Positions 1 to 64,000 of a DNA stretch of 64,000 bases are shown in pieces. The notes beneath the pieces were generated by a model. It searched no databases. It saw only the letters and a list, made by a program, of their open reading frames with translations, and had not been told where the DNA came from. The translations under genes and the position numbers were made by a program. Origin of the DNA: an uncultured Eubacteriales bacterium (GTDB lineage Bacteria; Acidobacteriota; Aminicenantia; Aminicenantales; Aminicenantaceae); NCBI GenBank assembly GCA_964624145.1, contig CAZUXT010000002.1, forward strand, positions 86,020 through 150,019, written 5' to 3'. Position 1 is the first letter of the stretch, and each line of letters starts with the position of its first letter.

Positions 1-915
1 GCTCAGATTCATGAAGTTGAATCCAGCAATCAGGAGAACAAGAAAGGCAATGCCGGATAGAATATAAGAATGAGAAGGGGAGCTTTGCGGTTCAAGAACG
101 GAAGAAAAAGAATAGCTTTTAGCTCCCTTATGGTATTCGGCAAAAGGGAAGAGATAGTGGTTTCCTGTGACTCCTTTTTTCTTCAGGAATTTGTCAATTG
201 TTCCTTGAAATTTTGCCTGTAGTTCATGCGGATCCGTGTCTTTTCGCAAACGGATAAAACAGGCTGCGTCCAATCCGGTGTTCCATTGATCGATCTCAGA
301 TCCTTTGACTTGGAGGATTGGCAGGAGGAGGTCGAATTTCACGCTGGAGTTGGCCGGGATTTCCTGGGCTATTCCCGTGACTTCTAATTCAGAAGTCTCA
401 TCTTTGATTTTTATGGAAACCGTCTGTCCCATAGGATCCGTAATCCCGAAAAGAAGACGTGCTGCTTTTGTACTGAGAACGACAGAATTCGGGTTTTGCA
501 AAGCGGATCCGGCTTTCCCACGCACTAAAGGAAAACTGAAAACATCAAAGAAGGACGGATCTACCCCAATCCCTTTCTGTTTGAAAATTTTATCTCCATA
601 TTGGAGGATCAGATCAGTTGCCGTTAATCGAGTTGCCGCTTCCACTTCCGGGAAATTCGCAGCCAAAGTCACTGCCACCGGCCCTTGAGTTTCCAGAGAG
701 ACCTGGGGGCCGCCTGAATAGGTAATCACAGACTTGACTTCATAAATGGAATCAATATAAGCGTGAAAACGGTCGAAGGAAAATTCGTCACGAATAAAAA
801 AGAAAGCCAAAATACAAGCGGCCAGACCTACCGCAAATCCTCCGATATTTATAATGGCCAGTCCTTTGCGACGCCTGATATGCCGCCATATTAATTTTAC
901 ATATTCCTTGATCAT
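1..915 (-). CDS. ABC-transporter permease, FtsX/MacB-like (first ~305 codons; 3' end lies beyond window start)
   Basis: Absent from the ORF track because it runs off the edge. Reverse-strand ATG at 915-913 opens MIKEYVKLIWRHIRRRKGLAIINIGGFAVGLAACILAFFFIRDEFSFDRFH... This is the same N-terminal signature (MIKxYxKxxxRxxxRxK, then TM1, then a periplasmic domain) as the permeases at 7418-9787 and 62136-64000. The frame stays open to base 1. Confidence 0.8.
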   Translation of the reverse strand, partial: MIKEYVKLIWRHIRRRKGLAIINIGGFAVGLAACILAFFFIRDEFSFDRFHAYIDSIYEVKSVITYSGGPQVSLETQGPVAVTLAANFPEVEAATRLTATDLILQYGDKIFKQKGIGVDPSFFDVFSFPLVRGKAGSALQNPNSVVLSTKAARLLFGITDPMGQTVSIKIKDETSELEVTGIAQEIPANSSVKFDLLLPILQVKGSEIDQWNTGLDAACFIRLRKDTDPHELQAKFQGTIDKFLKKKGVTGNHYLFPFAEYHKGAKSYSFSSVLEPQSSPSHSYILSGIAFLVLLIAGFNFMNLS

Positions 916-1038
916 CGCATACCTCCAGTTAAACAGGAATCTACAGAAGCTCAAAAACCATAACACTAATAAGACCGGAAAATAACAAGAAAGGTTACAT
1001 TATTTTAGAAATTGAATATCCCCCTTTTTTTTAATATT

Positions 1039-2781
1039 ATGAATGCTGGCAGAAGAACAGTGAGCTCACAAAAGAAATTCGCGAAGGATTTTTATGAGAT
1101 CCAGCGCCGACAATGGCAGAAAAGCCTTTTCTTGCTCCTTATCCTGTTTGTGTTCTATTTTTTTCTGGTAGGATTCGTGTCCTTTATTTTTATGATAAGC
1201 ATAGGACTGTTCGTGCCGGGGCTCTCTCTTTTTGCCGGAGATAACCTGAAAAATTTTTTTCTTGTAAACTTTTTCTTATCCATGGGGATAGCGGTTTTTC
1301 ATTTTTACGATGCCCGTTTCCACGGCGCTCGATTCATACGGAAAAGGCTGCTGGCTGAATCCCCGGATAAAGAGGACATCTACCACAAAAGGCTCATCAA
1401 CACCGTGGATGAGATGCGTCTTGCTGCGGGCCTTCCCAGGGTTACTCCTTATATTATTTCCGCTTTTGCGGTCAATTCCATGGCCCTTATGGAAGCGGAT
1501 AAAAGCCCCAGCATCATCGTAACCGAGGGGCTGCTGGCTGAGTTTACCAGAGACGAGCTTCAGGCTGTGATCGCTCAGGAATTGGCCCATATCATCCGGG
1601 GCGATACTTTTTATATCACTCTTGTGTGCTCACTGGCTAATTTTTTTGAGCGCCTGCGGGAGATGGCCGAGCCTCAGGAAAGGCCTCAGGGTCAGATCGG
1701 AGAGATCCAGGATTCAGGCGGCGGAAATCCTCTGGTCTATGCGGCGACTTCCCTGTCATCTGTTTTGATGCATCTTCTGAGCACGCTCGTCAGCCGTCAG
1801 AGAGAGCTCCTGGCAGATGCTACAGCCGTTGAACTAAACAGAAATCCCGCGGCCCTGGCCCGGGCTATCTACAAAGCCCATGTAAGCAACTCTTTTATAG
1901 GAGACTTCAGTCTTTCCTACAGCCCGCTTTTTTTGGTGCCTCCCGGATCAAAGAACATCACGGACGGGCTGTTCAGCCGGATCTTCAATTCACACCCCCC
2001 GCTTATGAAAAGAATCCGGCAGCTGGCGGACATGGTCCCGACATCTCCGGCAAGAATTATTGGTGCGGTCATGGAAACCAGAAAAAAGAGGGAAAAAGCC
2101 CGATTTGTTCTTCATTCTAAAGAAGAAAAAGAATCCGGAGGGCAAAAGATACCAGCCGCATCGGATGATATCCAGCCGGAAGAGGAGGCCGTATGGTCTG
2201 TCCGGAGCCCTAAAGGGAAATGGCAGGGGCCTTACACACTGGAACAGATCCTGTCCCTGCGTTTTTTTACCCTACGGATCAGGACAAAAAACATTCAGGA
2301 AGGCATCGAGGCCACGGCCGGAGAGTTCCCTCAGATCCGTACGGGCCTTCACAATCTGTACCATAAAAAGCCTGTCAATCCGAAAAGATACAACAAATGC
2401 CCGCGCTGCCGGACGCTGCTTAGAGACACCTTCTATGAAGGCGTGGCCTTGAAAATTTGCCCTTCCTGCCAGGGCAAGCTTGTTGATTCGGCTGTGATTG
2501 ACCGGATTATTGCCCGCAAAGAAGTCGCCTTCTCTGACCGTCTCCTTCAAAAAGCCGCTGACTTTAGAGAGAATTTTTTACAGAATCCGGCCGGAATCAG
2601 GAAGCTCAACAGGGAGAAATCTCAGGACATATACTGCCCCATATGCGGCTTGAAAATGCAGCCAAGGCCTTTCACGTATCAGTATATCATTCCTGTAGAT
2701 AAATGCTTTCTGTGCCATAAGACCTGGTTTGACACAGATGAGCTGGAGATCCTGCAGATCCTTATCGAAAAGCACTCTTAG
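1039..2781 (+). CDS. M48 (HtpX/Ste24-like) peptidase-fold membrane protein with C-terminal GYF-like module and two TFIIB-type zinc ribbons; first zinc-ligand His replaced by Gln
   Basis: ORF 1012-2781; I prefer ATG 1039 over TTG 1012. The N-terminus is TM-rich. M48 core: VIAQELAHIIRGD (CAG Gln codon at 1576-1578 where HExxH has His), SRQRELLADATAVEL (distal Glu region), NSHPPLMKRI. Downstream: WSVRSPKGKWQGPYTLEQIL (GYF-like), then CPRC...CPSC and CPIC...CFLC...WFDTDEL zinc ribbons. Confidence 0.75.
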   Translation: MNAGRRTVSSQKKFAKDFYEIQRRQWQKSLFLLLILFVFYFFLVGFVSFIFMISIGLFVPGLSLFAGDNLKNFFLVNFFLSMGIAVFHFYDARFHGARFIRKRLLAESPDKEDIYHKRLINTVDEMRLAAGLPRVTPYIISAFAVNSMALMEADKSPSIIVTEGLLAEFTRDELQAVIAQELAHIIRGDTFYITLVCSLANFFERLREMAEPQERPQGQIGEIQDSGGGNPLVYAATSLSSVLMHLLSTLVSRQRELLADATAVELNRNPAALARAIYKAHVSNSFIGDFSLSYSPLFLVPPGSKNITDGLFSRIFNSHPPLMKRIRQLADMVPTSPARIIGAVMETRKKREKARFVLHSKEEKESGGQKIPAASDDIQPEEEAVWSVRSPKGKWQGPYTLEQILSLRFFTLRIRTKNIQEGIEATAGEFPQIRTGLHNLYHKKPVNPKRYNKCPRCRTLLRDTFYEGVALKICPSCQGKLVDSAVIDRIIARKEVAFSDRLLQKAADFRENFLQNPAGIRKLNREKSQDIYCPICGLKMQPRPFTYQYIIPVDKCFLCHKTWFDTDELEILQILIEKHS

Positions 2782-2784
2782 TGA

Positions 2785-2880
2785 GGCATAGAATTCCAGA
2801 AGAAATGGCTCATAATAATGGAAAAGTACGCTGTAAAAAACTGTGCGTTCCAGATGACTTTGACGGTAGACCCTGCTCAT
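2785..2880 (-). pseudogene. 5' remnant (~32 codons) of an IS91-family (Y2/HUH rolling-circle) transposase gene
   Basis: The start of ORF 2578-2880 reads MSRVYRQSHLERTVFYSVLFHYYEPFLLEF. This parallels the N-terminus MAEIYRQRHPERTVFYREVF of the larger IS91-like ORF at 5919-6602 (about 50 nt of recognisable DNA similarity). The similarity is lost where the ORF runs into the 3' end of the M48-like gene (stop at 2781). Confidence 0.45.
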
Positions 2881-3051
2881 GGCAGGGACAGTGATTCAAT
2901 AAATGTGCCAAGAAGAAGAAAAGATTATGTTTCTCTATTCACAGCTAAACTTGATAAGACTAGAGAAAGAAATTTGTAAACGGCAGTTTGCACCAAAAAG
3001 CAAAACACAAATTTCAATGGTTAATTTTTATAGGAAATAAGGGAATGTCTA

Positions 3052-5043
3052 TTACTCGCTTCCTGTGCTTAGCAATTGGGTTATTTTATTAACAATCTCT
3101 TCTAAAGTATTTATTCTGTACCCTCTTTCATACACTATTTCAATAAATCGAGATGCCCCCTCGATATTTTTGCACGCACGATCAGTACGATCATAGCCTA
3201 GCTCATTGGCCACTTCTTGTTGGGTATTTCTTAAAACATCTTCACCTAAAGCTTCTTTGAATATTCCTTCCAAATTTTCCTTAAATACAGCCCAGGTTTC
3301 TTCGACTTTTGTTTCTGGAAAATCCTCAATATCAGAATTTGCTAACCGGAGATATCTATGATTTCGGATTCTCGCACCCACTCTTCCTTGTCCTTCAAGA
3401 TGCGAATCGCCGTCAAAAATAAAATATGTGGGTATAGATAATCCTCTAAAAATTAACACTGGGCGGTCTATATTGTTCTTTCCTCCCGCAGGAACGACTA
3501 CTATTCCTAGTGCGTGCCAGTTCTTTTCCATTATTTCTTGAAGCTTCCATAATGTGCAAACATCTGAGGGCCCTTCTACTACAACTACAGCATCCGCAAA
3601 AAATCCTTCATTTACTATCGTATTCATTACTGACATTGCTCGTGCCTTAAAGCTTTCTCTAGTGAAACCCGCCGGATCTGCATTATTAATTCTGGCAAGC
3701 TCGTTTGCTGCTTCCTCCAGGGAATAATTTCTAACTTTGCTTTGAAGAATGGGAGAGTCAGGGGACGTTTTTTTTCTTACCATACGAACTTGGTCAAATC
3801 GATGTAAATCTAAAAAATAAGGAGTATGAGTCGTGTAAATAATTTGATTGCTCGCACCAAGGCCAAATTCTGGTGATTCAGCAAGTTGGAGAAGTAGACC
3901 TGATAAATATCGACACCGAGAAGGGTGAAGATAAAGTTCTGGTTCTTCAAAGGCAATTATAAGGTCAGGCCCTTGGGATGAATCAACTTCAGTGAAAGGT
4001 GCTTCCTCCCCATCTTCTTCTGAAACAGCTTCTGTAGGAATTGTCATCGCAAGATGCTGAAGTAAAGTTACGATTAATGCTCTTTGGAGTCCGTGGCCTT
4101 TACGAGTGATTTCCCCTTCAAATCTATCCTCAACTAAGGTTGCTTTAGCAACTGGAAGTGGAATCTGAGGTGGTTTCACTTCATCCCAACCAAGGTTAAG
4201 CCGCGATCCAGGTGCAAATTTTTCAAGAGTTTGCGAAATAGAACTTCCGAGCTCTGGGAGTTCTGTTAGATTTTCAGAACTATAAATCTCTATCATTCGA
4301 TTTTCGAAATCTGTCTTGAACTCTCTAACATCTTCCCTAGCATTTATTTTCCTCAATACAATCATATCCAAAATTTGTAATATAGCACCCTTCTTACCAA
4401 TAACCTCTTCCTCCGCCTCTCTTACAGCAGGAATCAGAACAAATTTTGTAAAATTATCTAGCTTTCCCCCTCCAATATTTTTGGGGCCAAAAAACTGCTC
4501 CAATCGCTCTATTGGCTCCATCATATCTTGATTAAAGGCCTCATATTCAGCCATCAATTGTTCTACTTGATCTGCACTGCGAACAGTTCCTTCAAGTCCA
4601 TCTAATTCACCTCTCTCAACTAATTCTCTCCAGGCAGACACTCGTTCTCCTTTTCCAGGAAGACTTCTAATTTCAGCAAATTGAGGAATCTGTAATGCAG
4701 CCGCATAATAGCGTTGACTTATGCGATTTTCATCAAAACAAATCCGTTTAGTGACGATTAATCTGTCATCCCGAATGTATGTTTGAAATTCTTCTTTTTC
4801 ATCTTCACGCAGGTTGCCATAAGTAATGCGAATTTCAATAGCGCTACCAGTATCTCGGTTAAAAAAATCTTCTTCTGTAATAGGTGCTGCTATGTCATAG
4901 AAAACATCAATTGCATAAAGAAATGATGACTTGCCGGCTCCATTCCGTCCAACGATAGCAGTGAGACTATCACAGTCCAACGTTGATTCACGGATTGACC
5001 GAAAATTTTTGACTTCGATTCTTTCAATGATCAAATCGATCAC
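3052..5043 (-). CDS. OLD-family ATP-dependent endonuclease (ABC-type ATPase + TOPRIM)
   Basis: 663 aa. Walker A GRNGAGKSS (4924-4950), signature-like GHGLQR, Walker B/D-loop LIIAFEEPELYLHP, H-loop TTHTP. C-terminal TOPRIM: VVVVEGPSD (~3561-3590) and FIFDGDS (~3404-3424). The start is GTG 5043; a TTG at 5034 preceded by a GGGGGG run is an alternative. Confidence 0.85.
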   Translation of the reverse strand: MIDLIIERIEVKNFRSIRESTLDCDSLTAIVGRNGAGKSSFLYAIDVFYDIAAPITEEDFFNRDTGSAIEIRITYGNLREDEKEEFQTYIRDDRLIVTKRICFDENRISQRYYAAALQIPQFAEIRSLPGKGERVSAWRELVERGELDGLEGTVRSADQVEQLMAEYEAFNQDMMEPIERLEQFFGPKNIGGGKLDNFTKFVLIPAVREAEEEVIGKKGAILQILDMIVLRKINAREDVREFKTDFENRMIEIYSSENLTELPELGSSISQTLEKFAPGSRLNLGWDEVKPPQIPLPVAKATLVEDRFEGEITRKGHGLQRALIVTLLQHLAMTIPTEAVSEEDGEEAPFTEVDSSQGPDLIIAFEEPELYLHPSRCRYLSGLLLQLAESPEFGLGASNQIIYTTHTPYFLDLHRFDQVRMVRKKTSPDSPILQSKVRNYSLEEAANELARINNADPAGFTRESFKARAMSVMNTIVNEGFFADAVVVVEGPSDVCTLWKLQEIMEKNWHALGIVVVPAGGKNNIDRPVLIFRGLSIPTYFIFDGDSHLEGQGRVGARIRNHRYLRLANSDIEDFPETKVEETWAVFKENLEGIFKEALGEDVLRNTQQEVANELGYDRTDRACKNIEGASRFIEIVYERGYRINTLEEIVNKITQLLSTGSE

Positions 5044-5071
5044 CCCCCATATAATTTAAAAATATACTCTT

Positions 5072-5677
5072 TTAACATCTCTTAAGCGCGATATTCCAAG
5101 GAGGATTACAAGCCCATATCAGTCGCGCTTCAATTCGTTCAATATCTTCTTTATCTTCCATGATATGAAGCCAAAGGGATATGTCTTTTTTGTGTTCAGT
5201 TATTAGGGTATTCAAATGACAATTCGTTGCTTGACCATCCAAGTAACAATTTTTCGGATGGATTTTCCCATACCCTTGGTTAATTCTTTTTTTCATAGAG
5301 TCAGTGGAGCGACCTACATATGTAATTTGTTCAAATAATGTATAGATGTAAATTCCTTTTTTATTAAGAATGGATTCATCAGTTATAAAAAATTTCGAAT
5401 ATTCAGAATCACCGTATTTATTAAGAAAACGTTTATAATCGTCATCCCCACTTTGCTTAAGAAAGACAAGAAATTTTCCAAGTGGCCAATCTAGAAATTT
5501 TGAGTAATGGCGAAAAGTATCCTCTTTTAATTTTTCATACCTATAATGTTCTAATGTAGTTTTAACAGTCTTGTTATTCTTATCCTTAAACACATCTGTA
5601 TAAATACCGGCTTCGAACGATAGGGGGACTGCGACAAAGTCATATTCTAGTTCTTTTCCGTCACATAAAAACTCCAT
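5072..5677 (-). CDS. GIY-YIG nuclease-domain protein with unassigned ~100-aa N-terminal domain
   Basis: 201 aa. GIYIY-x-YVGRS (GIY-x9-YVG, 5309-5356), then R in KKRINQ, E in ERIEARLI and N in PPWN, the canonical GIY-YIG residue order. Same strand as the OLD gene and 28 nt upstream of it. There is no Shine-Dalgarno; the ATG lies 2 nt after the stop of a uORF. Confidence 0.75.
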   Translation of the reverse strand: MEFLCDGKELEYDFVAVPLSFEAGIYTDVFKDKNNKTVKTTLEHYRYEKLKEDTFRHYSKFLDWPLGKFLVFLKQSGDDDYKRFLNKYGDSEYSKFFITDESILNKKGIYIYTLFEQITYVGRSTDSMKKRINQGYGKIHPKNCYLDGQATNCHLNTLITEHKKDISLWLHIMEDKEDIERIEARLIWACNPPWNIALKRC

Positions 5678-5679
5678 AG

Positions 5680-5754
5680 CTAGATACTTATGTCAAATTC
5701 TGAAAGGATAAGAAATTCGTTTCTCTTTTGCTGCTGATTTTCACTCCATTTCAT
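5680..5754 (-). other. Chimeric 24-codon uORF (first ~9 codons identical to the permease-prefix ORF at 10033) ending 2 nt before the GIY-YIG start
   Basis: The reverse strand reads ATG AAA TGG AGT GAA AAT CAG CAG CAA..., giving MKWSENQQQKRNEFLILSEFDISI*. The stop TAG is at 5682-5680 and the GIY-YIG ATG at 5677. It lies inside repeat copy A. Confidence 0.4.
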
Positions 5755-5852
5755 CAAATTCCCATCCTCTAAGCGGCTTCATCACTCATCACATATGTAA
5801 AATAACGGACAAGTCAACAAGACACCCACAAAAAGAAGAGAATATCAGAAAA
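5728..5852 (-). repeat. Repeat copy A: duplicate of the permease-prefix promoter, 5'UTR and first codons
   Basis: Base-by-base comparison with 10007-10131 at a constant offset of 4279 shows no indels and 4 mismatches in 125 bp (5792, 5794, 5823, 5841). Weaker similarity continues down to ~5690 (matching ~9969). Confidence 0.9.
5788..5817 (-). promoter_or_regulatory. Putative sigma-70 promoter inside copy A (TTGACT-N18-TGTGAT), weakened -10 relative to copy B
   Basis: On the reverse strand, TTGACT is at 5817-5812 and the -10 hexamer TGTGAT at 5793-5788. Two of the four A/B mismatches fall in or next to this hexamer (copy B has TATGAT). Confidence 0.35.
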
Positions 5853-5918
5853 TCAGTGTAATAGTGCCACGCAAAGAATAGAGATTACCCTTGGCCCCTT
5901 AATTAGGGGATTAGGATA

Positions 5919-6602
5919 TCATATATATTCTGATAGTTCCTCAGCCGCCATAGAGAGCTGAGCCTGAGGAGGCGGGGGCCGGGCAGCCTTAAAGGTCAGA
6001 TTAAGGTGTTTGATGATCTTATCTATGATATTGTGATCTTCAATAAATGAGACAATGCGCATGGTTCCCCCGCATTTTGGACAGATGAGAGGATCAGCTT
6101 CATAGACTTTCTTTATCATCTCAGCCCAACCTTTGGAAGGTATAAAGGGATCTTCATCTTCAATAATAAGGGGACACAAAGGGTCGGATTCTTTTTTTCT
6201 CATCTTTCCCCTGTGGGCATTGGAATAAAGCCCATAGTAACGAATCGTGACCTGTCCCTTATCGGGAATATGGAAGGTGACTCTGGCAATAAACTCCAGA
6301 TAATCGATCCGCTCAAGCTCTGAGCTGTCTTTGCCGTATTGATAGCACACTTTACCTTCAGATTTATCAATAGATAGCCGCTTGAGCGAAAGGAGAGGTT
6401 TTATCATGTATTTGCCGACTCTTTCTGCTTCTGTCTTTGTTGTGATTCTGACCTTACTGTGCACATTGAAGCCTGTATGACGCCAGCTGAGGATCTTTTT
6501 CACGAGTTCCAGGTTGATGAGTCCTTCGCGCAGTAACATGGAAAACACCTCTCGATAGAAAACAGTGCGTTCCGGATGACGCTGACGATAAATCTCTGCC
6601 AC
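5919..6602 (-). mobile_element. IS91-family (Y2_Tnp-like) transposase gene, internally deleted and probably non-functional
   Basis: 227 aa where intact members are ~400 aa. The N-terminal ~20 aa (RQRHPERTVFYREVF) run directly into the C-terminal half: LSWRHTGFNVH, YMIKPLLSLKRL, EFIARVTFHIPDKGQVTIRYYGLYSNAHRGK, CPKCGGTMRIVSFIED. The zinc-binding and HUH regions are not visible. GTG start. Confidence 0.7.
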
Positions 6603-6859
6603 AGCAGAGATAAAGATTCATAAAACAGACCAGAACGAAACAGGGGGCCTCAAAGACTAAATTTTCCCTGGAAGCAACAAGATGAAGTATCAGGCCTTCT
6701 TCATTAGATTGGAAACAGGAGTTGTCAGAAATGATATTAATATGACGCCTGCTGTTTACGGCTCTTCTCTTTAATGAAGGGATACTAAATATTAATTCCA
6801 GATGTGCTCATCTTTAGATCGGGGCTTCACACCTCGGGATATCTTTGCCCGTAGAACAA

Positions 6860-7207
6860 TTATGCTCGGAAGGCCTCTTTGACAACATCTTTCGTGATTC
6901 TGTTATTTTTTGCAACCTCTGCAGCAATCTCTAATGAATTGAGCGCACGACGCGCATCTCCATTGGCATAGTCGATCAGCATTTTTAGGGCAAGACTATC
7001 GATTTTAATGCGGCGATTTCCAAGTCCTCTTATTTTGTCGATCAAGGCCTCTTTGATAATGCGGACAAGGGTGTCTTCAGAAAGCGGATTGAGCAGGAGA
7101 ACCCGCATACGTGAAAGAAGTGGGGAGATGACTTCAAAGGATGGATTCTCGGTAGTGGAACCAAAGAGAATAATAGAGTGCTTGCATCCAATACCAGAGA
7201 CCTGCAC
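6860..7207 (-). pseudogene. rarA: Internal fragment of the replication-associated recombination protein A gene (RarA/MgsA AAA+ ATPase)
   Basis: SIILFGSTTENPSFEVISPLLSRMRVLLLNPLSEDTLVRIIKEAL...GDARRALNSLEIAAEV matches the central RarA block (ATTENPSFE...LLSR...GDARRALN). The Walker A N-terminus and the C-terminal domain are both missing. Confidence 0.8.
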
Positions 7208-7352
7208 GGAGAGGACTAAATTCCTTTACTTTAGCAGCATAAATTTCGTAAAAATCACCCATCGCAGAATAGCTGATGTCTCTATCGATAATGTGTTTAA
7301 GAATCCATCGTGCCGGTTTAGGTGGATTATAATTTTTACTAACCTCTTTCAT
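7178..7352 (-). pseudogene. Truncated permease-prefix (ADOP leader) fragment fused to the rarA fragment
   Basis: MKEVSKNYNPPKPARWILKHIIDRDISYSAMGDFYEIYAAKVKEFSPLRAGLWYWMQAL parallels the prefix ORF at 9797-10036 (LARWVLKRIIDRDISYAAMGDFDEIYAVKIKK...AAWYWLQVI). Similarity stops near ~7178, where rarA-like coding begins in another frame. No permease follows. Confidence 0.55.
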
Positions 7353-7417
7353 TTTGTCTATTTCTATCCTTACTTTTACACAATTGATAATTGACAATTG
7401 ATCAATGATCATTGATT

Positions 7418-9787
7418 CTATTCATATTTCAGACTATCCACCGGATTAGCAAAAGCCGCTTTCAAAGTTTGAGAAGTAACGGCAATCAGAGCTGTAATAA
7501 ACGTTACGGCAACGGTGAATAATAATATACCTGATCCTACACTTATCCTGAAGGTAAACCCCCACTGTAAAAAACTGTATGAAATAAAGTAAGCAATAGG
7601 CAAGGCAATGCTATTCGCAATAATAACCAGTAACAAAAAATCTTTGATGAGCATACTTACGATCCCGGCAACCGATGCCCCTAATACTTTTCTTATGCCG
7701 ATTTCCTTTATCCTTCTTTCAACGGCAAATGAAGCGAGCCCGAATAAACCTAAACATGAAAAGATTATTGCACATATAGCAACTGCCCCACAGAGTTCGG
7801 CTATTGTTTGTATAGCTCTGTAATTATCAAAAAAGTAATTTTCATGAATAATATATTCAAAAGGCATGGCAGGTAAAAACCGATACCATTGTTCCTTCAT
7901 ATACTTAACCACATCCGGAATTACTGCTTGTGAAGATGCTCTCACCAGTAAATAATTACTATATTCAGGAGATAAAGAGAATACCGCAGGAAGAAGAGGA
8001 TAATGAACGTCTTTAAAATGATAATCTTTTACTACACCGATAACAAACCCTTTCCGGTTATTAACGGTTATTTGTTTCCCTACCGGATTTTGCCACTGTA
8101 ATTGCTCCATTGCTTTTTCATTGATGATGAATTTATCTTTATCTTCATATTCTCTGGAAAAATCTCTCCCCTGCACTATCTTCATATCGAACACCTTTAT
8201 AAAATCATAATCTATACCATACACATTCATAGACCACGCATCATTTTCATCTATACCTTCAGGAATTACTTTGAGCTTTGTATCCCAATATGCAGGAATG
8301 CTGCCAGAAGTTGAAACTGCAATTATTTCCGAATGCTTTATCAGCTCTTTCTTCATGGGCTCAATCTGAGAGCGCGCCTCCTCACCAATCTGAACTGCTA
8401 TGACTCCGGTCCGGTTATAACCAAAATCAACATTTATGATGTGGTCGAATTGTTTTCTCACTACAATTGAAAACACAATCAAAATTACAGAGAAAGCAAA
8501 TTGTGTCACAATCAAAACTTTACGAAAAGAGGGACCTTTTTTACCGCTCAGTTTCAATCCCTTTATAATCATTACCGGTTTAAATGCTGAAAGAAAAAAT
8601 GCCGGATAACTCCCTGAAAATACTCCGACAAGCACAGTAACTCCAAAATAAACGAACCAGAGATGCTGATTATTCCAGATTGAAATTTCAAAATCCGCCC
8701 CGAGCCTGGGAATAAAAAAATCACTTAATAATTTGTAAATAACCAGGGCAACAGGTAACGAGAGAAGCGAAAATATAACCGATTCACCGAGAAATTGCAT
8801 TATCAAATTGATTCTATGAGCACCGACAACTTTCCGCAATCCTATTTCCTTCGCACGGGTTATTGAACGCGCTGTAGATAAATTCATATAATTAAAACTT
8901 ACAACAATGAGAAATACTACTCCGATTATTAAAAGTAATACGAATACTGCTATAAATCCCTGACTCATATATGAATCAATATGCCTTGATTTAAAGAAAA
9001 AATCTTTAAAGGGAAAGAGATACATCCTTGTGGGAGAATCAGGAGTGTGAGCATAATATTTATCAATAAAAGATTGCAATTTTAAATCAATTTCATCAGG
9101 ATTTGAATTTTCCGGAAGCAAAAGAAACGATGATTGGTTATAAGCTTTCCAATCATTCATCCAGTTATACATGTACCGTGCAGTCTCAAATGAGATTAAA
9201 AAGTCAAATCGAATGGCTGAAGTGAGGGGGATTTCTTTCGTTACGCCTGTAACGGTCATATCTAATTTGTTATTAATTGTTAAAATTTTACCTATCGGAT
9301 TAATATCGCCAAAATACTTTAACGCCGCAGCTTCGGTCAATACAATCGAATACGGTTTTGAAAGAGCGGTTTCTGGATCACCCGATACCATATCAAAACT
9401 AAAAAAGGAAATAAAATTAGGATCTGCAAATAACACTGAGTTTTCATAGATAATCTCATCTTTGCATTTAACCGTTAATTGATCTGCCGGGAAACTTCGT
9501 GTGGCATCTTCAATTTCCGGAAATTCACTTTTCATCGCAGGAATGAGCGGCGCCGGGGTGATTGCAGAATGGCGCTCGCCTTCATTTCCGGAAGAAAATA
9601 CCTGAACTATCCCATATATCCTCTTTGCATTTTTATGCAGTTTCCCGATGTTGAAACCGGTATCAGAAACAAGCGCAAACAGCATAAAAATCCCTAATCC
9701 AATTGCCATACCTGAAATAGTTATGAGGGAATAAGCTTTTTGTCTCATTATATTTCTGAACGCCACCTTCACATAATTTTTAATCAT
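7418..9787 (-). CDS. ABC-transporter permease, duplicated FtsX/MacB-like (ADOP-type)
   Basis: 789 aa. MIKNYVKVAFRNIMRQKAYSLITISGMAIGLGIF, then a large periplasmic domain, an FtsX TM bundle, a second periplasmic domain and a second FtsX bundle ending ...NPVDSLKYE. No adjacent ATPase gene. Confidence 0.9.
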   Translation of the reverse strand: MIKNYVKVAFRNIMRQKAYSLITISGMAIGLGIFMLFALVSDTGFNIGKLHKNAKRIYGIVQVFSSGNEGERHSAITPAPLIPAMKSEFPEIEDATRSFPADQLTVKCKDEIIYENSVLFADPNFISFFSFDMVSGDPETALSKPYSIVLTEAAALKYFGDINPIGKILTINNKLDMTVTGVTKEIPLTSAIRFDFLISFETARYMYNWMNDWKAYNQSSFLLLPENSNPDEIDLKLQSFIDKYYAHTPDSPTRMYLFPFKDFFFKSRHIDSYMSQGFIAVFVLLLIIGVVFLIVVSFNYMNLSTARSITRAKEIGLRKVVGAHRINLIMQFLGESVIFSLLSLPVALVIYKLLSDFFIPRLGADFEISIWNNQHLWFVYFGVTVLVGVFSGSYPAFFLSAFKPVMIIKGLKLSGKKGPSFRKVLIVTQFAFSVILIVFSIVVRKQFDHIINVDFGYNRTGVIAVQIGEEARSQIEPMKKELIKHSEIIAVSTSGSIPAYWDTKLKVIPEGIDENDAWSMNVYGIDYDFIKVFDMKIVQGRDFSREYEDKDKFIINEKAMEQLQWQNPVGKQITVNNRKGFVIGVVKDYHFKDVHYPLLPAVFSLSPEYSNYLLVRASSQAVIPDVVKYMKEQWYRFLPAMPFEYIIHENYFFDNYRAIQTIAELCGAVAICAIIFSCLGLFGLASFAVERRIKEIGIRKVLGASVAGIVSMLIKDFLLLVIIANSIALPIAYFISYSFLQWGFTFRISVGSGILLFTVAVTFITALIAVTSQTLKAAFANPVDSLKYE

Positions 9788-9796
9788 TGCATACCT

Positions 9797-10036
9797 TCAT
9801 TGTGCCGAATCCCGAACAAATGCGGGAAACGATTTGATTACCTGCAACCAGTACCACGCAGCCGCGTTTAAAGTACCGGACTTCTTAATCTTTACTGCAT
9901 AAATTTCATCAAAATCACCCATCGCCGCATAACTGATATCTCTATCGATAATTCGTTTAAGAACCCACCTTGCCAATTTATAAAAGATAGGAAATTGATT
10001 TTTTTGTTGCTGCTGATTTTCACTCCATTTCATCAA
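9797..10036 (-). CDS. Permease-prefix domain ORF (ADOP leader), separated from the permease by an in-frame TGA
   Basis: 79 aa, with LARWVLKRIIDRDISYAAMGDFDEIYA...WYWLQVIKSFPAFVRDSAQ*. The stop is TGA (9799-9797), followed by 3 codons (RYA) and then the permease ATG at 9787 in the same frame. It aligns without gaps to the fused version at 62136 (FLKNRTHRSAAMIKNY). Confidence 0.6.
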   Translation of the reverse strand: MMKWSENQQQQKNQFPIFYKLARWVLKRIIDRDISYAAMGDFDEIYAVKIKKSGTLNAAAWYWLQVIKSFPAFVRDSAQ

Positions 10037-10131
10037 ATTCCCATCCTCTAAGCGGCTTCATCACTCATCATAAATGTAAAATAACGGACAAGTCAACAAG
10101 AAACCCACAAAAAGAAGAGGATATCAGAAAA
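10007..10131 (-). repeat. Repeat copy B: native promoter, 5'UTR and first codons of the permease-prefix gene
   Basis: See copy A (5728-5852): 125 bp, 4 mismatches, no indels. Confidence 0.9.
10067..10096 (-). promoter_or_regulatory. Putative sigma-70 promoter TTGACT-N18-TATGAT for the prefix/permease genes
   Basis: On the reverse strand, TTGACT is at 10096-10091, followed by an 18-nt spacer and TATGAT at 10072-10067. A GAGGA Shine-Dalgarno precedes the ATG at 10033. Confidence 0.45.
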
Positions 10132-10233
10132 GCACTCTTCGCGGATTTTTGTTGACTGGGCATGTTTTCTGTGTGTACCATAAATAATGCAATTGATTGG
10201 AGGGTGGAATATGAAATATCAGGCGGAGTCGCT

Positions 10234-13200
10234 ATGATCAGCAGAAAATTTTCAGATAAAAAGGGTAATCTATGGTTATTTGGGATTCTGGCGATATGCC
10301 TATTCTGGATGCTTGTGTTGGTCTCCTGTAAAAAAGAGGAGAAAACTCCGGCAGAGAAACCAGGTGATAAGACCTTCATTGATCTGACCGGTGTGGAAGC
10401 ATCGGAAAAATGGCTGCAGATGCTAAATACCGAACCAGATCTCATATCCCGGGACACGGTTAAAAAAGCAGTAAAAATAGTAGCCATACATCCCCAAGGT
10501 CAGTTAAAGGAAGACTCTCAGAGTGATGAGCTCAGTATCACCTTTTCCCGCCCTGTGGCACCCCTGGAACCAGTGGCACCTGGCCGTGATCCCCTTATCC
10601 ACACCAATCCACCTCTCAAAGGGGAAGGGTATTTTAAAAACGCCGCCACTTATGCCTTTGTGGTAAAAGAGGATTTAAAACCGTCCACTACTTATCAGGT
10701 AGTCTTTGAAGGGTATGAGAGTCCCTTTGGTTTCCAGGTAAAAAAGCATCAATGGGAGTTTTCAACTCCCCTGATCAGTATCCTGAAGACAGTCCCCAGC
10801 CATAATAAAAAATGGTGTGTGCTGGGACAGCGTGTGCTGGTAAAGTTTTCCCAGCCAGTAAATCCCCTGGATATTAAACCCTATATTAAGGTCACTGTTG
10901 ACAACAAGGATTGGGAACATTTTCAGGTGCGTTATTCCACAGAAGAGGAGCGAAAGGAGCTTTTTTACTGGCAGGGTTATCGCAAGGATCCCAAAAAATT
11001 CATTACTGTTTTTCCCACTCTCGCCTATCCCCAGGCTGCCGATATCCGGGTCTCTTTTCTTAAGGGATTGACCGCCGCAGCCGGCAATCTTGGATTACCG
11101 AGAAACCAGGTGCTGGAGTTCCGGACCTTTGAGAAATTCATTGTTGAAAAAGTGCCGGAAGCTTTTAATCCGGACCAGGGTATTGAAGTTCATCTGTCCA
11201 ATCAGGTGCGGATAGCTGATTTTCTGGACCAGATCACCATTGATCCGGAGGTAAAGATCAACCGGGATTATTTTTATGGTAATGAAAAGTTCCGGATCAT
11301 GGGGGATTTCAAGCCGAATACCCGTTACATTGTCTCCATTCCCCATTCGATACAGGATGTGTTTGGAAACACTCTTCCCAGGGATTACCGGTTCACAGCG
11401 ATGAGCAAAGATTATACATCCTACCTTACCATTCCCACTGGGTCTCATTTTGTCCTGGAGAGCTATCTGACCAGAGCCCTTCCCATCCAGGTTCGGAATA
11501 TCAGAGAAACCGGGGTGCTTTATAAACGGCTTAAGAGTGAAGACTTGGCGGCCCTTGTCGATGGAGGCCGATTGGATACCGAACGCATCAATCCGGAGGA
11601 TTGCCAGGTCTATTCCTGGCAGATCCCGATCCATCATAACCAAAGCATGGTCCTGCCCTTCAAACTCGATAACATCGGGATAGCAGATCCTGGTGTATAT
11701 TATATTAAATTCAATCAGGCCACCAATTACTGGGGAAAACAGGGAGCCGTTTTTCAGCTGACCGACCAGGCCCTGGTCGCCAAATACAGTCCCACTCAAA
11801 TTTTTCTAACCGCCTTTAACCTGAAAAACGGCAAGCTTCAAAAACAACAAAAGTTCAATATCCTGGGAGAAAATTTCAGTGACCGGATCAAAAGCGGTGA
11901 GGATGGAGTGGCACTGCTGAAGCCCCGGGATAGTATTTTTCTAAGCCGGGACCTGCTTAAATTTAAAATTTATTCACCGGAGAGCGGAGCCTTTATTTGG
12001 GGTGAGAAGGATACCATGTTTGACATGTGGAATTTCCGCTATGATTACAATATAAATTATCGCTACTCTCCTCGTTCTTATTACCACCGGCTGCTGGTAT
12101 TCACGGATAAGGATCTTTACAAGGCTGGTCAGACCGTACGATTCAAGGGTATTTTCCGCCATTTAGTGAGTGGTGATCTGCAGATACCTGAGCTCGAGAG
12201 AATCGAAGGGGAAGTATACGATTCCTTTAATAATAAACTCGAGACCTTCACAGTTGATCTGTCTGGCTTTAAAGAGTACGGAACCTTTGCCCACCAGTTC
12301 CAGCTTCCCCGAAAGAGCCCCTCTGGTTTTTACCGGATCCAGCTGAAGATCACCCAACCCGGGCAGGATGAACCCTCTATGCAGAACCTGAATTTTTCAG
12401 TCCAGGAATACAGACCGGCAAAGTTTGAGGTGACGACCGCTTTTAACCAGACTCATGCCATTGCCGGGGAGTCCCTTTCTGGCCGCATAAAGGGAAGATA
12501 TCTTTTTGGTACGCCTATGAAAGAAGCCCACGGAGATTTCAGCCTGAGGATTAAAAACATTTACTTCACTCCTCCGGGTTGGAACAGATTCACTTTCGGT
12601 ACCGCTGAGTCCGCCACTGACCGGACTATTGTCCAGAAAAGCCTCGTTCTTGATGAAAAAGGCATCTTTAATTTTGAGCAGAAAGAATTCTCCTTTGACA
12701 CAAAAAATTCGGTTCGGATGAGCTTGTACGGCGAAATCCAGGACCAGGATAACAATCGGATCAGTTCCGGTTCCTCGATGGTGGTTCACCGGGGGGCTTA
12801 TTATATCGGGGTCCGAACCGGTTCTTATTTCTTTCAGAGTGGAAAACCGGGATCTGTCGAGATCATAACTGTGGACCCCTATGGGAAACAGGAAGGGGAA
12901 CACCGATTAAACATGCTCATCGAGCGGGTGGATTGGAAGTCTTATCAGAAAGAGGATGCATCGGGCAGTCTTCGGTGGTATTGGGAGCGAGAACGGCATC
13001 CTGTAACTGAAGAAGAAATAACGATCATGAACGGCCAGTTATCCAGGGATTTCACTTTTGACCAACCTGGATATTACGAGATCACCTTGACCGGCACAGA
13101 CCGTTTCGGCAACCAAATCACCACTACGGCCAATTTCTATGTCACTGGTGGGGGATACGTCTCATGGCGCATGGATGAAGGCAGGATAATTGATCTGGTG

Positions 13201-15930
13201 ACAGACAAAAAGGAATACCGAGAGGGCGAAACGGTTGAACTGCTGATAAAATCCCCTTTCAAAAAATCCACCGTCCTGATCACTGCCGAACGGGAAAAGG
13301 TCTTCTGGTATAAGACCTTTACCCTCAATGGCAATGCCGGTACCGTAAAAATACCGGTTCTTAGGGATTTTATGCCAAATATCTTTTTTAATGTTATTCT
13401 TTTGAAAGAGAGAACAGGAGTCCGGTGGGATGACTCGGGGAATGATATTGGGAAACCGGAGTTTTACGCCGGATATGCCGGTGTTAAAGTGGAGGCTGAT
13501 TCTCAGAAACTAAACATAGACATCTCGGCTGATAAAGATTCTTATGACCCGGGAGATGCGGTTACTCTCGACTTGACAGTCACCGACCATAATGGAGAAC
13601 CGATAAGTTCGGAACTATGCATCTCAGTGGTGGATAAAGGGGTACTGAACCTGGTAGGCTATGAGCTGCCGGATCCTTTCCGGTATTTTTATCAGGAGAG
13701 ATCTCTGGATGTGCGCACAGTGTCAACCCTGATGGATGTCCTGGGCCGACGGAAGTTTTCAGAAAAAGGTGAAGACCCCGGGGGGGGAGTAGGCGTTTCG
13801 ACTTTTGGTTCTGTAGTGGTGCGGAAGGATTTCAAAGAGAGTGCCTTCTATCAGGCTTTTGCCTATTCCAATAAACAGGGAGAGGCAACGATCCACTTCA
13901 CCCTTCCGGAAAACCTGACCACTTTCAAAGTGATGGTAGTTTCCGTGGACCGCCAACATCGCTTTGGAAGGGGAAAGACCGATCTGCTGGTAAAAAAGGA
14001 ACTGGTTCTCAAACCGGCCCTGCCGGATTTTCTGAGAGCGGGGGATAGCTTCCAGGGCGGTGTGACCGTCACCAATAACACTGACGAAGAGATGAACGTC
14101 ACCGTCCAGGCGGAAGTGTCAGCCATTCAGATTTCAGGTGAAAGGGCTGAGAAGAAGATTCGCCTGTCACCCTTTAAAACCGATTCGGTCTTGTTTGATT
14201 TCAAGGTTCCGGAAGGGAAAAAGATTCCCCGATTCACCTTTCGCGCCCGCAGTGATTCCTATAGCGATGGATATGAACAGTCCATTACCGTGAGGATGCC
14301 TCAATTCACGGAAACAGTGGCCACATCCGGGGAGGTGACCCGGCGCAAAGCCGAAGAGCTGATCACAGTGCCCACTGACAGCATCCGAGAATATGACAAC
14401 CTGAAAATCGCATGGTCTCCATCCATTTCCGGTGGAGTGGAAAAGAGTTTTCAATTCCTGGATGAATACCCCTACGAATGTCTGGAGCAGAAGATCTGCA
14501 GGCTCTTTCCCTTGCTGAAGGAAAAAAGTTATCTCACCCAGTTGGGCATCATAACCCAATCCTATGAAGACCGCCGTGAGCGGGTTGAAACATTTATCAA
14601 CCGAATTGAGGATTATCAGAATCCTGACGGGGGAGTCGGTTACTATCCGGATACCCGTCACAGCAGCTGGTTTTTAAGCACTTTTGCCATGGATTTTCTC
14701 CTGGATGCCCGGAAGGCGGGATATCAGGTAAGTTCGGAATTTTTAAATCCTTTACGAGAATATCTTACAAAGGTTTGTCAGAACAGTATTGAAAGCAGGT
14801 ATCCCTACAGTCTGAATTTGAGGCTATTTAACATGGCCTATGCCGCATATGTCCTGGCACGGGACGGGACCATTATGCAGGACACGGTCAATAATTTGTT
14901 TGAAATGAGGGAACGCCTCCCTCTGGAAGGAGCATCCTACCTTGTCAGGATATTTGACCTAACAGATGAACTGCCTGATTCCATGCAGGCCCTGCTGACC
15001 CGGATGCTGCTCAATAATATAAAAGAGGAACCCACTCGGACCCATTTTGAAAACCGCCCCGATCCTTTCTGGTGGACTGTCCATGGCTCTTCTCTGCGTA
15101 CCACCGCCCACATATTCGATACTCTGCTTCTGGTGTATCAGCGGTTCCCCATGGCTCCAAAAATTGCCCGCTGGCTCTTTGATACCCTCCGGGACAAACA
15201 ATATTTGAACACACAAGAACACCTGGCCATCCTCAGGGCCTTTGAAAAATACTTTGAAAGATACGAGCTGGAAGATCCGGACTACATAGCCCGTATTATT
15301 TTGGATAAGAAGGAAATGGTAAATGTTCAAGTCTCCGACCGGAGATTTTACCAGCTGGATACGTTTTCCCTGAAGGATTTTGATGCTGGAGAACAGATCA
15401 GGTTGAAACTTCAAAAGGAAGGCAAGGGAATCATGTATTACAATACCCGGCTGACCTACCGTCCAGCCGGGATTCTTTCTCCGGTAGACCGGGGATTCGC
15501 AATACGAAAGATTTTCTTTGACCAGGCAGGTCATCCAGTAGCCCCAAACCAGCTTAAAGCCGGAGAAAATTATATGGTGGAACTGAAGATCACCACTAAC
15601 AAAGAACGAAGTTTTGTAGTGGTCAACGACCCACTGCCGGCGGGATTTAAAGTGGTCAATCCCCGTTTCCTCACCCAGGCAAATCTGGCCGGCAGTAATA
15701 TGGAAGAAGGTGAAGCATTCAGATATTGGGGTGACTTTTATCACAGCCAGTATTATTTTGATCGGGTGGAACTGTTTGCTGACTTTCTTGCGGCGGGCAC
15801 CCATACCTGGAAATATCTGGTTATTGCCACCAACAGCGGAGAATACCAGCTGCCTGCAACTATGGTCTTACAGATGTACAACCCGGAGGTTTTTGGAAGA
15901 AGTGCAGATCAAAGGATTAAGATTAAATAA
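10234..15930 (+). CDS. Bacterial alpha-2-macroglobulin family lipoprotein (thioester-containing)
   Basis: Very long ORF (track 10162-15930). ATG 10234 follows AGGCGGAG and gives a lipoprotein signal ...LFWMLVLVSCKKEE. The CLEQ thioester motif in YPYECLEQK is at 14479-14490. It is followed by pbpC, the well-known A2M-PbpC gene pair. Confidence 0.9.
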   Translation: MISRKFSDKKGNLWLFGILAICLFWMLVLVSCKKEEKTPAEKPGDKTFIDLTGVEASEKWLQMLNTEPDLISRDTVKKAVKIVAIHPQGQLKEDSQSDELSITFSRPVAPLEPVAPGRDPLIHTNPPLKGEGYFKNAATYAFVVKEDLKPSTTYQVVFEGYESPFGFQVKKHQWEFSTPLISILKTVPSHNKKWCVLGQRVLVKFSQPVNPLDIKPYIKVTVDNKDWEHFQVRYSTEEERKELFYWQGYRKDPKKFITVFPTLAYPQAADIRVSFLKGLTAAAGNLGLPRNQVLEFRTFEKFIVEKVPEAFNPDQGIEVHLSNQVRIADFLDQITIDPEVKINRDYFYGNEKFRIMGDFKPNTRYIVSIPHSIQDVFGNTLPRDYRFTAMSKDYTSYLTIPTGSHFVLESYLTRALPIQVRNIRETGVLYKRLKSEDLAALVDGGRLDTERINPEDCQVYSWQIPIHHNQSMVLPFKLDNIGIADPGVYYIKFNQATNYWGKQGAVFQLTDQALVAKYSPTQIFLTAFNLKNGKLQKQQKFNILGENFSDRIKSGEDGVALLKPRDSIFLSRDLLKFKIYSPESGAFIWGEKDTMFDMWNFRYDYNINYRYSPRSYYHRLLVFTDKDLYKAGQTVRFKGIFRHLVSGDLQIPELERIEGEVYDSFNNKLETFTVDLSGFKEYGTFAHQFQLPRKSPSGFYRIQLKITQPGQDEPSMQNLNFSVQEYRPAKFEVTTAFNQTHAIAGESLSGRIKGRYLFGTPMKEAHGDFSLRIKNIYFTPPGWNRFTFGTAESATDRTIVQKSLVLDEKGIFNFEQKEFSFDTKNSVRMSLYGEIQDQDNNRISSGSSMVVHRGAYYIGVRTGSYFFQSGKPGSVEIITVDPYGKQEGEHRLNMLIERVDWKSYQKEDASGSLRWYWERERHPVTEEEITIMNGQLSRDFTFDQPGYYEITLTGTDRFGNQITTTANFYVTGGGYVSWRMDEGRIIDLVTDKKEYREGETVELLIKSPFKKSTVLITAEREKVFWYKTFTLNGNAGTVKIPVLRDFMPNIFFNVILLKERTGVRWDDSGNDIGKPEFYAGYAGVKVEADSQKLNIDISADKDSYDPGDAVTLDLTVTDHNGEPISSELCISVVDKGVLNLVGYELPDPFRYFYQERSLDVRTVSTLMDVLGRRKFSEKGEDPGGGVGVSTFGSVVVRKDFKESAFYQAFAYSNKQGEATIHFTLPENLTTFKVMVVSVDRQHRFGRGKTDLLVKKELVLKPALPDFLRAGDSFQGGVTVTNNTDEEMNVTVQAEVSAIQISGERAEKKIRLSPFKTDSVLFDFKVPEGKKIPRFTFRARSDSYSDGYEQSITVRMPQFTETVATSGEVTRRKAEELITVPTDSIREYDNLKIAWSPSISGGVEKSFQFLDEYPYECLEQKICRLFPLLKEKSYLTQLGIITQSYEDRRERVETFINRIEDYQNPDGGVGYYPDTRHSSWFLSTFAMDFLLDARKAGYQVSSEFLNPLREYLTKVCQNSIESRYPYSLNLRLFNMAYAAYVLARDGTIMQDTVNNLFEMRERLPLEGASYLVRIFDLTDELPDSMQALLTRMLLNNIKEEPTRTHFENRPDPFWWTVHGSSLRTTAHIFDTLLLVYQRFPMAPKIARWLFDTLRDKQYLNTQEHLAILRAFEKYFERYELEDPDYIARIILDKKEMVNVQVSDRRFYQLDTFSLKDFDAGEQIRLKLQKEGKGIMYYNTRLTYRPAGILSPVDRGFAIRKIFFDQAGHPVAPNQLKAGENYMVELKITTNKERSFVVVNDPLPAGFKVVNPRFLTQANLAGSNMEEGEAFRYWGDFYHSQYYFDRVELFADFLAAGTHTWKYLVIATNSGEYQLPATMVLQMYNPEVFGRSADQRIKIK

Positions 15931-18160
15931 AAAAAAGATTTTTCTGATCCTGTTGTCATTGGGAACAGCAGGGATGGTGGTGTACCTTGCGTGGTTCAAT
16001 CAATCCTGCCTTTCAGATAAGGAAGAATCCTTGCGATTTGTGGATCGCCGGGGGGAGCTACTGGGATTTCATCTGGTGAATCAGAAGCGTTACAGCGCTC
16101 ACTGCGGCCTTAGCCAGGTATCACCTCACTTTATTCGGGCAATTGTGCTGGTGGAAGACCGGGGATTCTACTCACATGAGGGGGTAAACCTGTCTTCCCT
16201 GACCCGGGCCCTTTTTCAGAATGTTCAGGAGGGAAGGGTGGTTTCGGGAGGATCAACCATCACCATGCAGCTGGCAAAACTGCTGTTAAATGCCAATCAA
16301 AAGAGAACCATTTTCCGGAAGCTGGAGGAAATTATATTCGCCTTGAAACTGGAACTGCACCTTCCCAAATCAAGGATTCTGGAAGAGTATATCAATCGTC
16401 TGCCCTTTGGGAACATGATATACGGCATTGGGCCGGCATCAGAATTTTATTTTGGCAAGGCCCCTGCGCAGCTATCTCTCAGCCAGGCTATTGAACTGGC
16501 TGTTATTCCAAAGGCTCCCACTACCTACAATCCTATCAAAAACAAAGATCAGTTAAAGGCAAGAAGAGACTGGATCCTGGATGAATTATACCGCCAGGGA
16601 TTTGTATCATCCCATGAATACCGGCGGGTGGCCAGTGAAGAGGTTCATTTTAATATCAGGGACTCCCTATTTGTGGCCCCTCATTTCATTGAGTTGATCA
16701 AGCACCGTCATGGGAACGACCTTTCTGATCACAAGAAAATATATACCACACTGGACAGGCATCTCCAGCTGAAGGTCCGGGGAATTGTCCGGGAACATCT
16801 GCAAAGGCTCCGATCGTATCATGTTCAGTCTGCTGCAGCAGTGGTGATTGATAACCGATCACATGAGTTGTTGGCCTACCTGGGTTCTCCTGATTATTTT
16901 AATGCTGAGAACAACGGATATGTTGATTATGCTATAGCACTTCGACAACCCGGGTCCACCCTGAAGCCTTTTGTTTACGGAGTGGCTTTAGAAGCAGGAT
17001 ATACTCCATCGTCCATTCTCCCGGATATCCAGTTCCCGGCCCGGGGCGGATTTTTTCCCCGGAATCATGATGGCATGGAACACGGCCCCTTGAGGTTGAG
17101 AACCTCCCTGGCCTGTTCCTACAACATTCCAGCCTTTTACCTGGCGATAAAACTGACACCCGACCGGATCCTGGAAAAACTCCAGTTGGCCGGTTTCTCG
17201 TATCTTGATAAGCCCGCGGGATTTTACGGAGAAGCCATTGCCTTGGGATCGGGAGAAGTGAGACTGCTGGACCTGGTAACAGCTTATTCCTGTCTGGCAA
17301 ACAAAGGAGTTCTTTATCAGCCGCGTCTGTTAAAAGAGTGGCCGGCAAGCGACAAGCGTCAGATATTTTCCCCCCAGTGTGCTTTTCTGCTATTTGACAT
17401 TTTATCAGATCCTGCTGCCCGGGCCGGCAGCTTCGGATTTTTCTCCTCCATGAACCTGCCTTTTCCCCTGGCGATAAAAACCGGTACCTCAAAGGGATTC
17501 AGGGATAAATGGGCAGTGGCTGTCAATTCCAAATATACAGTGGGAGTATGGCTGGGGAATCCAAGCGGCAAGAACATTTCACAGCAGGTGGTGGAAACAG
17601 GAAACAGTGCCACCATAGTCCGGGATATATTTCTGATCCTTCAGAAAAATTGGGAGCAGGGAGGGTTGCCGATACCTCCTGGTATTGTCCGGCGGGAGGT
17701 TTGTGCTCTCTCCGGAGAATTAGCTGGTCCATACTGCCGGGACCGGGTGGAGGAGTATTTTGAAGAAAAGAACCTGCCTGAAGGTCCCTGCTCCTATCAT
17801 GTAAAGACCGAAACAGGAATAAAAACGGTCTATCCTGAACTCTACCGCGAATGGTGGCAAAAGAATCAGCTGACCAAACAAACGCATCTTGGGGGCAGCC
17901 AGGAAGTTGAGATTGTATCCCCTCAGCAGGGGGATCGCTATTATATATCTAGAGCTCTTCCTCTGGAAAGTCAGCAGATTCGTTTCAAGGTCATGGGTGC
18001 AGCAAGCGGAGAGAAAATCACATACCACCTTAATAACCGGATTTACCGTATTCTCTCCTACCCCTGTTTCCCCCTATTCCAGCTGAAACCAGGGGAATAT
18101 CTGCTGGAAATAGAAATCGCGGGGGAATGCCGGGACCGAGTGTCCTTTGCAGTTCATTGA
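15902..18160 (+). CDS. pbpC: Penicillin-binding protein 1C (glycosyltransferase + transpeptidase)
   Basis: GT51 motifs: VLVEDRGFYSHEGVN, GGSTITMQLAK, RKLEE. Transpeptidase motifs: QPGSTLKPF, KTGTSKGFRD. I propose GTG 15902, before the N-terminal TM KKKIFLILLSLGTAGMVVYLAW. The track start at 15710 would overlap the A2M gene by 220 nt. Confidence 0.85.
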   Translation: MQIKGLRLNKKKIFLILLSLGTAGMVVYLAWFNQSCLSDKEESLRFVDRRGELLGFHLVNQKRYSAHCGLSQVSPHFIRAIVLVEDRGFYSHEGVNLSSLTRALFQNVQEGRVVSGGSTITMQLAKLLLNANQKRTIFRKLEEIIFALKLELHLPKSRILEEYINRLPFGNMIYGIGPASEFYFGKAPAQLSLSQAIELAVIPKAPTTYNPIKNKDQLKARRDWILDELYRQGFVSSHEYRRVASEEVHFNIRDSLFVAPHFIELIKHRHGNDLSDHKKIYTTLDRHLQLKVRGIVREHLQRLRSYHVQSAAAVVIDNRSHELLAYLGSPDYFNAENNGYVDYAIALRQPGSTLKPFVYGVALEAGYTPSSILPDIQFPARGGFFPRNHDGMEHGPLRLRTSLACSYNIPAFYLAIKLTPDRILEKLQLAGFSYLDKPAGFYGEAIALGSGEVRLLDLVTAYSCLANKGVLYQPRLLKEWPASDKRQIFSPQCAFLLFDILSDPAARAGSFGFFSSMNLPFPLAIKTGTSKGFRDKWAVAVNSKYTVGVWLGNPSGKNISQQVVETGNSATIVRDIFLILQKNWEQGGLPIPPGIVRREVCALSGELAGPYCRDRVEEYFEEKNLPEGPCSYHVKTETGIKTVYPELYREWWQKNQLTKQTHLGGSQEVEIVSPQQGDRYYISRALPLESQQIRFKVMGAASGEKITYHLNNRIYRILSYPCFPLFQLKPGEYLLEIEIAGECRDRVSFAVH

Positions 18161-18180
18161 TGATATCTTGGAAGTTATTT

Positions 18181-19206
18181 TTAATCTAAGGCTTGATGAC
18201 TCAATTGAAATACCTTAAAACCGGGATAATCTCTGTCCATATAAACAAGATAGCCACTTTGTATAACGACGTCTTTATAGGGAGGATTAAAATCCAAAGG
18301 AAGGACATGTGAGGAGAGAAGATCTCCTGATAAAGAGAATCGATCAATACGGGGCTTGCCTTCCCGATGGTAATTGGACACAATGAGAAGCTCTTCGTTC
18401 AAAGACAAAATCTTGGCGATCGCATAATTCTTGATATTAAATTTTTTCATCATCTCTGTCGTATCCGGATCAGGAGCCTTAAATGTATAGGTATCTGTTC
18501 TATTTCCATCAAGATCCAGGATATCAAACTCATACTTATTCGAGGCTGAAACAGCAAAAACATTGCCGATATAAGCAAATGCCGGATTAGCCAGAAAAAG
18601 GAATCCCCCTCCTTTGACAATTTTTCCGTAAACCATGGCATTGCCCTGAACGGTTACAATCGGTTTTTCACATAACATACGGGGTCCTTGGGCTCTCGTC
18701 CATTCATTTAATCCCATCATAAAATGGCCATCTTCATCTGGTTTTGTCTCGGTGAAATAAAAGGCCTCTCCTTTTTTGCCAATTATTCTTGTGAAGTTGG
18801 GGGTAAATTTTCCCTCCCATATCAGATGGCCTTCTGTATCCAAACAAACAATTTTACGATGAACATCCAAGAAATAAAGGTGATCATTTTCCAGCAACAG
18901 TCCAATGATGCCGGTGTATTCACCGGGTCCTTCCCCGTATCTTCCTATGGGGATGACTTTCCGATTGGAAAGGTCAGATTTGAACAACTGCTTCAATCGG
19001 GAGTCAAAAAAGAATATCTCATCTTCAGATGAAATAGCGGGAATAGCTGCGGATGCAATTTCAGTTATTTCCGTAAAATCAGCCACTTGAAAAAGCTCCA
19101 GCTCATCAAGGTTTTCGATCGGAGGAAGGTTTTTTTCTGCATGTTTTTGGCAGCCAACAAAAAGGAGAGAAAAGGTCACTAAGAAAGAAACAGCTCTATA
19201 AATCAT
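18181..19206 (-). CDS. Lipoprotein, probable beta-propeller fold
   Basis: 341 aa. Signal plus lipobox LLFVGC. The repetitive strand-rich sequence suggests a propeller; no catalytic motif recognised. Confidence 0.55.
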   Translation of the reverse strand: MIYRAVSFLVTFSLLFVGCQKHAEKNLPPIENLDELELFQVADFTEITEIASAAIPAISSEDEIFFFDSRLKQLFKSDLSNRKVIPIGRYGEGPGEYTGIIGLLLENDHLYFLDVHRKIVCLDTEGHLIWEGKFTPNFTRIIGKKGEAFYFTETKPDEDGHFMMGLNEWTRAQGPRMLCEKPIVTVQGNAMVYGKIVKGGGFLFLANPAFAYIGNVFAVSASNKYEFDILDLDGNRTDTYTFKAPDPDTTEMMKKFNIKNYAIAKILSLNEELLIVSNYHREGKPRIDRFSLSGDLLSSHVLPLDFNPPYKDVVIQSGYLVYMDRDYPGFKVFQLSHQALD

Positions 19207-19245
19207 TTTTTATTCTCCCATTCAACCACAGGTAGGAATATAAAT

Positions 19246-19266
19246 CTTGACAAAAAGGATGTCAAG
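19246..19266 (-). terminator. Weak hairpin downstream of the TPR gene
   Basis: CTTGACA-N7-TGTCAAG inverted repeat (19246-19252 / 19260-19266). On the minus strand it is followed by ATTTATATT. Confidence 0.25.
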
Positions 19267-19319
19267 GACAAATGAAAGCCCCATATGTATAAATGAGGGA
19301 ATCATCCATTGATAAGAAT

Positions 19320-20141
19320 TTATAGAAAATGGTTACATGATACAATAGACAAAAGTCCCACGCAACCTGCTTCCATTACAGCCAAAGCGCGCATCTGGCG
19401 CAGGCAGGATATGATCCGCTGGCGTGCTTTAGAGGCGATTTCCGGGGAAAGCGAAGCTGCTTTTTCATAGTCCTTGATGGCGGCTGCATAATCCTTCAAT
19501 CTCTCCCGGGCGATCCCGCGATTGTAGAACGCGTTCGCGCTGTCCGGTGCGATACGTATAGCATGGGTATAATCATTCACAGCTCCCTCAAAATCCTCCA
19601 TCCTCATCTTGAGGTTAGCCCGGTTGATTAAAGCGGACGAGGAATTGGGATCGTTGATAAGAGCTTGTGTGTAGTCCGATAAAGCCAGGTTGAACTCGCC
19701 CATCTCCATGTTGGCAATTCCCCGTCCGATAAACGCATCTGTCAAATATGGATCCAGCTCGATCGCATGTGTGAAATCCCGGATCGCCTCAGCATACTCT
19801 CCTTCTAAAGACCAAATGGAGGCCCGGCACAGATAAGCTTTTGCAAAACTTGCATCGAATGAGATGGCTTCTGTGAAGTCGGCCATTGCGGATTCCAGGT
19901 CCCCCATTTCCCTTTCAGCACAAGCTCTGTCGTAGTAGGCCAGGGCATATTCAGGATTTATATCGATGGCTTGGGTGAATTTTTTGATAGCTGCCTCCAA
20001 ATTCCCTTCTTCTTGGAGCTCTACACCCTTGTTCACATAGTGATCCGCATAGTAACATCCTCCCTGAATACTGAAGAAAACGATCAAGAACCCATATATG
20101 ACATAACCCAAAGGCTTGAAGAACATTGTCCTTTCTTTCAA
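19320..20141 (-). CDS. TPR-repeat protein with N-terminal TM/signal
   Basis: 273 aa with about six tandem 34-residue repeats (AxxxFxxAIxxxPxxAxAYxxRG pattern). Its start overlaps the upstream gene's stop (ATGA). Confidence 0.8.
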   Translation of the reverse strand: MKERTMFFKPLGYVIYGFLIVFFSIQGGCYYADHYVNKGVELQEEGNLEAAIKKFTQAIDINPEYALAYYDRACAEREMGDLESAMADFTEAISFDASFAKAYLCRASIWSLEGEYAEAIRDFTHAIELDPYLTDAFIGRGIANMEMGEFNLALSDYTQALINDPNSSSALINRANLKMRMEDFEGAVNDYTHAIRIAPDSANAFYNRGIARERLKDYAAAIKDYEKAASLSPEIASKARQRIISCLRQMRALAVMEAGCVGLLSIVSCNHFL

Positions 20142-21040
20142 AATATGACTTCCGTCTCAACGGTAAAAAATTTATACATGTTGTATTCAATCCTTGTTTC
20201 TCTCTTCACAGCCTTTTGCTCAGAGCCGTTTTCAGAGTTCCTGAAAAAAACCTCCTGGATCGACTGCTTGCCAGGAAACCGGACGCCGTTTTTTTCATAG
20301 GTGTAATCCACTGCCCACATCACTTTTTTTTGAAACGGTCCAAGCCTTGAGATCAAGATTTCATTCTCATAGTTTTGTATAGATGCCGGTTCCCACTCAA
20401 GCCGCACGATTTGAAAATCCTCGTTAATCCAAATTTTGCCGATGTTATAGTTGTCCAAACGAACTTTATTGGGAACGGCCTTTATGATAGAAACGGACTC
20501 TCCGTCGATGGTATCTTCCCCGATCAAAGAATATTGAAAATGCTGCTGCCAATACCGGCTGAGAAAACCCACGGGACCATAGATTAAGTACTGGCTGTAA
20601 TACTTGAGATGGTTGAGATCTGCGTTTTTATTATTTTTTATCTTGCCGTTTTTCTTCAATATAATTCTCCGTTCCGATAAGTGATCTCCTTGCCGGATCA
20701 ATTGATATTCATACATATATGTTCGGCGTTTAACCCGCCGGATATTGAATGTCTCTCTTTCCAAGTGCATTCCCATTGTTTGGGTTGCACCTTGGAAGAA
20801 ATTTTCAATATCGATGATATTTTCCTTACAGATATACTTCAGGGCTATCTTTTTTACTCTTTCGCAATATTCGCCGGTTGACCGGAGGATCTTTTTCAAT
20901 CGCGCCTCATCTTCCATCTGTTTCGTTCCTGTCGCATTCAATCTTGGAAAGGCAAAGACAGCTACTGTCATGGCTGATATGACAGGAATCAAGAGAAGTT
21001 TTGAGATTCCAAGTTTAGGCATATCATTCTCCTTCTCCAT
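20138..21040 (-). CDS. Hypothetical secreted protein
   Basis: 300 aa with an N-terminal signal/TM (LLLIPVISAMTVAVFA). The internal ATG at 21022 has a better Shine-Dalgarno (AAGGAG). Co-directional with, and overlapping, the TPR gene. Confidence 0.6.
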   Translation of the reverse strand: MEKENDMPKLGISKLLLIPVISAMTVAVFAFPRLNATGTKQMEDEARLKKILRSTGEYCERVKKIALKYICKENIIDIENFFQGATQTMGMHLERETFNIRRVKRRTYMYEYQLIRQGDHLSERRIILKKNGKIKNNKNADLNHLKYYSQYLIYGPVGFLSRYWQQHFQYSLIGEDTIDGESVSIIKAVPNKVRLDNYNIGKIWINEDFQIVRLEWEPASIQNYENEILISRLGPFQKKVMWAVDYTYEKNGVRFPGKQSIQEVFFRNSENGSEQKAVKRETRIEYNMYKFFTVETEVIF

Positions 21041-21074
21041 TTTCTGTTTTTCGTCACAAATCCCTTCGATGATA

Positions 21075-21105
21075 TAAACACTTCAATCATCCCGCTGACT
21101 GACAA
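21075..21105 (-). promoter_or_regulatory. Bipartite motif copy 1: TTGTCAGTCA-N14-GTGTTTA (candidate ECF-dependent promoter for the 21040 operon)
   Basis: The reverse strand of 21105-21075 reads TTGTCAGTCA gcgggatgattgaa GTGTTTA, 34 nt upstream of the start at 21040. Confidence 0.5.
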
Positions 21106-21161
21106 TCAATCAAATTAAATTTCGATCCATATGTCCTTTTAATTCTTAATTGTGGATAAGG

Positions 21162-21192
21162 TTGTCAGTCATAGAATAAATTTTGGTGTTTA
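21162..21192 (+). promoter_or_regulatory. Bipartite motif copy 2: TTGTCAGTCA-N14-GTGTTTA (candidate promoter for lipoprotein gene 21243)
   Basis: TTGTCAGTCA at 21162-21171, a 14-nt spacer, then GTGTTTA at 21186-21192; 50 nt upstream of ATG 21243. Confidence 0.5.
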
Positions 21193-21242
21193 GGTCATGA
21201 GTGTGCAAGCACGCAATTTATATCGATCAAGGAGGCACCACC

Positions 21243-21728
21243 ATGAACTTCAGAACGAAATTCTATGGATTCTTGATTGCTGCTGTCATCTTGACCGGCT
21301 GTATAGCCACCCAAAACTCTAAGTTGATTGAGCTCTACACAAACAAGATGGAACCATTTCAAGGGGAAAGCGCAGATGATATTATCCCCATTATTACCGA
21401 TGAATGGGAATTCAAAATTCAATCAAGGTGGGCCGTTGCAGATCCCTCACCTGAGATGATCCTCAAAAGAAACCACCGCAGAGCTCCTTTTTCCAAAAAA
21501 GAAGCCAATGAGATTTTCCTGGAAAAAGGATATTATTACGTGTTGGTCTTTGCAAAAAAGGGGAGCGGGAAGGTGATCCTTGAGATCCGCTCCAGCATGA
21601 AGGAAACAGCGGATCTCGGATTCCGTGAACATGCCCGTAAGACCACTCATTATGTTTTCTTCCGTTTGGTTTTTCGGGATAAAAGGCTTCACAATTTCCG
21701 TTGTTTCTGCGCTGAAATCGCCGATTAA
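21243..21728 (+). CDS. Hypothetical lipoprotein
   Basis: AAGGAGG at 21229-21235, then MNFRTKFYGFLIAAVILTGCIATQ (lipobox LTGC). Confidence 0.6.
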   Translation: MNFRTKFYGFLIAAVILTGCIATQNSKLIELYTNKMEPFQGESADDIIPIITDEWEFKIQSRWAVADPSPEMILKRNHRRAPFSKKEANEIFLEKGYYYVLVFAKKGSGKVILEIRSSMKETADLGFREHARKTTHYVFFRLVFRDKRLHNFRCFCAEIAD

Positions 21729-21790
21729 CTTTTTTGGCCATGAGCTCTTGATTGCGTTGTTGCTTTTTTTGTTTTATTTTATAAGAGGGT

Positions 21791-21821
21791 TTGTCAGTCA
21801 GAAGACTGGAATCAGTGTTTT
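21791..21821 (+). promoter_or_regulatory. Bipartite motif copy 3: TTGTCAGTCA-N14-GTGTTTT (candidate autoregulated promoter of the ECF sigma operon)
   Basis: TTGTCAGTCA at 21791-21800, a 14-nt spacer, then GTGTTTT at 21815-21821; 40 nt upstream of ATG 21862. Confidence 0.5.
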
Positions 21822-21861
21822 AATTGTAAGGAAATGACCATATATGGATGTGTTTTAAGGA

Positions 21862-22431
21862 ATGGACATCAAGGAAGAAGCCCTGATCGAAGCAGCTCAA
21901 AAGGGGCATGAGGAAGCTTTCGAAGAGCTGTATATCAGACACAGGGAAGCTATTGCTGGTCTCGCTTTCCGGTATGTGGGTAACTTTCAAGATGCGGAGG
22001 AGCTTTTGCAGGATATCTTCGTAAGGAGTTTTAGGGCCATCAAACATTATCAACCGCTTCCGGATGCTCGTTTTTTCTCGTGGATATACAGAATCGGTAT
22101 CAACTGTGCCATCAATTTCCTCAAGAAAAAAAAGCGCATGGCATCCCGAGATGAGTCTGAAGTCAGAGGGATCAGTGTTGAGACTGGACAGGCTTTACAG
22201 CCTGAGACCCAGTATGAGAATAGGGAAATCAGGGAAGCCTTTTATATAGGGATGGAGGCCCTGTCCCCAAAACAGAAAATGATCTTCATTCTTAAGAATT
22301 CCGATGGGATGAGTACTGCGGAGGTTGCTGCTTATCTGAAATGTTCAGAGGGGAGCGTGCGCAAACAACTTCATCGGGCCATTGTCAAGCTTCGGAAAGA
22401 ATTGGCGATTTATAGGAGAAAAGAATCATGA
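21862..22431 (+). CDS. ECF-type RNA polymerase sigma-70 family factor
   Basis: 189 aa. Region 2 (FEELYIRHREAIAGLAFRYVGNFQDAEELLQDIFVR) and region 4 HTH (MSTAEVAAYLKCSEGSVRKQLHRA). Confidence 0.9.
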   Translation: MDIKEEALIEAAQKGHEEAFEELYIRHREAIAGLAFRYVGNFQDAEELLQDIFVRSFRAIKHYQPLPDARFFSWIYRIGINCAINFLKKKKRMASRDESEVRGISVETGQALQPETQYENREIREAFYIGMEALSPKQKMIFILKNSDGMSTAEVAAYLKCSEGSVRKQLHRAIVKLRKELAIYRRKES

Positions 22432-23168
22432 ACTGCCGCGATTATGAAAAGAAAATGATCCTTTCGTTAAGTAATGATCTGGATCCGCATGAACAAAAGG
22501 CCCTGGAAGCGCACCTCAAGGATTGTCCTGCTTGTTTGCAGAAATACGAGAAGATCAAGAAGGAACTCGAGTGGATGGCTGTTGTTCTCAACAGCAGGCC
22601 TGAATTTGATTGGGACAAATCTTGGGACATTATCCGAAACCGCCTCACACGAAACACATGGATACGAGAAACCCGGATTTTTCAATTCCGACGGATACTG
22701 CAAGCAGCCGCCGTATTGGGGATTTTTCTTCTGGGGATCGTAATCGGGAGATATCTCTTGTTGAATCCAGAGGAAGAGCTTTCTCTTCAATCCAATAAGA
22801 TGATAGTCTCCAGTCGGCTGATCCAGCAGCATCTGGAAGAGACCAAAATAGCCTTGTTGGAATACAATAACCGGATAGCGTTAGGATCCGATCGAGAGAT
22901 CTTCGATTTCGAAAAGCAGCGCGCCCGCATTTTATTGTTCAGGAACAGGGCTCTTCAGGCTTTCCTCATAAGCTCGGGTGATCCTTCTGTCACTGAGCTG
23001 CTTCAAGATCTCGAAATTATCCTTTATGAGGCAGCAAACTTAGAAACATCATCATCAAAAAACCATATGTTTATCAAAACCCTGATCAAAGACAAAGACA
23101 TCTTCTTCAGGATGAGACAAATCGGATTGTATTATACGTTAAAAACGAGCAAGGAGGAGAACCTATGA
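22428..23168 (+). CDS. Anti-sigma factor (zf-HC2) with one TM
   Basis: N-terminal CRDYEKK...HLKDCPACLQKY (H-x3-C-x2-C). TM segment AAAVLGIFLLGIVIGRYLLL. Overlaps the sigma gene stop (ATGA). Confidence 0.75.
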   Translation: MNCRDYEKKMILSLSNDLDPHEQKALEAHLKDCPACLQKYEKIKKELEWMAVVLNSRPEFDWDKSWDIIRNRLTRNTWIRETRIFQFRRILQAAAVLGIFLLGIVIGRYLLLNPEEELSLQSNKMIVSSRLIQQHLEETKIALLEYNNRIALGSDREIFDFEKQRARILLFRNRALQAFLISSGDPSVTELLQDLEIILYEAANLETSSSKNHMFIKTLIKDKDIFFRMRQIGLYYTLKTSKEENL

Positions 23169-24139
23169 AAGATATTTGGCGTTCTGCCAAGATAGGAATA
23201 AACGTGTTCATGCTGTTCGTTTTTTTAAGCTCACTTGCCATGGCTCAGGCAGGCCGTGGGGAGTTTTTCATGAGCGGATTTGTCCGGAATGAAGATGGTT
23301 CTCCAAAAGCTGGAGCCAGAGTCGTGGCTGTCTTTGAGCAACGCATAGATATCAAAAGAGAGACCACAACAGATGAACAGGGCAAGTGGCGCATCCTGTT
23401 TCTCAGACAGGGAAAATGGATTGTGAGTGCCTTTGCAGAAGATGTGATGTCGGAGATGACAGAAGTTTACCTGAATATTAATAGAAGGGATGTCGAATTG
23501 ACACTAACACGGACTGCTTTCGATATCCTGAAAGAAGCGAAAAAAGCCATATACAATGAGGACTACGAAGAAGCCGTCGAGATTTTACTTTGGTTCATAT
23601 CCTATTTTCCCAATAGCCATGAGTTGGAAAGTGCTCTGTTCTGGACATCCTATTCCTATGACCGGCTTGCCAGGGCTGAAGAGGACCGCAGAGAAGCCAT
23701 AAGCATCAAGATCAAAGCGCTCCCTTTTTTGGACCGGCTGATCTCTGATTTTCCGGAGAGTGAATGGGCGGATGATGCCGAGATCCTTCGGATCGATATT
23801 GCATGCTGGCTCTATCAAAACGGAAACAGGGAATATACCGGATTTATCGAAAAGAGCATATTGATCCAAGATCGGTCGAAAATCGATATTAAGCTTGCGG
23901 GACTCAATGCCCTTTTCCGTATCGATCAGAAGCGGGCGTTAGGCATTTTGTCAGACATCGTTTTGAACGATCCAGATCCTGAGGTAAGAAAAAAGGTGGT
24001 TTTTATTCTGGGCCAATCCGGAGCCAAGGAAGCCGCCACCCTTCTGGAAAATGTAATTGAGAAAGATCCGGAACCCACTGTCCGAAAAGCCGCGGCAACC
24101 TGGCTTGGAAGATATGGAATGAAAAGACAGGTAACATGA
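23165..24139 (+). CDS. Secreted protein with carboxypeptidase-regulatory-like N-domain and C-terminal HEAT repeats
   Basis: Signal peptide ...LAMAQA. GFVRNEDGSPKAGARVV (CarboxypepD_reg-like). DPDPEVRKKVVFILGQ and DPEPTVRKAAATWLG (HEAT). Overlaps the anti-sigma stop. Confidence 0.65.
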   Translation: MKDIWRSAKIGINVFMLFVFLSSLAMAQAGRGEFFMSGFVRNEDGSPKAGARVVAVFEQRIDIKRETTTDEQGKWRILFLRQGKWIVSAFAEDVMSEMTEVYLNINRRDVELTLTRTAFDILKEAKKAIYNEDYEEAVEILLWFISYFPNSHELESALFWTSYSYDRLARAEEDRREAISIKIKALPFLDRLISDFPESEWADDAEILRIDIACWLYQNGNREYTGFIEKSILIQDRSKIDIKLAGLNALFRIDQKRALGILSDIVLNDPDPEVRKKVVFILGQSGAKEAATLLENVIEKDPEPTVRKAAATWLGRYGMKRQVT

Positions 24140-24216
24140 TGATGTGATCTGCCTCCTGTGGGAATTGGAGAGAGGACGGACTGCCTGAAAAAAAGCAAAC
24201 GGTCCGCGAATTGTGT

Positions 24217-24588
24217 TCAGACATCCAATCGATCGAATTCTTTTTTGGTGATTTCGGTTTTTACATCGCCGGTATGAGCCGTACCCGCAGGTTCAAACAA
24301 CAATAGCTTCACAGGGCCTTGCGGGACCACACGGTGCTCTGTGCCTCTGGGAACGATATAGAATTCCCCTGAATTCACGGTTACTTTTTTTTCTTTTTCA
24401 AAAATGTCCAGGACTCCTTCAATAACAAAAAACATCTCGTCTTCATTTTCATGAGTATGCCAGGGGACCTTATCTCCCTCGCACTTCACCACCAAGATGT
24501 ACTGTCCGTTCAACTCCCCTATGATCTTGGGCGAGAATGTATCTGAGAACATTTTAAAACATTGGCTGATATTTACGACCTTTCCCAT
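24217..24588 (-). CDS. Cupin-domain protein
   Basis: VPWHTHENEDEMFFVIEG...IVPRGTEHRV is the two-motif cupin signature. Confidence 0.8.
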   Translation of the reverse strand: MGKVVNISQCFKMFSDTFSPKIIGELNGQYILVVKCEGDKVPWHTHENEDEMFFVIEGVLDIFEKEKKVTVNSGEFYIVPRGTEHRVVPQGPVKLLLFEPAGTAHTGDVKTEITKKEFDRLDV

Positions 24589-24745
24589 TTTGTCTCCTAT
24601 GTTTGAATGTATGCCACTTACCTTTTCATTGTATCTCTTAACAATAATAATTGAATATTATATTAGCCTGGATTATTAACGCAATGCAATAATCCGTCCA
24701 GTTTCCCGTCTTTAGAAGTGAAAATATTTTAACTGGAGAAAGAAG

Positions 24746-25315
24746 ATGTTTGAAAAATACATGCTGAAAATGTTCAACCAAAGGGCTGGTTCCGAGCAGA
24801 GCAGGCCGGATGAAATCCTTAGTCATCTGGATATCCGTTCGGGTGAGAGCATAGCTGATGTCGGTTCCGGAGGCGGGTATTTCACGTACCGGTTTGCCGA
24901 AGAGGTCGGTGTCGAGGGACATGTGTATGCTGTGGATGTCAATGCAAAAAACCTTGGGTTCATAAGGGAAGAGGCAAAGAAAAGAGGCATCAACGGACAG
25001 TTAACACTGGTACTTGCCGAAGAGGGAAGCACCAGCCTTCTGGATAAAAGCGTGGACCTTGTGTTTTCCAGAAATGCTTTTCACCATATAGAAAATCCGG
25101 TCGGATATTTCCGGAAATTGAAAAAAGCACTCCGGCCCGGGGCAACAGTCGTTATCATTGATAATAAAAAAGAGAAAGGATTCATGAGCCGGCTGGGGCA
25201 CAGCTCTACAGAGGAGAAAATTGTTCGAAGCCTGGAAAAAGCCGGATACAGGCTTGAGCATTCCTTTGGTTTTCTGGACAAACAGTGGTTTTTCGTCTTT
25301 TCCGTTGCTCAATGA
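24746..25315 (+). CDS. Class I SAM-dependent methyltransferase
   Basis: Motif I IADVGSGGGYF; post-I VYAVDVN; LKKALRPGATVVIID. Confidence 0.85.
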   Translation: MFEKYMLKMFNQRAGSEQSRPDEILSHLDIRSGESIADVGSGGGYFTYRFAEEVGVEGHVYAVDVNAKNLGFIREEAKKRGINGQLTLVLAEEGSTSLLDKSVDLVFSRNAFHHIENPVGYFRKLKKALRPGATVVIIDNKKEKGFMSRLGHSSTEEKIVRSLEKAGYRLEHSFGFLDKQWFFVFSVAQ

Positions 25316-25396
25316 CAAAGGAATAAAATGTTTATGGCAATAAAAAACTCATTTTTCCGTCTTGAATATGTTATAGAATACAAAAGTGAGGAACGT

Positions 25397-25885
25397 ATGA
25401 ACCGAGTGGCTGATTTTTTCCGTACAGAGCGAAAAAAACTGGTGAATTACGTCAGAAGCCGCATAGATGATACAGCTGACCGGGATGCGGAAGATATTGT
25501 CCAGGATGTTATGTTGAATATGTTCGATAAAGCGGATATCAGCATTCCCATTGAGAATCTGGCCTCTTATATTTATCAGTCTCTCAGAAACAGGATTGTT
25601 GATCTCTTCAGAAAAAGAAAGGAAGTTGATTCTTTAGAGAAAGTCGTGCAGGATTCAGGTCATGATCCGGGAAAAATCTTTGAAAACAAGGAACTTCAAG
25701 ACATGGTTTTTGAGGCGCTCGAATCACTTAATGCGGATGAACGGAACCTTCTCATGGCCACTGAATTTGACGACAGGTCTTTTAGGGAGCTCTCAGAAGA
25801 ATGGGGAGTTCCGCTGGGAACTCTTTTGGCAAGAAAATCACGGGCCTTGAAAAAAATGAGAAAAAAAATAACCAACATGGTTTAA
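25397..25885 (+). CDS. Sigma-70 family (ECF-like) sigma factor
   Basis: ATG 25397 follows GAGGA. AEDIVQDVMLNMF (region 2) and SFRELSEEWGVPLGTLLARKSRALKKM (region 4 HTH). Confidence 0.8.
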   Translation: MNRVADFFRTERKKLVNYVRSRIDDTADRDAEDIVQDVMLNMFDKADISIPIENLASYIYQSLRNRIVDLFRKRKEVDSLEKVVQDSGHDPGKIFENKELQDMVFEALESLNADERNLLMATEFDDRSFRELSEEWGVPLGTLLARKSRALKKMRKKITNMV

Positions 25886-25899
25886 ATAAGGAGGTTAAA

Positions 25900-26295
25900 A
25901 TGAATCATGAGCCTATGTTTATAAATGCAGGACACAGCCATCACCGCGGGGCAAATGTCCTCCGTATCATCGGAATGGCTTTTATGGGAGTGGTGTTTGC
26001 CGCAGGATTTGCGCTTGTGTTCGGTCTTTTGGTGATGTGGTTGTGGAATTGGCTTATGCCTGCATTGTTCGGATTGGGAGAAATCACTTACTGGCAGGCA
26101 TTCGGAGTTCTGCTCCTCGCTAAGATATTTTTCGGCGGATTCGGTTCCCACAAAAAAGAACCGTCGGACCACTTGATAAACAGAAAAGAGGTCGGTGACC
26201 GGAAGCAGTTCAGACAGTTCTGGAAGGATGAAGGCAAGACCAAATACCAGGAGTATATCCGCAGGAAAGAGGAAGAAAAAGAACCGTCTTTTTAA
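25900..26295 (+). CDS. Small membrane protein (possible cognate anti-sigma/partner)
   Basis: AAGGAGG at 25888-25894, then MNHEPMF... Two predicted TM helices (IIGMAFMGVVFAAGFALVFGLLVMWLW; YWQAFGVLLLAKIFFGGF). Confidence 0.55.
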   Translation: MNHEPMFINAGHSHHRGANVLRIIGMAFMGVVFAAGFALVFGLLVMWLWNWLMPALFGLGEITYWQAFGVLLLAKIFFGGFGSHKKEPSDHLINRKEVGDRKQFRQFWKDEGKTKYQEYIRRKEEEKEPSF

Positions 26296-26372
26296 TTTCA
26301 TTGATTTTGCCCGGTGCTTTCCTGTATATTTCAAACAAGACCCATCAAACCAATGTGAGTTACGGGAGGCAT

Positions 26373-27932
26373 ATGATGTCAAAAAAAATAAGCCGCAGAG
26401 GATTTTTGGGAAGGTGTTCGGCGCTGACAGCGGGGACGCTTCTGTCAGGTTCTGGCGCCCTTACATCCTGTAAAGGGGCCCAAAACAGCCGGACAGGAAC
26501 CGCGGCCCTGAGCGTCAGCCCGGACCCTATGTTTGAATTATCCCCCTACCTTTATATGCAGTTCATGGAACCGCTGGGGACAACGGATACATCCGTGGAT
26601 GCAGCCTGGGATTTCAATCATGACCGCTGGAGGGAGGATGTGGTTGAGATCACCAAAGAGCTGGCCCCAACCATGATCCGCTGGGGAGGTTGTTTTGTTT
26701 CGTATTATAAATGGAAGGAAGGGATAGGGCCTTTGGATAAACGCATTCCCATGGTGAACCAGCTCTGGGGAGGCATCTACAACAACCAGGTCGGGACCCA
26801 TGAATTTGTGGATTTTTGCCGCCAGGTCGGAGCAGAGCCGCTCATTTGCGTGAATTTTGAGTCAGACGGAAGAATGTTCTGGGCTAACTCGACCAAAGGA
26901 AACCGCTTGGGTGATGCCCGGGAAGCCGCAGAATGGGTGGACTACTGCAATAACCCTGCGAACAGGGAAAGGATAAAGAACGGGGCCAATGAGCCTTTGA
27001 ATGTCCGGTGGTGGCAGCTGGGCAACGAGACATCTTATGATGATGAGGGATTTGATTGTGAAAAAACAGCGGTGAAATCACTTGAATTTGCCAGAGCCAT
27101 GCGAAAAGCGGATCCGGATATCATTTTGATCGGATGGGCTGACAGCGGTTGGGCAAAAAGAATAGCCGAAGTAGCCGGTGAGGAACTCCAGTATCTTGCG
27201 TTTCACAACCATTTCGGACCCGGAGGAGAGGACTCCCCTCTCAGGGGTAATGAATGGCGCAAAGACTGGGATAGGACATGGGAGCATTTGATGAAGACCT
27301 GTGAAAGACAGGAATCCAGGATTGCTGAAATGCGTGAAGAAACCGCTGGCATTGGCATCCCCCTTGTCCAGACGGAAGGCCATTTTGCCCTTCCCGGGCG
27401 CAACCGGTGTGAGCTGCTCTCCACCTGGGCCGCTGGAGTGGCCAATGCGCGGATTTTGAATGTAAACGAAAGAAACGGAGATATCCTGAAAATGGCCACC
27501 CTGGCCGATTTTTGCGGCAACCGCTGGCAGAACAATGCGGTTATGATCCCCACTCCGTCAGGGCATTCATTTATGATGCCGGTGGCTATGGTTATGAACC
27601 TGTACCGGATGTATTCAGGAAAGCATGCGGTTCAAATCACCTCTTCACACAAGGACCTGGATGTGACGGCAAGCCGCACCGAAAACAGGTTTTTTCTCCA
27701 TGTTATCAACACAAACCGGAAAAATTCCGTTAAAGCCGGATTTGATGTTGAGGGCATGAGAGTAAAGACAGGGAAAGTGCATTCTATCGCTCTTGATCCT
27801 GAATATGAAGTCTTTGAATACAAGCCTGAGATCACCTCTCCGAAAACGGAAGACCTTCCGGCAGGAAAGGAGTGGGCCTTCCCGGCTTCATCAGTGAGCG
27901 CGGTTGAACTGGAAGTGGAAGAAGAGGCATAG
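26373..27932 (+). CDS. GH51-like glycoside hydrolase (alpha-L-arabinofuranosidase-like) with Tat-type signal
   Basis: GGAGG, then MMSKKISRRGFLGRCSALTAGTLL. IRWGGCFVSYYKWKEGIGP and WWQLGNE blocks are typical of GH51/clan GH-A. Confidence 0.65.
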   Translation: MMSKKISRRGFLGRCSALTAGTLLSGSGALTSCKGAQNSRTGTAALSVSPDPMFELSPYLYMQFMEPLGTTDTSVDAAWDFNHDRWREDVVEITKELAPTMIRWGGCFVSYYKWKEGIGPLDKRIPMVNQLWGGIYNNQVGTHEFVDFCRQVGAEPLICVNFESDGRMFWANSTKGNRLGDAREAAEWVDYCNNPANRERIKNGANEPLNVRWWQLGNETSYDDEGFDCEKTAVKSLEFARAMRKADPDIILIGWADSGWAKRIAEVAGEELQYLAFHNHFGPGGEDSPLRGNEWRKDWDRTWEHLMKTCERQESRIAEMREETAGIGIPLVQTEGHFALPGRNRCELLSTWAAGVANARILNVNERNGDILKMATLADFCGNRWQNNAVMIPTPSGHSFMMPVAMVMNLYRMYSGKHAVQITSSHKDLDVTASRTENRFFLHVINTNRKNSVKAGFDVEGMRVKTGKVHSIALDPEYEVFEYKPEITSPKTEDLPAGKEWAFPASSVSAVELEVEEEA

Positions 27933-27933
27933 G

Positions 27934-29070
27934 ATGAAAAGAACTCAAATTTTTTCGATTTTCCCCTTGGCCCTGGCCTTGTCCCTTATCATCTGTTCAG
28001 GATGCCAGAAAAAAGAAGCTGGATCTCAGGATGAGGCCCATGAACTGGATTCTTTTTTGATAACAAAACAGGAACTGACACTGGAATACAGCCATTCTCC
28101 AGGGGAACGGCGGCTTTCTTTCGGAAAGACGCAGCTGTCCCCGGAGGGATGGAAGGAAAAGACCCGGACAAAACTAGCCCAGATGCTGCAGGTCTCTGAA
28201 CCTGAGCCCCGTGAGGTCAAAGAGCAGCGCTCCACTGAATTTAAGGGCGTGAGCATTCGTGCCCTGGTCATGAAGGTCAACGAGGGCCTCACGATCCCTG
28301 CGTATCTGCTGGCTCCTGCTGATAGAGCGCCGGATAAAAGCGCTGTCATGGCCATTCACGGCCACGGATCTGTTGAGCCGTGCATTGGGCTGAGGGACGA
28401 TTACCACCATTTTTTTGCCCTGGAGCTGGCCAAAGACGGCCATCTTGTCTTAGCACCCGAACTCCGGGGATTCAGCACTCTGAACGACCTGGCATACGGT
28501 ATTGACATCAACCGCCTGGATTACTGGATTGGAGGATACAGTCAATTCACTTTAGTTACGGATGCGTTTCTTTACGGGGACAGTGTGATAGGCCAGACAG
28601 TGACGGACCTGCTTTGCTGGGAAGAGTGGCTGTTCAGCCATTATGATGTGGAGGAACTGGATGTCACAGGGATTTCATACGGAGGAGACCTGGCCATCAT
28701 CTATCCCGCTTTAAGTAAAAGAGTCAGAAGGATCTTTGCCAGCGGCACCATGGGTTCCTTTTCCGTTATCTTTCAAAGGTGTTACAATGCCCCGGCTCAC
28801 TGCATCCCTAACATACTCCAGTGGATGGATAGGAGCGATATTGCCGGGCTGAGCGCACCGTGTCCCATTGTGGTACATTTCGGAGAGCTGGACACTCCAA
28901 GCCCGACCAATGCCTCAGCCTCATATAATGAAACAGTCCCCCGGTCCATGGAGGAACTCCGTGCCATCTACAGGGCTTTTGGGGCTGAAGAGGCTGTCAC
29001 TCTCCTTGTCTCTCCCGGGTCCCATCACGAAATGGATATCCCTGCCTTACTGAAATTTTTGAGTGAATGA
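27934..29070 (+). CDS. Alpha/beta-hydrolase (esterase-like) lipoprotein
   Basis: ATG 1 nt after the GH51-like stop. Signal with lipobox ICSGC. Nucleophile elbow GISYGG. Confidence 0.65.
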   Translation: MKRTQIFSIFPLALALSLIICSGCQKKEAGSQDEAHELDSFLITKQELTLEYSHSPGERRLSFGKTQLSPEGWKEKTRTKLAQMLQVSEPEPREVKEQRSTEFKGVSIRALVMKVNEGLTIPAYLLAPADRAPDKSAVMAIHGHGSVEPCIGLRDDYHHFFALELAKDGHLVLAPELRGFSTLNDLAYGIDINRLDYWIGGYSQFTLVTDAFLYGDSVIGQTVTDLLCWEEWLFSHYDVEELDVTGISYGGDLAIIYPALSKRVRRIFASGTMGSFSVIFQRCYNAPAHCIPNILQWMDRSDIAGLSAPCPIVVHFGELDTPSPTNASASYNETVPRSMEELRAIYRAFGAEEAVTLLVSPGSHHEMDIPALLKFLSE

Positions 29071-31781
29071 TAAGCAAAGAAAATCCCATGCCTGATTTTT
29101 TAGTGAGTCAGCCATGGGCTCGCACGCCGGAAGAGATGCTTAGACAGCTTGGTGTATCTGAAAGACAAGGCCTGAGCGCTTCTGAAGTCAAAAAAAGAAA
29201 GGCCAGATACGGGCCCAACCGGCTTAGAGAAACGAAAAAAAAGAGCGCCTGGGCCATATGGGCCAATCAGTTTAAAAGCCTTATCATCGGTCTGCTTCTT
29301 ACAGCCTCTGTTTTATCCTTTGCTTTTAATGAAATTATTGAGGGGATAGCTATAGCGGCTGTGATTGTTATCAATGCGCTTATCGGATTCATTACCGAGT
29401 TAAAGGCGGTCCGTTCCATGGAGGCTTTAAAGAAATTAGGCGGAGTGACGGCCAGAGTTCGACGTGAAGGGAATGTACAGGAAATTCATGCAGAGGAAAT
29501 GGTCCCGGGGGATATCGTGATCTTTGAGGGCGGAGATGTGGTGACAGCGGACATCCGTCTTTTTGAAGCCTCCAAGCTTCAGGCGGACGAATCCACTCTT
29601 ACGGGGGAATCCGTGCCCGTTGGCAAAGAACCAGGGCTTTTGGAAAAAGAGGCTCTTCTGGCGGAAAGACACAATATGCTTTTCAAGGGAACGTCTCTGA
29701 CCCGGGGATCAGGGGAAGGTGTGGTCGTCCGTACAGGGATGGATACAGAGCTGGGACAGATCTCATCCCTAGTGGAAGAAGCAGGAGAGGAGACCACGTT
29801 GCTGGAAAGACAGCTGAACAGACTGGGGCACAAATTGATCTGGATAACCCTGGTGATCGCCGTATTGGTTGCGGCCAGCGGAATTTTGGGAGGCAAAGCC
29901 GTGTTTTTGATGATAGAAACCTCTATCGCCCTGGCCATTGCAGCCATTCCGGAGGGGCTTCCGATTGTGGCGACGATTGCGCTTGCAAGAGGGATGTGGC
30001 GGATGGCCAGGAGGAACGCCTTGATCAACAGACTCTCAGCCGTAGAAACACTGGGTTCGACAAACATAATCTTTACGGACAAAACCGGCACTCTCACTGA
30101 AAACAGAATGACGGTGACTCAAATCCGGCTTGAATCAGGATTGGTCAGCATTAATAAAGAATTTTTCAAGCGGGGCGAATCCATTGATCCTTTGAATGAC
30201 AGGCCTCTGAAACTGGCGTTAGAGACCGGCCTGCTGTGCAATAATGCATCTCTGTCAGGAGATGATTTCTATGAAGAAGACAAAGCCGTTGGAGAACCCC
30301 TGGAAGCGGCGCTTCTGGTTGCTGCCGCCAAAGCCGGACTCAACAGGAATGAAATCATTGAAAGCCTTCCGGAATCGAGGGAGGTTGCTTTTGATACAGA
30401 TGTCATGATGATGGCCACTTATCACAAACACGAAAAAAATTATCGAGTGGCTGTAAAGGGAGCGCCGGAGTCAGTCATCGGGGCCTGCCTGTTTGTCCAG
30501 ACAGAAGAGGACCGGATGGGGATGAGCGATCAGGAACGCAAGTACTGGATTGAAAAAAACAATCAAATGGCTGCAGAGGGGCTCAGGGTCCTGGCTTTGG
30601 CGACCAAAGAAGTTGATTCTGTTGAAGCCCAGCCTTATGAAGGCCTTACTTGTATCGGACTTGTTGGCATGCAGGATCCGGCGCGGGAAGATGTAGCGGA
30701 CGCCATCAGATCCTGTAAAAAAGCGGGCTTAAGGGTCATAATGGCAACGGGTGACCAGGAAAGAACAGCGCGTAATATCGGGCTGGCCGTCGGTATAATA
30801 AGCGGAAAGAATGCCGAGGTCATTCATGGAGGCGAACTTCAAAATCTCGATGAATGGGAGAGTGAAGAAAAACTTCAGCATATTCTCAGATCATCGATCT
30901 TTGCCCGGATCAGTCCGAAACAGAAGCTGGACCTTATCGACCTCTTTCAGAAAAACGGTTTCACCGTGGCTATGACCGGTGACGGAGTGAATGACGCGCC
31001 GGCGCTTAAAAAGGCAGATATCGGAGTCGCTATGGGAAAGCGTGGCTCTCAGGTAGCCCGTGAAGCGTCAGACATGGTTCTTAAGGATGATGCGTTTTCG
31101 ACCATTGTTTCCGCTGTTGAGCAGGGAAGAGTGATCTTTAATAATATAAGAAGGTTTGTTATCTATCTTCTCTCATGCAATATCAGTGAAATCATGACGG
31201 TCTTTCTCGCATCCATGGTGAGCGCTCCCCTGCCCATCCTGCCGCTGCAAATCTTGTTTCTCAATTTTGTGACAGATGTCTTTCCGGCACTGGCCCTCGG
31301 TGCAGGCGAAGGAGATCCGGACATAATGAGGCATCCTCCCCGTGATTCTAAAGAACCGATCATTACCCGGCGGGGCTGGATTTTGATAGGGGGATATGGA
31401 TTCGTCATAACAGCTTCGGTTCTCGGGGCACTGGCCTTGGCGCTTCATTGTTTTGGTATGGCTGAAAAAAGAGCTGTGACCGTTTCGTTTTTGACGCTGG
31501 CTTTTGCTCAATTGTGGCATGTATTCAATATGCGGGATAAAGGTTCACATGTGCTTGTTAATGACATCACCCGAAATTTTTATATTTGGGGAGCCTTGCT
31601 GCTGTGCGGAGCGCTGCTTCTTCTGGCGGTTTATGTGCCTGTACTGGCATCTGTTCTGAAGTTGGTTCATCCTGGCCTCAAAGGCTGGATTTTGATTTTG
31701 GGAATGAGCTTTGTACCGTATTTGATAGGGCAGCTCTCCCTCGTGTTTAGAGGGAAGCGGGGAAACAGGGAGGTTACTTGA
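29067..31781 (+). CDS. P-type cation-transporting ATPase (type II, Ca2+/Mg2+-like)
   Basis: [11 protein letters not shown] phosphorylation site, [31 protein letters not shown], about 10 TM helices. The start overlaps the upstream stop (ATGA). Confidence 0.9.
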
Positions 31782-32502
31782 CTTCGAGCACCTCTCCGGT
31801 CTGGGCATGAATGGTAGCAGATGCCGGTCTCCCGTCGATCTCTAATGTTAACCGCCAGGTCGGTTTGTTTATCCAATTAGGCGGAGTATAGAACTGTTTC
31901 ACGAAACACTCAATCCTTTTCGCCGTACTGACATCTACTTTGTCTCCATATTTATTTTCCAGAGCCGTAAGGCACTTGTCAAAAGCCTCCTTACCGCTCA
32001 TCCGGTTATCCGGAAGAAAAGCATGGCAGTCCTTTGTATAGGAGATGTCTTCAGGTGTTTCCTTTTTTTCTGCAGAAACGATTTTTCCTCCCAGCATGAG
32101 GACCACGAATTTTTTTCCGTGTTCTCTGCTGGGTGTGTTATCCTGGTCTTCCCTGACAGCGAAATAGGCAGTCCACTGCTTAGCTGTTCCATCAGGCTTT
32201 AAAGATTCCTCCCCTTCAAGGGAATAGAGTTTGGCTTTACTGTCCCATTTTTTCGCTTCTTTTTGCGCCATATTGACAGCGGCCCGGTCGTCCATGGCTT
32301 TGATTTTATCCTGCATTTTTTTTATTTTATCCTGGACTAACCGTGCGACCTGTTCCTTCTTTTTAGAGGCCGCTTCAGTGGAAGAGGCTGCCGCCTCATC
32401 ACCGCTTGAAGGTTGAGCATTCTCCCTTCCGCCGCAGCTGTTTGATAACATGAATCCAATAATCATGAATAATCCCAGAAATAATGTCGCATGTTTTTTC
32501 AT
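31774..32502 (-). CDS. Hypothetical lipoprotein
   Basis: AAGGAG SD; MKKHATLFLGLFMIIGFMLSNSCGG lipobox. The 3' end overlaps the convergent ATPase gene by 8 nt. Confidence 0.6.
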   Translation of the reverse strand: MKKHATLFLGLFMIIGFMLSNSCGGRENAQPSSGDEAAASSTEAASKKKEQVARLVQDKIKKMQDKIKAMDDRAAVNMAQKEAKKWDSKAKLYSLEGEESLKPDGTAKQWTAYFAVREDQDNTPSREHGKKFVVLMLGGKIVSAEKKETPEDISYTKDCHAFLPDNRMSGKEAFDKCLTALENKYGDKVDVSTAKRIECFVKQFYTPPNWINKPTWRLTLEIDGRPASATIHAQTGEVLEVK

Positions 32503-32608
32503 ATCGACTCCTTCTCTTTTAAGGAAATTATAGGCAATAGATCTGTCCTGTCAATGAATGATACAGAGAGGAAGAATTTTATTCGGGAAGGTACCGGCCT
32601 GCCGGGAC

Positions 32609-33496
32609 CTAATTGTGAGAAAGACCGGGAAGGCCCTTCTGGGAAGCTTTTATGCCGGACTTGCTTGGATCAAGGCCTGAATATTCCAGTTCCATCTCTA
32701 TGAGTTCTTTGTTCTGGTAAAGGCTTAGGCAGATTCTGGTTTCTATGTTCTCCCAGCAGGTTGTTTGCAAAAGAAGAAGAGAGTCAGGATAACCGCTGCC
32801 CTTCATGGAAAGGGTCCTGTCCATCGTGTCCTGCCTGGATGCTCTCTCCTCTTTAGGATTACCGTATCTCTGGGTCAGGGCACTTTTTATTAAGACGTGG
32901 TCTTCTCTATTCAGGGATTTCTCAAGATATTTTTCAGAAACATAATACACGGCTCTGACCAAATTGTCCTGGGAAAAGAAATAGGTCAGGAGGCATCTCC
33001 TATCCATAAGTTCTGCATCATATTTTAGAGTTGTTGATTCACCTGTGTCTTTTCTGTCTAATGGAGGCCCTTCGTTAAGCATGACCTGTTCCTGATTCAT
33101 CCCCCAGTGAATATTTCTGAAGCGGGATCCATATCCATATTTGTTTGTCTCGGTTGATCCTTTATCTATGACAATCACTTTGGTCACACGGAACAGCTTT
33201 TTCACTGCACAATCCGGTATATACCCGGACGATGTAAAGCCCGAATCCTTGAGATTAAAGTAGATATAATACCAGCGGGATTTTATTTTTAGAGAAGAGG
33301 CTAAAGTGACCACATCTCCCCTATTTAAGAGGCCGATTACCTGACTGGCTGTATCCGGCTTAAGGTAGATGCTGGCTTTATCTGCGGTAATCTCAAGTTT
33401 TTTATTGTAAGCACCGGATGTGCCCTGGATGAGGAGGAAAAGAAGCAAAGCACAAAGCACGCACCGAACCCTTCCTTTTGCTTTGTGTGTCATCAT
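32609..33496 (-). CDS. Hypothetical secreted protein with SH3b-like N-domain
   Basis: Signal peptide ...LIQGTSGA. ASIYLKPDTASQVIGLLNRGDVVTL resembles bacterial SH3 domains. Confidence 0.5.
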   Translation of the reverse strand: MMTHKAKGRVRCVLCALLLFLLIQGTSGAYNKKLEITADKASIYLKPDTASQVIGLLNRGDVVTLASSLKIKSRWYYIYFNLKDSGFTSSGYIPDCAVKKLFRVTKVIVIDKGSTETNKYGYGSRFRNIHWGMNQEQVMLNEGPPLDRKDTGESTTLKYDAELMDRRCLLTYFFSQDNLVRAVYYVSEKYLEKSLNREDHVLIKSALTQRYGNPKEERASRQDTMDRTLSMKGSGYPDSLLLLQTTCWENIETRICLSLYQNKELIEMELEYSGLDPSKSGIKASQKGLPGLSHN

Positions 33497-33648
33497 CTGT
33501 TACCACTTCCTATTATCTTAAACAATATTTTTGAGATTTCAATCGCCATATGTGATGATTTTTTCAGGAAGAAAATCCTCTTTAAAGGTGATGTTTGACC
33601 GGGGATCTAACCCTGGAGTTTCATATCAGATAGAATGATTGAATTTTT

Positions 33649-34994
33649 TCAGCGAAGGTATCCCAGGGATTTAAGCGCTTCGGTCTCTTTTTGGGACAAT
33701 TTGGATGTTTCGTTTTGTTTGTTATCCAGATACCCATGTTTTTTATAAAATTTATCGTACTCTGCGTCCATGAAATCAAACAGCTTCTTTTTATCTTTAT
33801 ACAGGTTTTCTTTCTGGAAGGGATCCTCGAGGTCATTGAAAAGATAATGGCTGTCTGTATTGAGCCTTTTCGAAAAGGCGGGTTTTATCCTTACGGAATG
33901 ATATTTATGATGGACCACAGCCCTTGATTTATTGCAGCCGTATATGAATATCATTCTATTCTTGGTTTCCTTGAACAAAGGGATTCCTTGAATTTCATAA
34001 GGAGGGGAAAGGCCTACTTTATCCAAAATTGTGGGATAGACGTCCATTAGGCTCACAGGATATTTCAGGCGTCTCCCTTTTTCTTCAGGGAGCCTTATTA
34101 TCAGGGGGACTCTGGCACTCGCATTGAAAGTAAGAGGGCCGTGACTGTAATAATAATTATGTTCTCCCAGATCCTCTCCGTGGTCAGCGCTGAAGATGAT
34201 GATGGAATTCTTGTGATACCCTTTTTCATAAATGAGATTGAAGATTTTCCCCATCTCCGAGTCTATGTATTTGACAGCTCCGTCATAGAGGGATAGAAAA
34301 TACCCTTCGTTCGTATTTTTATCCAATTTGACATTGCCCGTTCCGATAAATTTATTTTTTACTTTTTTCAGATCTCTCCCTTCGGGTCTTTTTTCCACAA
34401 ACTTTTCCGGGGGGATATAAGGGGTATGGGGTTCCAGGTAATTGGCCCATAAAAAGAAGGGCTTGTTTTTCTTTTTTTTAAGGAAATCCATGATGGTTTT
34501 TGTGATAAAAGGAGTTGATTCCTTTTTTTCTTCAATCTCGTCCCATACTTCTATGTATTCATCAAATCCCTGGTTAAAGTTATATTTTTTGCCAGGTTCG
34601 TGTTATCGACGACAGCAAAGTTTTGATAGCCCTTCATTTTAAGTATTTCAGCCAGGGTGATATGTCTCGGGTCAAGAGAATCCATGATCGGTCTCGTTTT
34701 ATGGACAAAAGGATGAAGTCCTGTCATAAAGGATGCGTATGACGCAGATGTTTTTGGCACCGGGCAGTATGCAAATTCAAAGAGAAGCGACTTTTCAGCA
34801 AATGCATCGATGTTAGGGGACGTATGATATTCATATCCGTATGTTGACAGATGATCGGCTCTAAGGGTATCAATAGTGATGATAATGATGTTTAAATTGT
34901 CAGTTTGTTTTCGGCCGGCTTTATCACAGTGGACAAGGAATGCGGTCAACAACATGATGAGGAAAATATAGAAAAGACACTTTTTCATATGCAA
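33649..34994 (-). pseudogene. Sulfatase-like hydrolase/transferase, interrupted by a frameshift in a homopolymer
   Basis: The N-terminal ORF (34551-34994) has IIITIDTLRADHLSTYGY...TSASYASFMTGLHP. The C-terminal ORF (33649-34491) has FLWANYLEPHTPY...FSADHGEDLGEH. Shifting frame at the run of 6 T (34585-34590, A6 on the coding strand) gives the continuous reading LAKKYNFNQGFDEYIEVWDEIEEKKESTPFITKTIMDFLKKKK. Confidence 0.8.
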
Positions 34995-35170
34995 TTTTTA
35001 TCAGATATGAATTTTTAAGTCAATGAAACAGGGAGGGCAAAACATCCGCACAAATGAAATAAGAATGACTGTTCGTTGGTGTGAGTTAAATGGATAATAA
35101 GATACAATTCTGTATCTTTAGAGACACAGCTTTGATATAATGAAACGCACAGGATACAGAGAGGAACAAA

Positions 35171-35794
35171 ATGGAATGGAGTAAAGTTCTTCCCGCTGTC
35201 GTAGCGGTTTTGGCTGCCTTTTTGCTACCGCTTGTTTTTTCCAAACGCAGTAAAGAGAGTGGGAAAAAAATAAGCAGCCACTCTCAGAATCTTCATAGAC
35301 TTGGGATTGAGTTTGAGAAAATAGAAAAAGGGGATGGAAGCATTGAGTTTATTAAAAAATTATCTTGGGGACAAAAAGCAGAAGATATTTTTAAGATAAA
35401 AAATAAGAATATTGATTTTATTTTTCTCATAAGTGAAACCAGTCAGTATGGAGTGAACTATTCTTTGGATTATATTATCCGGAACACATTCAATGTAAGG
35501 GACGAGCCTATCAGGAATACCAGAATGAAGCTGATAAAGGATTCCTTAATTGGAGGAAAGACTGTCGATGTTCTATGGAAAGGCGACGCCTATCTTTCGC
35601 AAAAGCTTAATATGGATTATGCGTTAAAGGACAAACTGAAGAATACGGGATTAAGGGAATTGAAACTGAGTCTAAAAATAATACCGGAAAAAAAACATGG
35701 TTACACCAGAATAAAAACAAATTTTGTCTCCCCATCACAGGATTTGCTCTTTTTTATTGATTCCATTGCAGGACATATAAAGACGGGGTTTTGA
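35171..35794 (+). CDS. Hypothetical membrane-anchored protein
   Basis: 207 aa with an N-terminal TM (VLPAVVAVLAAFLLPLVF). No recognisable motif. Confidence 0.5.
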   Translation: MEWSKVLPAVVAVLAAFLLPLVFSKRSKESGKKISSHSQNLHRLGIEFEKIEKGDGSIEFIKKLSWGQKAEDIFKIKNKNIDFIFLISETSQYGVNYSLDYIIRNTFNVRDEPIRNTRMKLIKDSLIGGKTVDVLWKGDAYLSQKLNMDYALKDKLKNTGLRELKLSLKIIPEKKHGYTRIKTNFVSPSQDLLFFIDSIAGHIKTGF

Positions 35795-35842
35795 GGAGAG
35801 CCGCAGGGCAGTGACGGGTCATCAAATAAAAACAGACCATTT

Positions 35843-37171
35843 ATGAGACCGACAACCTGGAGAAAGATCAAGTATCATTTATGGGGGCGTGCTGTCTTCT
35901 CCAATAGATTTTATGATTTTTTTCTGAGGCCGTTTGACAGGATTTATTGTGAAGTTGTATCCACAAGGGATTTAAAAAAAGAGAGGGAGAGAGGGATCCC
36001 TATGAATAAAATATGCCAGGCATCTGATTTGAATAATCCTGAGTGGAGAGATGTCCTATCGGAATTGAAATTGAGTTTGGATGAGGCGGGTTTTCACCGT
36101 AAGGCCTGGGAACATGTGCACATCATTTTATCCGCTAAAAGAATGAAGCTTCTAACTCCGGATTCCATATGCTTGGCAGTTGGAGCGGGAAGAGAAAATC
36201 TGCTTTATTACCTGGCCTATAAGGTGAAGGAAGTCTGGGGTATCGATCTGTACAAGGGAGAATTTTTCGGGGGCGAGGATGAAGCGGATATTCCTTTGTC
36301 AACAAAGAAGTACGCACCGTTTCCCTATCCCGAAGAAAAACTAAGGCTTTTACGCATGGATGCCCTCAATCTGGAGTTTGATGACAGTACCTTTGATTTT
36401 ATTTTTTCATCATCCTCTATTGAGCACTTTGGGTCTGAAAAAGAAATCCTGAGGTCACTCAAGGAGATATACCGGGTGTTAAAACCCGGAGGAGCTGCTT
36501 TTTTAACTACGGAACTCAGGCTGAACAGGTTGGGAAGATCTATCAAGAATATTAAGGTCCTTCCTTTTCATGACCTGATTTCACTTTTCAGGGAAGCCGG
36601 GTTCTGCATCACAGACGACTTTGACCTAAGGGTTGAGAAAGAATATCTCGATGACTGGATCAAGCTTCCCGATGATGTTTTCAGAAGACCTCATGTCATA
36701 TTAAGATACTTCAATACGGTTCTGACTTCCATACATGCGGTGCTGGAAAAAGAGGGAGGGGAAGCAATCAGGGGGAATGAGACAGTGCCTTCCATCCCCG
36801 ATTTTATTTACAGAGGGGATATTTATGTTTCCGCCCCAGAAAAAAGAGTAAAAAAAAAGGAAAAAGTCACCCTTTCTATCACACTCAAAAACAGCAGTAA
36901 TTTCACCTGGGTCTCCACCGGGTACTCACACCGGATTTCACTCGGGATCAAGCTTTTCAATGCAAAAAGAGAACTGGTGGAAAGAGATTACCTGACTTTA
37001 GTCCTGCCTAAGGAAACAGCCCCGGGCGAGACCATTGAGTTCTCAGCGGAGATTACAGCTCCTTATAAAAAGGGATTTTGGATTCTTGAATTCGACCTAA
37101 AAAAAGAACTGGTTGTCTGGTTTTCCCAAAAAGGAAACCAGACCTTTGACTTAAAGCTGGAAGTAATCTAA
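35843..37171 (+). CDS. SAM-dependent methyltransferase with C-terminal beta-sandwich-like extension
   Basis: ICLAVGAGRENLLYYL (motif I-like), FDFIFSSSSIEHF, VLKPGGAAFLTTE. ATG 36002 is an alternative start. Confidence 0.65.
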   Translation: MRPTTWRKIKYHLWGRAVFSNRFYDFFLRPFDRIYCEVVSTRDLKKERERGIPMNKICQASDLNNPEWRDVLSELKLSLDEAGFHRKAWEHVHIILSAKRMKLLTPDSICLAVGAGRENLLYYLAYKVKEVWGIDLYKGEFFGGEDEADIPLSTKKYAPFPYPEEKLRLLRMDALNLEFDDSTFDFIFSSSSIEHFGSEKEILRSLKEIYRVLKPGGAAFLTTELRLNRLGRSIKNIKVLPFHDLISLFREAGFCITDDFDLRVEKEYLDDWIKLPDDVFRRPHVILRYFNTVLTSIHAVLEKEGGEAIRGNETVPSIPDFIYRGDIYVSAPEKRVKKKEKVTLSITLKNSSNFTWVSTGYSHRISLGIKLFNAKRELVERDYLTLVLPKETAPGETIEFSAEITAPYKKGFWILEFDLKKELVVWFSQKGNQTFDLKLEVI

Positions 37172-37445
37172 AAGCAGGGAAGAGGCGTTTTCACTTGTCC
37201 GATAACGGACATCTATTGTTACAACAGCGGACATCCATTTCAAGGGGTTGCCTCCTCTTTTCTCTATTACCTCCAGGAGCATTAAAGATGGCACGGTTCT
37301 TGCATTCTCATATGGCGAAAGGACGTTTTAGAATGAAGATGACGCAAAGAAATATTTCAGAAAAAGACAACTTTTTGACACCAATATACGTTTATATAGG
37401 TGACAATGAAAATAAAAATGAAAATAACCATAAGGAGAATATAAA

Positions 37446-37631
37446 ATGAAACTCAGAACAAAAGTAGCGATTTTTTTGTTAGCGTGTTTTCTTACGTTTG
37501 TCGGATTCAACTTGATTATCCCCGCAGGAGCTGTTGATATGATGAAGATTGGGAAGACTGATGGCTATAAGATCATTTCCAATGTTCTTTTTGTCAGCGC
37601 AGTGAAGGACTCCCCTTCCCTCAAAGGATGA
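37446..37631 (+). CDS. Small (61-aa) signal/TM-bearing protein
   Basis: Strong SD AAGGAG 8 nt upstream. MKLRTKVAIFLLACFLTFVGFNLIIPAGA has a hydrophobic N-terminus. Confidence 0.4.
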   Translation: MKLRTKVAIFLLACFLTFVGFNLIIPAGAVDMMKIGKTDGYKIISNVLFVSAVKDSPSLKG

Positions 37632-37653
37632 CCCCATTGCTTATCGATCACTG

Positions 37654-37695
37654 CTGGCGGAGCGCGCATTCTTCAGCTAGGGCCCTAGCCGCCAG
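37654..37695. terminator. GC-rich nested hairpin between convergent genes
   Basis: CTGGCGG (37654-37660) pairs with CCGCCAG (37689-37695). It encloses the perfect palindrome GCTAGGGCCCTAGC (37676-37689). No clear U-tract. Confidence 0.3.
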
Positions 37696-37707
37696 TAAAG
37701 ATTGTGT

Positions 37708-40700
37708 CTAAGCACTTGAGGGGAACTCAATAATCCAGGCTGTTCCTTTATCTCTTACTAATTTGATCGTTCCTTGTATCTGCTGGACAAGTCCGGTTAC
37801 GAGCTGCATGCCTAACGAAGTGGTTCTTCGAAAATCGATATTGTCAGGAAATCCCACTCCTGTATCCCGGATTTCGAGCACATGAAGGCCTTTACTGTCC
37901 GTATGCATATGGATGAAGATTTTTCCGCTTCGATTATCGGGGAAAGCGTGTTTGAGAGAATTGGATATGAGCTCATTGATGATTAGTCCCAAGGGGATCG
38001 ATCTATGAATATCCAGAAAGACATCTCCTATGTCCTGAACCATACGAACCTGGTCTTTATCAATACCATAGCTTGATATAAGTATATTTGTAAGATTTTT
38101 TATATATTCGGAAAAATTGATTTGCGACAGGTCTCCTGATTTATAAAGACTCTCGTGGATCAGAGACATGGATTTGATCCGGTTCTGGCTCTCCGAGAAC
38201 ATTTTTATTAGTTTCTCGTCTTTGATTTGAGAAGCCTGCAGGCTGAGAAGGCTGGATATGATTTGCATATTGTTTTTCACTCTGTGATGTATCTCTTTAA
38301 GAAGAACTTCTTTTTCGGCAAGTGATGATTTAAGTTTTTCTCCCCTGTCTTTTAAAGCCTTTTCAGCCTTTTGTCTTATTTCTATTTCTTTTTTTAGCTC
38401 TGTATTGGTTTTGTTTAGTTCTGATGTGCGTTCATTGACTTTTTTTTGAAGAATTTTGGCCTGCCTTCGTATAGTGTGAGTTCTTGCAACATAAGCAAGA
38501 AGGACCAGGCCAATAAAAGCTGTCATGATCACTAACTGGAACCAGATGGTTTTCCTGAATGGAGGAGTGACGGTGATTTTTAAGGAGACTCCTTTTTCAT
38601 TCCAGACATTGTCGTTATTGGAAGCCTTGACTTTGAACATATGTTTTCCCGGAGGAAGGTTCGAATAAACAGCAAAAGGCCTGTTCCCGATATGATTCCA
38701 TTCCTTATCAAAACCCTCCATGATGTAGGCATATTCGTTTTTTTGCGGATTTATATAATTCAAAGCCGCAAAATCAAAGCTGACCACACGGTCTTTATGG
38801 GAAAGTCTCATCTCTTTTGTTTCTGTGATGGATTTTTCCAGTATCAGGCGACCGTCCGGTCCTTCTCCAACAGGAACGGGATGATTGGATATCCTAAAAT
38901 CAGTGATCACTACAGGGGGAATATAGGGATTGTCTTTGATTTGACGCGGATAAAACCTGTTGAATCCATTGATCGTACCAAAAAACATCTCTCCGCTTGC
39001 GCTCTTATAATAAGATCCGCCCCAGAATTCGTTGCCTAAAAGGCCGTCACTTGTATCATAATTTTTAAAGGTTTCAGTTTTTTTATTGAATTTAGACAAT
39101 CCTTTGTTTGTACTCAACCAGAGGTTATTTTCTTCGTCTTCCAGGATCCCATAGATTGTATTGCTGGAAAGTCCATCCTCTTCAGTGTAATGGACAAATC
39201 TTTCGTTTTCAGGGTCGAATTTATTGAGCCCTCCGCCTAATGTCCCGATCCACAAGACTCCGGTTTTATCTTCGTGGATGGATACAGCATAATCAGTATT
39301 CAGGCTATAAGGATCGCTAGCATCGCTTGTGAAACGGGTAAAAATCTCTTTTTCAGGGTCAAATTTATTAAGCCCCCCGCCTAATGTCCCGATCCAGATC
39401 ATTTTATTCTTATCCTGATAGAGATCATAGGTATAATCAGTGCTTATACTGTGAGGATTTCCTGATTCATAAAGATAATGATCGAATTGTTTTGTTTCAG
39501 GATCGAATTTATTGAGGCCCCCGCCATTTGTAGCGATCCAGAGAATTCCTGATTCGCTTTTTAGGATATCTCTTATATTGTTGCTGCTTATGCTGTGAGG
39601 ATTTCCGGGGTCATTTAAGTATCGAATGAATATCTCTTTCTGTGGATCAAAGTGATTGAGTCCCCCTCCGTCCGTGCCGATCCAGAGAGACCCCTCGCCT
39701 CCATCACAGATTGATCTTACATAGTCGTTGCTCAGGCTGTGAGGGTTGTTGGGGTCGTGTTTGTAGAGTTCGAATTTTTTTGTCTTTGGGTCGAGCTTAT
39801 TAAGCCCACCACCATTTGTCCCTACCCAGAGGATTCCTTCCCTGTCTTCATAAAAGGAAAGAGCGTCATTACTGCTCAGGCTGCTGGGATCGTTGGGATC
39901 AGCCTGATATCCTCTGAATTGTTTGGTAAAAGGAGATAACTGATTGATTCCCCCGCCATAGGTTCCGATCCAGATGATACCCAGACTATCTTCATAGATA
40001 GCCTGGATGTAATTGTTGCTCAGACAGGCAGGATGAGCCGGCATATTTTTGTATCTTTGGAATTTTTTGGTTTGGGTATTGAGATGATTAAGCCCGTTTT
40101 TGGTTCCTACCCATATATTTCCCTTCTGGTCTTCACATAAATAAGTGATAAAGTTATGGCTTAAGCTGGAAGGATCCTTTGGATTATGGAAATAATGCCA
40201 AAATTTCTTTTCTTTGGCATCATACTGATTAAGCCCGTTTTCCGTACCTATCCATAACTGACCCGTGTGCGTTTTATGGATGAAAGTGATTTGGTCGCAG
40301 CTGATGCTGGAGGGATCATCAGGAGGTTGGGGATAATGGGTAAAGGTCCCAGTGGACCTATTGAGAAGAAAGAGCCCTCTCTCAGTGCCGATCCATATAT
40401 TTCCTTCGTCATCCTCGCATATAGAACTTATTTTTTGGCTGGTCACCCTATCTTGACCCTTTAGATTTTGTTTGAAAGAAAGGAACTGACTTTTGCCGGG
40501 GTCAAAGCGGTTGAGTCCTTTTTCCGTCCCGATCCAGAGGATTCCTTCCCTGTCTTCATACACACAGTGGATATGATTATGATTGAGACCGATCTGTTCT
40601 TGGGGATTACGATAATAATGGATAAATTGCTCTTTTTCAGGATCATACTGATTAAGCCCGTTTTCTGTCCCGATCCATAGATTTCCAGAGCTATCTTCAC

Positions 40701-41025
40701 AAAGAGAGGTAATGTAGATGGATGTAAGATAGATGGCACTGGCACTATCGGCAGAGCCGGTATTCGTCTTGTGAATTTCAAATCGGTGGCCGTCGTATCG
40801 ATTCAGTCCGTTTTGAGTACCGAACCACATAAAGCCTTTTTTATCCTGCAGTATGCAGGTAACTGTGTTTTGGGAAAGACCGTCTTCAATAGTCAGCCTG
40901 TGGAATCTGAGGTCAACTCCTTGTCCGTTAACGGAAGCGGAGGAGGCTGAAATAAAGAGAAACAGGGTAATCCCCCATATAAGTGATGAGGCATATCGAG
41001 ATGAACGCTTTGTTTTTATTTTCAT
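37708..41025 (-). CDS. Sensor histidine kinase with periplasmic two-component-regulator propeller repeats (Reg_prop/Y_Y_Y) and HisKA_2-type kinase
   Basis: Many repeats of the G(I/L)WIGTxxGLNxFD type, one TM, then [25 protein letters not shown] (HisKA_2 H-box) and an HATPase_c domain ([17 protein letters not shown]). ATG 41025 gives a signal-like N-terminus; the track start at 41148 is TTG. Confidence 0.85.
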
Positions 41026-41164
41026 AACCCTATAAATATCATAAAGAGAAATGGTATTCAATCTCCATTCTTTCTTGAATAAAATAAGGAGCACACAAAC
41101 GCGTGATTGCTCCCTGCAGGAGTTTATGATATAAACAAATGAAAGCAAATTTTAGGAGGTTTTT

Positions 41165-44047
41165 ATGCACGTGAAGGATAGATATTTAGTGGCTTTGGTT
41201 ATGACTTTTTTTCTGTTAACAAGCGTTACATGGTCCCAGCAGAAAAAGCCCTTGACTCATGATGTCTATGATTCATGGAGGGCTGTTTACCAATCGTCTA
41301 TATCACCTGATGGAAACTGGATATTGTATCTGGAAACACCCCAGGATGGGGAGGCAGAAGTGGTTGTTATCAGACTATCAGGAGTTAAGGAAATGCGCCA
41401 CACTATAGGCTATTCAGGAGAGGGAACCGATTCAGAAAGAGCGGCTGAAGCTCATTTCAGTTATGATTGCACGCATGTGGTTTTTTTGATTTCTCCTTCC
41501 AAGGAAGAAATAGAGAAAGCAAAAGAAAAGAAGAAAGAGAAAAAGAAAGAGCCCAAGAAAAAATTAGGGATTATGAATCTGTCGGAAGGGGAGACAGATG
41601 TTATAGAAAGAGCCAAAAGTTTTAAGCTTCCCGAGGAAGCTGGAGGTTGGGTCGCTTATCTAATGGAGGCACCGGAAAAAGAGGAAAAAGAACAGGAAGA
41701 AAAGAAGGAAGAAAAGCAACAGGAGGGGGAGAAAAAGGAGGAACAGGAAGAAGAGGAAGAGGAAAAGAAAGAGAAAGAATACGGAACTCCCCTTGTTCTG
41801 CGTTCTCTTGAGGACGGGAGTGAAGTCACAATTGATTCGGTTATGGAATACCGGTTTACCAAAGACGGGGAATACCTCATTTATACGGTTTCCAGCGAGG
41901 AAAAGCCTGAAACCGATGGGATCTATATCTTAAAACCCGGTCGGGGCAGTGGAGTTCCTCTTTTAACAGGGGAAGGAAACTACAAAAAATTGGCTATGGA
42001 TGAAGAGGAGACCCGTCTTGCATTTTTAACGGACAGGGATGATTACGAGGCTGATGAGCCCACATTCAATTTATACGGATGGGATGTGGGAAAAGAAGAG
42101 GCTGTCCTGTGGGTCTCACACACATCCACTCCTGATTTTCCTGAGGGGATGGCTGTCAGCGATAAGTCCGATGTATCTTTCACTGAAGACGGAGGCATCG
42201 TGATGTTTGGGATCAAAGAGATTCCGGAAGCCAAAGATGATGATGAGGAAAAAGAGGAGGAAGAGGCTCAATTTGACCTCTGGCACTGGGATGACCCTTT
42301 GCCACAGCCCCAGCAGAAACAAATGGAAGAGGAAGTGCGCAGCAACACCTGGGAATCTGTGTATCACTTGAAAAGCAAAAAATTTGTGAAACTCGCTGAT
42401 GAAGAAATTCCGGATGTCAGGATCTCAGATAACGGTAAAACAGCGTTTGGACAGACTTTTTGGCCTTATGCCAAGCGTATCGCCTACGTTGGTTCTTTTT
42501 ATGACGTTTATGTCATCCATCCTCACACAGGGGAAAAGACCCTTGTCAAAAAGGAACTTTATTTTGATGCCCGCTTGTCTCCTGAAGGCCGGTATGTTTA
42601 CTGGTTTGATGAGGATAAGGACTGGCATATCTATGATATTGCCTCAGAAACAGTAAAAAATGTGACTAAAGATATAGAGGTGCCTTTCGAGATGCAGGAT
42701 TGGGATACACCCAGCCTCCCGTATCCTTATGGCGTAGCTGGCTGGACAGAAGGCGATAGCTCTATTCTGATTTATGACCAGTATGACATTTGGCAGATTG
42801 ACCCGGACGGCTCTAACGCCCGTATGGTCACAGAAGGATTCGGGAGAGAAAACAACCTGTCTTTCCGTTATATCAGGCTTGACCCTGAGGAAAAGGCCAT
42901 TGATGCGGACGAGACGCTTCTTTTCAGGGTAACCAATGAAGAAACCATGGCCACAGGATTTTACTCGGACCGGGTCAAAGGCACAAAACAGCCCAGAAAA
43001 CTTCTTATGGATGATAAGTATTTGGGATATCCCAGAAAAGCGGAGAATTCAGATACCCTGATCTTCAACAGGATGGCGTTTGATGAATATCCGGACGTTT
43101 GGATCAGTGACATGAATTTTTCAAACCTCCAGAAAATCACTGACCTGGGACGGCAGATGGAGCCCTATATTTGGGGAAAAGCAGGGCTGAGGGATTTTAA
43201 AAATTCAGACGGCATGCCGTTAAAAGGGATACTGATCAAGCCGGATGATTTTGATCCGGGTAAAAAGTATCCTTTGATGGTCTATATTTACGAAACCCTC
43301 CATTATGGGCTTCACTACTACCGCCATCCTTCCCCCGGGACATCCATAAATATGCCGTATTATGTGAGCAACGGATACATCATCTGGATGCCCGATATCG
43401 AATACCACACAGGTTACCCGGGTAAGGATGCCTTGAAATGCGTGCTTCCGGGAATCCAGATGCTGGTAGGGGAAGGATACATAGATCCGGATGCCATCGG
43501 GATCCAGGGCCATTCATGGGGCGGTTACCAGATTTCCTACATGATCACCCAGACCAATATTTTTGCTGCTGCCGAAGGCGGGGCTCCTGTGTCAAATATG
43601 ATCTCAGCTTACAATGGAATCCGATGGGCAAGCGGCATGGTCAGGCAGTTCCAGTACGAACACACACAGAGCCGCATAGGGGGTTCTATCTGGGAATATC
43701 CTTTCCGCTATATAGAGAATTCTCCCATTTTCTGGGCGGATAAGATACAGACCCCCATCATGTTCATGCATAATGATGCGGATGGGGCGGTTCCCTGGTA
43801 TCAAGGCATAGAATTCATCATGGCGCTCCGCAGGCTTGAAAAAGAAGCCTATATGTTCAACTACAACGGAGAACCGCATGGGCTCCGCAAAAGAGCTAAC
43901 CAGAAAGACTGGACCATCCGCATGCAGGAATTTTTCGATCACCACCTCAAAGGCGCCCCTATGCCCGACTGGATGAAAAACGGAATCAAAGCCTGGGAAA
44001 AAGAAAAAGATGAATCCAAAAGCTCAAAGAAGGATCATCGTGAATAA
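41165..44047 (+). CDS. S9-family serine peptidase (beta-propeller + prolyl-oligopeptidase-type catalytic domain) with E/K-rich insertions
   Basis: AGGAGG SD and a signal peptide. Catalytic GHSWGGY, with downstream D (HNDADGAV) and H (GEPHGL). Low-complexity KEKKKEKKKEPKKK and EKEEKEQEEKKEEKQQEGEKKEEQEEEEEEKKEKE. Confidence 0.85.
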   Translation: MHVKDRYLVALVMTFFLLTSVTWSQQKKPLTHDVYDSWRAVYQSSISPDGNWILYLETPQDGEAEVVVIRLSGVKEMRHTIGYSGEGTDSERAAEAHFSYDCTHVVFLISPSKEEIEKAKEKKKEKKKEPKKKLGIMNLSEGETDVIERAKSFKLPEEAGGWVAYLMEAPEKEEKEQEEKKEEKQQEGEKKEEQEEEEEEKKEKEYGTPLVLRSLEDGSEVTIDSVMEYRFTKDGEYLIYTVSSEEKPETDGIYILKPGRGSGVPLLTGEGNYKKLAMDEEETRLAFLTDRDDYEADEPTFNLYGWDVGKEEAVLWVSHTSTPDFPEGMAVSDKSDVSFTEDGGIVMFGIKEIPEAKDDDEEKEEEEAQFDLWHWDDPLPQPQQKQMEEEVRSNTWESVYHLKSKKFVKLADEEIPDVRISDNGKTAFGQTFWPYAKRIAYVGSFYDVYVIHPHTGEKTLVKKELYFDARLSPEGRYVYWFDEDKDWHIYDIASETVKNVTKDIEVPFEMQDWDTPSLPYPYGVAGWTEGDSSILIYDQYDIWQIDPDGSNARMVTEGFGRENNLSFRYIRLDPEEKAIDADETLLFRVTNEETMATGFYSDRVKGTKQPRKLLMDDKYLGYPRKAENSDTLIFNRMAFDEYPDVWISDMNFSNLQKITDLGRQMEPYIWGKAGLRDFKNSDGMPLKGILIKPDDFDPGKKYPLMVYIYETLHYGLHYYRHPSPGTSINMPYYVSNGYIIWMPDIEYHTGYPGKDALKCVLPGIQMLVGEGYIDPDAIGIQGHSWGGYQISYMITQTNIFAAAEGGAPVSNMISAYNGIRWASGMVRQFQYEHTQSRIGGSIWEYPFRYIENSPIFWADKIQTPIMFMHNDADGAVPWYQGIEFIMALRRLEKEAYMFNYNGEPHGLRKRANQKDWTIRMQEFFDHHLKGAPMPDWMKNGIKAWEKEKDESKSSKKDHRE

Positions 44048-44282
44048 TCCATTACAGAGAAAAGGCGCTGTCTTCATTGCCATACTGCTTCTTGGAGCAG
44101 CCCCCGGGATATTTTAGGGGAGAACACATCCCAGCTCCTACTGTTGCCGAACAGTTTAAGGAGGTTTTATCCGACTACACCCGCTGATCCGAGTGAGTTA
44201 CGAGAGGGAGTTGGTCGTATAGAGAGAGGTTTTGCGCGGCAAAGTTGTAATATAAAATAAATGAGTCGAAAGGAGGGGATTT

Positions 44283-44813
44283 ATGAAGCCAAGAGGCCCC
44301 TTGATGATCGAACACCGTCTTATCGAAAAAATGATATCTCTTATTGAAGAGGAAGTATCCAGAATAGAGGAAACAGAAAAAGTAAACCCTGAGTTTATTG
44401 ATACAGCTGTTGATTTTATCCGTATTTATGCGGATAAGACCCATCACGGAAAAGAGGAAGAGATTCTGTTTCGTGAATGCGAAAAGAAAAACATGTCTGA
44501 TGAGGACCAGAAGCTTATGGAAGAGCTTATCCAGGAGCATAAATTCGGAAGAGAGGTCGTGGCCAAGCTGATGGGAGCTAAAAATCTTTATGTAAAAGAC
44601 GGAAGCGGTTTAGAAGCCTTAAAAGATAGACTCAATACCCTGGTCGATTTTTATCCCAAACACATAAAAAAAGAAGATGATGTTTTTTTCCCAAATTCTG
44701 AAAAATACTTTTCAGAAGAGGAACAGCAGGCCATGCTTAAAGAATTCTGGGATTTTGACAAGGAAATGATCCATGAAAAATATAAAATGGTTATCGAGCA
44801 GTTTAAAGAATAG
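44283..44813 (+). CDS. Hemerythrin-like (HHE cation-binding) domain protein
   Basis: PLMIEHRLIEK..., YADKTHHGKEEEILF, HKFGRE and KHIKKEDDVFFP are histidine/acidic spacings typical of hemerythrin-like domains. Confidence 0.65.
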   Translation: MKPRGPLMIEHRLIEKMISLIEEEVSRIEETEKVNPEFIDTAVDFIRIYADKTHHGKEEEILFRECEKKNMSDEDQKLMEELIQEHKFGREVVAKLMGAKNLYVKDGSGLEALKDRLNTLVDFYPKHIKKEDDVFFPNSEKYFSEEEQQAMLKEFWDFDKEMIHEKYKMVIEQFKE

Positions 44814-44816
44814 CGA

Positions 44817-45971
44817 TTGAATCAGGAAAATCCTTTGTGTGCAGATATTTATAAAAAGCTTGCCCTCCATCTGGATGATCTCCCGGGGGGTTATCCTGAG
44901 ACCGAGAATGGAGTTGAGCTCCGTATTCTGCGGAGGATGTTCACTCCGAAGGAAGCCCGGCTGGCCCTCAAGCTTACTTTAATCCCAGAAGAATTGGATG
45001 TGATTGCCCGGCGCGCAGAACTTCCCAAAGAACAGGTTTCCCGTCAGCTTGAAAATATGGCCAAAAAAGGCCTTATTTATCGTTTGAAACGAAAAGGACG
45101 TCCGGTTCGTTTTATGGCTGTTCAGTTTGTCATCGGTATATGGGAGCTTCATGTTAATGATCTGGATCCACAACTTATCAAGGATTTTAACGAATATGTT
45201 CCAGTGCTGTTAAATTTCGACGAATGGAAAAAAGCTCCCCTACTCCGTACTATTCCTGTTGAACAGAGCATAGATTATAATTTAAAGGTCCTTGTTTATG
45301 AAGATGCGTTCGAACTCATTGATAAAAACTCTAAATTTCTGGAAGCTCCCTGTATCTGCAGGAGAGAGCGCCGCATCATGGGCGAGGGCTGTGATAAACC
45401 AGAGGGGAATTGCCTTGTCATGGGAGTCGGAGTTGATATATACAAAAATGCAGGAATCGGAAAAGAGATTGAAAAAAACAAAGCAAAGGAACTCATAAAA
45501 AAAGCAGATGAGGCCGGACTTGTGCTTCAGGCCAGCTTTTCGAAAAAAATTGCTAATATCTGCTGCTGCTGTGGATGCTGCTGTCAGGTACTTAGAAACC
45601 TGAAGAGACACCCATCCCCTGCAGATCTGGTGGCATCGCCTTTTTTTGCTCAGCTGGACCAGGACTTGTGCACGGGATGCGGAGATTGTGTGGAGAGATG
45701 CCAGATGGACGCGCTTGAGTTAAATCATAATAAAGCCGTCTTGGAAGAGAATAAATGTATTGGATGCGGTCTCTGTGTTTCTACATGTCCCACTAATGCC
45801 TTGACCCTTAAAAGAAAACCAGGCCCTGAAAAGCCCAAAGTCCCTGAAAAGTTAACCAGCGCTGCGGTTAAAAGACTTCGGGTAAGAGGAAAAATCGGTC
45901 TCGGAAAAGTCAGCTCACTCATATTGCGTTCCAAGAAAGACCGGTTCTTATCCAAGGGGCTTAATAAATAA
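44817..45971 (+). CDS. 4Fe-4S dicluster-domain protein with Cys-rich CCCCGCCC segment
   Basis: CTGCGDCVERC and CIGCGLCVSTCP ferredoxin motifs, with upstream CICRRE...C and ICCCCGCCCQVL. TTG start 4 nt after the hemerythrin stop. Confidence 0.7.
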   Translation: MNQENPLCADIYKKLALHLDDLPGGYPETENGVELRILRRMFTPKEARLALKLTLIPEELDVIARRAELPKEQVSRQLENMAKKGLIYRLKRKGRPVRFMAVQFVIGIWELHVNDLDPQLIKDFNEYVPVLLNFDEWKKAPLLRTIPVEQSIDYNLKVLVYEDAFELIDKNSKFLEAPCICRRERRIMGEGCDKPEGNCLVMGVGVDIYKNAGIGKEIEKNKAKELIKKADEAGLVLQASFSKKIANICCCCGCCCQVLRNLKRHPSPADLVASPFFAQLDQDLCTGCGDCVERCQMDALELNHNKAVLEENKCIGCGLCVSTCPTNALTLKRKPGPEKPKVPEKLTSAAVKRLRVRGKIGLGKVSSLILRSKKDRFLSKGLNK

Positions 45972-46006
45972 TGTGAATGGTTCAAGCTCAATAATTATAA
46001 TCAGTT

Positions 46007-47977
46007 CTATTGCTTTTTGGTCAGCACAGCGGCCCAGCCTCCTCCGGGAGCCATTTTTATGTTTATTTGACTGTCTGCCGTTACTTCTTTTTCTGTTTTC
46101 TTGTAGTCCTCGGCATGCTTGTGCGCATTGACGCCGTCCTTCATGATGGATGCCGTGTATTTCCCCTCACCCAAAAAAGAAAGGCTCAGGTCAAAGTCCC
46201 GCGGGGTCCAGTCAGTGAGAGCTCCGATATACCAGTTTTCGCCCTTTCTTCTGGCCACTACCACGTATTTGGCTACCGCAGCCTCAAGGCAATTGGTTTC
46301 ATCCCAGGTCACGGGGATTTTTGAAATGAATGCGGTACATTCTTTTTCTCTATAGTAGTTGGAGGGAGTGTCGCAGAGCATCTGCAGAGGGCTCTCATAG
46401 ACAATGTAAAGGGCTATCTGGTGGCACCGGGTACCCTGGCTCATAGGCCGATTGTACCGGACGGAAAAATTGGATTTCTGCGCGTTTCTCATGGCACCGG
46501 GAGTGTAGTCCATGGGCCCGGCCGCCATTCTGATGAACGGCAGAGTCACGTCGTGCTTAGGTGTGATGTCCCGGCTCCACTTGCTGTTTTCAAGACCCTT
46601 GACCCCTTCGTAAGACAGCAGATTGGGATAAGCCCGGCGCAGGCCCGCTGGCTTGAAAGCGCCATGAAAGTCGACCAGAAGCCTGTGTTCGGCAGCCTGT
46701 TTGACGGTCCGTTCGTAAAAATTGACCATGTACTGGTCCGCACGCTGCATAAAGTCGACTTTTACGCCTTTGGCTCCCCATTCGGCATAGGTGCTCAGGA
46801 TGTGTTCCATGTCTTTATCCAGAGGCTGCCACAGGAGCCACAAGATAAGCCCTACATTTTTCTTCAAACCGTAGGCAATGAGTTCTTTGATATTGATCTC
46901 AGGATTCGGTTCTGTAACATTATGTGTTGTTTTGGACCAGCCTTCGTCCAGGATTATGTATTCCAGCCCGAACTCGGAAGCAAAGTCGATATAATATTTA
47001 TATGTCTCTGTATTGATCCCGGATTCAAAATCTACGCCGTAAATATTGAGCGCGTTCCACCAGTCCCAGGCGACTTTGCCCGGCTGGATCCATTCGGCAT
47101 CAGAAATTTTCAGAGGACTGGCCAGTTGAAAGACGAGGTTGCTTTCGATCAAGGTTCCCGCATCATCAGTGATGATAAAGACTCTCCAGGGGAAATCACG
47201 CGTCCCTTTGGTTCTGGCGATGTAATCCGCCTGTTTTGTGATGACCTCGTTTCTGTCCGTCCGGGTATCAGCCGGTTTTGTTTCCAGAATGGCTTTAGGG
47301 AAAAGACTTTTGAGGGCCTTTTCTTTAGTGCCGGAAAGAAACAAACAGGGGTAATCATACAGGTCAGTCTCGCTGATGAACACATAATGGGAATCCTTTG
47401 TTTGAAGCAGCACCGGAAGGGAACAAAAGGCTTTTTTAGGGATTTCAGTGAGTTTTTTTTCAAGGTATTTTCGCTCGTAGTGAGAGATAAGACTTTCTTC
47501 CTGGGGAAAGTATGCTTTGTGATCTTCCGGGAAGTTCAGCCGCAGTTCTTCGCTTGTAACGGTGATCTCCTCCGGATACTGTGTGCTGAACCGGTAGGCT
47601 ATACCGTCATTATAGGCCCGGAAGATGAGCGAATAAGAGCCGTCAAAATCCAGTTTGATGGTATTGAATTCATCCATGATCAGAGATGATTTGTTGGAGA
47701 CAGCCGGACTTATTTCCTTTTTGACTTTATCTTTGCTTGATTTTTTAAGAACAGGATTTTCACCCAGAATTTTGTTTTCATCCAGGATCAAAGAAACCGG
47801 GCTTTTATCAATGACAGGACGGTCTTTGTAATGGACCGACCAGCTGATGTGTTCATCAATAAAGATGCGGATTTCAATTTGAATGTCAGGTGATGTCAAT
47901 GCGTACTCTTTTGGGGATGCATTCATGGGGTTTATAAGGACAAAAATTAATAGAGTCATAACGGAGGTGAATTTCAT
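46007..47977 (-). CDS. Glycoside hydrolase family 97 (alpha-glucosidase-like)
   Basis: 656 aa with a signal peptide. EYIILDEGW, GAKGVKVDFMQRADQ and GLENSKW blocks are characteristic of GH97. Confidence 0.8.
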   Translation of the reverse strand: MKFTSVMTLLIFVLINPMNASPKEYALTSPDIQIEIRIFIDEHISWSVHYKDRPVIDKSPVSLILDENKILGENPVLKKSSKDKVKKEISPAVSNKSSLIMDEFNTIKLDFDGSYSLIFRAYNDGIAYRFSTQYPEEITVTSEELRLNFPEDHKAYFPQEESLISHYERKYLEKKLTEIPKKAFCSLPVLLQTKDSHYVFISETDLYDYPCLFLSGTKEKALKSLFPKAILETKPADTRTDRNEVITKQADYIARTKGTRDFPWRVFIITDDAGTLIESNLVFQLASPLKISDAEWIQPGKVAWDWWNALNIYGVDFESGINTETYKYYIDFASEFGLEYIILDEGWSKTTHNVTEPNPEINIKELIAYGLKKNVGLILWLLWQPLDKDMEHILSTYAEWGAKGVKVDFMQRADQYMVNFYERTVKQAAEHRLLVDFHGAFKPAGLRRAYPNLLSYEGVKGLENSKWSRDITPKHDVTLPFIRMAAGPMDYTPGAMRNAQKSNFSVRYNRPMSQGTRCHQIALYIVYESPLQMLCDTPSNYYREKECTAFISKIPVTWDETNCLEAAVAKYVVVARRKGENWYIGALTDWTPRDFDLSLSFLGEGKYTASIMKDGVNAHKHAEDYKKTEKEVTADSQINIKMAPGGGWAAVLTKKQ

Positions 47978-48167
47978 GGGGTTCTCCTTATATCATTTTG
48001 TTGTTCGATAATTAATATCAGAAATCCTATATTAAAAAAACCCAGGCTGTCAACGAAGATCTGTTCCAGATTTGTTTTAAAACTCAGGTCAACCGTATTT
48101 GTTAACATTCAGGCGGGCGGATTTGAAAATTTCAAGTGGCTTTGCTTTTTTCTGGCTTTGATGCGAT

Positions 48168-49529
48168 TTAATCGATTTTTAAGTTGTAGTTTTTTATTTT
48201 ATAACCGAGCATTCTCTCTGAAATTCCCAGAGCCCGGGCTGCTTGGCTCTTAACGCCCTTGTTCTCATTGAGTGCTCTCTTTATCTCCATGATTTCGAGA
48301 TGCTTGACTTTTTCGGTCAAAGACAACCCGTCCATCTGTATTTTTTCTTCTTTTTTTTCTTTCAGAAAGAGAGGGAGATGTGCTGTTGTGATGTGATCTC
48401 CCTCGCAGAAGACGACCGCTCTCTCCATGACATTTTCTAATTCCCTGATATTTCCGGGAAACTGGTATTGAATAATGGCGTTCATGGCTTCAGCAGATAT
48501 TCCCTCGATTTTTTTTCCCTCCTTCTCGGCAAACTTTCTGATAAAGTGGTCCACTAAAGAGGGAACATCCTCTTTTCTTTTTCTCAGAGGAGGAACATAG
48601 ATGCGAATGACGTTTAACCGGTAATAAAGGTCTGGCCTGAATTTTTCCTCTTCCATCAGCTTCTCAAGGTCTCTGTTTGTGGCCGCAATGATCCTGACAT
48701 CTGATTTCAATGGTTGAGATGAGCCCAACCGGTAGAACTCTCTCTCCTGCAGAAAGCGAAGGAGTTTGACCTGAAGCTGAAGAGGGAGGTCACCGATTTC
48801 GTCAAGAAAAAGGGTTCCCCCTGAGGCGGACTCAAATTTTCCGATTTTTCTTTCATGGGCACCCGTATAAGCTCCTTTCTCAGCACCGAAGAGTTCGCTT
48901 TCAATAAGGGTTTCTGGAAAAGAAGGGATATTGATGACAACATAAGGCCCTTTTTGTCTGTTAGAGGAATAGTGGATGGTTTTGGCCACGAGGTCTTTCC
49001 CCGTCCCTGTCTCGCCAGATATAAGAACCGTTGCCTCGCTTTTGGCGGCTTTGGCTGTTAGTTGAGCCACCTTGTTCATTTTTGAAGAGGTGAAGATGAA
49101 ATTTTTTGGGCTGAATTTTTCTTCGAGTGAACTTTGAAGCAGCGAGACTTCTTTTTTAAGCTTTTGGCGTTCCAGGGCCCTTTCTATCAATAAAAGAAAT
49201 TTATTAAAATCAATGGGTTTGGCGATGTAATCATAGGCTCCTTTTTTCAAGGCCTGAACAGCTATTTCCACGTTTCCGTATGCTGTCGCCATAATAGGTG
49301 TGATCAAAGGATTTTTCTCCAGGATCCCCTGAATCACATCAATACCAGTTTCCTCGTCCAGTTTAAAATCGACCACAGCGATATCTATGGTCTGCTCTGT
49401 GATGATATGGAGAGCTTCTTTTCGGGAAGAGGCCTCAAAGACTCTGTAACCTTCTTGTTCTAGATTCTCTTTGATTAGTTTTTTTTGGAGGGGATCGTCT
49501 TCTACGATCAAGAGATGTCCTTTGTCCAT
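48168..49529 (-). CDS. Sigma-54-dependent response regulator (NtrC family)
   Basis: Receiver domain (LLIVEDD, VVDFKL), AAA+ domain (GETGTGKDLVAKTIH, ESELFGAEKGAYTGA, the GAFTGA-type loop) and C-terminal HTH (AARALGISERML). Confidence 0.9.
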   Translation of the reverse strand: MDKGHLLIVEDDPLQKKLIKENLEQEGYRVFEASSRKEALHIITEQTIDIAVVDFKLDEETGIDVIQGILEKNPLITPIMATAYGNVEIAVQALKKGAYDYIAKPIDFNKFLLLIERALERQKLKKEVSLLQSSLEEKFSPKNFIFTSSKMNKVAQLTAKAAKSEATVLISGETGTGKDLVAKTIHYSSNRQKGPYVVINIPSFPETLIESELFGAEKGAYTGAHERKIGKFESASGGTLFLDEIGDLPLQLQVKLLRFLQEREFYRLGSSQPLKSDVRIIAATNRDLEKLMEEEKFRPDLYYRLNVIRIYVPPLRKRKEDVPSLVDHFIRKFAEKEGKKIEGISAEAMNAIIQYQFPGNIRELENVMERAVVFCEGDHITTAHLPLFLKEKKEEKIQMDGLSLTEKVKHLEIMEIKRALNENKGVKSQAARALGISERMLGYKIKNYNLKID

Positions 49530-49530
49530 G

Positions 49531-50829
49531 TCATCCTCCTGTTATCTGAATTGAAAAAGAGGTCCCTTGCCCGATATGGCTGTCAAATGAAATCCTTCCC
49601 TGATGAGCCTCGATGATTTTTTTTGCCAGGTAGAGACCCACGCCCATTCCTTGCTTTTTATGTGAAGAGAAAGGTTCGAAAATGTGCATCTTTTCTTCAT
49701 CAGACATTCCTTTTCCGCTGTCTGTAATGGTGATGGTCACTTTTTTTCTATGGTCTTTGGCATGGACGCGAACAGCTCCCTTTTCAGTGGCTTCCAGAGA
49801 ATTTTTAAGCAGGTTGAGAAAAACCTGGCTCATCAATCCCTTATCCGCATGGAGAATGACCTCTTTGTCTTCGGAATACTGCAGGTCCACTGACATTGAG
49901 AAGCCTTTTCTTCTTAAAGATTCAAAGATGTCCTCGATAAGGTCCTTAAGGACAACCTTCTCTTTCTGGAGGTTCATTGGTTTGAGTGCGGCTGAGAAAA
50001 GATCAATAATACGGGATATTTTTTGGACCTCTGTCCTTCCTTGAGTGACATCCTTGCGGAGCTCCCCTGGGGATTTTTTTTGCAGGAGTTCCAGGAGAAG
50101 AGACAGACTGTTCAGCGGGTTTTTGATTTCATGGGCAATTCCCGAAGTAAAAGCGGAGATCTCACGGAACCTCTCTTTTTCCCGCTTTTCTTTCTCTGTT
50201 TCTTTCTCTTTTTTCATATAGTAGGCTTGAATTCGATAAATACCCAAAAAGAAAACGATTCCTATGCCCGCAATGACAGAAAAAAGAATAATGAAATTCC
50301 TTTTGGAATAGGCCATCATCTCTTCAAGATTAACCAGAGAGTATCCCAAGTAAATATGGTAAGTTTTATTATCCGGGGCTGTAAAAGAAGAAAAAAAGTT
50401 ATAGATTTTCCCGACCGGCGAGTCAATGACCCATGACTCTTTTTCTATCAAGGTTTTGCGAGAGAGGGGGAGATAACCCTCGAACTGAGACTTCCAGCCC
50501 AATATGTTTTTTTCATCGTCCAGCAGGGCCATATAATAGATATTTTCTTCTCCGGAATAGAGCTCAAAGATCTCGTCTGCTTGATAGTTTTCGCTCAAAT
50601 AATGTGAAATGTTTGTCTTGAGTATTTCGGCTGTAGAACGGAGTTGTTCTTTTACAAGGTCTTCAACCTTGGTTTTGATATAGGACCTATTCACTGTGGA
50701 GAGGACAAAAAAAAGAAGAACAATCCCAATCAGGGGAAGGAAAAAAAATAAGAATAGAGCCTTTTTTTTCACGAAAAGTCCCTTTTTCTTTTCCCCTTCC
50801 TGGTCATTTGTCCCTTTCCTCCTCTCCAA
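49531..50829 (-). CDS. Sensor histidine kinase (HisKA + HATPase_c)
   Basis: H-box FTSGIAHEIKNPLNSL; N/G boxes LLKNSLEA, DSGKGM, GMGVGL. The start is uncertain (GTG 50772 would abut the upstream stop). Confidence 0.85.
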   Translation of the reverse strand: MERRKGTNDQEGEKKKGLFVKKKALFLFFFLPLIGIVLLFFVLSTVNRSYIKTKVEDLVKEQLRSTAEILKTNISHYLSENYQADEIFELYSGEENIYYMALLDDEKNILGWKSQFEGYLPLSRKTLIEKESWVIDSPVGKIYNFFSSFTAPDNKTYHIYLGYSLVNLEEMMAYSKRNFIILFSVIAGIGIVFFLGIYRIQAYYMKKEKETEKEKREKERFREISAFTSGIAHEIKNPLNSLSLLLELLQKKSPGELRKDVTQGRTEVQKISRIIDLFSAALKPMNLQKEKVVLKDLIEDIFESLRRKGFSMSVDLQYSEDKEVILHADKGLMSQVFLNLLKNSLEATEKGAVRVHAKDHRKKVTITITDSGKGMSDEEKMHIFEPFSSHKKQGMGVGLYLAKKIIEAHQGRISFDSHIGQGTSFSIQITGG

Positions 50830-51212
50830 TTTGGAAATCCATGCTTATCTCTAAGAAGAAGGGTTTGACCGCTGAACTGGACTTCTCTCGCAATGATGTT
50901 CTGGACGTTTTCTTCGGATGTATATAGGGACCCTTTGACCACAAGATATTCGCCCTGATGAAAATCATGGTCAAAGAACCACACGGGGCTGATTTCAACA
51001 TTAAAGATTGTTTCTGTCTTGTTTTCCTTAAGGATGATGATGAGAAAAGGGGAAGTGTTCTCGTAAAGAGGCTCCATTTTGATTTCTTTAATGGTTCCTT
51101 TGACCGTGACTTCCTTATCCACGTTGTAATAATGCTCTTTCTTTTGTCCGTAGGAAAAAATGGTTGAGAAGAACAAAAAAAGAGCCAATCCCCACAGAGG
51201 AAGCCGCTTCAT
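50769..51212 (-). CDS. Hypothetical secreted protein (OB-fold-like)
   Basis: ATG 51212 gives MKRLPLWGLALFLFFSTIFSYG. VTVKGTIKEI...LVVKGSLY resembles small periplasmic OB proteins. Basic C-terminal tail. Confidence 0.5.
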   Translation of the reverse strand: MKRLPLWGLALFLFFSTIFSYGQKKEHYYNVDKEVTVKGTIKEIKMEPLYENTSPFLIIILKENKTETIFNVEISPVWFFDHDFHQGEYLVVKGSLYTSEENVQNIIAREVQFSGQTLLLRDKHGFPNWRGGKGQMTRKGKRKRDFS

Positions 51213-52378
51213 TTTCTTTCTCCGTATGATGTGTTCCATTGAATCCCGGCTGAGAAAAAGTGGCCGTTCCAATTAAATAAAGGATCGTTGGAATCGTTAT
51301 CCACATAAAAATAGGAAAGAGAAACAGAAAATTTTGAAAAGTTCTTCTCAATACTCATTTCGGGCTGCCTTCTTTTATCGTTTCGCAATATTCCGAGGGA
51401 ATCTCCTTCAAGGCTAGAGCTGTAAATCCCCGGGAATTTCTTATTATCCATAGTATACCTCAACTTCAACTGTATATTCCAGGGTATAAGCACAGCCAGT
51501 TGGGCTCCGACCCTGAAACCTTTCCAGGAAAACCGGTCATAAGAAGGATTTTCAACAGCATAGAACTCTTCTATGAAAGTGAAAGGATTTTTTCCGGAAA
51601 GGCTCCACTGCCTAGTGCCTGTTAGCTGAAGTCCTATGCGACTTCCCAGTCCCTGGGCGATCAATCCTGACAAAGAAAACACTTGGAGTCCCTGTCCCTT
51701 GCTCTGTGTTTGTATGATAAATTGGTTCAGCCCGCCTCTATAAGGATTGTGTTTTCCTTTGCCCCCAGAAGAGGGTGAATTTGTTTCTGTGTCCATAGGT
51801 TCTTCGGAGAGATAAGGGTGCAGAAAGTTTTTGTATCCCCAGCCTATCTCTCCTTTCAGAGTTGTTTTCGTCTGGAAGTATTTGTCAAGAGAGAGCATCA
51901 GGGAGTGGCTTGTATGGTCAAAAACAGACGACCTAAAGTTTTTGTATTCAAATGAATAATTGGATTTCATGATGGAGGTCTGACTGAGGTATGTTTTAAA
52001 AGCCCCAAAAAAATTTATTGAAAGGTAGTTGAAGTCAGCATAGTCAGCCTGGTAAAAAGCGCCGCGTCCGGCCAGAGAAAAATAAAATGCTGATTTTTCG
52101 CTAACCGTATAAAGAGTGTTAACGCCAAGATCTTGAGTGTAATAGGAAAGATTTGTGTTTTTATAAAGATAGGAATAATTTCCTTCGGTGAACAGCGAAA
52201 GTCCTGAGAAGTTCTTGTCTATATATATTCCAAAAGTTGAGAGCTGGTCTGACTCCGCATACATGTTTTGGAAGAGATTGTCCGTCGCGCCCTGGAAAAA
52301 GGACAGCGATAGAGTGTCGGCCATCATGTTTGTGATGAACACTAACGTAAAAAATAGGATGAGTATGTGTTTTTTCAA
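51209..52378 (-). CDS. Putative outer-membrane beta-barrel protein
   Basis: Signal peptide; alternating aromatic/hydrophilic strands with many Y/F-ending segments. No further motif. Confidence 0.5.
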   Translation of the reverse strand: MKKHILILFFTLVFITNMMADTLSLSFFQGATDNLFQNMYAESDQLSTFGIYIDKNFSGLSLFTEGNYSYLYKNTNLSYYTQDLGVNTLYTVSEKSAFYFSLAGRGAFYQADYADFNYLSINFFGAFKTYLSQTSIMKSNYSFEYKNFRSSVFDHTSHSLMLSLDKYFQTKTTLKGEIGWGYKNFLHPYLSEEPMDTETNSPSSGGKGKHNPYRGGLNQFIIQTQSKGQGLQVFSLSGLIAQGLGSRIGLQLTGTRQWSLSGKNPFTFIEEFYAVENPSYDRFSWKGFRVGAQLAVLIPWNIQLKLRYTMDNKKFPGIYSSSLEGDSLGILRNDKRRQPEMSIEKNFSKFSVSLSYFYVDNDSNDPLFNWNGHFFSAGIQWNTSYGERK

Positions 52379-52432
52379 GTTTTTTCCTTAAAAGAGGGGA
52401 AGGGGGGCTCTCCCCCTTCCCTCCCTTATGTG

Positions 52433-52834
52433 TCATCTGCCGCCGCGTCTAATGCCTCGGCCCTTGGGTCCTGTGCCGTCACAAATACCTGTCCCGAATT
52501 GGTTGTTGCTGAAGTCGCTCATTCCGCCGAACCGAGCTGATGAACCCCTTCTTCCATTACTTCCCCTGTATCCTTTTCCATCTTGGGATCTGGTCCAGTC
52601 GCTATCCTGGCCGTTGGGGATTCCATCATTGTCGTGATCACGGAAGTCATTAGCAAAATCACAGATTCCGTCCCCGTTTTCGTCTACAAATAAGGTGCGG
52701 ACTTGAAACCTTGATTTTACCATGTTCTGTACGGTATTTCGAGATGCTTTTTGCGGTGTATCCTCAGCAAGAACAAAGCTCACACCAAGAATCGCCAAAA
52801 CTCCTAACAGCGCGATTGTTTTTCTGATGTTCAT
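52433..52834 (-). CDS. Small secreted protein with Asp-rich calcium-binding-like repeats and Gly/Arg-rich tail
   Basis: AGGAGG SD before ATG 52834 and a signal peptide. FVDENGDGICDFANDFRDHDNDGIPNGQDSDW (DxDxDG-type loops). Confidence 0.6.
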   Translation of the reverse strand: MNIRKTIALLGVLAILGVSFVLAEDTPQKASRNTVQNMVKSRFQVRTLFVDENGDGICDFANDFRDHDNDGIPNGQDSDWTRSQDGKGYRGSNGRRGSSARFGGMSDFSNNQFGTGICDGTGPKGRGIRRGGR

Positions 52835-52877
52835 TTGAACCTCCTTTCGTTTCATTGTTTCATCAGGTCTTTGTCAA

Positions 52878-52893
52878 TGCAAAACTCATGCCA
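52878..52893 (-). promoter_or_regulatory. Sigma-54 (-24/-12) promoter
   Basis: The reverse strand reads TGGCATGAGTTTTGCA. GG and GC have exactly the consensus spacing of TGGCAC-N5-TTGC. It lies ~45 nt upstream of ATG 52834, and the operon ends with an NtrC-type activator. Confidence 0.75.
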
Positions 52894-52944
52894 AGTTTTA
52901 TCTTATTGAAAACAAATAGGATATAAAAATACTGTTACGAATAG

Positions 52945-52984
52945 CTCCTACAATAATGTAGGAAATCCTACGATATTGTAGGAG
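52945..52984. promoter_or_regulatory. Two tandem 18-bp palindromes (TCCTACA-N4-TGTAGGA), candidate enhancer-binding-protein sites
   Basis: cTCCTACAataaTGTAGGAaaTCCTACGatatTGTAGGAg. The two sites sit 55-105 bp upstream of the -24 element. The whole 40-mer is itself an inverted repeat (CTCCTACAAT...ATTGTAGGAG). Confidence 0.6.
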
Positions 52985-53081
52985 CCTTTAGAGAAAATTT
53001 CCCCCAAATTTATACAGGAGAATCCCGTTTTATTGCATCTTCCGGGCGCCCTTTTTTTTGAGCCATTAATAATTCTAAATA

Positions 53082-54113
53082 CTATTCAGTTGAAAAGAGG
53101 AAGTAATCGTATAAGCTACGGGCAATTTGGGCGATGACCTCTTCGCTTTCTTCATTATCTATTTTAGCTTCTTTTATGAAGATAACAGCTATGACATTTC
53201 CCGCGTCTCCGGGGAGTTCGATGATTCCCACATCGTTGGTTGTAGCCCCTATGGTCCCGGTTTTATGAAAGACGGTGGTACCGGGAGGAAGAATGCCCTT
53301 GAGCCGGGCTTCTCCGGTCTGGCATCGCTTCATAATATCAAGAAGATACTCTGAGTTTTCCTGAGTGAGGATTTCCCTGTTCCAGATTTTTTTCAACAGC
53401 TGTGCCATAGCCGCAGGAGTGGAGGTGTCCTGTGTGTCTTTGCTGAAATCCCGGGCGGCTTGTTCGCGTTGTTCCTCTGATAACTGCCTGAACTGCTTGA
53501 CAACGTCATCATCTGAGTAAGGTTCGCTTTCTTTAGCGGATGTGACTCCCAGAAAATGGGCGATAGCCACATAGGTGGGCCGGCTGATGTCCATGCCCGT
53601 AATCCCTATCTCCCGCATTTTTTGGGTGACCGCTTTTGATCCACCCACATATTTCATGCAGATATCTGTCGCACTGTTATCACTTATCAGCAGCATCAGT
53701 TCTAATAAATTTTGGACGGACAGGATGACTCCCGGATCATCCAGCAGCCGGGCTATGGTCCCGCTTCCGGGATGGAGGTCGTTTTTTTTGATCTCGATCA
53801 TGTCCGAGAGCGTGATGTCTCCTTTTTCAACAAGGGATAAAAGCTTTACAGCTATGGGGATTTTGAAAGTGCTGGCCATAGGATAACGGATGTCTTTGTT
53901 GTAAGAAAAGGATTTGCCTGTCTCAAGATGAAAGGATCCGACTCCCACAGACCCTCCTGTGCTTTTTTCGAACCGGGCTATCTCCTCTGTGAGCCTCTTT
54001 ATGGCCGCATCTCCATCTTCACCTTGAACATTTGAAGAGCTCTCAAGGACGTTAACAGAGACAAATAAAATTAAAGATAAAATAAGGACCAAACACCGGC
54101 ACATTTTTTTCAT
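53082..54113 (-). CDS. Class A beta-lactamase-related serine hydrolase
   Basis: AAGGAG SD and a signal peptide. Motifs: STFK (MASTFKIPIA), SDN (LLISDNSATD), KTG (FHKTGTIG). The omega-loop position aligned by eye (MDISRPTYV) lacks the Glu166/Asn170 pair. Confidence 0.7.
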   Translation of the reverse strand: MKKMCRCLVLILSLILFVSVNVLESSSNVQGEDGDAAIKRLTEEIARFEKSTGGSVGVGSFHLETGKSFSYNKDIRYPMASTFKIPIAVKLLSLVEKGDITLSDMIEIKKNDLHPGSGTIARLLDDPGVILSVQNLLELMLLISDNSATDICMKYVGGSKAVTQKMREIGITGMDISRPTYVAIAHFLGVTSAKESEPYSDDDVVKQFRQLSEEQREQAARDFSKDTQDTSTPAAMAQLLKKIWNREILTQENSEYLLDIMKRCQTGEARLKGILPPGTTVFHKTGTIGATTNDVGIIELPGDAGNVIAVIFIKEAKIDNEESEEVIAQIARSLYDYFLFSTE

Positions 54114-54300
54114 GCCTTCTTCTCCTTTGTGTTTTTTAGTTATTGAGATTATTTTATAGGAATGTGCGTGAAATCTCAATTTCCCATTTGCACAGGAAAA
54201 GAGTGCTTAAGCTCTGAAGTTTGTTCGTGAAGGGAGAGAAAAAAGGCTGTTGTCGTTCTTTCTGGCAGATGGTATGATTCCTTTATCCGGGAGGAGAGCT

Positions 54301-55521
54301 ATGTCTACAAAGAGATTGATTGGTTTATTTCTTGTTCTGTCATTCTGTGCCGCAGGGTTTACGCAAGAAGAGACAGATCAAACACTGCGGCTTGAGATCG
54401 GGAATCCCTTATATAAATCAAAGACTTTGAGGATAGAAGCGGGGGAGATTTTCTCAGCCGCGAAAGGGAAAGCCGTTATGTTTAAGGAGATGATAGATGA
54501 GATGAAAAAAGCCCGGTTTATCTATGTGGGCGAGACGCACAACAGCCTTCCTATGCATGATATTCAGTTCGAAATCGCAGAAGCTCTGTATATGCAGGAC
54601 CGAAGTCTGAGTATCGGGCTTGAGATGTTTGACGTCACTTGGCAGGAGAGGCTAAACCAGTGGAGCATGGGGATTATGACTGCGGATGAGTTCATAGACC
54701 AGGCAAAATGGTATGAAAACTGGAATTTTAACTTCAATTATTACAGAAAGATATTCGCGCTGGCCAAAGAACACAAGATTCCCATGTACGCGCTGAATGC
54801 CCCCAGAGAAATAATACGCAGAATAAGAATGCGTGGATGGGGGTCTTTGAGTGAGGAGGAAAAAAAGATTGTGCCCGAGCCCGGGCTTTCAAATGAGGAC
54901 CACAGGTTCCTTATGAAAAAGATTTTTAGCGGGGTGGATATGCCCGAAGCCATGAAAGGTCATGAGCAGATGATGTTCGAGGGATTGTACAGAGCACAGT
55001 CAGCCTGGGATGAAGTGATGGCCAAAAACACACTCAAAGCAGCCGAGGTTGAAGGCAGCAGAGTTGTGGTGTTCGCGGGTTCAGGGCATCTTTTGTATAA
55101 CCTTGGGATCAGCCGACGTGTTTATGAGAAGAGGGCTCTCCCTTTTAAGACCGTTGTCTGCATTGCAGTGCCGGAAGGAGAAGAAAGCATCGAAGTTTCC
55201 CGAAGCCTCGCTGATTTTATCTGGGGGATCCCCTTTGGAGAGAGGCCGGTGTATCCTTCACCCGGGATCGCGCTGAAAAAAGTGGAAGGCCTGGATAATC
55301 CTGTTATTGAGCGGGATCCGGTCTCAGGGGTTGCAAAGGGGCAGAATTTCAAAAAAGGGGATATCATTTTGTCTGTTGACGGAAAGGAGTATGCTTCCAT
55401 TAACGATCTCAGAAAATATCTTTCTCAATTCAGTTGGGGAGATGAAGTCTGTTTCCGGATACTTCGCGAGGCCGTGGAAATTGAAACCAAGCTTGTATTT
55501 AAAGACAGAGGAGAAAACTGA
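54301..55521 (+). CDS. ChaN/Tiki-superfamily (haem-binding-uptake-like) protein with C-terminal PDZ domain
   Basis: GGAGG SD and a signal peptide. ARFIYVGETHNSLPMHDIQ and VVVFAGSGHL blocks. C-terminal GVAKGQNFKKGDIILSVDG is PDZ-like. Confidence 0.6.
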   Translation: MSTKRLIGLFLVLSFCAAGFTQEETDQTLRLEIGNPLYKSKTLRIEAGEIFSAAKGKAVMFKEMIDEMKKARFIYVGETHNSLPMHDIQFEIAEALYMQDRSLSIGLEMFDVTWQERLNQWSMGIMTADEFIDQAKWYENWNFNFNYYRKIFALAKEHKIPMYALNAPREIIRRIRMRGWGSLSEEEKKIVPEPGLSNEDHRFLMKKIFSGVDMPEAMKGHEQMMFEGLYRAQSAWDEVMAKNTLKAAEVEGSRVVVFAGSGHLLYNLGISRRVYEKRALPFKTVVCIAVPEGEESIEVSRSLADFIWGIPFGERPVYPSPGIALKKVEGLDNPVIERDPVSGVAKGQNFKKGDIILSVDGKEYASINDLRKYLSQFSWGDEVCFRILREAVEIETKLVFKDRGEN

Positions 55522-55610
55522 ATTTTATCCGGTGCCTCGGCTTTCTTGAATTTGTTTGAATGAATGGTTAGAATAAACGGGTAAAACAACAATGATAGCG
55601 GATAAGTTTA

Positions 55611-56576
55611 ATGGGAAAAAATAAAGATTACTATCAGATTGAGAAGAGTATTCAGGAGTATAAGAAAGAAATCGACAGGCTGGAAGAAGAGGAAGAAACT
55701 GATAAAGAGAGAGTCAAAAAGCTCAGGGATTCCATAAAAAAAGAATGGGAAAAAATCAGGCCTCAGCTCACTCCACTTCACTTCGTCCAGATCGCCCGGC
55801 ACCCGGACAGGCCTTATACTCTGGATTATATCGAAGTGCTCACAAAAGATTTTTTGGAGTTTCACGGAGACAGGCGCTCAGGTGATGACCCTGCGATCGT
55901 GGCCGGATTCGGAACCTACAGAGGGTGGACGGCAGCGATTATCGGACACCAAAAGGGGAGAAAAACCAGAGAGAGGATCGCAAGGAATTTTGGTCAACCC
56001 AATCCCGAAGGTTTCCGCAAAGCATTGAGAATAATGAGGTTGGCTGAAAAATATGGACATCCGGTTGTTACTTTTATTGACACGCCGGGAGCTTTCCCAG
56101 GTTTAGAAGCTGAAGAGAGGGGTCAGGCAGAGGCCATTGCCTATAACCTTAAGGAGATTTCAAAGTTAAAAGTCCCTATAGTGAACATTGTCATCGGAGA
56201 AGGAGGAAGCGGCGGTGCTCTCGGCATAGGAGTGGGTGATGAGCTTCTGATGCTTGAAAATTCTTTTTATTCTGTCATATCTCCCGAAGGATGCGCTGCG
56301 ATTCTCTGGAAAGATCAGAGCGCTGTATCAAAGGCCGCAGAGAACCTTAGATTTCTGGCGGAAGACCTGGTCAAGTTTGGCGTAGCCGATAAAATAATAA
56401 AAGAACCCCCCGGAGGGGCTCATACTAACTGGTTGGAGACGTTTAGCAATGTGGATAAGGAACTGGAAAAGACCCTGAAAAAGATAGACAAGATGTCTGT
56501 TGAGGAGCGCCTTGAAAAAAGATATCAAAAGTACAGGAAGGTCGGTGTTTTTGAGGAAAATGATGAGCCAAAGTAA
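55611..56576 (+). CDS. accA: Acetyl-CoA carboxylase carboxyltransferase subunit alpha
   Basis: ARHPDRPYTLDYI, FIDTPGAFPGLEAEERGQAEAIA, GEGGSGGALG. Confidence 0.95.
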   Translation: MGKNKDYYQIEKSIQEYKKEIDRLEEEEETDKERVKKLRDSIKKEWEKIRPQLTPLHFVQIARHPDRPYTLDYIEVLTKDFLEFHGDRRSGDDPAIVAGFGTYRGWTAAIIGHQKGRKTRERIARNFGQPNPEGFRKALRIMRLAEKYGHPVVTFIDTPGAFPGLEAEERGQAEAIAYNLKEISKLKVPIVNIVIGEGGSGGALGIGVGDELLMLENSFYSVISPEGCAAILWKDQSAVSKAAENLRFLAEDLVKFGVADKIIKEPPGGAHTNWLETFSNVDKELEKTLKKIDKMSVEERLEKRYQKYRKVGVFEENDEPK

Positions 56577-57819
56577 GAACAGGGAGCCGTCCTCCATTAA
56601 AGGAACCAGAGATATCCTGCCGGGAGAGTCCAGAAAGTGGAAGAGAGCGGAAAAAGAGGCACAAAGAATATTTGAGCTCTATGGATATAGGGAAATAAGG
56701 ACGCCTGTTTTTGAATCCACCGAACTTTTTGAAAAAGGGACAGGCGAGACCTCTGATGTGGTTATCAAGGAGATGTACACTTTCACAGACAAAGGGGGCC
56801 GGTCCCTGACTTTAAGGCCTGAATACACTCCTTCTGTTGTCCGGTCGATCATAGAAAACAGGCTTTACTTGAAGCCCGATCTGATGAGATTTTATTTTAT
56901 CGGGCCTATGTTTCGGTATGACAAACCCCAGAAAGGCCGTTACCGCCAATTCCATCAGGCAGACATTGAAGTGTTCGGAGAGAAGGACCCTGAAGTGGAT
57001 GCGGAAATAGTGGAAATGGCCTATACACTGCTCAAAAATCTCGGGGTTGAAGGGATAGAAATCCTCATAAATTCTGTGGGGTGCAGAAAATGCCGTCCTG
57101 AATACCACAAAAAGTTAAGGACAGCCGCGGAAAAGCAAAGGGCGAGGCTCTGTGAGGACTGCCAGAGGAAAATCGACACAAACCCTCTTCGTATATTTGA
57201 CTGCAAGAAAGAGAACTGCAGGAATGCTGCTCTGGGATTTCCGAGGATCACAGAATTTCTCTGTGCCGAATGCCAGAGCCATTTTGAGAAATTTTGCCGT
57301 CTGCTTGATTTTTATGGTTTGAAGTATACGGTTGATCCGCAGCTGGTAAGGGGCCTGGATTATTATACGAAGACGACTTTTGAGATCACATGTTCTGAAC
57401 TGGGGGCCCAGGATGCTGTTTTGGGGGGGGGCCGTTATGATGAGATGATGAAGGACTTCGGGGGCCCTGATATATGCGGTATAGGATTTGCCATGGGGAT
57501 GGAGAGGCTCCTTTCCGTGATGCCTGATATTGATGAGCCGGAGAAATTCCTTTATATTGTGCACATAGGAGAGGAAGCCAAAAAAGTCTCCATGAGGCTG
57601 GCACAGTATTTCCGGAGAAAAGGAGTTGAATGTGTGCTGGAGTATAAAGACAGGAAGCTTAAAAAACAAATGAGCCGTGCGGACAAGTTGAAGGCCGAGT
57701 GGACTCTGGTGGTGGGAGAAGAGGAGATAGAAAAAAACAAATACCAGTTAAAGGATATGAGCACCGGGGAACAAAAGGAAGTCACGAAAGAAGAGGCTTT
57801 GAAAAGAATGATCGGATAA
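56560..57819 (+). CDS. hisS: Histidine--tRNA ligase
   Basis: IKGTRDILPGE, YGYREIRTPVFE, LRPEYT, FRYDKPQKGRYRQFHQ, GGGRYD. ATG 56560 overlaps the accA 3' end. Confidence 0.95.
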   Translation: MMSQSKNREPSSIKGTRDILPGESRKWKRAEKEAQRIFELYGYREIRTPVFESTELFEKGTGETSDVVIKEMYTFTDKGGRSLTLRPEYTPSVVRSIIENRLYLKPDLMRFYFIGPMFRYDKPQKGRYRQFHQADIEVFGEKDPEVDAEIVEMAYTLLKNLGVEGIEILINSVGCRKCRPEYHKKLRTAAEKQRARLCEDCQRKIDTNPLRIFDCKKENCRNAALGFPRITEFLCAECQSHFEKFCRLLDFYGLKYTVDPQLVRGLDYYTKTTFEITCSELGAQDAVLGGGRYDEMMKDFGGPDICGIGFAMGMERLLSVMPDIDEPEKFLYIVHIGEEAKKVSMRLAQYFRRKGVECVLEYKDRKLKKQMSRADKLKAEWTLVVGEEEIEKNKYQLKDMSTGEQKEVTKEEALKRMIG

Positions 57820-57855
57820 AGAGAGAATACTCATTCGATCTTTACAGGAGACATC

Positions 57856-59649
57856 ATGAAATCCGAAAGCAAATTAAAGGGGAAGCGAACGCACTATTGC
57901 GGAGAGCTGCGAAAAAAAGATGTGGATAAAGAAGTCAATCTCTTCGGCTGGGTGAACAGGATTAGAGACATAGGGAACCTTATTTTTATAGATCTCAGAG
58001 ACAGAGAAGGCCTGGCTCAGGTCGTCATCTCTTCAGAACAGAAGGCCCTTTTAGAAAAAGCCAAAAATATTCGTATGGAGTATGTGCTGGCTGTAAAGGG
58101 AGTTGTGAAGCCCAGAGAAAAGGACATGAGGAATCCTGAACTCGCCACAGGAGACATCGAAGTGCTGGCCAAAGAAATGGAAATCTTAAGCCAGAGCGAG
58201 ACTCTTCCGTTTGTCATCTCTGACCCGGTCAAAGCGACGGAAGAGATGCGGTTTAAATACAGGTATCTTGACCTGAGAAGGCCTTCCATGCAGAGGAACA
58301 TAAAGCTTCGCACCAGGGCCGCTCTGACAGTCCGGAATTTCTTGGATAAAAGGGGCTTTTATGAAATCGAAACTCCCTTTTTGACAAAATCGACTCCTGA
58401 AGGAGCGAGGGACTATCTCGTGCCCAGCCGTGAGTACAAAGGACGCTTTTTTGCCCTTCCCCAGTCTCCGCAGATTTTTAAGCAGATATTCATGATATCA
58501 GGATTTGACAGATATTTTCAGATCGTCAGATGTTTCAGGGATGAAGACTTAAGAGCTGACAGACAGCCGGAATTCACCCAGATAGATATGGAGATGAGCT
58601 TTGCCGGACAGGAGGATGTGTTTTCCGTAACAGAAGAGATGATGACTTGTTTGTTTGATTTGATTGGAGTCAGGCTGTCACGTCCCTTTCCCAGAATCAC
58701 TTATGAGGAGAGTATGGAAAGGTTTGGAACAGACAGGCCTGACCTCAGAAACAGAATGGAGATAAAGGACCTTACTGATACGGGGTCGCGCATAGATTCC
58801 AGAATCATCAAATCAGCCCTTCGGTCAGATGGAGTGCTCAAAGGACTTGTGGTTCAAGATGGAAAAAGTCTCTCAAGAAGCCGGCTGGATAAAGTGGAGA
58901 AAAGAGCCAGAGAGCTGGGGGCCAAAGGAATCATATGGATCAAAAAAGAAAAACTAACATTTACATCTCCTTTAAGGCTTAAAAACGAGGATTTCACTCA
59001 AATCTGGGAAAAATCAGGAGCTGGAGAGGATGACCTCATCCTGCTGGTGGCAGACAAAAAGGAAACAGTCCTGCGTGTACTCGGAGAGCTGAGAACGGAT
59101 TTTTTTTCTCAGGGGAAAAAAGACAGCACAGATTTTCAGTTTGTCTGGATAACGGATTTCCCTCTTTTCGAGTGGAGCGAGGACGAAAACAAACTGGTGT
59201 CCATGCATCATCCTTTTACATCTCCCAGGGCGGAAGATATACCTGACCTGGAAAAAGAGCCCCTCAAGGTCAGAGCGGATGCCTATGACCTGGTTGTGAA
59301 TGGGGTCGAGATAGGCGGAGGGTCGATAAGGATAAAGGACAGGGATACCCAGGAAAGGATTTTTAAGGTTTTGGGGCTGGATGAGAAGGAACAGGAGCAG
59401 AAGTTCGGATTTTTCTTGAAAGCACTGACTTACGGTGCCCCTCCGCACGGCGGGATTGCTCTGGGTTTTGACCGTATCGTTATGATTTTAGCAGGAGAGA
59501 ATTCCATCCGTGATGTGATTCCTTTTCCCAAGACCACCAGCTCTCTTTGCCTTATGACAGACTCTCCATCCGTGGTCGACGAGAATCGTCTTAAAGAGCT
59601 GGGGATCGGAATTATTGAAAAAAACAAAGGGGGAACAGAAAATGAATAA
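57856..59649 (+). CDS. aspS: Aspartate--tRNA ligase (bacterial type)
   Basis: FIDLRDREG, LPQSPQIFKQ, CFRDEDLRADRQPEFTQID, GGGSIRI, HGGIALGFDR. Confidence 0.95.
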   Translation: MKSESKLKGKRTHYCGELRKKDVDKEVNLFGWVNRIRDIGNLIFIDLRDREGLAQVVISSEQKALLEKAKNIRMEYVLAVKGVVKPREKDMRNPELATGDIEVLAKEMEILSQSETLPFVISDPVKATEEMRFKYRYLDLRRPSMQRNIKLRTRAALTVRNFLDKRGFYEIETPFLTKSTPEGARDYLVPSREYKGRFFALPQSPQIFKQIFMISGFDRYFQIVRCFRDEDLRADRQPEFTQIDMEMSFAGQEDVFSVTEEMMTCLFDLIGVRLSRPFPRITYEESMERFGTDRPDLRNRMEIKDLTDTGSRIDSRIIKSALRSDGVLKGLVVQDGKSLSRSRLDKVEKRARELGAKGIIWIKKEKLTFTSPLRLKNEDFTQIWEKSGAGEDDLILLVADKKETVLRVLGELRTDFFSQGKKDSTDFQFVWITDFPLFEWSEDENKLVSMHHPFTSPRAEDIPDLEKEPLKVRADAYDLVVNGVEIGGGSIRIKDRDTQERIFKVLGLDEKEQEQKFGFFLKALTYGAPPHGGIALGFDRIVMILAGENSIRDVIPFPKTTSSLCLMTDSPSVVDENRLKELGIGIIEKNKGGTENE

Positions 59650-60916
59650 CAAGAATAGTGTACACGGTAATGCATTTCAAAAAGCGTTGGATCTGGGAAG
59701 GCCGCCCAATATAAAAACACTTTTTCCCAATTCAAAGGCCTTGATAGTGAGCGGTAAGTTCATAGACAGGGCTGTTCTCAAAAAGGGCAAAGCCATATGC
59801 ATGGCCGCTAACGGACGAAACCATTTTGTCATCCGCGGAGTGCTGAAAGCAGCCCAGAGAGCGAATTCGGTCATCATTATTGAAATCGCTAAATCAGAAG
59901 GAGGGGCCGGTGCTTACTGCGCTGTTAACTACTGGAATATAGCCAGGCAGGTCGATGCCGTGTGCAATGAGCTTGGCATAACCGTGCCGGTGGCCATTCA
60001 TGCTGATCATTACTCCATAAAAAAGAAAGAAGATATCGAACCCGCACGCACAGAGATCCCCACTTTGTTTGAAGCGGGGCTGACCTCTATTGCCATAGAT
60101 GCCTCTCACCTCCAGGAGGATGAGAATTTACTGGCGAACCTGGAGCTCAGTAAATACGTCCCTGACTGGGCTTCTTTAGAGACTGAAGTGGGGGAGATCA
60201 AAGGGAAAGAAGGCCTGTCCACAGAAGAGGAAGCTCTGTTTCAGATACAGGGGCTTAATGCGCATGACATATTTCCGGATTGGATCGCGCTCAACAACGG
60301 GACGACCCATGGAATCGAAGAAAGCGATGCGGGCATTCAGGTGGATCTGACTGCCCGGATACACAAAGCGGTAGAACAGTACCATGTTTCAGGCGCCCAG
60401 CACGGGACTTCAGGAAACAGCTCTGACAGGCTTCGGAAGATAGCTCAAAAGACCCGGACCACAAAAGCGAATGTGGCCACAGCGCTCCAGATGATATCCT
60501 GGGGATTACAAGTCAACGACTATGGCAATGCCCAGCTGGATAAAGACGGAAACTTCCTTAAACTTGAAGGAGAAGGCGTGACTGAAGATATGTGGCAGAA
60601 GATGAAGGCCTATGCAGAGGAAAAAGGCCTTAAGGGAGGAAATTATAAAAAGCTGAATCTTCCTTTTGAGAACAAACTCCTAGGGCAGCCCAGAGAAATC
60701 AGGGAGCGGATGATAAAGAGGGTGGAAGATTTTGTTTTTCATATGCTAAAGGATGTGTTCAATGCCAAAGACACGGCCCCCATTGCGCTGGATGTCATAT
60801 TAGAGGCCGGCTCCTGCGATCCGGGTCCCAAGGTCGGCCGTATGGAAAACCCTGAAGAATGGACTGCTGATAAGATTAGAGAGAAAGCCCGGGCTTTCTC
60901 CGGCGGAAAAAGATGA
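59642..60916 (+). CDS. fba: Class II fructose-bisphosphate aldolase (long form)
   Basis: VAIHADH, IAIDASH, LETEVGEIKG, NNGTTHG, GAQHGTSG. ATG 59642 overlaps the aspS stop by 8 nt. Confidence 0.8.
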   Translation: MNNKNSVHGNAFQKALDLGRPPNIKTLFPNSKALIVSGKFIDRAVLKKGKAICMAANGRNHFVIRGVLKAAQRANSVIIIEIAKSEGGAGAYCAVNYWNIARQVDAVCNELGITVPVAIHADHYSIKKKEDIEPARTEIPTLFEAGLTSIAIDASHLQEDENLLANLELSKYVPDWASLETEVGEIKGKEGLSTEEEALFQIQGLNAHDIFPDWIALNNGTTHGIEESDAGIQVDLTARIHKAVEQYHVSGAQHGTSGNSSDRLRKIAQKTRTTKANVATALQMISWGLQVNDYGNAQLDKDGNFLKLEGEGVTEDMWQKMKAYAEEKGLKGGNYKKLNLPFENKLLGQPREIRERMIKRVEDFVFHMLKDVFNAKDTAPIALDVILEAGSCDPGPKVGRMENPEEWTADKIREKARAFSGGKR

Positions 60917-60970
60917 ACAGAGCATTTTGCGGGGGAATTTGAGGCTGTTAAAGAGCAGCTAGAGCCTTAA

Positions 60971-61696
60971 ATGAAATGCGCTTACTTTGCTTCAACCGGT
61001 CGGACAGGAACCGATTTTTTCACCAAATTGTTTAACGATGTGGTGAAAAATTGTTGGAGCTTGCACGAACCCAAACCTGCGTTCAGAAGAAAAGCATCAA
61101 AGCTGATATCGAATCCTTTCAGCTTTTTTGATTACACTTATTTTAAAATTCCGAGAATCTACCTTCATTTAAAAAGAAAAGAAGAGTGGTACGTGGAGAC
61201 CAATTATCATCTTTTTGCAGCTATCCAACTGATTAGAAAAGCATTCCCGGAATCGCTCGTTTTTCATCTTATAAGGGACGGAAGAGATGTTACAACATCG
61301 TGGCTCAACAAGTTCCGCTATATAACCAATGACCACATTGTCCCCTTTGATATTCCCGGGGATAAGGCCCGGAAATACTGGGAGAGATGGAACCCTCTGC
61401 AGAAACTTGCCTGGTACTGGAAAACAGTCAACAATCATATTTTAACCACTCCTTCGGATCTTCTGGTTAAATTCGAGGATATTTTTCAAGGTGAAAAAAA
61501 GGGATGTTTCGAAATATTGGACATGTTCGAAGGGATTGAGTACCGACGGGAACAGGTTATGGAACTACTTTCCGAGAAAGTCAATGAAAACAAGAACGAT
61601 TTTTTCCCGAAATATCAAGAATGGCCTGACAGATGGAAAGAACAGTTCTGGGAAATTGCCGGAAAAACAATGGAGGCCTTTGGTTACAAAGAATAA
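60971..61696 (+). CDS. Sulfotransferase-family protein
   Basis: ASTGRTGTDFF (5'-PSB-like loop) and HLIRDGRDV (3'-PB-like). Confidence 0.5.
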   Translation: MKCAYFASTGRTGTDFFTKLFNDVVKNCWSLHEPKPAFRRKASKLISNPFSFFDYTYFKIPRIYLHLKRKEEWYVETNYHLFAAIQLIRKAFPESLVFHLIRDGRDVTTSWLNKFRYITNDHIVPFDIPGDKARKYWERWNPLQKLAWYWKTVNNHILTTPSDLLVKFEDIFQGEKKGCFEILDMFEGIEYRREQVMELLSEKVNENKNDFFPKYQEWPDRWKEQFWEIAGKTMEAFGYKE

Positions 61697-61748
61697 TCCA
61701 GGTCAAATATCCTGGCGCTCTTAATCTTCGGTTTTACAGAAAAAATGC

Positions 61749-61777
61749 TTGACATGGGGGAGGAAATCTTCTATATT
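61749..61777 (+). promoter_or_regulatory. Sigma-70 promoter TTGACA-N17-TATATT with overlapping inverted repeat (candidate PadR operator)
   Basis: TTGACA at 61749-61754, a 17-nt spacer, then TATATT at 61772-61777. The inverted repeat ATCTTC-N9-GAAGAT (61766-61786) spans the -10. AAGGAG SD at 61792-61797. Confidence 0.65.
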
Positions 61778-61803
61778 ACCGAAGATATTGTAAGGAGTGA
61801 CCG

Positions 61804-62130
61804 ATGAAATTTTTATCAAGGCAGGAAGAACTTCTCCTCCTTTCCATTTTAAGGCTGGGTGAGAATGCCTATGGTGTGCCTATCCGCCGGCACATCTCAG
61901 ATGTGACCGATAAATACTGGTCCATCGGGGCGATTTATGATGTGCTGGATAGACTGGCAAGAAAAGGACTGGTCTCCGCAATCACAGGAGAGCCTGAAAA
62001 AAAAAGAGGGGGAAAAAGCAAAAGATTCTATAGAATAACGAAACAGGGGGTCAGAGCGCTTGAAGAAGTCAGAGAACTTCAACAAAAAACCTGGATTGAC
62101 ATTCCTGTGCCTGCTCAAAAAAAGAAGTAA
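61804..62130 (+). CDS. PadR-family transcriptional regulator
   Basis: 108 aa. ELLLLSILRLGENAYGVPIRRHI...GAIYDVLDRLARKGLV...KRFYRITKQG is a winged HTH of the PadR type. Confidence 0.9.
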   Translation: MKFLSRQEELLLLSILRLGENAYGVPIRRHISDVTDKYWSIGAIYDVLDRLARKGLVSAITGEPEKKRGGKSKRFYRITKQGVRALEEVRELQQKTWIDIPVPAQKKK

Positions 62131-62135
62131 ATCCT

Positions 62136-64000
62136 ATGCCGCACAAGAGACTCACACCTCCGCCTCTCGCAACCCGGCTTTTAAAGATGACAGCCAGCTC
62201 CGGCGATTATGACTCTGCTTTCGGAGACCTCGTTGAAACATTTGAATATATTGCCGAAAAAGAGGGGCATAAAAAAGCCATGAGGTGGTTCTGGAAAGAG
62301 GTCCTGAAGTCCTTATCAGGTTTTCTGAAGAACAGAACACACAGGAGTGCCGCCATGATCAAAAATTATGTTAAGATCGCCCTTAGAAATATCCGCCGGA
62401 ACAAAATTTTTACTCTGATAAATACCCTGGGATTGGCCGTTGGAATGGCCTGTTTCATCTTGATAACACTCTGGATCCAGGACGAGACGAGCTATGACAA
62501 GTTTCACACCAATAAAGACAATCTTTTTCTGCTTACCGTCATTCATCCCGACAATATTATGGATCCCAATGTCCCCTATGCTCTGGCCCCGCGTTTGGCA
62601 GATGAAATTCCTGAAATCGTTCATTACACCCGGATATACAGCCTTGGCAGCATAAGGACATGCACTTTCAAATACCAGCCAAGTCAGGGGATGTCCGTCA
62701 TGCACTATGAGACAAACGTCGACCTGGTCGATTCTTCCTTTTTTTCCATGTTCTCTTTTCCGTTTGTATACGGGAATGCCGAGTCGGCTTTTCGAGATCC
62801 TCATTCACTTGTCATAACGGATAGAATCGCTGCCAAATACTTCGGTCGGGACAATCCGATGGGAAAGACTCTGACTTTGAATAATAAAGAAGACCTGGTT
62901 GTCACAGGTGTGATCAACATCCCCTCCAATTCCCACCTGCAAATGGATTTCATTGCGCGGCTGCCGGAACGACTGGATAGCGATTGGAACTGGAGGGATC
63001 CCTCCTATGTGCTTTTGAAAGGAGATTCTTCTCTGTCAGATGTGAGAGAAAAAATCGAAGGAGCTTTAAGCAGGCACAGTCCTTATTCCATTGCCGATAT
63101 ATTTAAAATTGATATATTGCCCCTTGCCAGAGTCCACTTAAGTTTCGGCCGTCGCATGTATGTGTACATCTTTTCGGTGATTGCGGTGTTTATTCTGCTT
63201 ATAGCTTGTATCAATTATATGAATCTGGCCACAGCCAGTTCGGCCAATCGAGTCAAAGAAGTCGGGATGCGCAAAGTCATGGGGGCCAAGCGCCAGGAGC
63301 TCATCCAGCAGTTCCTGGGCGAGTCCATCCTGATGTCAGCTGTCGGTTTTGGCCTCTCTCTCATTCTGGTGAGGATAGGGCTTCCTTTAATCAACAGTCT
63401 TACTGCCAAGCAATTGGACTTTTCGCTTCTCTACAGACATTCGATGTATCTTTATTTGTTAGGTCTCATTTTAATCGTGGGTTTGGTGTCAGGTCTCTAT
63501 CCGGCCTTTTTCCTTTCTTCCAGCCGGCCGGCCGAAGCTCTCAAAACATCTTCTCCTTTCAAATCCAAGCGTTCATCATTCCGGGTGGTCACGGTAGTCG
63601 GGCAGTTTGCCGTTTCTGTACTTCTTATTGCCTGTACAGCAGTGGTCTTTCAGCAGTTGGATTTTATTCAGAAAAGGCCTTTGGGCTTCAGCCTTAATCA
63701 CGTAGTGAGAGTTCCGATCAATCCCATAATTTTGAACCGGTTTCAGAGTTACAAGAACGACCTGCTTCAGAATGCGAATATCCTGAACGTCACGGCCGGT
63801 CAAGCCGTTCCCTATGATGAGGATTACAAAACCTCCGGGGTGGAATGGGAAGGGAAGGATCCGGAGATGTCTCCTTATATCAGATATAGCATCGTTCAGT
63901 CCGATTATATGGAGACCTTTGGGATGGAGGTTGTGGACGGAAGGTCTTTCCAAAGCGGCTCTATGGCTGATATGAGAAATTATGTCATAAACGAAAAAGC
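62136..64000 (+). CDS. ADOP-type permease: permease-prefix domain fused to FtsX/MacB-like permease (3' end beyond window)
   Basis: Absent from the track because there is no stop within the window. ATG 62136, 6 nt after the padR stop. MPHKRLTPPPLATRLLK...GDLVETFEYI...WFWKEVLKSLSGFLKNRTHRSAAMIKNYVKIALRNIRRNKIFTLINTLGLAVGMACF..., then a MacB-like periplasmic domain and an FtsX TM bundle (VGMRKVMGAKRQELIQQFLGES). Confidence 0.9.
   Translation, partial: MPHKRLTPPPLATRLLKMTASSGDYDSAFGDLVETFEYIAEKEGHKKAMRWFWKEVLKSLSGFLKNRTHRSAAMIKNYVKIALRNIRRNKIFTLINTLGLAVGMACFILITLWIQDETSYDKFHTNKDNLFLLTVIHPDNIMDPNVPYALAPRLADEIPEIVHYTRIYSLGSIRTCTFKYQPSQGMSVMHYETNVDLVDSSFFSMFSFPFVYGNAESAFRDPHSLVITDRIAAKYFGRDNPMGKTLTLNNKEDLVVTGVINIPSNSHLQMDFIARLPERLDSDWNWRDPSYVLLKGDSSLSDVREKIEGALSRHSPYSIADIFKIDILPLARVHLSFGRRMYVYIFSVIAVFILLIACINYMNLATASSANRVKEVGMRKVMGAKRQELIQQFLGESILMSAVGFGLSLILVRIGLPLINSLTAKQLDFSLLYRHSMYLYLLGLILIVGLVSGLYPAFFLSSSRPAEALKTSSPFKSKRSSFRVVTVVGQFAVSVLLIACTAVVFQQLDFIQKRPLGFSLNHVVRVPINPIILNRFQSYKNDLLQNANILNVTAGQAVPYDEDYKTSGVEWEGKDPEMSPYIRYSIVQSDYMETFGMEVVDGRSFQSGSMADMRNYVINEK

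Follow-up and report, generated by a model that had tools for sequence, protein, structure and literature searches.

Organization of the two-gene locus

Two adjacent genes in the window, which is the whole stretch of 64,000 nucleotides analysed here, were predicted to encode a GIY-YIG nuclease and an OLD-family ATPase/TOPRIM nuclease. The question raised by this locus was whether the two genes form a new two-part immune system, as a preliminary description of the DNA had proposed, or whether they are independent genes that have come to lie side by side. Both open reading frames proved to be real, on the same strand and 28 nt apart, as had been described (Table 1). A promoter and terminator scan gave nothing beyond shuffled expectation. 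Because no terminator-like or promoter-like site was found in the 28-nt spacer, the GIY-YIG gene (GIY gene) and the OLD gene are likely co-transcribed.

The same pair was present at locus L081, where the spacer was 17 nt in comparison with 28 nt here. The DNA homology common to the window and L081 was confined to a 2.6-kb block, the ends of which show how far the jointly inherited pair of genes extends. This block lies in unrelated flanks at L081, which bears out the earlier view of a compact unit that moves. The homology between the window and L092, an OLD locus without the GIY gene, began only at position 5061 (blastn).

Table 1. Coordinates of the two genes, their motifs and the flanking features in the window
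Feature	Position	Strand	Remarks
OLD-family ABC-ATPase/TOPRIM nuclease gene, 663 aa	3052..5043	(-)	GTG start
Walker A GRNGAGKSS	4924-4950	(-)	K38
Signature-like GHGLQR	4081-4098	(-)
Walker B/D-loop EEPELYLHP	3922-3948	(-)
H-loop TTHTP	3820-3834	(-)	H406
TOPRIM VVVVEGPSD	3562-3588	(-)	E490
TOPRIM FIFDGDS	3403-3423	(-)	D544xD546
Spacer between GIY and OLD genes, 28 nt	5044..5071	(-)
201-aa protein gene	5072..5677	(-)	N-terminal domain and C-terminal EndoII-like GIY-YIG domain (predicted)
KKRINQ	5276-5293	(-)	201-aa protein
ERIEARLI	5117-5140	(-)	201-aa protein
PPWN	5093-5104	(-)	201-aa protein
DNA homology block common with L081	3074..5702	(-)	83% nt identity, blastn
Duplicate of 9975-10134	5696..5855	(-)	91% identity; upstream region and first ~20 codons of resident 'permease-prefix' ORF
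Internally deleted IS91-family (Y2_Tnp) transposase fragment, upstream of cassette	5919..6602	(-)	PF04986, 7.4e-14
ORF with IS91 N-terminus-like remnant, downstream of cassette	2578..2880	(-)	by-eye likeness
RarA-type gene fragment	6860-7207

The 663-aa OLD-family protein

The 663-aa protein matched Pfam AAA_15 over residues 6-410 (2.8e-33) and PF20469 OLD-like_TOPRIM over residues 481-546 (2.9e-15), and its best PADLOC match was 'Old' (1.6e-49). The nearest solved structure was that of TsOLD (6p74, 1.7e-25), and this match took in the TOPRIM domain. [quoted passage not shown] All OLD catalytic residues, including E490, D544 and D546 as well as the ATPase motifs, were invariant in alignment A3. 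The same alignment showed that the OLD protein of the pair had lost no domain and undergone no catalytic change in comparison with its solo relatives. Judged from its sequence, the protein belongs to the OLD-family ATPase/TOPRIM nucleases, is intact and is of a Class 1-like type.

The 201-aa GIY-YIG protein

The 201-aa protein gave nothing significant in Pfam, NCBIfam or PADLOC; GIY_YIG_2 reached only E=0.33. However, the profile of the 201-aa family matched T4 EndoII (2wsh) over residues 106-198 (4.7e-5), and the protein matched phrog_1111 'endonuclease' (3e-4). The AF2 model had a pLDDT of 92. A Foldseek search with this model showed that the top 11 PDB matches were all GIY-YIG proteins and that the top BFVD matches were likewise GIY-YIG; the matches included 3mx1 and 3oqg, and the probability for the UvrC GIY-YIG domain was 1.00. 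Since the direct family models failed, the assignment was made on the family profile and the fold, by which the 201-aa protein is predicted to be a nuclease of the GIY-YIG superfamily with its domain at the C-terminus.

The catalytic columns G108, Y110, Y120, G122, R123, R131, E183 and N195 were invariant in 24 sequences (alignment A1), and the GIY protein of the pair keeps every catalytic residue found in solo family members. The GIY-x9-YVG string that had been read from the sequence is present, at 5312-5356 and not at 5309-5356, a slip of 3 nt. Both proteins appear to be intact nucleases of the superfamilies first named for them. The N-terminal ~100 aa (residues 1-100), to which no assignment had been given, matched no structure in either PDB or BFVD. 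A conserved H140/C144/C153/H154 cluster in the 201-aa protein may possibly be a Zn site.

Comparison with known systems

The earlier statement that the pair comes without a helicase, an RT or a split OLD was confirmed. Class 1 OLDs are single-gene systems by definition and can defend alone (PMC10568477, PMC12392090). The window OLD resembles the Class 1 proteins P2 Old, TsOLD (6P74) and Vc OLD in having the ABC ATPase and TOPRIM in one polypeptide and in having no helicase or RT partner, and its close relatives are solo. It differs in its length, which is 663 aa in comparison with 528 aa for TsOLD, with ~110 aa after the TOPRIM domain, and in the GIY-YIG nuclease gene that lies directly upstream in the window sublineage. 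The window OLD stood nearer to the Class 1 representatives than to those of Class 2, as the match to GajA was about 1e-7 and covered the P-loop only, in contrast with the TsOLD match given above, and PADLOC likewise gave GajA only 1.5e-23.

Gabija (Class 2, GajA and the GajB helicase) also combines two genes on the same strand with an OLD-type ATPase/TOPRIM protein, but its partner is a downstream UvrD-like helicase, whereas the partner in the window is an upstream GIY-YIG nuclease. Gabija was rejected because what lies 3' of 3052 is 170 nt of non-coding DNA, the IS91 remnant and an M48 peptidase gene in convergent orientation. Retron type I-B (Class 3 OLD), which has a neighbouring RT and an msr/msd ncRNA, was rejected because no RT domain was found in the flanking ORFs and no Rfam match in the window; the NCBIfam retron Eco8 effector model scored 44.6 bits against a cut-off of 250. 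PARIS (Class 4 OLD) was rejected because ATPase and TOPRIM lie within one 663-aa ORF, of which the AriA model covers residues 6-411 only. Septu (PtuA and the HNH protein PtuB) and PARIS (AriA and AriB) share with the pair an OLD-related ABC ATPase and a separate nuclease polypeptide, but the window ATPase has its own TOPRIM, its second nuclease is GIY-YIG and not HNH or DUF4435, and neither the OLD family nor the GIY family has the window pairing as a conserved feature.

Phage T4 EndoII nicks host DNA. EndoII (DenA, 2WSH) and the 201-aa protein share an EndoII-type GIY-YIG domain and an NPPWNIQ C-terminal motif. G122, R131 and N195 correspond to G49, R57 and N130 of EndoII, and E183 corresponds within one position to E118, the crystal being that of the E118A mutant (PMC2764454). 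However, EndoII is a single-domain phage enzyme of 136 aa without the H140/C144/C153/H154 cluster, whereas the window protein is cellular and carries ~100 additional N-terminal aa that are conserved. Membership of the EndoII family was rejected on the grounds that homology is limited to the C-terminal domain, that an extra N-terminal domain is present and that the 201-aa family is absent from the 50,697 phage records searched.

The type II restriction enzymes R.Eco29kI and R.Hpy188I and the single-gene defence systems PD-T4-3, PD-Lambda-1 and Uzume are similar, each being a small GIY-YIG nuclease to which a region for specificity is added. The type II restriction enzymes differ in that no methyltransferase adjoins the 201-aa gene, and type II restriction-modification was rejected because there is no methylase near the cassette and methylases make up only 2 of the 138 immediate neighbours of the family. 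The 201-aa partner had been described as unmatched to a named system, and indeed no PADLOC-DB v2 model recognised it at E<=0.1; PD-T4-3, PD-Lambda-1 and Uzume, models of which are presumably included in PADLOC-DB v2, were rejected on this result.

Distribution of the GIY and OLD genes

The GIY-like family was widespread, with 80 species-genome loci over many phyla; its members are ~200 aa long and fall into roughly 1,000 clusters. Neighbours were searched within 6 kb by tblastn (1e-5) and phmmer (1e-3). No OLD-like or ABC-ATPase gene was found at any of the 80 genome loci, and four more relatives (two closer metagenomic ones at 57-61% identity and two on viral contigs) were also solo. The immediate neighbours were heterogeneous. 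No conserved neighbour was detected among the 80 loci, the biggest neighbour cluster comprising 4 of them, and no recurrent methyltransferase partner was found among the immediate neighbours. The family had no match in 50,697 phage records, and its alignment gave 2 matches in 2.9 million viral contigs (IMG/VR), both without OLD. The fusions seen in extended family members (290-550 aa) were TPR, DUF7662 and weak PF01541 only and gave no functional clue. The GIY family normally stands alone.

The OLD protein was also found without the GIY gene. The metagenome contig scan with the single OLD protein gave at least 6 loci, and further loci came from exact-protein look-ups. Nine independent OLD relatives with 68-83% identity lacked the GIY gene: L092 (83%), L087 (75%), L101 and L093 (73% each), L094 (72%), L089 (70%), L090 and L095 (69% each) and L104 (68%). 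They include a sister that is 83-88% identical. No conserved partner of these nine loci was found, the downstream side included, and the OLD alignment found nothing in viral contigs. The clade of the OLD gene is large, with more than 2,160 proteins, highly conserved and horizontally mobile.

The GIY-bearing loci formed one clade in the OLD tree, and the same arrangement was found in independent assemblies and samples (L083-L086, L091, L081 and L082). The pair lineages available numbered three, which is too few to show independence statistically inside the clade. The dS values of the two genes were 0.81 and 0.70, and the dN/dS values were 0.20 and 0.10; both genes are under purifying selection. 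Because the synonymous divergence of the two genes is similar, the comparison points to a single origin of the GIY-OLD pairing. The preliminary description had suggested a two-gene defence cassette. The data did not support a conserved system of this kind, as the adjacency was limited to one young clade and the GIY gene was not syntenic with OLD genes at the 84 other loci surveyed. The ATP-gated dual-nuclease module envisaged in that description is hypothetical.

Interpretation of the pairing

Because each gene is solo everywhere else, stacked independent genes explain the locus more probably than a novel immune system of two parts does. We consider it probable that these are two autonomous nuclease genes that recently became neighbours, are probably co-transcribed and move together. 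The following account of what the OLD and GIY proteins do biochemically, of their part in defence and of their working independently is inferred. If the OLD protein behaves like P2 Old, TsOLD and VcOLD, its ABC-ATPase dimer would control a two-metal TOPRIM site at which DNA that is invading or replicating is nicked or degraded. The GIY protein would be a one-metal EndoII-like nuclease acting on DNA alone; it may be a methylase-independent restriction-like nuclease, possibly modification-dependent, or its gene may be a selfish one. The GIY gene would have arrived in a single young sublineage of OLD, at ~20 nt upstream of the ribosome-binding region of the OLD gene, and the 2.6-kb block would afterwards have been inherited and moved as a unit. 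Here the pair would probably be co-transcribed from a duplicated resident 5' region amid IS91 debris.

If the reading as independent genes is true, the OLD gene of this locus is a commonplace Class 1-type defence gene that has gained a neighbour by chance, and the locus serves mainly as a warning that close adjacency of two genes in one genome should not be equated with a system. By sequence and by analogy, the OLD gene would be of a known type, that of the single-gene anti-phage nucleases (Class 1-like). The 201-aa protein itself defines a widespread family without annotation or a Pfam model, in which a new N-terminal domain is predicted to precede a GIY-YIG domain of the EndoII-like kind.

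A rather unlikely explanation is that the pair is a lineage-specific two-component system, and so a new OLD context, in which the proteins act together. OLD might sense or nick in an ATP-dependent manner, with the GIY-YIG protein as the effector that acts on the second strand or on host DNA, or the N-terminal domain of the GIY protein might act as a sensor that licenses OLD. The shared strand, the tight 28- and 17-nt spacers without internal promoter or terminator signals, and the coincidence of the block limits with the two genes in differing flanks would all be expected of a two-component operon, as would the retention of both genes under purifying selection through a dS of ~0.75. Septu, with its PtuA and HNH PtuB, is a precedent for an OLD-type ATPase with a second nuclease (bioRxiv 10.1101/2024.10.26.620412). 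However, the GIY gene was unpaired in 84 other loci, the OLD relatives lacking it include the close sister, and neither protein differs from its solo relatives in domains (OLD) or catalytic residues (both). Co-inheritance of adjacent independent defence genes is, moreover, common.

It is likewise unlikely that the block represents a dual-nuclease defence system whose parts are functionally coupled and which has only just arisen, as a fifth OLD context seen soon after its origin. Separately, the stand-alone family may be a hitherto unrecognised restriction or defence nuclease that consists of one gene and needs no methylase. The pair clade offers a natural example of two nuclease genes combined in a single mobile unit, where the emergence of a composite defence operon could be tested.

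We regard as improbable that the GIY gene is a selfish, free-standing element of the homing-endonuclease kind, hitch-hiking beside OLD with no part in defence. GIY-YIG is a classic homing-endonuclease fold, the family is patchy over phyla at 40-60% identity without conserved neighbours, and in three Chloroflexota the GIY gene sits between genes of the conserved trp operon. The junction in the window is ~10-20 nt upstream of the OLD start, at the end of the homology to L092. However, known GIY-YIG homing enzymes carry the nuclease at the N-terminus and a DNA-binding domain at the C-terminus and occur in introns or intergenic phage DNA (PMC3664794), whereas the window nuclease domain is C-terminal and the family is cellular and nearly absent from the phage and viral records searched; a GIY-YIG homing endonuclease as such was rejected on these grounds. 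No target-site or flanking-repeat signature was found around the gene, and a selfish gene in decay would not usually be kept for long under purifying selection.

An assembly or annotation artefact, or a pseudogene in one of the partners, is hardly credible: the region is full of gene fragments and IS91 remnants, but the arrangement is identical across the independent assemblies, and both ORFs are full length with intact catalytic residues and dN/dS of 0.1-0.2.

Surroundings of the cassette

The IS91 and gene fragments reported around the cassette were recovered on both sides (Table 1). The upstream Y2_Tnp fragment covered PF04986 profile positions 85-179 only. The downstream ORF had no Pfam match; its first ~30 codons (near 2790-2880) look by eye like the N-terminus of an IS91 transposase (YRQSHLERTVFY, to be compared with YRQRHPERTVFY at 6602). 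The proposal of a mobile defence island was not supported, as the 60 kb around the cassette are ordinary chromosome in which remnants of IS91 occur.

The repeat search showed that the duplicate at 5696..5855 adjoins the cassette. The promoter of the cassette had been described as captured. The copy of the 5' region of the resident gene agrees with this, but no sigma-70-like site above chance was found in 5696-5855, and the segment is possibly a borrowed promoter. The cassette had also been called AT-richer than its flanks. Its GC content was 0.380 in comparison with 0.443 for the window, within the lowest 3.3% of 2.6-kb windows, but that of the adjoining resident permease gene was even lower (0.365).

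An uncharacterised GIY-YIG family and a Class 1-type OLD nuclease

The pair consists of two ORFs on one strand with 28 nt between them, as the preliminary description had it. The 201-aa protein was unrecognised by every Pfam, NCBIfam and PADLOC model; it scored weakly with GIY_YIG_2 (E=0.33) and matched phrog_1111 'endonuclease' at 3e-4. The earlier GIY-YIG call was right, because a profile match, the predicted fold and the Foldseek matches all supported it. The family-alignment profile matched T4 endonuclease II (EndoII, 2wsh; 4.7e-5, residues 106-198). An AlphaFold2 model built from this alignment (pLDDT 92, pTM 0.84) had only GIY-YIG nucleases as its best 11 PDB matches, among them the UvrC N-terminal domain (probability 1.00), R.Hpy188I and R.Eco29kI, and the viral structure library returned GIY-YIG proteins only, including 'Endonuclease II'. 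Every motif quoted for this protein was present; the GIY...YVG string occupies 5312-5356, so the start first given, 5309, was 3 nt off.

In a 24-sequence family alignment, G108, Y110, Y120, G122, R123, R131, E183 and N195 were invariant. G122, R131, E183 and N195 correspond to G49, R57, E118 and N130 of EndoII, a mapping corrected for a 7-residue tag carried by the PDB chain and in which E183/E118 is good to one position, the crystal being the E118A mutant. R57 and E118 were shown to be important for EndoII catalysis (PMC2764454). The terminal NPPWNIQ motif is also common to both proteins. However, an H140/C144/C153/H154 cluster conserved inside the GIY-YIG domain of the family is absent from the aligned stretch of EndoII; it may be a zinc site. 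The N-terminal ~100 residues were highly conserved, with, for example, an invariant KNNK[TS] motif, and had no structural match in the PDB or the viral library. A word-indexed search matched >700 proteins, mostly ~200 aa and 50-60% identical, and an exhaustive search gave 1,009 clusters at 50% identity. The protein belongs to an uncharacterised, widespread family of the GIY-YIG superfamily without a Pfam model.

All OLD motifs described for the 663-aa protein were found at exactly the coordinates reported. Pfam detected AAA_15 over residues 6-410 (2.8e-33) and OLD-like_TOPRIM over residues 481-546 (2.9e-15), and K38, H406, E490 and D544/D546 were invariant in an alignment of 16 relatives. The top PADLOC model was 'Old' (1.6e-49), far above GajA (~1e-23) and AriA, which covered the ATPase part only. 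The nearest solved structure by sequence was the Class 1 OLD of Thermus scotoductus (6p74; 1.7e-25), with TOPRIM included in the match, and GajA structures matched the P-loop region alone (~1e-7). Both its homology and the way its relatives behave assign the gene to the Class 1 kind as a new member.

Features of the window and of the loci compared
Feature	Position	Strand	Remarks
GIY-YIG protein ORF, 201 aa	5072..5677	-	family profile, AlphaFold2 fold
OLD-family nuclease ORF, 663 aa	3052..5043	-	Pfam, PADLOC, structure-sequence match
160-nt duplicate, 91%	5696-5855, copy of 9975-10134		direct repeat, upstream of cassette
IS91 (Y2_Tnp) fragment	5919-6602	-	internally deleted, upstream of cassette
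IS91-like N-terminal remnant, ~30 codons	2578-2880	-	downstream of cassette
RarA/MgsA-type ATPase fragment, 115-aa ORF	6860-7207	-	only C-terminal AAA_assoc_2/lid part matched
Alpha-2-macroglobulin gene (1,922 aa), then PBP1C-type transglycosylase/transpeptidase gene	10162-18160	+	
GIY-like genes in trp operons	L041:4010-4588, L048:6001-6558, L062:6001-6552		
OLD loci without GIY gene			identity: L092 83%, L087 75%, L101 and L093 73%, L094 72%, L089 70%, L090 and L095 69%, L104 68%

Distribution of the two families

The proposal of a conserved two-gene system failed the synteny test outside one shallow clade. Loci of 80 GIY family members (40-60% identity) were taken from one-genome-per-species contigs of Chloroflexota, Proteobacteria, Firmicutes, Bacteroidota, Planctomycetota, Acidobacteriota, Patescibacteria and other phyla. 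Relatives of the window OLD lay <=6 kb from the GIY gene in 0/80 (tblastn 1e-5, phmmer 1e-3), at thresholds loose enough to catch other OLD- or SMC-type ATPases too. When all neighbouring ORFs were clustered, no conserved neighbour emerged, the largest cross-locus cluster comprising 4 loci. The 138 immediate neighbours were heterogeneous, with housekeeping examples (TrpB-type PALP, NUDIX, fumarase, PheT), a defence or mobile minority (2 methylases, 2 HNH, McrBC, BstXI, Cas3, SspA, a portal protein and a T4SS coupling protein) and no recurring methyltransferase partner. The next-nearest metagenomic relatives, P0003 (57%) and P0015 (61%), were also alone. The family had 0 matches in 50,697 phage records, two in IMG/VR, both without OLD, and four distant, domain-only matches in plasmids, labelled 'GIY-YIG nuclease family protein'. 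In three Anaerolineae-type Chloroflexota of different families, the stand-alone GIY-like gene lies within a trp operon and is co-oriented with it (trpD-trpC-trpF-(~210-aa gene)-GIY-trpB), a position that suggests targeted insertion or else long vertical retention.

The OLD clade was both very large (2,160 proteins found with an E<=1e-20 cut-off) and tightly conserved, its best 120 members being ~665 aa long and 67-86% identical. Source names included Methanophagales archaeon, Spirochaetales, WOR-3 and Dehalococcoidia; this spread over archaea and several bacterial phyla points to wide horizontal transfer. A profile search found a GIY-like ORF in 0/9 independent OLD loci. Their neighbours on both sides were all different, several loci being surrounded by RM genes, integrases, PIN or Schlafen-type genes, and they conform to the Class 1 pattern, in which one gene stands without a constant partner (PMC10568477, PMC12392090). 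In L087 and L092, DNA homology between contexts begins just 18-30 nt before the start codon, so OLD by itself acts like a very compact unit that is transferred widely. A small homologous gene of ~172-185 aa occurred near OLD in L093 (3454-3972) and L094 (8163-8726); it is not a fixed partner, since it lies 2 kb upstream in one locus and just downstream in the other. From the distribution of both families it follows that neither depends on the other.

Origin of the pair

The pair was found with identical proteins in other samples of the window's own lineage (L083-L086), in a different metagenome (L091/L088, 95-96% nt), and in L081/L082, with GIY at 73% and OLD at 86% identity, a 17-nt spacer, and flanks (Yip1 upstream, no IS91) unrelated to those of the window. 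The window and L081 are homologous at the DNA level over 5702-3074, exactly both genes plus ~25 nt upstream, and homology with the GIY-less L092 starts just at 5061, ~18 nt ahead of the OLD start. Between the window and L081, dN/dS was 0.20 for GIY (dS 0.81) and 0.10 for OLD (dS 0.70). Both genes are under purifying selection, and their similar dS indicates that the ancestor shared by the window and L081 already had them together. An NJ tree of OLD proteins grouped the GIY-bearing loci in one clade, with L092 as sister. Given that the L081 OLD is closer to that of L092 (88%) than to that of the window (86%), L092 may have lost a GIY gene; with or without such a loss, the pairing is limited to one shallow clade.

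On the most economical account, which we consider probable, a stand-alone GIY-YIG nuclease gene came to lie directly upstream of a Class 1-type OLD gene in some recent ancestor; the two would since have been passed on and mobilised together as a block, probably sharing one transcript. Lineage-specific functional coupling of the two would give the same close spacing, shared mobility and purifying selection on both genes, the expected look of a young operonic system, but it seems rather unlikely, as each family mostly occurs without the other and the pairing is so restricted. That the GIY gene is a selfish, homing-type element is quite improbable: its patchy distribution and its insertion between trpF and trpB in the three Chloroflexota favour this, whereas its domain order is the opposite of that in known GIY-YIG homing enzymes (PMC3664794), it is nearly absent from phages, and purifying selection has acted on it for a long time. 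The presence of the pair in independent assemblies rules out an artefact of assembly or annotation.

In the literature, OLD stands alone (Class 1) or forms part of Gabija, retron I-B or PARIS, and OLD-related ATPases also occur in Septu, Menshen, AbiL and Rst_Old_Tin (PMC10568477; PMC12392090; bioRxiv 10.1101/2024.10.26.620412). Because none of these has a GIY-YIG partner, unlike the window pair, the combination is indeed unnamed. Adjacency without a name does not amount to a system; the remaining value lies in an unannotated nuclease family and a possible nascent composite operon.

Surroundings of the cassette

The cassette, described as AT-richer, had a GC content of 0.380 (whole window, 0.443), which puts it among the lowest 3.3% of 2.6-kb windows, but the adjoining resident MacB-type permease gene is at 0.365. 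The supposed defence island was not borne out: the cassette is an isolated insertion, and the remaining window is ordinary chromosome (alpha-2-macroglobulin and PBP1C-type gene, P-type ATPase, GH97, hybrid sensor kinase), with no Rfam matches in the window.

The original of the 160-nt duplicate covers the 5' region of a small 'permease-prefix' ORF together with ~20 of its codons, and in the copy the cassette truncates this ORF after ~20 codons. With this resident 5' region upstream, a captured promoter is plausible yet unproven, because no sigma-70-like promoter exceeded shuffled expectation; neither did intrinsic terminators, and none of either lay between the two genes. A second direct repeat (72%) joins 7176-7320 and 9836-9980. 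The repeats derive from the 5' region and body of the 'permease-prefix' ORFs 7134-7412 and 9797-10036, which stand ahead of MacB/FtsX permease genes.

In the upstream IS91 remnant, the N-terminal ~20 aa are fused to Y2_Tnp profile positions 85-179. Both IS91-family remnants, either side of the cassette, open with a similar YRQxHxERTVFY motif, and no DNA repeat >=30 nt joins them. The truncated RarA/MgsA-type fragment adjoins an IS91 remnant. Downstream, the cassette is followed by 170 nt of non-coding DNA, the IS91-like remnant and a convergent M48 peptidase gene. The pairing of alpha-2-macroglobulin with PBP1C is known in bacteria; the two ORFs as listed here overlap at 15710-15930, probably due to start-codon choice.
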